Source: an uncultured virus (IMG/VR IMGVR_UViG_3300049255_000202)
Lineage: Duplodnaviria; Heunggongvirae; Uroviricota; Caudoviricetes
IMG/VR virus record: IMGVR_UViG_3300049255_000202
Direction: 5' to 3' (one strand)
Length of the DNA: 20,000 nt
The translations under genes were made by a program, and so were the position numbers. Under the pieces are notes generated by a model, which was given only the letters and a program-made list of their open reading frames with translations, was not told the origin of the DNA and did no database searches. Every line of letters starts with the position of its first letter. Within the stretch, counting starts at the first letter, position 1. Of this stretch, positions 1-20,000 are shown one piece after another.

Positions 1-1
1 A

Positions 2-271
2 CACTCCCTCGACACGAAGGAATTTCGGCTGAAGGGAGCCGAGGTCCTCAAGATCCATACGGACTCGAACGGGGAGGTAACCAAGTCGGACCTCAAGGCG
101 GCACGGGAGGCACGCGAGACGCCGGGCAGCCGGCGATCGTGGCGGTCCCCATGCCGTTCCAGTTCCCGACCGATGGCGCCGACTACGAGATCGAGCGCGC
201 CGCGGCCAACGCCAAGAGCTACACGAAGAGCTACGCCGAGACGCACTGGCCGCCCGTTCACGAAGGGCTAA
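2..271 (+). CDS. Hypothetical protein, 5'-partial, reconstructed across apparent frameshifts (~125, ~254)
   Basis: HSLDTKEFRLKGAEVLKIHTDSNGEV... continues in another frame as AIVAVPMPFQFPTDGADYEIERAAANAKSY... and probably ends FTKG-TAA (269-271); GC3-rich codons. Confidence 0.45.
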   Translation, partial: HSLDTKEFRLKGAEVLKIHTDSNGEVTKSDLKAAREARETPGSRRSWRSPCRSSSRPMAPTTRSSAPRPTPRATRRATPRRTGRPFTKG

Positions 272-420
272 GAGCAGGGGTGCTCCTCGAACCGCGACTA
301 CGAGGAGTTGAAGGCCGAGAACGCCCGCCTCAAGGAGCGCTCCGGTACGCGAGCGGAGGCAACGGGGTGATGCCGCTCATCCCAGGCTTCCGCATGCACC
401 CGTTCTACGGGGGATGATCG

Positions 421-603
421 ATGCTCACGCGCGACGAGATCTTGTTCCTGCTCAACCTCCTCGCCCAGGAGACGGTGGTCGAGCCCTCCAAGGGGTTCCC
501 GTACCGCGTGACCCGCGAGGGCCACGGCTACTCCAAGGACCCCAAAGTCGGCCCGCTCCAGGCCAAGCTCTCCATCATGCTGGAAGCGGCGGGTCGTCGC
601 TGA
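421..603 (+). CDS. Hypothetical protein (60 aa)
   Basis: Clean GC3-rich ORF MLTRDEILFLLNLL...; TGATG coupling to the next gene. Confidence 0.75.
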   Translation: MLTRDEILFLLNLLAQETVVEPSKGFPYRVTREGHGYSKDPKVGPLQAKLSIMLEAAGRR

Positions 604-755
604 TGGGGCTCGACACCACGCACGACTGCTGGCACGGGGCGTACTCCGCGTTCATGCGGTGGCGCCGCAAGCTCGCGGAGGTTGCGGGCTATCCGCCGCT
701 CGACCACACGCGAGCGTTAGTGGCAATCGCCGTCAAACAGCGGCGATTGCCATAA
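603..755 (+). pseudogene. Phage-type hypothetical protein MGLDTTHDCWHGAYSAFMRWRRKLAEVAGYPPLD, apparently truncated at ~705
   Basis: ATG overlaps the upstream TGA; codon style and GC change abruptly after PPLD (~705). The N-terminus resembles a longer phage hypothetical family (recalled, not searched). Confidence 0.55.
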
Positions 756-1388
756 GAATCCTTCCCGAGGTGGAAAGATTCTTCTCCTAGCTCGACCTCT
801 TGCGCGCTCGGCCGATGAACAGGTCGAACAACGGCCGGTGCTCGCGGCACAGGGCGAGGAAGCCCTCGTCGTAAGCCTCAAAAAGGGCGAGTCAATCACG
901 CTGGAGTACAACAACGGGTGGCAAGTCATCGACCGCAAGCCGGACGCGGATTCGGTGCCCCGACGAACGTCCTGTAGATTCCTCGGCCATGCCCCCGCCC
1001 GATCCCGTTCGGAGGTCAGGAGATCAACGCCATCATCTACGCCGGCAAGGGTCCGCAGCTCCGGTACATCCTCTCGGAGAAGCAGCGGGCTTACGCAGAG
1101 GCCAAGATGCTCGTGCTTCTCCAGGTGGCATACGAAACCTTCTGCCAGGAGAGAGAAATTTCCTGGGGTCGCGTGTGCCGCATCGTCGAGGAGTTGGAGC
1201 TTGCGGCGTAGGTCACTCCTCGTCCGCGAGGAGCCTTTGCCAAGATTCGCGGGGTTGCCTGAGGATCGCCCTCGGATTTCGGGCCCGGGACCGAAGTTTG
1301 TCGGGCCTGGAACTCGTTCAAGATGCTCGCGAAGCGCAAGAATCAAGAGCGGTATCGGTGCGTCGTGGACTTCCTCTTCTGCACCTAA
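751..1388 (+). pseudogene. Lower-GC hypothetical gene, multiply frameshifted, start not visible
   Basis: Protein-like segments in alternating frames: GEEALVVSLKKGESITLEYNNGWQVID / PIPFGGQEINAIIYAGKGPQLRYILSEKQRAYAEAKMLVLLQVAYETFC / DFGPGTEVCRAWNSFKMLAKRKNQERYRCVVDFLFCT-TAA. Confidence 0.45.
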
Positions 1389-1406
1389 GCTCTCGAGCAT
1401 CAACCC

Positions 1407-1625
1407 TCAAGACGAGTATCGGAAACGCGATATTTCTATCGCAATCTCGATAAACCCTCGTCGAAGGGCTGGGTCGCGTCCTCGATGGCTGAGGTTCACG
1501 ACGAACGGCTCGTGCGTCACCGGAGCCGTCACCATGCCCGGCGGGATCTCCCCAGGCGGATGATGTGCGCAACCTGCGCACGCAAGGAACACGAACCCCA
1601 TCGCGGCGAGCCCGAGGTGCTGCAT
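1407..1625 (-). CDS. Putative small lipoprotein, C-terminus possibly truncated at ~1485
   Basis: MQHLGLAAMGFVFLACAGC: hydrophobic stretch plus lipobox-like CAGC. Confidence 0.5.
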   Translation of the reverse strand: MQHLGLAAMGFVFLACAGCAHHPPGEIPPGMVTAPVTHEPFVVNLSHRGRDPALRRGFIEIAIEISRFRYSS

Positions 1626-1701
1626 CGGACGCCCTCCACCCCAAGGCGTTTCAGGCAAGAACTAACGAGCCCGTCAAGGGCTCGTCCTCCTCGACTGCAC
1701 C

Positions 1702-1893
1702 GTGCGCCTGCCGGTCGCCGAGCTGAAGAAACTCACGGTTGACGAAGTTGCCGAGACCCTCCGGCTGACGCTCGCGCTCTGTCCTTCGCACGGGGAGCGG
1801 TTCGTCGAAGCCGTGCTCATGGATCTCCAGTCGTGGCCGCAGTTCGGCGAGATGCTCGACAAGAACGCCTGGCTCGCGAAGCTCTACGGCTGA
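1702..1893 (+). CDS. Hypothetical protein (63 aa)
   Basis: GC3-rich ORF MRLPVAELKKLTVDEVAETL... Confidence 0.7.
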   Translation: MRLPVAELKKLTVDEVAETLRLTLALCPSHGERFVEAVLMDLQSWPQFGEMLDKNAWLAKLYG

Positions 1894-1895
1894 CG

Positions 1896-2129
1896 GTGGA
1901 GGCGCTCTACTTCTGCGGCCGGTGCTCGGCCGTCACGCACGACGCCGAGTACGTGGGCCACGCCCGGTGCTCGGCAGGCAGCCGTTTTTCGCTCGCGCTC
2001 CGGAGGGCAGAACCCTATGTTCCGCGTGCCGGGGCCGCCGGTGCGCCCGATGCCAGGGATGGGGTCTCGAGCCAGCCGCCAGAGGAATCGCCGAGGACCA
2101 TTGTGCCGCGGGCTATAAACGGTGTATGA
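1896..2129 (+). CDS. Small CxxC protein
   Basis: GTG 2 nt after the upstream TGA; YFCGRC...HARC; C-terminal half uncertain. Confidence 0.4.
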   Translation: MEALYFCGRCSAVTHDAEYVGHARCSAGSRFSLALRRAEPYVPRAGAAGAPDARDGVSSQPPEESPRTIVPRAINGV

Positions 2130-2136
2130 ATGGGGT

Positions 2137-2454
2137 ATGGCACGGAAGACAAGATCAAATCGCCGGAAGTATCTCATCCTCGGTCGCGACGTGAGGCGCA
2201 TCACGGGCCTCAAGTGGACCACCATCCAGTGGTGGATCTGGCGCTCGGGTTTCAAGTGGGACAAGACGGGCAAGGTGAAGAAGGGCATCGTCCGCAAGGG
2301 CCGCCTGATGCCGAAGAAGGGCAAGCGCTACTCCCAGGAAGCGATCTGGGACGTCAACGACTTCCTCCGGTACCACCCGACCGTGTTCCGCAAGCTCGCG
2401 ACCCAGAACGCCTGGACGCGGCTTCACTACGACCTCAACGACTTCGAGGACTGA
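2137..2454 (+). CDS. Basic hypothetical protein, possible HTH DNA-binding protein
   Basis: MARKTRSNRRKYLILGRDVRRITGLKWTTIQWW (HTH-like spacing); GGTGTA 10 nt upstream. Confidence 0.7.
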   Translation: MARKTRSNRRKYLILGRDVRRITGLKWTTIQWWIWRSGFKWDKTGKVKKGIVRKGRLMPKKGKRYSQEAIWDVNDFLRYHPTVFRKLATQNAWTRLHYDLNDFED

Positions 2455-2543
2455 CGGCTTCGGGCTCCCGGTGTACTCTCACCGTGTGAGCCCGAAGCGT
2501 TACGAGCGCCTCGTCGACCGCCGAGCCACATCATGCGCGGGGG

Positions 2544-2672
2544 CAAAAGCTCGATCTCGTACAGGACTTCGTGGATGTCGTGAACAGCATGTGTGCGAGG
2601 ATCTACGGGCAGCGTGCCGCGAAGAACCGGGCCAAGCGGGCGCTTGCCGCAGCCGCCGAGGATGAGCCGTGA
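2544..2672 (+). pseudogene. tnpA: IS607-family serine transposase, C-terminal fragment
   Basis: DLVQDFVDVVNSMCARIYGQRAAKNRAKRALAAA matches the characteristic IS607 TnpA C-terminus (DL..D......S.CAR.YG.R); not in the ORF track because it has no start. Confidence 0.85.
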
Positions 2673-2745
2673 GGCTCGCCCGCAAGGTCGAGATCCAGCC
2701 GACGCCGACGCAGCGGCAGGCACTCTTACAGAGCGGTACACCGAG
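2669..2745 (+). pseudogene. tnpB: TnpB N-terminal fragment (~25 codons)
   Basis: GTGA overlap with the tnpA stop; MRLARKVEIQPTPTQRQALLQ resembles the TnpB N-terminus; no RuvC or Zn-finger region follows. Confidence 0.75.
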
Positions 2746-2774
2746 GAAGCATTTGTCGCCCCGCACAGGGTGCC

Positions 2775-2941
2775 ATGCAGTTCCGCGCCGTTCAGGGGCT
2801 CACGATCGCCACCATCCTCGGCTGGTGGGCCGTCCGAGCCCTCACCCACCCCGGCTTCCACCCGATGATGCTCGTCATGGCGGCGCTCGCGCTCGGGATC
2901 TCCGAGCTGAGCTACCGCGCCGGCAAGGCCAAGGGGACTAG
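2775..2941 (+). CDS. Small two-TM membrane protein
   Basis: Two hydrophobic segments; probably ends at TAG 2939-2941 if one G is missing in the G-run at 2933-2936 (otherwise ends at 2966). Confidence 0.6.
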
Positions 2942-3333
2942 CTCTTGGGCGCGTCGAGAACCTTGATCTCGACCTTGCGCGGCTTGGCAGCCTCCCGCTT
3001 CGGGATGCGCACGGTGAGGATGCCGTCCGCGAGTTCGGCGGTGAGCTTCTCCTCGTCGAGCGTCGTGTCGAGCGTGAACGCCTCCGCGAACGAGCGAGCG
3101 GAACGGACGCCGTTTCCCTTGCGCGTCCCCTTGAGGGTGAGCACGTGGTTCTCGAGCGTGATGTCGATGTCCTCTCGCTTCATGCCGGGGACTTCCGCGA
3201 CGAACACGACGTCTTCCACGGTCTGGTGAACCTCGACGTTGCGGAACGGCCTCGAGAGGCCGAACGAACTTCCCAGCATGTCGTCGAAGAGGCGATCCAT
3301 GACGGTGAACGTGTCTTGACGGCGGCTCAGCAT
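2938..3333 (-). CDS. hsp20: Small heat-shock protein, Hsp20/alpha-crystallin family
   Basis: AEVPGMKREDIDITLENHVLTLKG, RSF...FTL, AELADGILTVRIPK and a C-terminal V-E-I motif. Confidence 0.95.
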   Translation of the reverse strand: MLSRRQDTFTVMDRLFDDMLGSSFGLSRPFRNVEVHQTVEDVVFVAEVPGMKREDIDITLENHVLTLKGTRKGNGVRSARSFAEAFTLDTTLDEEKLTAELADGILTVRIPKREAAKPRKVEIKVLDAPKS

Positions 3334-3374
3334 GCGCCGAACCTAAATCTCCGATCGTGACCGTCAAGAGCGCG

Positions 3375-3755
3375 CTAGTTGAGGAGCGCGTCCTCGCCAC
3401 CGCCACTCTGGATGAGCTTCACGGGTCCGTGGCCGATCATGTTGGCGAACGGCACGGCGTCGACGACGGGGTGAAAGACGATGTGGAGGCAAACCTCCTG
3501 CTCTTGGAACTTCCCCACGATGTCGAGACCGTCTACGTCGACCATGGAGTCGTCCGCGACCTCCTCGAAGATGTCGAGGAGGTCGGAGTAGCGGATCGTC
3601 AGCCCGTCAAGCCACACCTCCCCATCGAGAACCGTGGACTTGGGGTACACGAGGATGTGCCACGCCTCGTCGTCCACGAGGGCGAACTCGACGACCCCTT
3701 TCGTCGGTTCCAGACACGCGGCGACCTTGGTCAGGAAGGGGATGTAGTCCATCAT
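3375..3755 (-). CDS. Acidic hypothetical protein (126 aa)
   Basis: Clean GC3-rich ORF with AGGAG upstream. Confidence 0.8.
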   Translation of the reverse strand: MMDYIPFLTKVAACLEPTKGVVEFALVDDEAWHILVYPKSTVLDGEVWLDGLTIRYSDLLDIFEEVADDSMVDVDGLDIVGKFQEQEVCLHIVFHPVVDAVPFANMIGHGPVKLIQSGGGEDALLN

Positions 3756-3862
3756 CGGGCTTCTCCTAGTCGTTGGCCTTTTCGCCGGAGATGTTCACGG
3801 GGTGCATGTGCGAGCGGAGAACGTCCAACTTTCGATCATGCCACCACCCGAGGACGAACGCG

Positions 3863-4182
3863 ATGGGTACCGTGAAGGCGACGGCCACCCATCCGGCCGC
3901 CCCCAAGCTCGAAGCGAAGCTCCGCGAGGCCGAGGAGATTTTCCGGCGCGACACGTACAACCGGGACAAGCCGAAGCGCTCGGAACTCGCGTGGGCGAAA
4001 AGATCCCCGGCGTACAAGCTCGGCGACCGAGTGCTCGCGTACAAGGACGACGAGCCGGGCACGATCCTATGCGCGGACACGCGCACCCCGGCCACTGGTT
4101 CGTCCTCATGGACAAGCCGACCGGAATGACCCGGCGCGATTTCGAGTCGATCGCGTGGGACAACCTCGTGAGGGAGACATGA
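3863..4182 (+). CDS. Hypothetical protein with a possible SH3/KOW-like C-terminal region; frameshift at the C-run 4086-4089
   Basis: MGTVKAT...YKLGDRVLAYKDDEPGTILCADTRTP joins GHWFVLMDKPTG...AWDNLVRET; ATGA coupling to the next gene. Confidence 0.65.
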
Positions 4183-4376
4183 CGAACGAAGACCGCGCGA
4201 CCAAGTACGCCGCCGACATCAAGACGGCGCTCAGGAAGTTCGGCGAGTACAACTTCTTCGACAAAGGACCACGCGAGGTCATGAGCCGGCTGGACGCCGA
4301 CCTGAAGGTCCTCGTCGTCACGTCGAGTCACGACTGGACGAAGATGCGCGCGGAGAACCTCGGAGGTGCCCTATGA
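4179..4376 (+). CDS. Hypothetical protein
   Basis: MTNEDRATKYAADIK...; GGGAG upstream; ATGA overlaps at both ends. Confidence 0.75.
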   Translation: MTNEDRATKYAADIKTALRKFGEYNFFDKGPREVMSRLDADLKVLVVTSSHDWTKMRAENLGGAL

Positions 4377-4768
4377 AGCTCGGCCTCATTTTCTCGGGGC
4401 TCGTCCTCATCGGGTGCGCCCACTCGACCCCGCCGCCGGAGGCCAAGGAGCCGGAGCGTCCGCACGCCCTCCATGTCCCGGCCGAGCAGAAGGCCCAGAT
4501 GTGTACGAGCCTCATCGAGGCTGGGATCAACCTCTTCGCGGACGCTTGGGCCAACCAGGAGGCGATCCCGAAGGACAAGTTCGTCCGCGACATCATCCGC
4601 GAGCAGTATCGAGAGCAGCTCTTCAAGCAAGGCGGCCCTCAGCGGCAGTACGCATGGTGCCTCGCGAAGGTCACGGCCCTCGAAGATTTCGAGTGCGCCC
4701 TGGCCGCGAAGTCCCCCGAGGACTACATGCGATGCCTCCCCGCGAGGCACAAGAGCGACACGGAGTGA
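4373..4768 (+). CDS. Putative lipoprotein (131 aa)
   Basis: GGAGG SD; MKLGLIFSGLVLIGC signal peptide with lipobox; four further Cys. Confidence 0.85.
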   Translation: MKLGLIFSGLVLIGCAHSTPPPEAKEPERPHALHVPAEQKAQMCTSLIEAGINLFADAWANQEAIPKDKFVRDIIREQYREQLFKQGGPQRQYAWCLAKVTALEDFECALAAKSPEDYMRCLPARHKSDTE

Positions 4769-4780
4769 TCGGGGAGGCCC

Positions 4781-5005
4781 ATGTCGCGTCGAGCGCACTT
4801 CCGGCTCCGCGTCATCGGCCTCGTCGTCATCCTCGCGGCCGAGTTCGGCCCTCGAGCGTGGAGCGCCCTCACCACGGCGTGCGGACCGTCACCTGGATGG
4901 TCAGGCCAACCTCGCCTGGGTCAGCCGCAGGGCGCACCCCTACGTGAAGGTCGGGCGTCTCCACAAGGCGCCACGCCTGCGGGTCCGGTGGCTCGGGCGG
5001 AGTGA
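4781..5005 (+). CDS. Hypothetical membrane or secreted protein
   Basis: GGGGAGG SD and N-terminal hydrophobic segment; C-terminus uncertain. Confidence 0.45.
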   Translation: MSRRAHFRLRVIGLVVILAAEFGPRAWSALTTACGPSPGWSGQPRLGQPQGAPLREGRASPQGATPAGPVARAE

Positions 5006-5279
5006 TCCTCCACATGAGAGCCCAAACTGCTGCTCGCACGATGGGGAGGATGGTCACGCCTACTTCCCCGCGGGAAAAGTAGGCGGTTGAAGATCACGTC
5101 GGCGGCGCGTGCCCAGCGCACAAGACGACTACGATGTAGCGAGTGCGATGCCACACAGCCCCACGCTTCGCACACTGGCGCCCGTCACCCAGTTGAAGTT
5201 CGCAACGAAACCGTGACGGGTGGTCGTTTTGAGGGTGTTTTGAGAGTCTTCTTGGTTCTCCTCATGGGGGCGCTTAGAC

Positions 5280-5607
5280 ATGGGGCGGTTGCTCTCTGCG
5301 ATGCAGTTGGTCGTTTTGGGAGTCGTTCTCTCGGCCGGATGTGGCGGCCGGGTTCTCCAGGCCGAGTGCCAGGACCCCGGCTATCACTACTGCGGCTCCG
5401 TGCAGGACGTGTGTTGCCCTGGCGGGTGGTCTTGCGGGACCGGCGACAACGGGTGCCCGGCGAAGTCATGCTGCCCCGGTGATGGCCCGCCGGAAGCGGG
5501 CACCGACGCCGAGGACAACCCGGCCGGGGTACGACCCTTCGTACAACCCGAACCCTGGCGGGTACGGCGGGGGCACGACGCCGAAGCAGCCGCCGGTACG
5601 CGAATAG
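5280..5607 (+). CDS. Cys-rich lipoprotein; frameshift at the G-run 5526-5529
   Basis: VVLGVVLSAGC lipobox; ECQDPGYHYCGSVQDVCCPGGWSCGTGDNGCPAKSCCP; tail GYDPSYNPNPGGYGGGTTPKQPPVRE-TAG in the shifted frame. Confidence 0.7.
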
Positions 5608-5922
5608 CTACGCACCCGGCCGGTCCGGATGCGCGCTTAACCCTAGCCCGCCGAGCAGCGCGGCTAGCCGTGCCTCAATGGAGGCTCGGTCTCCCGAAAG
5701 CTGCCCGGCGGGCTTTCTTATCGTCTCGTGAATGACCCTGCCCTGGGCGTCGAGCACCGGCTTGGCCTTCGCGTTGGGGCTGTAGAGCGTCTTGCACGCT
5801 GGGCATCGGCCGGTCGCCATGTCCGAGCTTTTGGCGCCGCAGTTCGTGCAGGTGAACTCCCGCTTCGTGACGACGTGCGTCCACTCGGGGGAGAGAAGCC
5901 GGGCGAGCGTGAGAGCAGCCAT
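5608..5922 (-). CDS. Zinc-ribbon protein (CxxC...CxxC)
   Basis: MAALTLARLLSPEW...CTNCG...CPACK. Confidence 0.7.
   Translation of the reverse strand: MAALTLARLLSPEWTHVVTKREFTCTNCGAKSSDMATGRCPACKTLYSPNAKAKPVLDAQGRVIHETIRKPAGQLSGDRASIEARLAALLGGLGLSAHPDRPGA
5645..5714 (-). ncRNA. Putative four-way-junction structured RNA
   Basis: 15-bp closing stem (one G-U on the minus strand) enclosing three hairpins, one capped by a GAGA tetraloop. Confidence 0.5.
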
Positions 5923-5949
5923 GGCCGTTGCCCGGCGCTCGGGATCGGG

Positions 5950-6158
5950 GAGGCTAGGCTCCGGGCCGGAGGCGGGACCCCGGCAGTGGGCCCCGCGATG
6001 AACGGGCCACGTGGGGTGCCGAGGAGGGCACACGGGGTGCCGTGGCAGATCAAGCAGGTCTCGCTCAGAGAAGCGAGGCCCGATGTGTCGGCCACGAGCC
6101 GGTCGAGCCGTTCCGCAAGCTCCGCGTAGTCGATGGGCTCCGGCATGGCGTTCCCCAT
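5950..6158 (-). CDS. Hypothetical protein with CxxC; 3' end uncertain
   Basis: MGNAMPEPIDYAELAERLDRLVAD...CLICHG; GGTGTA exactly 10 nt upstream. Confidence 0.55.
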
Positions 6159-6175
6159 AACAGGAGAGTACACCG

Positions 6176-7783
6176 CTACTCGTCGGTCATGGCGGCGCGG
6201 AAGATGGCGCGCTCCTCGGCCCGAGTCATCGCCGGCCCGATCCGCTCCTCGATGAGGGCCTTGTACCCCTCGTTCAGCTCGATGCCGAGAAAGTCGCGGT
6301 CGAGATCCTTGGCGACCTCCAAGGTCGTGCCGCTTCCCGCAAAGGGGTCGAGCACGAGGTCCCCGACCTTTGAGCCGGCTTTCACGCACACCTCGGCCAG
6401 CTCGGGCGGCATCGTGGCGAAGTGCGCGCCCTTGTACGGCTTGGGGTTGATGTTCCAGACCGAGCGCTTGTTCCGACCGAGCGGGTTGATGAAGTCCCCC
6501 ATGCGCTCCGAGTTCCCGAGGCCGTGCAGAGCCCGAGCTTGGAGCGAGCCCTCGATGGCGTTCGGGTCCGCCTTCAGCTTCAGCCCGTACTCGTACCGGG
6601 CGAGGCTCTCCGGCTTGTGCGGCTCGCGGATCGAGTCGGCGTCGTAGAAGTAGCTCGAGGACTTCGCCAAGTGGAACACGTACTCATGACTTCGCGTCGT
6701 CCTGTCGTTGACCGGCTCGGGCATGCACGAGCCTTTCGCCCAGATGTTGTCGCCGCGCAGGTACCACCCAGGCTCGAATACGTCGGGCGGTTCCTCTACC
6801 CAGTCGGGGAGAGTCACATCGCTGCCAGCATTCAGGGCTCGGACCATTTCCGCGATCTCACGACGGCGAGCCACAACATCCTCGGGCGTCCGAGCGTGTC
6901 CGTTTCGGTGCCGGAGTGTCGTGTACAGCGTCCAAATGAGGGCCGCTTGGCGCCGCTTCGTCCGCAGATACGGGTACAACTCTCGGAGAAGTAGCGCGGA
7001 ATCGTGAGTGCCCATCTGCCATCGGTAACACACACGCGATCCGAGGCGGTTGTCTCGAGTGCCGTCATCGTGGACGTACACATGACCGGCGGTCTTGCCC
7101 GCGAAATAGTCCAGAGGGCCTCGGTCGCAGTTCGTGAGGAAAACGCGAACGTCATGGGTAGATGTGTGGTTCTCGCCGCGATCCAGCTCGACAAACGAGA
7201 TCGTGCCTTCCCCGTCGAGGAACCCCGCCAGCCAAGCCCTCTCTGCCTCCGGGCGGATTCGGCCCGTGTAATACGGCTGCTGTAGGGCTCTCGCTACGAG
7301 CCACGGAATCCCGATGAGGTCCTTCTCTTTGAGGCCGTCGTCGGTGATGGGCATGCGCACACCGCCCTTGGCGGCGCGGTCGGCCCAGTTGTCGTCCGTG
7401 TCTCGGCGTACCGAGCCATCTGCGTTGGGGCCGAGCGTGAAGTTGTTGAGGGCCGGCTGGTGGCTCGACGTGCGGACCTTCGTTCGGTTGTTGTAGCTGT
7501 CCCCGAGGTTGAGCCAGAGGGTCCCGTCGTCTCGCATGACACGGCGGACCTCTCGGAACACCTCGACGAGGTTGGCGACGTACTCCCGCGGGGAGCCCTC
7601 GAGCCCGATCTCGTCTCCCTTGTTCGCGTGTCCCTCGGGCAGGTACGCCCGAAGGCCGAAATACGGAGGACTCGTCACGCACGTCTGGACGATCTTGTCG
7701 GGCACCTCGCGAAGTCGCTCGAGGCAATCACCGAAGAGAACCGTGTTGCGCCATGCGTGATGCACGTAGAGCACGTCGGCCAT
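6176..7783 (-). CDS. Beta-class N4-cytosine/N6-adenine DNA methyltransferase with an in-frame LAGLIDADG insertion
   Basis: GDCL, motif IV CVTSPPY, LWLNLGDSY, KDLIGIPW, GWYLRGDNIWAK, HEYVFHL, RNKRSVW, HFATMP, motif I VLDPFAGSGTT, GIELN. The true start may be GTG 7774. Confidence 0.95.
   Translation of the reverse strand: MADVLYVHHAWRNTVLFGDCLERLREVPDKIVQTCVTSPPYFGLRAYLPEGHANKGDEIGLEGSPREYVANLVEVFREVRRVMRDDGTLWLNLGDSYNNRTKVRTSSHQPALNNFTLGPNADGSVRRDTDDNWADRAAKGGVRMPITDDGLKEKDLIGIPWLVARALQQPYYTGRIRPEAERAWLAGFLDGEGTISFVELDRGENHTSTHDVRVFLTNCDRGPLDYFAGKTAGHVYVHDDGTRDNRLGSRVCYRWQMGTHDSALLLRELYPYLRTKRRQAALIWTLYTTLRHRNGHARTPEDVVARRREIAEMVRALNAGSDVTLPDWVEEPPDVFEPGWYLRGDNIWAKGSCMPEPVNDRTTRSHEYVFHLAKSSSYFYDADSIREPHKPESLARYEYGLKLKADPNAIEGSLQARALHGLGNSERMGDFINPLGRNKRSVWNINPKPYKGAHFATMPPELAEVCVKAGSKVGDLVLDPFAGSGTTLEVAKDLDRDFLGIELNEGYKALIEERIGPAMTRAEERAIFRAAMTDE
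6770..7279 (-). mobile_element. Single-motif LAGLIDADG homing-endonuclease-like domain inserted in frame in the MTase
   Basis: AWLAGFLDGEGTI, VFLTNCD, YRWQ, LLRELYPYLRTKRRQA; splits the conserved ALQ-xx-GWYLR segment. Confidence 0.85.
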
Positions 7784-7784
7784 C

Positions 7785-7800
7785 TACACCACCCGGTGTA
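7785..7800. promoter_or_regulatory. Back-to-back GGTGTA motifs (TACACC-ACCC-GGTGTA), putative divergent promoter
   Basis: Each copy lies exactly 10 nt from an in-frame start (GTG 7774 on the minus strand, ATG 7811 on the plus strand). Confidence 0.65.
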
Positions 7801-7810
7801 TCACAGGCCC

Positions 7811-8083
7811 ATGAGTGACGAGAGCCCCGAGGAGAGACGGATCACGAGACTCGCGCGTCTATGGCACAACAAGATGTTCTACTCGTCGAAGCCCCGCACA
7901 GCGCTGGAGCAGATCGCGAAAGGGACGTCCGACGCCGCCGAGGTCGCACGCAAAGCCCTCGAAGCCCCGCGTCCCCCGAGCCCGTACAAGGGTTGGGGCG
8001 AGAACGGGATGTTCTTCACGGGGCACATGTACCCCGAGTATTACGAACTGCCGATGCGGGACTACCTCGACCCCGACGCCTGA
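7811..8083 (+). CDS. Hypothetical protein
   Basis: MSDESPEERRITRLARLWH...; GC3-rich; motif upstream. Confidence 0.75.
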   Translation: MSDESPEERRITRLARLWHNKMFYSSKPRTALEQIAKGTSDAAEVARKALEAPRPPSPYKGWGENGMFFTGHMYPEYYELPMRDYLDPDA

Positions 8084-8291
8084 ATGCGAACGGCCATCCG
8101 AGCGCTGAGCGCTTGGTCAAGGGCGGCGAAACCCCGGCGCACCGCTGGAGGATGAGAGCGCGCGATTCGAGGGAGAGGCCCCCGTTGGCCTTCGCCTGAC
8201 GAACGGTGTCTCGGAGCGCATCGACGAGTTCCGTGTGCAGCTCGCGCATGGGCGAGGGCTTCTGGTCGCTCGGGAGCTGGTCGGGCCTCAT
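8062..8291 (-). CDS. Hypothetical protein; 3' end uncertain (frameshift ~8130)
   Basis: MRPDQLPSDQKPSPMRELHTELVDALRDTV...; ATGA overlap with the upstream gene. Confidence 0.5.
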
Positions 8292-8509
8292 CGGAGGATC
8301 GATACCACGCCCATGTCGAACGCGGTCGGGATGCCCCACTTCGCCTTGAGCTTGTCCGCGATCCCGCCCGGAGCGAGCACGAGTTTGTACCAGTCGGCCG
8401 GGTAGCCCCCGCCGTGGGCCTGCTTGATGACGAGAGTGGCGCGATCCCAGGCGTCGGGTCCGTCGCACGCTTCGAGCATCCTGACTTCGGCCTCTGAGAG
8501 ATTCGACAT
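8288..8509 (-). CDS. Hypothetical protein (73 aa)
   Basis: Clean ORF; GGTGTA 12 nt upstream. Confidence 0.75.
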   Translation of the reverse strand: MSNLSEAEVRMLEACDGPDAWDRATLVIKQAHGGGYPADWYKLVLAPGGIADKLKAKWGIPTAFDMGVVSILR

Positions 8510-8573
8510 AGTGCGGCCTCATACACCGCACTGCGTCTCGCTCGTCCCCCAAATCGTGCTAGGATGGGGCTCC

Positions 8574-8783
8574 GTGAGTGCCGGAGTCGTCTACGAAAGG
8601 GTCGAGCGCAACGCCGCTTCAATGGTCGGCCCGCTCCCGTCTACCCAGTCGGTGCGGCACCGCGATTGGTGCTGCGGCATCCACGGCGCGGCCCGACACC
8701 GCAAGGGCATCAAGCGCGGGACGAGCGCAGCCCGCCGCCGGTTCGAGAAGGTCGTCATCCAGCGAGAGCTGGCCGACCTCTAG
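8574..8783 (+). CDS. Basic hypothetical protein
   Basis: ...RHRDWCCGIHGAARHRKGIKRGTSAARRRFEK; TGCTAGGAT extended -10-like element upstream; start uncertain. Confidence 0.5.
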   Translation: MSAGVVYERVERNAASMVGPLPSTQSVRHRDWCCGIHGAARHRKGIKRGTSAARRRFEKVVIQRELADL

Positions 8784-8968
8784 CCGATCGCGCGGTAGCG
8801 ACCGTCGTCGCCGGCCTTGATGAAGATGCCGTTCGCGGCGCGGAAGACGTCCTCGAACGGGACGCCCCACCCGAGCGCCTTGTACTCGGCTTGGATCTCG
8901 TCCTTCGTCAGCGGCTTCTCGCGACACACGGCCCGCATGTCGAGGATAGGGTCTCCGAGGCTCTTCAT
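8780..8968 (-). CDS. Hypothetical protein (62 aa)
   Basis: Clean ORF; GGTGTA 11 nt upstream; stop shares CTAG with the convergent gene. Confidence 0.7.
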   Translation of the reverse strand: MKSLGDPILDMRAVCREKPLTKDEIQAEYKALGWGVPFEDVFRAANGIFIKAGDDGRYRAIG

Positions 8969-9014
8969 GGCTCGGCCTCTACACCAAGGATCTACTTCTA
9001 GGGCCGGCAGGGTG

Positions 9015-9320
9015 ATGGGCTACTCCTACGACCGCACGGCCGCCGAGAAACTCGGACCCGAGGAGAAGAAGGGCCTCGACTGGCTTTTCCACGAGCGAGC
9101 GAAGGCGATCGAGTCGGCCATGAGCGGCCTCGGGAAGAAGCTCAAAGAACTCGACAAGGAGTTCGACGACAAGTTCAAGCACGTCAACCGCGCCCTGGTC
9201 CATGCGACCCTGGCCGAGGTGGACGCGAAGAACGACCACGGGTTCTGGCGGCAGGTCGAGCCGTACTACTCGGACGAGGAGGACGTCTACTGGGTGTCCG
9301 AGACCTCGGACCACTTCTAG
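9015..9320 (+). CDS. Hypothetical protein
   Basis: MGYSYDRTAAEKLGPEEKKGLDWLFHER...; strong GC3 bias. Confidence 0.8.
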   Translation: MGYSYDRTAAEKLGPEEKKGLDWLFHERAKAIESAMSGLGKKLKELDKEFDDKFKHVNRALVHATLAEVDAKNDHGFWRQVEPYYSDEEDVYWVSETSDHF

Positions 9321-9542
9321 GGGCCGGCGTCGCCCATCCGCTGCTCGAACCGCTCGACGGCCTGCCCAAATTCCTCGACGGACCGATGGAGGCTCGCGGC
9401 GGCCGGAGCGAGCTTCGGTAGCCCCGTGACCTCTTCGTTGAGCCGGTGAACACGCTCGGCGAGGATGAGGGCGCCAACCGCTTCCGCACCCCACAACGAT
9501 GAGGGCGATGGTGCGGAGAGTGGCTTGGCTCGGCCAACGCAT
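9317..9542 (-). CDS. Small membrane protein; frameshift at the G-run ~9490
   Basis: MRWPSQATLRTIALIVV joins GAEAVGALILAERVHRL...ERFEQRMGDAGP-TAG; GATGTA variant motif 12 nt upstream. Confidence 0.6.
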
Positions 9543-9672
9543 GGGAGTATGCCCTACATCACGCAGTTGCTCCGGCCTCGTGCGGTGGGACCGCGCGATG
9601 GGCGTCTTCGTCTTCAACGTCTATCTTGCCGACGCGAATTGATCGCGACGTCGGCCGGGGCCTAGTAGAGCC

Positions 9673-9904
9673 ATGAACGCACTCCCCCACTCTCTCCGCA
9701 AAGCCTTGGCCGAGTACGAGGACGGACTCGTGAAGCTCGGCTTCACGAAGGACGAGGCGTGGCTTGCGTCCAACGGTGGGCCGAGCTTCGTCGGTCGCCT
9801 CGCGGCCAAGCGTGGCACGGTGCGGATCATCGTGGCTGACGAGCGCGTGTCCGTGATCGCCTTCGAGGGGGCCGTCGGGCGGGGCGCCGTCGAGTGGGAG
9901 GCGC
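9673..9904 (+). pseudogene. Hypothetical gene interrupted by the MTase fragment
   Basis: MNALPHSLRKALAEYEDGLVKLGF...AVEWEAR, then runs out of frame into the MTase sequence. Confidence 0.55.
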
Positions 9905-11341
9905 GTCTACATCGATCCGCCGTTCATGGTGAACAACGACTTCATGGCGGACAACGCCATCGACATCGAGCTGGACGACGATGAGGACGTTCAGGCCAAG
10001 AAGGAGCCGTCGCTCGTCGAGATCCTCGCGTACAAAGACACGTGGCGGCAGGGGCTCGACTCGTTCCTCTCGATGCTCCGAGAGCGCCTCGTTCTCTTGA
10101 AGGATCTGCTCGCGCCAAGAGGCAGCATCTACGTCCACCTCGATTGGCACGCGGTTCACTACGTGAAGGTCTTGATGGACGACATCTTCGGGTACGAGCG
10201 CTTCTCGAACGAGATCATCTGGAAGCGGCGCACCGGCTACATGGGTACCTTCAACAAGCTCGGGTCGGTCACCGACACGCTCTTGGACGCGCAAGAGACT
10301 CATCCAACTCCATGGCCAGCCGAAGCCGCCGCTGAAACCACAGTTCGACTTCGTTGAGTGCCCAAAGTGCAAGAACATCGAGCGCAAGGAGAAGGCGCAG
10401 AAGAGCCGGGAGACCTTCAATGTTCGCCCCTTCACGGTCGAGAACATGGGCGTGTATCAGCGCGCCGAGCAGTGGCAGGACTTTCAGACCCGGCGGAGCC
10501 GCTACCGCGACGAGATGATCAAGGTGTTCGGCGGCGAGGTCGTGAACCACTCGCACCTGCTTCACGGTCGGAAGGGCCACTCGTGGGTGCATATCGGCCC
10601 GCTCGACGGGCCCGTGTCGGTCGCGCAGGTCTGGTCGATCGCGCGCGAGGCGCAACGCACCGACATGAAGGCGGTGACGGTCCTCTCGGCCGACTTCGAC
10701 ACACTCTCGGGTTCGGAGAAGGACGATCAAGGGGGCGACCGGCGTCGCGGTCACGATCCGAGTGATCCCCAAGAACGCCATCGACGAGGTGAAGCGCCGC
10801 TTGGAGATGCTGCGCGCCAAACCCCGACGCGCCCGTCGAGTCGATGGCGATCCCGGCGTTCTATGCGCCGCTGGCGATCCGGCTCGGCAGCCGCGTCTCG
10901 GGTCGCATGGTGCGGCTCACCCTCGAGCGGTGCGAGGTCGACATCGAGTCGTTCATCGCGAGCCAGCGTCCCGTGCTCAAGGCCGTTGCGCCGGGAATGT
11001 CCGCCGCCGCGAAGAAGAAGGCGCAGGCGGAGATCGACAAGTGGGAGACGCGCAAGCGCGAGCTGGAGAAGTGGCTCGCCAAGGCGAACACCTGGCAGAA
11101 ATTCGTGGACTTCTGGGCCGTCGACTGGGACTACCGCAGCCGTCCCGACGTTGACGATCGCCCGATCTTCGAGACCGACTGGCAGTCGTTCCGCGTGCGC
11201 AAGGGCAAGGGCGAGGTGGAGCCGCTCGTGCTCACCGCCGAGTACAAGTACGAGCAGCCGGGGCAGTACCAGGTCGCCGCGCGCGTGACGGACGTCTTCG
11301 GCAACGACGGCATCGCCACCGTCACCGCAGAGGTGAAGTGA
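9905..11341 (+). pseudogene. Type III Mod-like adenine DNA methyltransferase remnant (N-terminus and motif I region missing)
   Basis: VYIDPPF (9905-9925), AYKDTW, GSIYVHLDWH, VKVLMDDIFG, FSNEIIWKR; jump at ~10286 to TRKRLI...PFTVENMGVY; C-terminal VDFWAVDWDY, WQSFR, VTDVFGND; frameshifts at ~10727 and ~10820; no FxGxG motif. Confidence 0.85.
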
Positions 11342-11420
11342 TGGCTCCGTCATCTGCGCCGCCGCCGCCCTTCCCCTTTGTGCGCGTTCACCATGAAGCT
11401 CGAACCGAACAGGACCTCCA

Positions 11421-11627
11421 CTAGGCGGCCCGACAAACCGGAGAGTACATGTGCTCGACGAGACACTTGGCGCAGATGCGCGGGCGGACTTCGACGTCCG
11501 CTGGCCACTCGTCCCGCGGGAGGATCTTGCCGTCGACGACCGGGAGAGCCCAGGTCTCGCCGTGCTTCTCACACTGAACCGTGAGCTTCTTCAAGCAGGA
11601 GCAACCTTTCCCAGGACGTGCGGCCAT
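11421..11627 (-). CDS. Small Cys-rich protein
   Basis: CSC...CEKHG...ICAKC; start uncertain. Confidence 0.5.
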   Translation of the reverse strand: MAARPGKGCSCLKKLTVQCEKHGETWALPVVDGKILPRDEWPADVEVRPRICAKCLVEHMYSPVCRAA

Positions 11628-11964
11628 GGCCCACGATCGGTGGCCCTGGCTCGAATGGCCTGGCGGTGGACCCATCGATGTACACCAGGTGCCCGCCGTA
11701 GCGCTGGATGAGGCCGAGTGCGGCATCGAGTCCGGCGACCCATGCGTAGCGGAAACGGCCCTCGACATCGAACACGTGAACGCGGTCGGGGGAGCTTTGG
11801 TACCACTGGGCTGCGGCCGGGAATAGGCCCCACGCGATGACCGTGTGCTCCGGCCCGCTCTGCCCCGAGCCCGAAGGCCTGAAGCCGCTGATGTGAAGGT
11901 AGAGCCCCTCCTCGTCGCGGATGACGTAGTAGTTCTGCCTGTCTACGGCCGTGCCGCGGATCAC
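11569..11964 (-). CDS. Hypothetical protein
   Basis: GTGA coupling to the upstream gene; NYYVIRDEEGLYL...; 3' end uncertain. Confidence 0.65.
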   Translation of the reverse strand: MIRGTAVDRQNYYVIRDEEGLYLHISGFRPSGSGQSGPEHTVIAWGLFPAAAQWYQSSPDRVHVFDVEGRFRYAWVAGLDAALGLIQRYGGHLVYIDGSTARPFEPGPPIVGHGRTSWERLLLLEEAHGSV

Positions 11965-12404
11965 GAGAGGGTGCTCCCTTCACGGCGCGTCTCGATCGCC
12001 ATCGAGACGCACGTCTCGACCCACTCGGGGTTCACCGAAGTGCCGTCCGGACCGATAGCGAGGTCGGGTTTCGGCTCCATCATCACGATGAACTCCGGCG
12101 AGTTCGACTTGTACATGAACCATGCGAGGCACGTATCACCGTCACCCCACGGAAAAGGGAAGGTCTCCATGTGCTCGCGGTCGAGGAGTCGCCCGACGCC
12201 GTACCGCACCTTGTGGAGCGCCACGGTCTCGATGCGGCCCGTGGGGAAGATCTCAGCCCACCGGGCACGCAGAGCTTCCGTCGCACGCCAGGACTGGCTG
12301 TCGACGGGAAGCGTCCACGCTTCATCGTGGTCAAGAGGCGCCGACACGACCTTGCCCTCCATCGGCGTGCCGTCGACGACGATCTCTACGGTGCCGCCGA
12401 TCAT
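11961..12404 (-). CDS. Hypothetical protein (147 aa; may extend to ~12468)
   Basis: Long GC3-rich ORF. Confidence 0.7.
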   Translation of the reverse strand: MIGGTVEIVVDGTPMEGKVVSAPLDHDEAWTLPVDSQSWRATEALRARWAEIFPTGRIETVALHKVRYGVGRLLDREHMETFPFPWGDGDTCLAWFMYKSNSPEFIVMMEPKPDLAIGPDGTSVNPEWVETCVSMAIETRREGSTLS

Positions 12405-12469
12405 CCACGTGCCCGTGCGACACCTTCCACCGCGGGTCTTTCGGAGCGACGCTCATCGATGCCTCCATG

Positions 12470-12808
12470 CTAGCCCGAGAACGGGACTTCGTCCTCGTAC
12501 TGCGGTTGCGGGCGCCTCTCGTACTCTTTGATCATCATCTCGAGCTTGGCATCCGCCTCGTCTTGAAGGGCGCCCATCTCCTCGCCCCCGTGCTGCTCGG
12601 CGTACTCGAGGAACTGCTCTAGCCGGCGCTCGGGTGTCCCCTTGAACTGGTGCTTCGTCTTGCGCCACAGGGCCTGGAGGTGCGGCGGGAGGTTGACGAT
12701 GACGGCCTCTTCACGCTCGCGGCGATGTTCCCATCCGCCGGGCGTGCCGTAGCCCTCACGTTCGAGGAAACGGGCCAGAACTCGGGGTGTGAGGGCGTCC
12801 ACGCCCAT
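12470..12808 (-). CDS. Hypothetical protein
   Basis: MGVDALTPRVLARFLER...QYEDEVPFSG; GC3-rich. Confidence 0.75.
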   Translation of the reverse strand: MGVDALTPRVLARFLEREGYGTPGGWEHRREREEAVIVNLPPHLQALWRKTKHQFKGTPERRLEQFLEYAEQHGGEEMGALQDEADAKLEMMIKEYERRPQPQYEDEVPFSG

Positions 12809-12842
12809 GCCGGCCCATCGAAAGATCGGTGTAGGCTCGACC

Positions 12843-13190
12843 GTGGCCGATCGACCTCTCCCCTCTTGGGCCGTCCAGGGAACGAAGATCATGCCCGCCT
12901 CCGACCGGGGCCGCGAGAAGTTCGCATGGTTCTCGAAAGAGAACGAGATCAGCTACGGCCTCGTGAACTCGGTCGAACCGCCGGGCGGCTACGAAGGCGG
13001 CATCGCGATCCACGTGGTGATGTACGACGTCCACGGCAACCCCAAGAAAGTCGGCGCGGTCGGCGCGATCCCGTGCTTCACGATCCTCAAGCGCGAGGAC
13101 GGGGTGATGACCCTCGTCGCCCCGCCGACCGCGTGGGAACGGCTTCTGGGATTCCCGACCGTGTGGTCCCACGTGCTCGGCGACGACTAA
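12843..13190 (+). CDS. Hypothetical protein
   Basis: GTG start 9 nt after GGTGTA; ADRPLPSWAVQGTKI... Confidence 0.75.
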   Translation: MADRPLPSWAVQGTKIMPASDRGREKFAWFSKENEISYGLVNSVEPPGGYEGGIAIHVVMYDVHGNPKKVGAVGAIPCFTILKREDGVMTLVAPPTAWERLLGFPTVWSHVLGDD

Positions 13191-13291
13191 AAACGGCGGC
13201 TCTTCGTGCGCGTCGAGGCGAGCCACTCGCCGTAGGGCTGCCAGTCCTCGTCGTCCCAGTCCTTCCCGCGGTGCTTGTACCAGAAGTTCAT
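13187..13291 (-). CDS. Small protein MNFWYKHRGKDWDDEDWQPYGEWLASTRTKSRRF
   Basis: GC3-rich; stop overlaps the convergent stop (CTAA). Confidence 0.45.
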   Translation of the reverse strand: MNFWYKHRGKDWDDEDWQPYGEWLASTRTKSRRF

Positions 13292-13301
13292 CCCACCCTA
13301 G

Positions 13302-13539
13302 ATGCGAGCGTTCTCGTGGATCGTCTGCCGAGACGGCACGGCCGAAGCGTCATTCCCCCACGGCCGAGGTCGCGCAAGCGTACATCCGCTCGGTGCTCCA
13401 AGGGTTCGAGTACGGCTCGACGACGTGGTGGGTTCACCACCGGCCTGGTTGGCACCGTGAGGCAACGCCCCACGGAGCGAGTCAGCCCCTGAACCGTGCG
13501 TTGCGGAAGGGTTGGCGAGCTTCGTGGGCCTCACGGTAG
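13302..13539 (+). CDS. Hypothetical protein; frameshift at the C-run 13355-13359
   Basis: MRAFSWIVCRDGTAEASFP joins TAEVAQAYIRSVLQGFEYGSTTWWV; the 3' half overlaps a long hairpin. Confidence 0.45.
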
Positions 13540-13547
13540 ACGCCGGT
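13439..13547 (+). ncRNA. Putative long rod-like structured RNA
   Basis: Nested helices of 6, 9, 10, 8 and 4 bp with G-U pairs that favour the plus strand. Confidence 0.5.
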
Positions 13548-13579
13548 TGATCGCCCGCGCATAGGAGCCTAGTACGACC

Positions 13580-13888
13580 ATGAGCAACGGACTCCATACC
13601 GTCGAAGTTCGCCGTGGGAACCTCAAGGCCGTTGCGCACGGCTCGCACGATGTGAGCGTGTACGACTTGGAGGACGACGACCGCGAGGTCTACCACTGTG
13701 GCGAGCTGGACGAGGCCGTCGCGTGGATGGAGCGGGTGAACGCCTCGACCGAACCGGCTCCCGCCGAGCCCCCGTGCGGCCCGGCGTGCCCCGTTTGCGG
13801 AGGCGAGGGGAAGCCGCTCGGGCGACTCGGCCGCCGCGTCCACTTCCGCTGCCGCGATTGCGGCTCGGACTTTTCCGAGGCCGTCTGA
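13580..13888 (+). CDS. Zinc-finger protein (CPVCG...CRDCG)
   Basis: AGGAG upstream; two CxxC motifs. Confidence 0.8.
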   Translation: MSNGLHTVEVRRGNLKAVAHGSHDVSVYDLEDDDREVYHCGELDEAVAWMERVNASTEPAPAEPPCGPACPVCGGEGKPLGRLGRRVHFRCRDCGSDFSEAV

Positions 13889-14326
13889 TGCCCTCCCGCC
13901 ACTACAAGCCGGCGGGAGGGCCGAATCGACTACAAGCCCGATTCGGCCCGCACGTGGCGCGGCAAGAGCTTCCGCAAGGGCGGGGAGCCCGTCCGCGACC
14001 TTCCCGTCGAGGCGGCCCGCCTGGGGCTCTCCCGAGGGACCTCGCGGCCCGTAATGTGCTCGTTGGCCGGGAGCGTGAACCGGACGCAGAGCGCGTTGTC
14101 CTCCGTGTTGCCGATCTCGATGCACGATGGGCCGCTCACTTGGAGCATTTGTGGCTGCTCGGGTTCGTTGGCTCGCTCGGCAAGAACGACGGGTACCGCG
14201 AGGGGACGAGGGACGGGCTTGGACGCGGGACATCGTGAGGGACGCGAGGAGGCGATCTACGAGCACGCGGGCGACCGTCACGAGCATGGCGGCGAAGAGG
14301 CATCCAAGACCGAGCCAAAGGCTCAT
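13888..14326 (+). CDS. Hypothetical protein, multiply frameshifted; end uncertain
   Basis: TGATG coupling; protein-like segments GRIDYKPDSARTWRGKSFRKGG / DLDARWAAHLEHLWLLGFVGSLGKNDGY. Confidence 0.4.
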
Positions 14327-14601
14327 CGGAACATCTCGTTGTCGCCGGACCATAACATGCGCGTGTCCGCGGGGAAGATGCAGTAGTAGTCGATGTCCGC
14401 GAACTTCGTCTTCTCCGTCCCGTTGTGCGTGCGCTCGGCCCAGTGCGTGAGCACGTGGAGCTTGTCGCCCGTCACGCAGTCGCACCAGCACCCGTCCATC
14501 CCGTCCCAAACACGGAGCGTGAACTTCGTGTTCGCCGTGAAGAGGTCCGGCGCGGGACGCATCACCTTCGTGTAGAGCGCTTCGAGGTCCGCGACTCGCA
14601 T
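14323..14601 (-). CDS. Hypothetical protein (92 aa)
   Basis: FTLRVWDGMDGCWCDC...DIDYYCIFPADTRMLWS; clean ORF. Confidence 0.8.
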   Translation of the reverse strand: MRVADLEALYTKVMRPAPDLFTANTKFTLRVWDGMDGCWCDCVTGDKLHVLTHWAERTHNGTEKTKFADIDYYCIFPADTRMLWSGDNEMFR

Positions 14602-14608
14602 TTGCCCC

Positions 14609-14989
14609 TCAGAGTAGGCTAAGGCGCTCCGGCGCCTTCTTGGGTGCGCGTTGAGCGGCCGGGCGCTCGGTCTTCGTCTCGACGGGCTCCGGCTCGGGCT
14701 CGTCCGGCTCGACGACGGCCGGGGCTGCCGACGGCTTCCAGTCCGAGGGCGGGTGCTTAAGCTTCACCTTTTTGCCGCACTCGCACTTGTCGGGGATCTC
14801 GTTGAACCACGCCTTGCGCTGGGAGCCGAACGTCCCGTCCCGGTGCAGGTGGACGTCCGGCTGCTGGCCCTTGGGAATCACGAACACGTTGATCCCGTAC
14901 TCGTCCTGCTCGCGCCATGTCTCCCCTCCTTGGTCGCGCGCCTCGTTGACCATCGTGTTGTAGTCGCACAGGTGACAGAGGTCGCTCAT
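14609..14989 (-). CDS. Hypothetical Cys-containing protein with a Pro/Glu-rich tail
   Basis: AAGGA SD; CHLC...CEC. Confidence 0.8.
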   Translation of the reverse strand: MSDLCHLCDYNTMVNEARDQGGETWREQDEYGINVFVIPKGQQPDVHLHRDGTFGSQRKAWFNEIPDKCECGKKVKLKHPPSDWKPSAAPAVVEPDEPEPEPVETKTERPAAQRAPKKAPERLSLL

Positions 14990-14996
14990 TCGTCCT

Positions 14997-15623
14997 TTAC
15001 TGACTCCTACACCGATTGCGGATGAGAGGGCGATCTCGCCAGTGGTCGCTCAGGACTTTCGTGTAGCCCTCCCGGTGCGCCTTCATGCGTCCGACGATGC
15101 CCGAGCCGTCCTCGACTCGCACGTAGACGCCCTCCATCCAGTCCGAGTCATCCGTCTCTGGCATGATGGCCGCGAGCGGGACCCTCAAGAGGGCGATGGA
15201 CTCCGCGAGAGCCTCGCGCCACCGACTCGTCTTGTACCGGCTCGGCCCCGTGAACGATCCGAACGCGGGCGCCTTGCCGAACTGGCCCGACCACAAGCGA
15301 GCCACGATCGAAACGTTCGCCCGAGTGAGCACCTCGTCACGCGCACGCACTCCGAGGAACCGCTCGCTCGGCCTGTCGAGCACGTCGTAGCCGATGAACC
15401 AGTCAGGCAGGGCGTCGTAGAACGCCTTGTGCTTGGCGAAGCACCATTCACCGTAGAGCACGTAGCGATCCCCAAGAGCGTCACGTAGCGCATCCATGCG
15501 TGAGGCGGCCCACCCGTGGAAGGGCGCGAACTGTCGCTCGCCGGCTCCGCCCCGTAGGACGTGGCCTCGCGATTGTAGACGAAGCTCTCCGTCCTCGAAC
15601 CAGATGCCGGAAGCTAGGCTCAC
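14997..15623 (-). pseudogene. Rnl2-like RNA ligase family protein, N-terminally truncated
   Basis: SGIWF, LQSRGHVL, YVLYGEWCFAKH..FYDALP, FIGYDVLD, MEGVYVRVE, GRMK; nucleotidyltransferase motif I (KxDG) is absent upstream of SGIWF. Confidence 0.8.
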
Positions 15624-15789
15624 CGCGCCCCCGATTTCGTTTCCGCGCTCTCGGCTAAGCGCTCGGATTTCTTCTCATTTGCGTCATGACGTGATACCTC
15701 CGAGCGCACGGCAGATTTGCATTCGGCGGCGCGTGCGCTAGCCTCACGTCGTCCCTCGTTAGGACCGCGTGAGGCTCACCGCCGAACGT

Positions 15790-15824
15790 GATGAAACCCC
15801 CGTCCTACCGGGGGTTTCGTCGTT
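15790..15824 (+). terminator. Intrinsic terminator-like hairpin
   Basis: GATGAAACCCCCG-TCCTAC-CGGGGGTTTCGTC followed by GTTT. Confidence 0.6.
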
Positions 15825-16127
15825 TAACGGCTTCTACGGCGCCGCGTGCGTCCCTCCATTGGCGAGGACGTAGACCCCGCTGCCGTGAACGAGCCCCTGG
15901 TGTGCCCGCATCTACCGGCGAGCACGGAGCCCACGTGCCATCACCGCCTCGAAAGCAGCCATGAGGAAAGGCTGAGCCCGGCCCGTTTCGCGGCCTTGTC
16001 CATCAAGGTCTTCTGGGCCGGTGTGCACCGAAGCCGGATGCTGTCTGTCTTTCCACGCCTTGACGACGCGGACGCTTGTTGCTGTGGCAACAAACGGCCT
16101 GCGCTTGACACGTACAAGTGTCCCTAC

Positions 16128-16268
16128 ATGGCCGCGAAGAAGCCCAAAAGGCAACTTGTTGCTACAAATGTCCTCATGGGCATGGACGACGCACTCCTCA
16201 AGGCGACTCGGGAGCAACGTGCTGCGCTGGCGCTTGCTCGCCATCTCGCCCGAGAGGGTCGAGCTTAA
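16128..16268 (+). CDS. Small basic protein
   Basis: MAAKKPKRQLVATNVLMGMDDALLKATREQRAALALARHLAREGRA. Confidence 0.5.
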   Translation: MAAKKPKRQLVATNVLMGMDDALLKATREQRAALALARHLAREGRA

Positions 16269-16272
16269 GATC

Positions 16273-16514
16273 GTGCCCCACGTCTCGAAACGGCTGGCCC
16301 TCGCGAGGGACACCATCGAGGTAGTCGTGCGCCGCCTATCGGCGTTGATGCCGTCGCCCGAGGTCGAGGAGCTTTGGCGCCGCGTCGAGGACTGCCGCCA
16401 GCAGGTTGATGGGTGGGCGCACAAGCCCCCGAGCGTCGAGGAGCGTGAAACTGTCATGAAGCGCGTCCTCGGGCTGCACACCGCCGTCGCAAGCTCGAAC
16501 GCAAGGACGGCTAG
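16273..16514 (+). CDS. Small helical hypothetical protein; frameshift ~16490
   Basis: MPHVSKRLALARDTIEVVVRRLSAL...KRVLGLHTAVA joins KLERKDG-TAG. Confidence 0.6.
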
Positions 16515-16646
16515 GGTTTGCCGCAGAACTCCTCGACGATGCCCGCAGGAGCCGGTGTGCCCCCATGTGCCAACTTGGCATGGCCCGAGCACACGACCAC
16601 CGGCAACGTCGCCAGCCGTTGCGATTCGCCAAGCACGGCCAGGAAC

Positions 16647-16778
16647 TCAGCGCCGGACATCTCGGCAAACGAGCCTGTCTCGCGGGGTCACGCCAGGGCG
16701 AGACTGCACGAGCGATTCGGTCCAGTGGGCCACGGGCTCGGAGCAATCGGGGTAGAAACAACGCTCACCCGTCGTCAT
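16647..16778 (-). CDS. Small Cys-containing protein
   Basis: MTTGERCFYPDCSEPVAHW; overlaps the end of the upstream gene. Confidence 0.4.
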   Translation of the reverse strand: MTTGERCFYPDCSEPVAHWTESLVQSRPGVTPRDRLVCRDVRR

Positions 16779-17022
16779 CGAGCGTGTCCGCGAGTTTGAG
16801 GGCCTTGTGGACCGGGTGCATGCAAGGGGGCGGAGGAGGCTTTCTCCGGCACTCGCGAAGGACGTCGTAGGTGACGGCCCGCCCCACGTGAACGTTGTCG
16901 ATGCGCTTGGCAATCTCGTTGAGGGCATAGTCCATCCCCGGCGACTCCAGCGAAAGGACCGCGAGGGCCAGTAGAACGAGCTGCCGGTCCGATTCGTCGA
17001 GGTCGAGATCGTGCTCGCTCAC
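16765..17022 (-). CDS. Hypothetical protein
   Basis: GTGA coupling; LDESDRQLVLLALAVLSLESPGMDYALNEIAKRID. Confidence 0.7.
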   Translation of the reverse strand: MSEHDLDLDESDRQLVLLALAVLSLESPGMDYALNEIAKRIDNVHVGRAVTYDVLRECRRKPPPPPCMHPVHKALKLADTLDDDG

Positions 17023-17252
17023 GTGGGGCGCCCACCGGAGGCCCGCTCGCACGGAACGTACATCCCGTGCTTCAACGCCCCCTCTAGCTCGCGCGACCCC
17101 TGCTCGAACTCCCGAAGCTCGAAGAAGGACGGCATCCCGCCGCAGAGCTTGCACTCGGGACGGCCAAGGCCCTCACGCTCACGAGGGAGCGTCTTGGCGT
17201 AGGTCTGACGCCACTCGTGCGCGCAAGGGCGTCTCTCGACCCCTTCGGGCAT
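17019..17252 (-). CDS. Hypothetical Zn-binding protein
   Basis: CAHEW...CKLCG; start uncertain. Confidence 0.55.
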   Translation of the reverse strand: MPEGVERRPCAHEWRQTYAKTLPREREGLGRPECKLCGGMPSFFELREFEQGSRELEGALKHGMYVPCERASGGRPT

Positions 17253-17310
17253 GTTCAGGGCGTCCCCAGTGATGGTGCATGAGAAGGACCGAACCCATGG
17301 CCCAACCCGT

Positions 17311-17574
17311 CTACACCGAGGAGCGGCGGCGCCTCCCGAGGATGTGATCCCAAGCCGTCCTCGACCCACGTGAGCCCGCAAACGGGTCCGTCGCCCTCTT
17401 GACCCCCACGTAGGCGTGAACCTGCCCGCGCGTGTAGTTCGGCCCGTGGTCCCTGTCGTCGCCCGAGAGGACGACCAGCACGACCTCGAAGAACCGAGGC
17501 CAATCCCCGTACTCGTCCGCGTACCGCTCCCACATGCCCTTCATCGTGGGCATCGGCACGAAGAGCACTCGCAT
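17311..17574 (-). CDS. Hypothetical protein
   Basis: MRVLFVPMPTMKGMWERYADEYGDWPRFFEV...; GC3-rich. Confidence 0.6.
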   Translation of the reverse strand: MRVLFVPMPTMKGMWERYADEYGDWPRFFEVVLVVLSGDDRDHGPNYTRGQVHAYVGVKRATDPFAGSRGSRTAWDHILGRRRRSSV

Positions 17575-17582
17575 GGCTGCGC

Positions 17583-17663
17583 CCTTAAAGGGCACGCGCT
17601 GGCCCAAAGGAGCACCCAGGCCCCATTGCCCAGGCCGACTCAACCAGCGCGTGCCCTTTGAGG
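17583..17663. repeat. Intergenic inverted repeat: 16-bp perfect arms with a 41-nt spacer
   Basis: AAAGGGCACGCGCTGG (17587-17602) and CCAGCGCGTGCCCTTT (17644-17659); extends to 20 bp with one G-U. Confidence 0.9.
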
Positions 17664-17667
17664 CACC

Positions 17668-17913
17668 TCACGTGCGACACCCCGAGCACCGAGACTCGTA
17701 CCGCGGAAACTGAGGGTCGCTCGGAACTTCGACCTGAAAGACCGTCCCCTCGGCCCCACAACGAGCGCACCGACCCCCGCCCGCTGAAAGCCACCTCGGA
17801 GTCAAAAGACGCACGGCCTCCGTGAGCCGGTCACGCAAGAGACCCAAGTCCGCCGGCCCAGGGCGCTCGTGCGGCCCCTCCGCTCGAGCCCAAAGGCCCA
17901 AGTCCACAATCAC
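17668..17913 (-). CDS. Hypothetical protein with CxxC motifs; may extend upstream across frameshifts
   Basis: CARCG...CSGC; upstream frame contains HCLCCGHEW. Confidence 0.5.
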   Translation of the reverse strand: MIVDLGLWARAEGPHERPGPADLGLLRDRLTEAVRLLTPRWLSAGGGRCARCGAEGTVFQVEVPSDPQFPRYESRCSGCRT

Positions 17914-18128
17914 GTTCGAGATGAGCCCAAAGCCCGGTCACGTTCGTCCACGTTGCCCTCGCTTCGTCTGTATGCGCGTCACCGGCTCCCCACCCTCATG
18001 ACCCGAGAGCGCGTCCCACTCGTGCCCACAACAAAGGCAGTGCCACCTGTACCCCTCGCCCAACTCGACCGGCTTCGACGTCTGCCGGGGCAGGGAGCGC
18101 GGCTCGAGGTCTTGAGGCGCGAGCCCAC

Positions 18129-18415
18129 GTGAACCCGTACCGGAGCCTTCGGGAGGGCGCCCTTTGGACCCTTGGACGTGGACCCGAGGTCCCGTGTGCA
18201 TGCTCTGGCTCTTCGTGCTCGGGTGGCTCACCTTCGTGGGCATCCTTCGGTGGGTGGAGTTTCGGGGGCCGTGGTGGGGGATGTTCGCGATGCCTGCCCA
18301 CTGGGTTCCGACGTTCCCGCCCTACTACTTCTTCCTACGGTGGCAGGTTCGGCGAGGGTGGCGTGGGAGGGCTATTGCCCCAAGTGCCGTGAAGAGCCAC
18401 ATGCGTCGGGCGTAG
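18129..18415 (+). CDS. Small membrane protein; frameshift ~18175
   Basis: MNPYRSLREGALWTLG joins MLWLFVLGWLTFVGILRW...PPYYFFLRW. Confidence 0.5.
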
Positions 18416-18446
18416 TCCCCTCAAGTCCTCCATCGGCCCGAACCCC

Positions 18447-18630
18447 CTACACCACGGGCGTCGTGAAGACCCACCGAAACGGCGGGTACGGGATGACCCA
18501 CTTGAACTCGTTCACCGCCGCCTCCCGCGGACAAGAATGTCCGCGATCCATCCAAGGGAACACACCGCCCCCGCCACATCGGGTGAGGCATGAGCCCCGC
18601 GAGGAAATAGATGCTCACCCGGACCTTCAT
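18447..18630 (-). CDS. Hypothetical protein, frameshifted
   Basis: MKVRVSIYFLAGLMPHP... joins REAAVNEFKWVIPYPPFRWVFTTPVV-TAG. Confidence 0.4.
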
Positions 18631-18636
18631 CGCCCA

Positions 18637-19070
18637 TCATCCCCCGCGAGCCTGCGCCACGCCCACATGCCAAGCCCGTCCGGCTCGTGAACACCTCGAA
18701 CGTGCGGGCGAGGAGCCATCGCCTGACCCGTGGGACGCGGGACCGACACGAGCTTGCCCAGTGGCGAGCTGGGACGCTTCGGTACCCGCATTCATTGGAG
18801 GCTGAGCGAGTCGTTCGAGAGGCACGGCGAGGGCGCCCATGAGCCGATTCGAGCGGCGTCGACACTCGGGGGCGTAGAAATGAGCACACCGTGCGCACTT
18901 CGCCCCGCACGGCCCCGTATGTCTCGAGGTTGTCGACGGTCGGATGTGCCGTGAGGTGGCGACGCACGAGGTCACGACGCCAGGGGAGACCGACCCAGGC
19001 TCCCGAATCGCCGGCGGCCCGTCAGGATAGAGCCCACGCAGGAAGTCGAGTTCCCCAGGCCGCGACTCAT
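18637..19070 (-). CDS. Hypothetical protein, multiply frameshifted
   Basis: Segments RPGELDFLRGLYPDGPPAIREPG / VRRHLTAHPTVDNLETYGAVRGEVRTV / LMGALAVPLERLAQPP. Confidence 0.35.
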
Positions 19071-19301
19071 GCCCCAAGCGGCTCGAACCACACGTGACTC
19101 GCCCCAAACTCCAAAAGCACCCGCTTGGGCGGAGGCGGAACGTCCCCCACACCATGAGGTCGCAACCCCCGAACGCTGCCCTCCCGTGGACCTCTCGACG
19201 TGCGGCCCTAGAAGCCCGTCCAGCAGCTGATGCTCCACCTCGGCCTCGCTCAATAGCCCCTCGTCGTAGACCCCGAAGAACCCTGCGGAGCGCCTCGACC
19301 G

Positions 19302-19874
19302 TCATAGCGGTCCTCCCGTGCCCTCAAGCATCGCCTCAAGATCGTCCGCCGTCACATCCCCGTCCGTCGGCTCGACCCCCTTCTCCTCGGATGTCGTCAC
19401 GGGCTGCTCGATGAGCGCCTGCACCCGGTCGTTCTCCCGCTCCTGCTCAACCGTGAGCCCCGTAGGAGCCAACGCGGGTACGTCGTTGCCCAGGTGAGCC
19501 CCTTCGCCCATGACCCGCTCCCCGTCCGTAGGAGCCCGGTGAATGCGCTTGCCGTGTAGGGGGGGCCGGACGGTCCTCTCGTCCACACTCGGCCCGTGGG
19601 AAGGCTCCAGGGCGTCGGAAGAGGCGTCCTCGAGCTTGGGCGGCCTGACGCCCGCTCCCACGGCTTCGAGCCCCCGAAGAATGAGCTGACGAAGCACCAT
19701 CGAGACCGTCATCACCGGAGGTAGCCCGGCCGCCAATGCCCGCTCGTTCGCCCGAGCTAGCTCCGCCTCGACCAACGCATGCTCGCTCTCGGCCAACCTC
19801 ACCCCAAGGTGGACCGACTTCTCCCCCTTGCGAAGCGGTGGCCGCCCTACCGGCTTGCGACCCTTGCCGCTCAT
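19302..19874 (-). CDS. Putative ribbon-helix-helix DNA-binding protein with a disordered acidic tail
   Basis: MSGKGRKPVGRPP...SVHLGVRLAESEHALVE...TVSMVLRQLILRGL (strand-helix-helix pattern); GGGAG upstream. Confidence 0.7.
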   Translation of the reverse strand: MSGKGRKPVGRPPLRKGEKSVHLGVRLAESEHALVEAELARANERALAAGLPPVMTVSMVLRQLILRGLEAVGAGVRPPKLEDASSDALEPSHGPSVDERTVRPPLHGKRIHRAPTDGERVMGEGAHLGNDVPALAPTGLTVEQERENDRVQALIEQPVTTSEEKGVEPTDGDVTADDLEAMLEGTGGPL

Positions 19875-19884
19875 GCTCCCGCCC

Positions 19885-19936
19885 ATTGTGGACCTATCGG
19901 TCCTTTCGTCAACAATACCCATGAGTGGGTATTGTT
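19885..19936 (-). promoter_or_regulatory. Sigma70-like promoter with two palindromic operator candidates
   Basis: TTGACG (19912-19907), 16-nt spacer, CACAAT (19890-19885); palindromes GGACC-N4-GGTCC (19890-19903) and AACAATACCCA-N4-TGGGTATTGTT (19911-19936). Confidence 0.6.
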
Positions 19937-20000
19937 CGTTTTGGTCGTTTCGTTCTCACAAGTACGCATCGGCCGCCCTCTACACCGGCCGGAGGTTTTG

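Follow-up and report, generated by a model that had tools for sequence, protein, structure and literature searches.

A LAGLIDADG domain in frame in a phage DNA methyltransferase, with neither intein nor intron: a candidate non-splicing homing cassette

Homing endonucleases are usually thought to persist in genes only if an intron or an intein removes them, and a LAGLIDADG domain lying in the reading frame of a phage DNA methyltransferase (MTase) with no sign of either raises the question of how it came there and why it is kept. Such a gene is found in a stretch of 20,000 nucleotides from an uncultured Caudoviricetes virus (IMG/VR IMGVR_UViG_3300049255_000202; hereafter the window), which as a whole gave no match in a DNA search against named phages. 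The original prediction, made from the letters of the window, offered two readings: a non-splicing homing element tolerated as a loop, or a domesticated DNA-binding domain that changes MTase targeting.

Anatomy of the gene and its insert

The gene and its parts are as follows.

6176..7783 (-), whole gene with embedded LAGLIDADG domain (ORF list and translation; stop codon 6176-6178)
7280..7783 (-), N-terminal MTase half, residues 1-168 (alignment with insert-free homologues; GC3 0.84)
7661..7672 (-), motif IV SPPY, predicted catalytic, residues 38-41 (translation)
6770..7279 (-), insert, LAGLIDADG domain with two linkers, residues 169-338 (translation)
7256..7279 (-), N-terminal linker QPYYTGRI, residues 169-176 (conserved only in the embedded family)
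7205..7231 (-), LAGLIDADG motif LAGFLDGEG, residues 185-193 (aligned to the motif of I-MsoI and I-CreI)
6944..6973 (-), PYLRTKRRQA, residues 271-280 (HMM alignment to I-CreI and I-MsoI)
6770..6811 (-), C-terminal linker LPDWVEEPPDVFEP, residues 325-338 (conserved only in the embedded family)
6179..6769 (-), C-terminal MTase half, residues 339-535 (alignment; GC3 0.92)
6329..6349 (-), AdoMet-binding motif I DPFAGSG, residues 479-485 (translation)

By motifs and predicted structure, the 535-aa product is a beta-class N6/N4 DNA methyltransferase with predicted methyl transfer activity. It matches PF01555 in Pfam (E 1.4e-45, split over two stretches) and shows the beta-class motif order, with motif IV upstream of motif I (FxGxG). 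Foldseek searches with the full-length model (pLDDT 85.5, pTM 0.82) retrieved the beta-class enzymes M.RsrI, M.BceJIV, CcrM, M.MboIIA and M.PvuII at E 1e-13 to 4e-10 and target TM 0.52-0.76. Both motifs are intact, as had been proposed: SPPY is the same in all 8 sequences of alignment A1 and conserved to at least 90% in the 118 of alignment A2, and D479, F481, G483 and G485 of DPFAGSG are invariant across 118 sequences. The MTase also keeps its own variable region, downstream of the insert.

The N-terminal half has IGIPWLVARALQ as its last helix, and the first residues of the C-terminal half are GWYLRGDNIWAK. Between ALQ (166-168) and GWYLR (339-343) lies a stop-free segment of 170 residues (QPYYTGRI...PDVFEP), in agreement with the original estimate of about 170 residues containing AWLAGFLDGEG and YPYLRTKRRQA. 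In the alignment to insert-free homologues that the original prediction had called for, these read ALQ-DD-GWWLR or ALRS-D-GWYLR without interruption, so that the insert is real and its borders are sharp; and since a homologous segment stands at the same site in 118 of the 120 best full-length homologues, it is not a chance feature. The earlier statement that ALQ-xx-GWYLR is normally contiguous therefore holds for the insert-free homologues but has to be narrowed, as the occupied form is itself a large family. We found no separate start for the domain: from residue 144 to the motif, no ATG, GTG or TTG stands in frame, and the insert does not end in a stop codon.

The motif LAGFLDGEG keeps D190 in 118/118 sequences, E192, its metal-binding position, in 116/118 and G193 in 118/118, while P271, K276, Q279 and A280 of PYLRTKRRQA are each present in 118/118. 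In the HMM alignment K276 falls on PFLKLKQKQA, the region of the active-site lysine of I-CreI. Judged from these alignments, the active-site residues are retained. A PDB profile search with the insert returned I-MsoI and I-CreI end to end at E 3e-15 to 1e-14, and the sole curated-family match was PHROG 5046 (E 2e-17). Against Pfam (LAGLIDADG_1, LAGLIDADG_2 and LAGLIDADG_3 included) and NCBIfam, the insert matched no family at E up to 1; annotation pipelines, with no Pfam LAGLIDADG model to flag it, label such genes only "DNA methylase". Structure prediction, also among the checks proposed earlier, folded the insert as an I-CreI-like endonuclease only (pLDDT 90.1), with an alpha-beta-beta-alpha-beta-beta-alpha topology, and Foldseek matched this model to I-CreI, I-CvuI and I-MsoI at probability 1.00 and TM 0.64-0.76. 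On profile and model evidence, then, the insert is a single-motif LAGLIDADG domain of I-CreI/I-MsoI type with predicted cleavage activity.

I-CreI, I-MsoI and I-CvuI are homodimeric single-motif homing endonucleases of group I introns. The insert shares with them its size (~150 aa), the one motif, the topology and the aligned acidic and lysine positions; for the insert, a symmetric dimer through the motif helix is a prediction. It differs in not being intron-encoded, in lying mid-protein and being expressed only as a fusion, in showing no Pfam LAGLIDADG match and ~20% identity, and in carrying two extra conserved linkers. In QPYYTGRI (P170 115/118, Y172 101/118, G174 100/118, I176 91/118), the P, Y, T and G are invariant in alignment A4, down to 25% identity, and free-standing relatives are without this linker. 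The C-terminal linker (LPxW..EPPxxxEP) keeps P326 in 118/118, W328 in 117/118, E331 in 107/118, P332 in 116/118, E337 in 113/118 and P338 in 105/118.

When residues 11-510 were modelled as two copies, in three runs and beside 3 controls, the pair reached an ipSAE of 0.80 against 0.00 for the best of the 3 controls, a value that may reflect likeness to solved dimers. Of proteins solved as pairs, 20 of 30 attain this mark; of those solved as single chains, 1 of 23 does. At least 85% of the contacts were common to the three runs, with a partner pLDDT of 75-76. The tightest predicted contacts (183:183, 187:187 and 188:188) are symmetric and lie in the LAGLIDADG helix, and the predicted interface combines the LAGLIDADG helices with MTase surfaces. 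The model thus suggests a full-length homodimer formed via the LAGLIDADG helices, although its score may in part express likeness to solved I-CreI dimers and to beta-class methyltransferase dimers.

Searches for an intein or an intron

Is the insert removed from the RNA or the protein? The claim that the LAGLIDADG domain sits in frame in the MTase with no intein or intron withstood translation, Pfam and Rfam. In the searches with Hint HMMs and intron covariance models that had been proposed, no Hint model matched the 535-aa protein at E up to 1, and Rfam models run over 5800-8200 at E up to 1 found no intron, the only hit being a chance miRNA match outside the gene. With its stop-free frame and no Rfam intron match, the insert is, as first described, open end to end and without a detectable ribozyme core. 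In the models, the endonuclease fold and the two short linkers take up all of its 170 residues, so that no room is left for a Hint domain. The first residue of the insert is Q169, and at this position the family (n=118) has Q in 50 members, A in 33, D in 23, S in 4 and E in 4; the residue directly after the insert is G339 in 117/118. The insert terminates in F-E-P, without the terminal His-Asn of inteins, and neither a target-site duplication nor terminal inverted repeats were found at 6770 and 7279.

The homologue P0271 shows how a true intein looks in this MTase gene and serves as a positive control. Its intein, also of LAGLIDADG type, lies 12 codons downstream of the insert site, in the same host gene and the same conserved neighbourhood, but has a Hint domain (PF14890) and the junctions C...HN|C, both of which the window's insert lacks. 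The original list of missing intein blocks was correct for the junction nucleophile and the terminal HN and wrong for the TxxH string, as TSTH is present at residues 206-209. We rejected TSTH as intein block B because it sits within a loop of the endonuclease fold and distant insert lineages lack it.

These observations bear on the possibility that the insert is a cryptic splicing element, either an unusual intein or an intron with an open frame, and that the mature enzyme would be without it. The true intein of P0271 in the same gene family, the TSTH tetrapeptide and other odd insertions in phage methylases, described in PMC11855218, lend this idea some substance. Yet the lack of space for a Hint domain, the unsuitable residues at both junctions, the empty Hint and Rfam searches and the poor conservation of TSTH make it extremely improbable. 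Contigs from 4 public runs, the only form in which these data were searched, held no joint across the insert such as an empty allele or a spliced RNA would give, a lack that counts weakly against splicing, since in contig-only data it proves nothing. In X5 and X7, DNA contigs run across both junctions of the occupied form. The RNA-library contigs of X9 and X10, which may be a single data set filed twice, cover 6775-6974 inside the insert and 7544-7694 but span neither junction.

Distribution and histories of insert and host

If the insert stays in the protein, its distribution may tell whether it belongs to the MTase. It was present in 0 of the 120 best matches to the C-terminal MTase part alone, all of them insert-free, and the insert-free enzymes of the same MTase family, which has roughly 8000 members, comprise 475 phage records, 0 with the insert. 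A tblastn search with the window's insert found 29 phage records, 0 of them from Mycobacterium phages, and the embedded architecture also occurs in four viral contigs (L001, L002, L006 and L007). In species-representative genomes, a close-relative scan with the insert alone found no relative, and an alignment-based scan recovered two complete embedded copies and no more (L102 and L103). From the records compared, the embedded architecture is common and the occupied form a large family in its own right. The nearest non-embedded relatives are free-standing proteins of 140-180 aa, including annotated LAGLIDADG endonucleases of Streptomyces phages; one of the free-standing relatives, P0164, matches LAGLIDADG_3. 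It counts against homing that we found no occupied allele with a near-identical empty counterpart; among insert-free relatives, the closest match to the window's MTase reaches 61% identity in the C part. P0300, a candidate for another insert at the same site, was discarded, as its extra 220 residues lie upstream of LKPKD and its ALQADGWYLR is contiguous; it was left out of the trees as misaligned.

Separately, a member of the same endonuclease clade is embedded in frame in P0230, an unrelated RlaP-like nucleotidyltransferase, a hint that the strategy may carry over from one host protein to another.

The identities of inserts and hosts are uncoupled. The 22 closest inserts are 69-80% identical to that of the window (a 23rd, in P0027, 53%), whereas their host MTases are only 41-50% identical to the window's. 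Over 946 carrier pairs, the Spearman correlation between insert and host identity is -0.015; in 192 pairs the hosts are at least 55% and the inserts less than 45% identical, and P0020 and P0089 combine hosts of 71% identity with inserts of 34%. At the DNA level, even the closest inserts share only 67-72% identity with the window's.

The comparison of MTase and insert phylogenies suggested at the outset likewise ended in conflict. In the MTase-only tree (72 rows), the window's MTase clusters with 22 insert-free rows and is set off by a 97* branch from every one of the 23 carriers of close inserts; in the same tree, 6 insert-free rows form a clade nested among carriers. AU tests rejected two groupings as single clades, that of all 44 carriers (p 0.0215) and that of the window with the 23 close carriers (p 0.0236, delta lnL 156), with p values around 0.02 that are not far below 0.05 and stem from a quick LG+G4 tree. 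In the insert tree, the same 24 inserts form a 97* clade, and the 44 embedded inserts together with P0175 are set apart at 98* from 46 free-standing rows. The embedded family goes back to a single origin, and the insert has been exchanged laterally among MTase lineages. Synonymous sites are saturated in insert and flanks alike (pS 0.65-0.87), so the exchanges are old and none can be called recent; with all pS values saturated, synonymous divergence yielded no dates for the transfers.

Composition also sets the insert apart. Its GC3 is 0.70, against 0.84 and 0.92 in the two flanks, and A/T-ending codons make up 51/170 of the insert versus 42/365 of the flanks (Fisher p = 5.8e-7). The atypical codons noted at first are thus borne out inside the insert but are weak just upstream, where GC3 in the codon window starting at residue 151 is 0.78. 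In the window's gene, insert GC3 is lower than that of either flank, as it is in 4 of the 5 other distinct alleles. When the window is compared with carriers of close inserts, identity rises sharply at the borders of the insert. The upstream flank (residues 151-170) shows a slight excess of identity, 0.77 vs 0.65, and lends only slight support to the suggestion of co-converted flanking sequence; we rejected a co-conversion tract because this excess is too slight for such a claim. With Ka of 0.12-0.23 against 0.40-0.63 in the host halves, the insert is under purifying selection and more strongly constrained than its host.

Could the insert, then, be a domesticated accessory domain, captured once, fixed, inherited with the MTase gene and shuffled by ordinary phage recombination? 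It might then serve dimerisation, provide additional DNA binding or, as a nuclease, keep out competing phages. In line with this idea, the embedded inserts share one origin and are under stronger constraint than the host halves. Degenerate copies are nearly absent (only 2/118 without E192), where a classical homing cycle predicts some, and this scarcity, like linkers that stay conserved at identities as low as 25%, would equally suit a domain on which the host depends. The predicted dimer uses MTase surfaces as well as LAGLIDADG helices, the pTM of 0.82 suggests a fixed arrangement of domains, and a published mycobacteriophage case (PMC9957025) looks vertically inherited. Mosaic recombination of phages in conserved flanking motifs could moreover uncouple insert and host without any nuclease. 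We nevertheless regard domestication as unlikely, if still a serious contender. The distribution is patchy, with the window's MTase among insert-free enzymes and an insert-free clade among carriers; the trees of insert and host disagree; hosts of ~70% identity carry widely differing insert lineages, about 30% identical to each other; the 475 insert-free phage records imply that methylation can dispense with the domain; and GC3 is lower in the insert than in the host gene in 5/6 distinct alleles. As to a domain that retargets the MTase, the enzyme's own variable region is kept downstream, and the metal-binding acid is kept in 116/118.

Type IIC/IIG enzymes carry nuclease and methyltransferase on one polypeptide. 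By analogy, the LAGLIDADG domain could be the restriction nuclease of a single-chain restriction-modification enzyme whose MTase protects the element's own DNA. The union of nuclease and MTase in one chain and the kept active-site residues agree with this idea, which PMC9957025 raises for the case treated there. It is very improbable here, as the insert is dispensable in most of the MTase family and an uncoupled history would break the matched specificity of nuclease and methylase; furthermore, LAGLIDADG sites measure ~20 bp and such enzymes are not known in restriction systems, as PMC9957025 also states.

A candidate homing cassette and its known counterparts

Taken together, the uncoupled histories, the kept active site and the predicted dimer favour the first of the two original readings, a tolerated non-splicing homing element, over the domesticated domain. 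The insert is probably an I-CreI-like homing cassette that stays in frame, is not spliced and is tolerated in a loop of the MTase; in what follows, we infer cleavage, target and endonuclease-driven exchange alike. A gene of the free-standing, homodimeric LAGLIDADG type would have entered a phage N6/N4 MTase gene in frame, at the loop between the helix ending in ALQ and the strand GWYLR. Never removed at the RNA or protein level, it would yield one chimeric protein, in which the MTase core may fold around the insertion point while the linkers QPYYTGRI and LPxW..EPPxxxEP hold the endonuclease domain clear of it. Two chimeras would pair via their LAGLIDADG helices to give the two active sites that a single-motif enzyme needs. 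The dimer would then cut insert-free alleles of the same MTase gene in co-infecting or resident phages, presumably at the stretch that is split by the insert in the occupied allele, and repair from the occupied allele would copy the cassette into the cut one.

LAGLIDADG domains fused in frame to other proteins without an intein are known from fungal mitochondria, where rps3-LAGLIDADG fusions (I-OnuI and I-LtrI type) are two-motif monomers attached terminally to the host protein, in a gene that is itself encoded within an intron. Among the PDB titles of our profile matches is a "Ribosomal protein 3/homing endonuclease-like fusion protein"; unlike these fusions, the window's insert has a single motif and lies mid-fold. 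In phages, a lone "second" LAGLIDADG domain has been reported in nine cluster-F mycobacteriophage methylases, e.g., Taj_79 and Akhila_67 (PMC9957025, Gosselin et al. 2023; restated in PMC11855218), and its authors weighed a selfish element against a fused restriction-modification enzyme. Those domains, too, are described there as in frame in a PF01555-type phage methylase, with their own predicted domain and no intein or intron (PMC9957025), which reduces the novelty that the original prediction implied. The Mantra gp64 domain nevertheless differs from the window's in its place (residues 58-160, ~20 residues after DPPY), in its match to LAGLIDADG_1 (PF00961) at 6e-16 and in its methylase subfamily, which aligns with the window's MTase only around motifs IV and I (BLASTP). 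Moreover, the mycobacteriophage case was reported as vertically inherited in 9 sequences (PMC9957025), whereas the window's family is large and its insert and host histories conflict.

Another relative is the ShiLan domain (PMC11855218, Arsenault et al. 2025), which that report takes to be tolerated as a loop in a phage methylase. Like the window's insert, it is open in the host frame, is neither intein nor intron and has a disjunct distribution; unlike here, its HNH endonuclease is encoded in another frame and the in-frame product is poorly structured, whereas the window's endonuclease is the in-frame product itself. Our literature search found only the mycobacteriophage cases and no description of this insert family and site. 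Intein-less LAGLIDADG domains in phage methylases are thus already known, and the site and lineage differ here.

The family described here would extend two recent reports on phage methylases and turn a nine-sequence curiosity into a common architecture. It would supply many natural I-CreI-like enzymes whose target may be guessed from the interrupted gene, an aid to meganuclease discovery, as well as a case from nature in which a methyltransferase fold has taken up an entire domain. A large, old and intact family tolerated in a loop would mean that splicing is not required for persistence. That in-frame homing free of splicing is a third, widespread lifestyle of homing endonucleases, besides introns and inteins, is a bolder proposition that we consider doubtful at present. 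If it were true, a cassette that brings its own conserved adaptor linkers could drop into a surface loop, and a chimera that dimerises by the LAGLIDADG interface together with the MTase would make the element both selfish and structurally woven into its host, which could explain why the inserts are almost universally intact and evolve more slowly than the enzymes that carry them.

An in-frame LAGLIDADG insert and the splicing routes

The original prediction placed a LAGLIDADG domain in frame in a DNA methyltransferase, and translation reproduces both its position and the 170 residues quoted, together with two catalytic motifs that are intact and conserved in the homologue alignments.

6176-7783, minus strand: 535-codon ORF, DNA methyltransferase (ORF list and translation)
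6770-7279, minus strand: insert of 170 residues (169-338), flanked by ALQ and GWYLR (translation)
residues 38-41, minus strand: motif IV, SPPY (translation)
residues 479-485, minus strand: motif I, DPFAGSG (translation)

PF01555 (N6/N4 DNA methylase; E 1.4e-45) is the sole Pfam family seen in the ORF, matched in two stretches with a gap between them, and alignment to insert-free homologues shows the region there without interruption, as ALQ-DD-GWWLR or ALRS-D-GWYLR. In fold searches with the predicted full-length structure (pLDDT 85.5, pTM 0.82), the core matches M.RsrI, M.BceJIV, CcrM, M.MboIIA, and M.PvuII, and the insert part matches I-CreI. Three homologues (P0027, P0106, and P0271) carry an extra Cys-rich segment of ~80 residues (CSxC...C.C, zinc-ribbon-like) between AG(T/S)S and VLDPF, directly preceding motif I, which is absent from the window's gene. 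Elsewhere in the window, a second N6/N4-type methyltransferase-like frame (YIDPPF ... NEIIWKRR) lies on the plus strand at 9851-10357, with its DPPF motif at 9914; a 143-aa plus-strand ORF at 9926-10354 matches PHROG 67 as well as positions 24-102 of the 221 in PF01555 (E 1e-7). This frame lacks motif I and is bounded by stops on both sides; it represents either a fragment or a gene that is frameshifted or split. An ORF of 208 aa at 15000-15623 (minus strand) matches the Pfam RNA ligase domain PF09414 (E 1.6e-21). Of the 39 other ORFs scanned in the window, just 3 match a PHROG at all, and the neighbouring DNA is thus mostly unknown and phage-like.

For the insert itself, neither Pfam nor NCBIfam gives a match at E up to 1, but PHROG 5046 does (E 2e-17). 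Among 1.84 billion cluster representatives searched, 3919 are related to the insert at E up to 1e-3; of the best 150, 71 are fused to methyltransferase sequence, 47 are free-standing, at most 220 aa long, and align with the insert end to end, 31 are proteins of 221-380 aa without a methyltransferase part (many listed with two matched stretches), and one is of another kind. A profile built from the insert and the free-standing alignment matches single chains of I-MsoI and I-CreI, which are homodimeric homing endonucleases, from one end to the other (E 3e-15 to 1e-14). Structure prediction agrees on a LAGLIDADG endonuclease fold: as modelled with AlphaFold (pLDDT 90.1), the insert has an alpha-beta-beta-alpha-beta-beta-alpha core, and Foldseek retrieves I-CreI, I-CvuI, and I-MsoI with probability 1.00 and TM 0.64-0.76.

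The absence of an intein or intron, as originally proposed, holds. All 170 residues are accounted for by the endonuclease fold together with two short linkers; no Hint model in Pfam matches the ORF, and no Rfam intron is found at E up to 1 within 5800-8200. The window's insert starts with Q, and the residue that follows it is G in 117 of 118 family members; neither junction carries a nucleophile. No direct or inverted repeats were found at the borders, and the ORF list and translation offer no start or stop codons permitting separate production of the LAGLIDADG domain. The accompanying claim that a TxxH block is missing is literally wrong, since TSTH occurs at residues 206-209; as a splicing sign we discarded it, as it is situated in a loop and missing from distant insert lineages. 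A genuine intein with its own LAGLIDADG domain does occur in the same methyltransferase family, in the 770-aa homologue P0271 (C...HN|C junctions, Pfam PF14890), where it lies 12 codons further downstream than the splicing-free site, at DIVW|CKPNPMPES. Contigs from four public runs contain the occupied form and no joint across the insert, although contigs cannot show absence; DNA contigs of two runs (X5 and X7) span both junctions of the occupied form, and RNA-library contigs cover 6775-6974, within the insert, and 7544-7694, bridging no junction. Among the 13 public runs (X1-X13), the 5800-8200 region is nearly whole in several DNA runs labelled moss metagenome, of which four may be the source of the stretch, and parts of it are found in metatranscriptome libraries. 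We regard a cryptic splicing element as extremely improbable.

Distribution and separate histories of insert and host

A homologous segment occupies the same site in 118 of the 120 best full-length homologues, at identities from 80% down to 25%, while none of the 120 best matches to the C-terminal methyltransferase part (residues 339-535) carries this segment. Occupied genes lie in four viral contigs (L001, L002, L006, and L007) and in metagenome contigs, L081-L086 among others; two scans of species-representative genomes gave a full embedded copy on only two MAG contigs (L102 and L103). All 475 named-phage records with this methyltransferase have the empty form, none covering 80% of the query.

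The 22 inserts closest to the window's are 69-80% identical to it, yet their methyltransferases are only 41-50% identical, and identity between the window and the close carriers (inserts at least 50% identical; far inserts fall below 50%) steps up exactly at the insert borders. The insert of P0027 stands at 53%, and the C part of insert-free enzymes reaches 61% identity to the window's. With insert columns removed, we built a 72-row methyltransferase tree from the window, all 23 close carriers, 20 of 123 far carriers, and 28 of 117 insert-free proteins, the latter two sets chosen by best C-part score and the misaligned P0300 excluded. In this tree the window groups with 22 insert-free rows and two far carriers, all 23 close carriers lie across a 97* branch from it, and a clade of six insert-free proteins is nested among carriers. 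AU tests, which rest on a quick LG+G4 search and give values near 0.02, reject a single clade of all 44 carriers (p 0.0215) and one of the window plus the 23 close carriers (p 0.0236, delta lnL 156). In the insert tree (44 embedded and 47 free-standing rows), the window's and the 23 close inserts form a 97* clade, and the 44 embedded inserts together with P0175 are set apart at 98* from the remaining 46 free-standing rows. P0175, a stand-alone protein of 184 aa within the embedded clade, has linker-like ends (EPYEWIIK... and ...LPSWMREP) and may be an escaped or ancestral cassette form or a fragment of a carrier gene. Across 946 carrier pairs, insert and host identity are uncorrelated (Spearman -0.015): 91 pairs combine inserts at least 65% identical with hosts below 50%, and 192 combine inserts below 45% with hosts at least 55%, as in P0020/P0089 (34% and 71%). 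The two phylogenies are thus not congruent, and this conflict, the uncorrelated identities, and the 98* embedded set establish a single origin of the embedded family followed by exchange among methyltransferase lineages at one fixed site. These exchanges are old, and none is datable as recent, since synonymous differences are saturated in insert and flanks alike (pS 0.65-0.87) and the closest insert DNA is 67-72% identical to the window's; no near-identical pair of empty and occupied alleles was found.

Constraint, dimerization, and the homing reading

The insert is under constraint, with Ka of 0.12-0.23 against 0.40-0.63 in the methyltransferase halves. D190, G193, K276, and Q279 are present in all 118 embedded copies, and E192, the motif's metal-binding position, in 116. 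A single-motif LAGLIDADG enzyme must dimerize, and a homodimer predicted from two copies of residues 11-510 scores 0.80, whereas the best of three controls scores 0.00; among proteins of solved structure, 20 of 30 pairs and 1 of 23 single chains reach this mark. Prediction runs share at least 85% of contacts (partner pLDDT 75-76), the tightest of which join the LAGLIDADG helices (183:183, 187:187, and 188:188) and others of which involve methyltransferase residues 150-168, 338-366, and 437-442, although the prediction may pass from likeness to solved dimers of I-CreI and beta-class methyltransferases. The kept active-site residues, the low Ka, and the predicted dimer are signs of an endonuclease that may still be working. 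Composition also sets the insert apart: in the 20-kb window of 65.4% G+C its GC3 is 0.70 versus 0.84 and 0.92 in the flanks (A/T-ending codons, Fisher p 5.8e-7), and it is likewise below both flanks in L081, L084, L085, and L086, and above them in L083 (L082 repeats the insert and N flank of L081 and is cut at the contig end).

We consider the insert most likely, with reasonable though far from complete confidence, to be an in-frame, non-splicing homing cassette. The chimera would be produced as one protein and pair through its LAGLIDADG helices, and the dimer would cleave empty alleles in co-resident phage genomes at their uninterrupted ALQ-(x)D-GWYLR coding sequence, whereupon repair templated by the occupied allele would copy the cassette into the cut allele; the methyltransferase would survive owing to the cassette's position in a surface loop and the linkers that it brings along. 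The anatomy, the missing splicing signatures, the single origin, the lateral exchange, and the constraint are established by the analysis; cleavage, its target, and a nuclease-driven exchange are what we infer here. The main rival, which we hold possible but considerably less probable, is a domesticated domain shuffled by ordinary recombination only: degenerate copies are nearly absent, the predicted dimer interface is mixed, and the linkers (QPYYTGRI and LPxW..EPPxxxEP), which free-standing relatives lack, stay conserved among embedded copies down to 25% identity. A fused restriction-modification enzyme seems very unlikely.

Known cases and significance

In-frame fusions of rps3 and endonucleases in fungal mitochondria, among the PDB titles matched by the insert profile, are a further precedent. 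Gosselin et al. 2023 (PMC9957025) describe a 139-aa LAGLIDADG endonuclease, called the "second", that lies in frame in nine methylases of cluster-F mycobacteriophages without intein or intron, groups as one clan, and forms its own domain in a predicted structure; Arsenault et al. 2025 (PMC11855218) repeat this case. In the one member we checked, Mantra gp64, the domain begins ~20 residues past DPPY and matches Pfam LAGLIDADG_1 (6e-16), unlike the window's insert, and alignment of its methylase to the window's enzyme is confined to the surroundings of motifs IV and I. No Mycobacterium phage is among the 29 phage records matched by the insert. Given this different site and lineage, the kind is already in print, whereas the family, site, and lineage of the window's insert are not; our literature search found no description of them.

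Two further arrangements were observed. P0230 (427 aa) is an RlaP-like nucleotidyltransferase (PF10127) with an in-frame LAGLIDADG domain of the same clade at ~residues 157-298, no Hint match, and no visible intein-type junctions; the splicing-free strategy may thus not be limited to methyltransferases. In Gordonia phage Lennon (L101, NC_042045.1), a MuF-like head morphogenesis gene (941-4051, minus strand) contains an in-frame intein (HEVIN|CLT... to ...ACHN|CRC) and, on the opposite strand, a LAGLIDADG ORF related to the window's insert (2357-3067, plus strand). This arrangement is probably already known, as actinophage inteins with the endonuclease in a separate reading frame are reported in a 2025 preprint (10.1101/2025.01.02.630785).

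The finding is real and was correctly described. The family is large, has been exchanged laterally, and belongs to a kind that was described only recently, so that it will hardly astonish a specialist familiar with the 2023 and 2025 papers. The family generalizes the splicing-free persistence of homing endonucleases, and its insert-bearing methyltransferases are a directly testable system.
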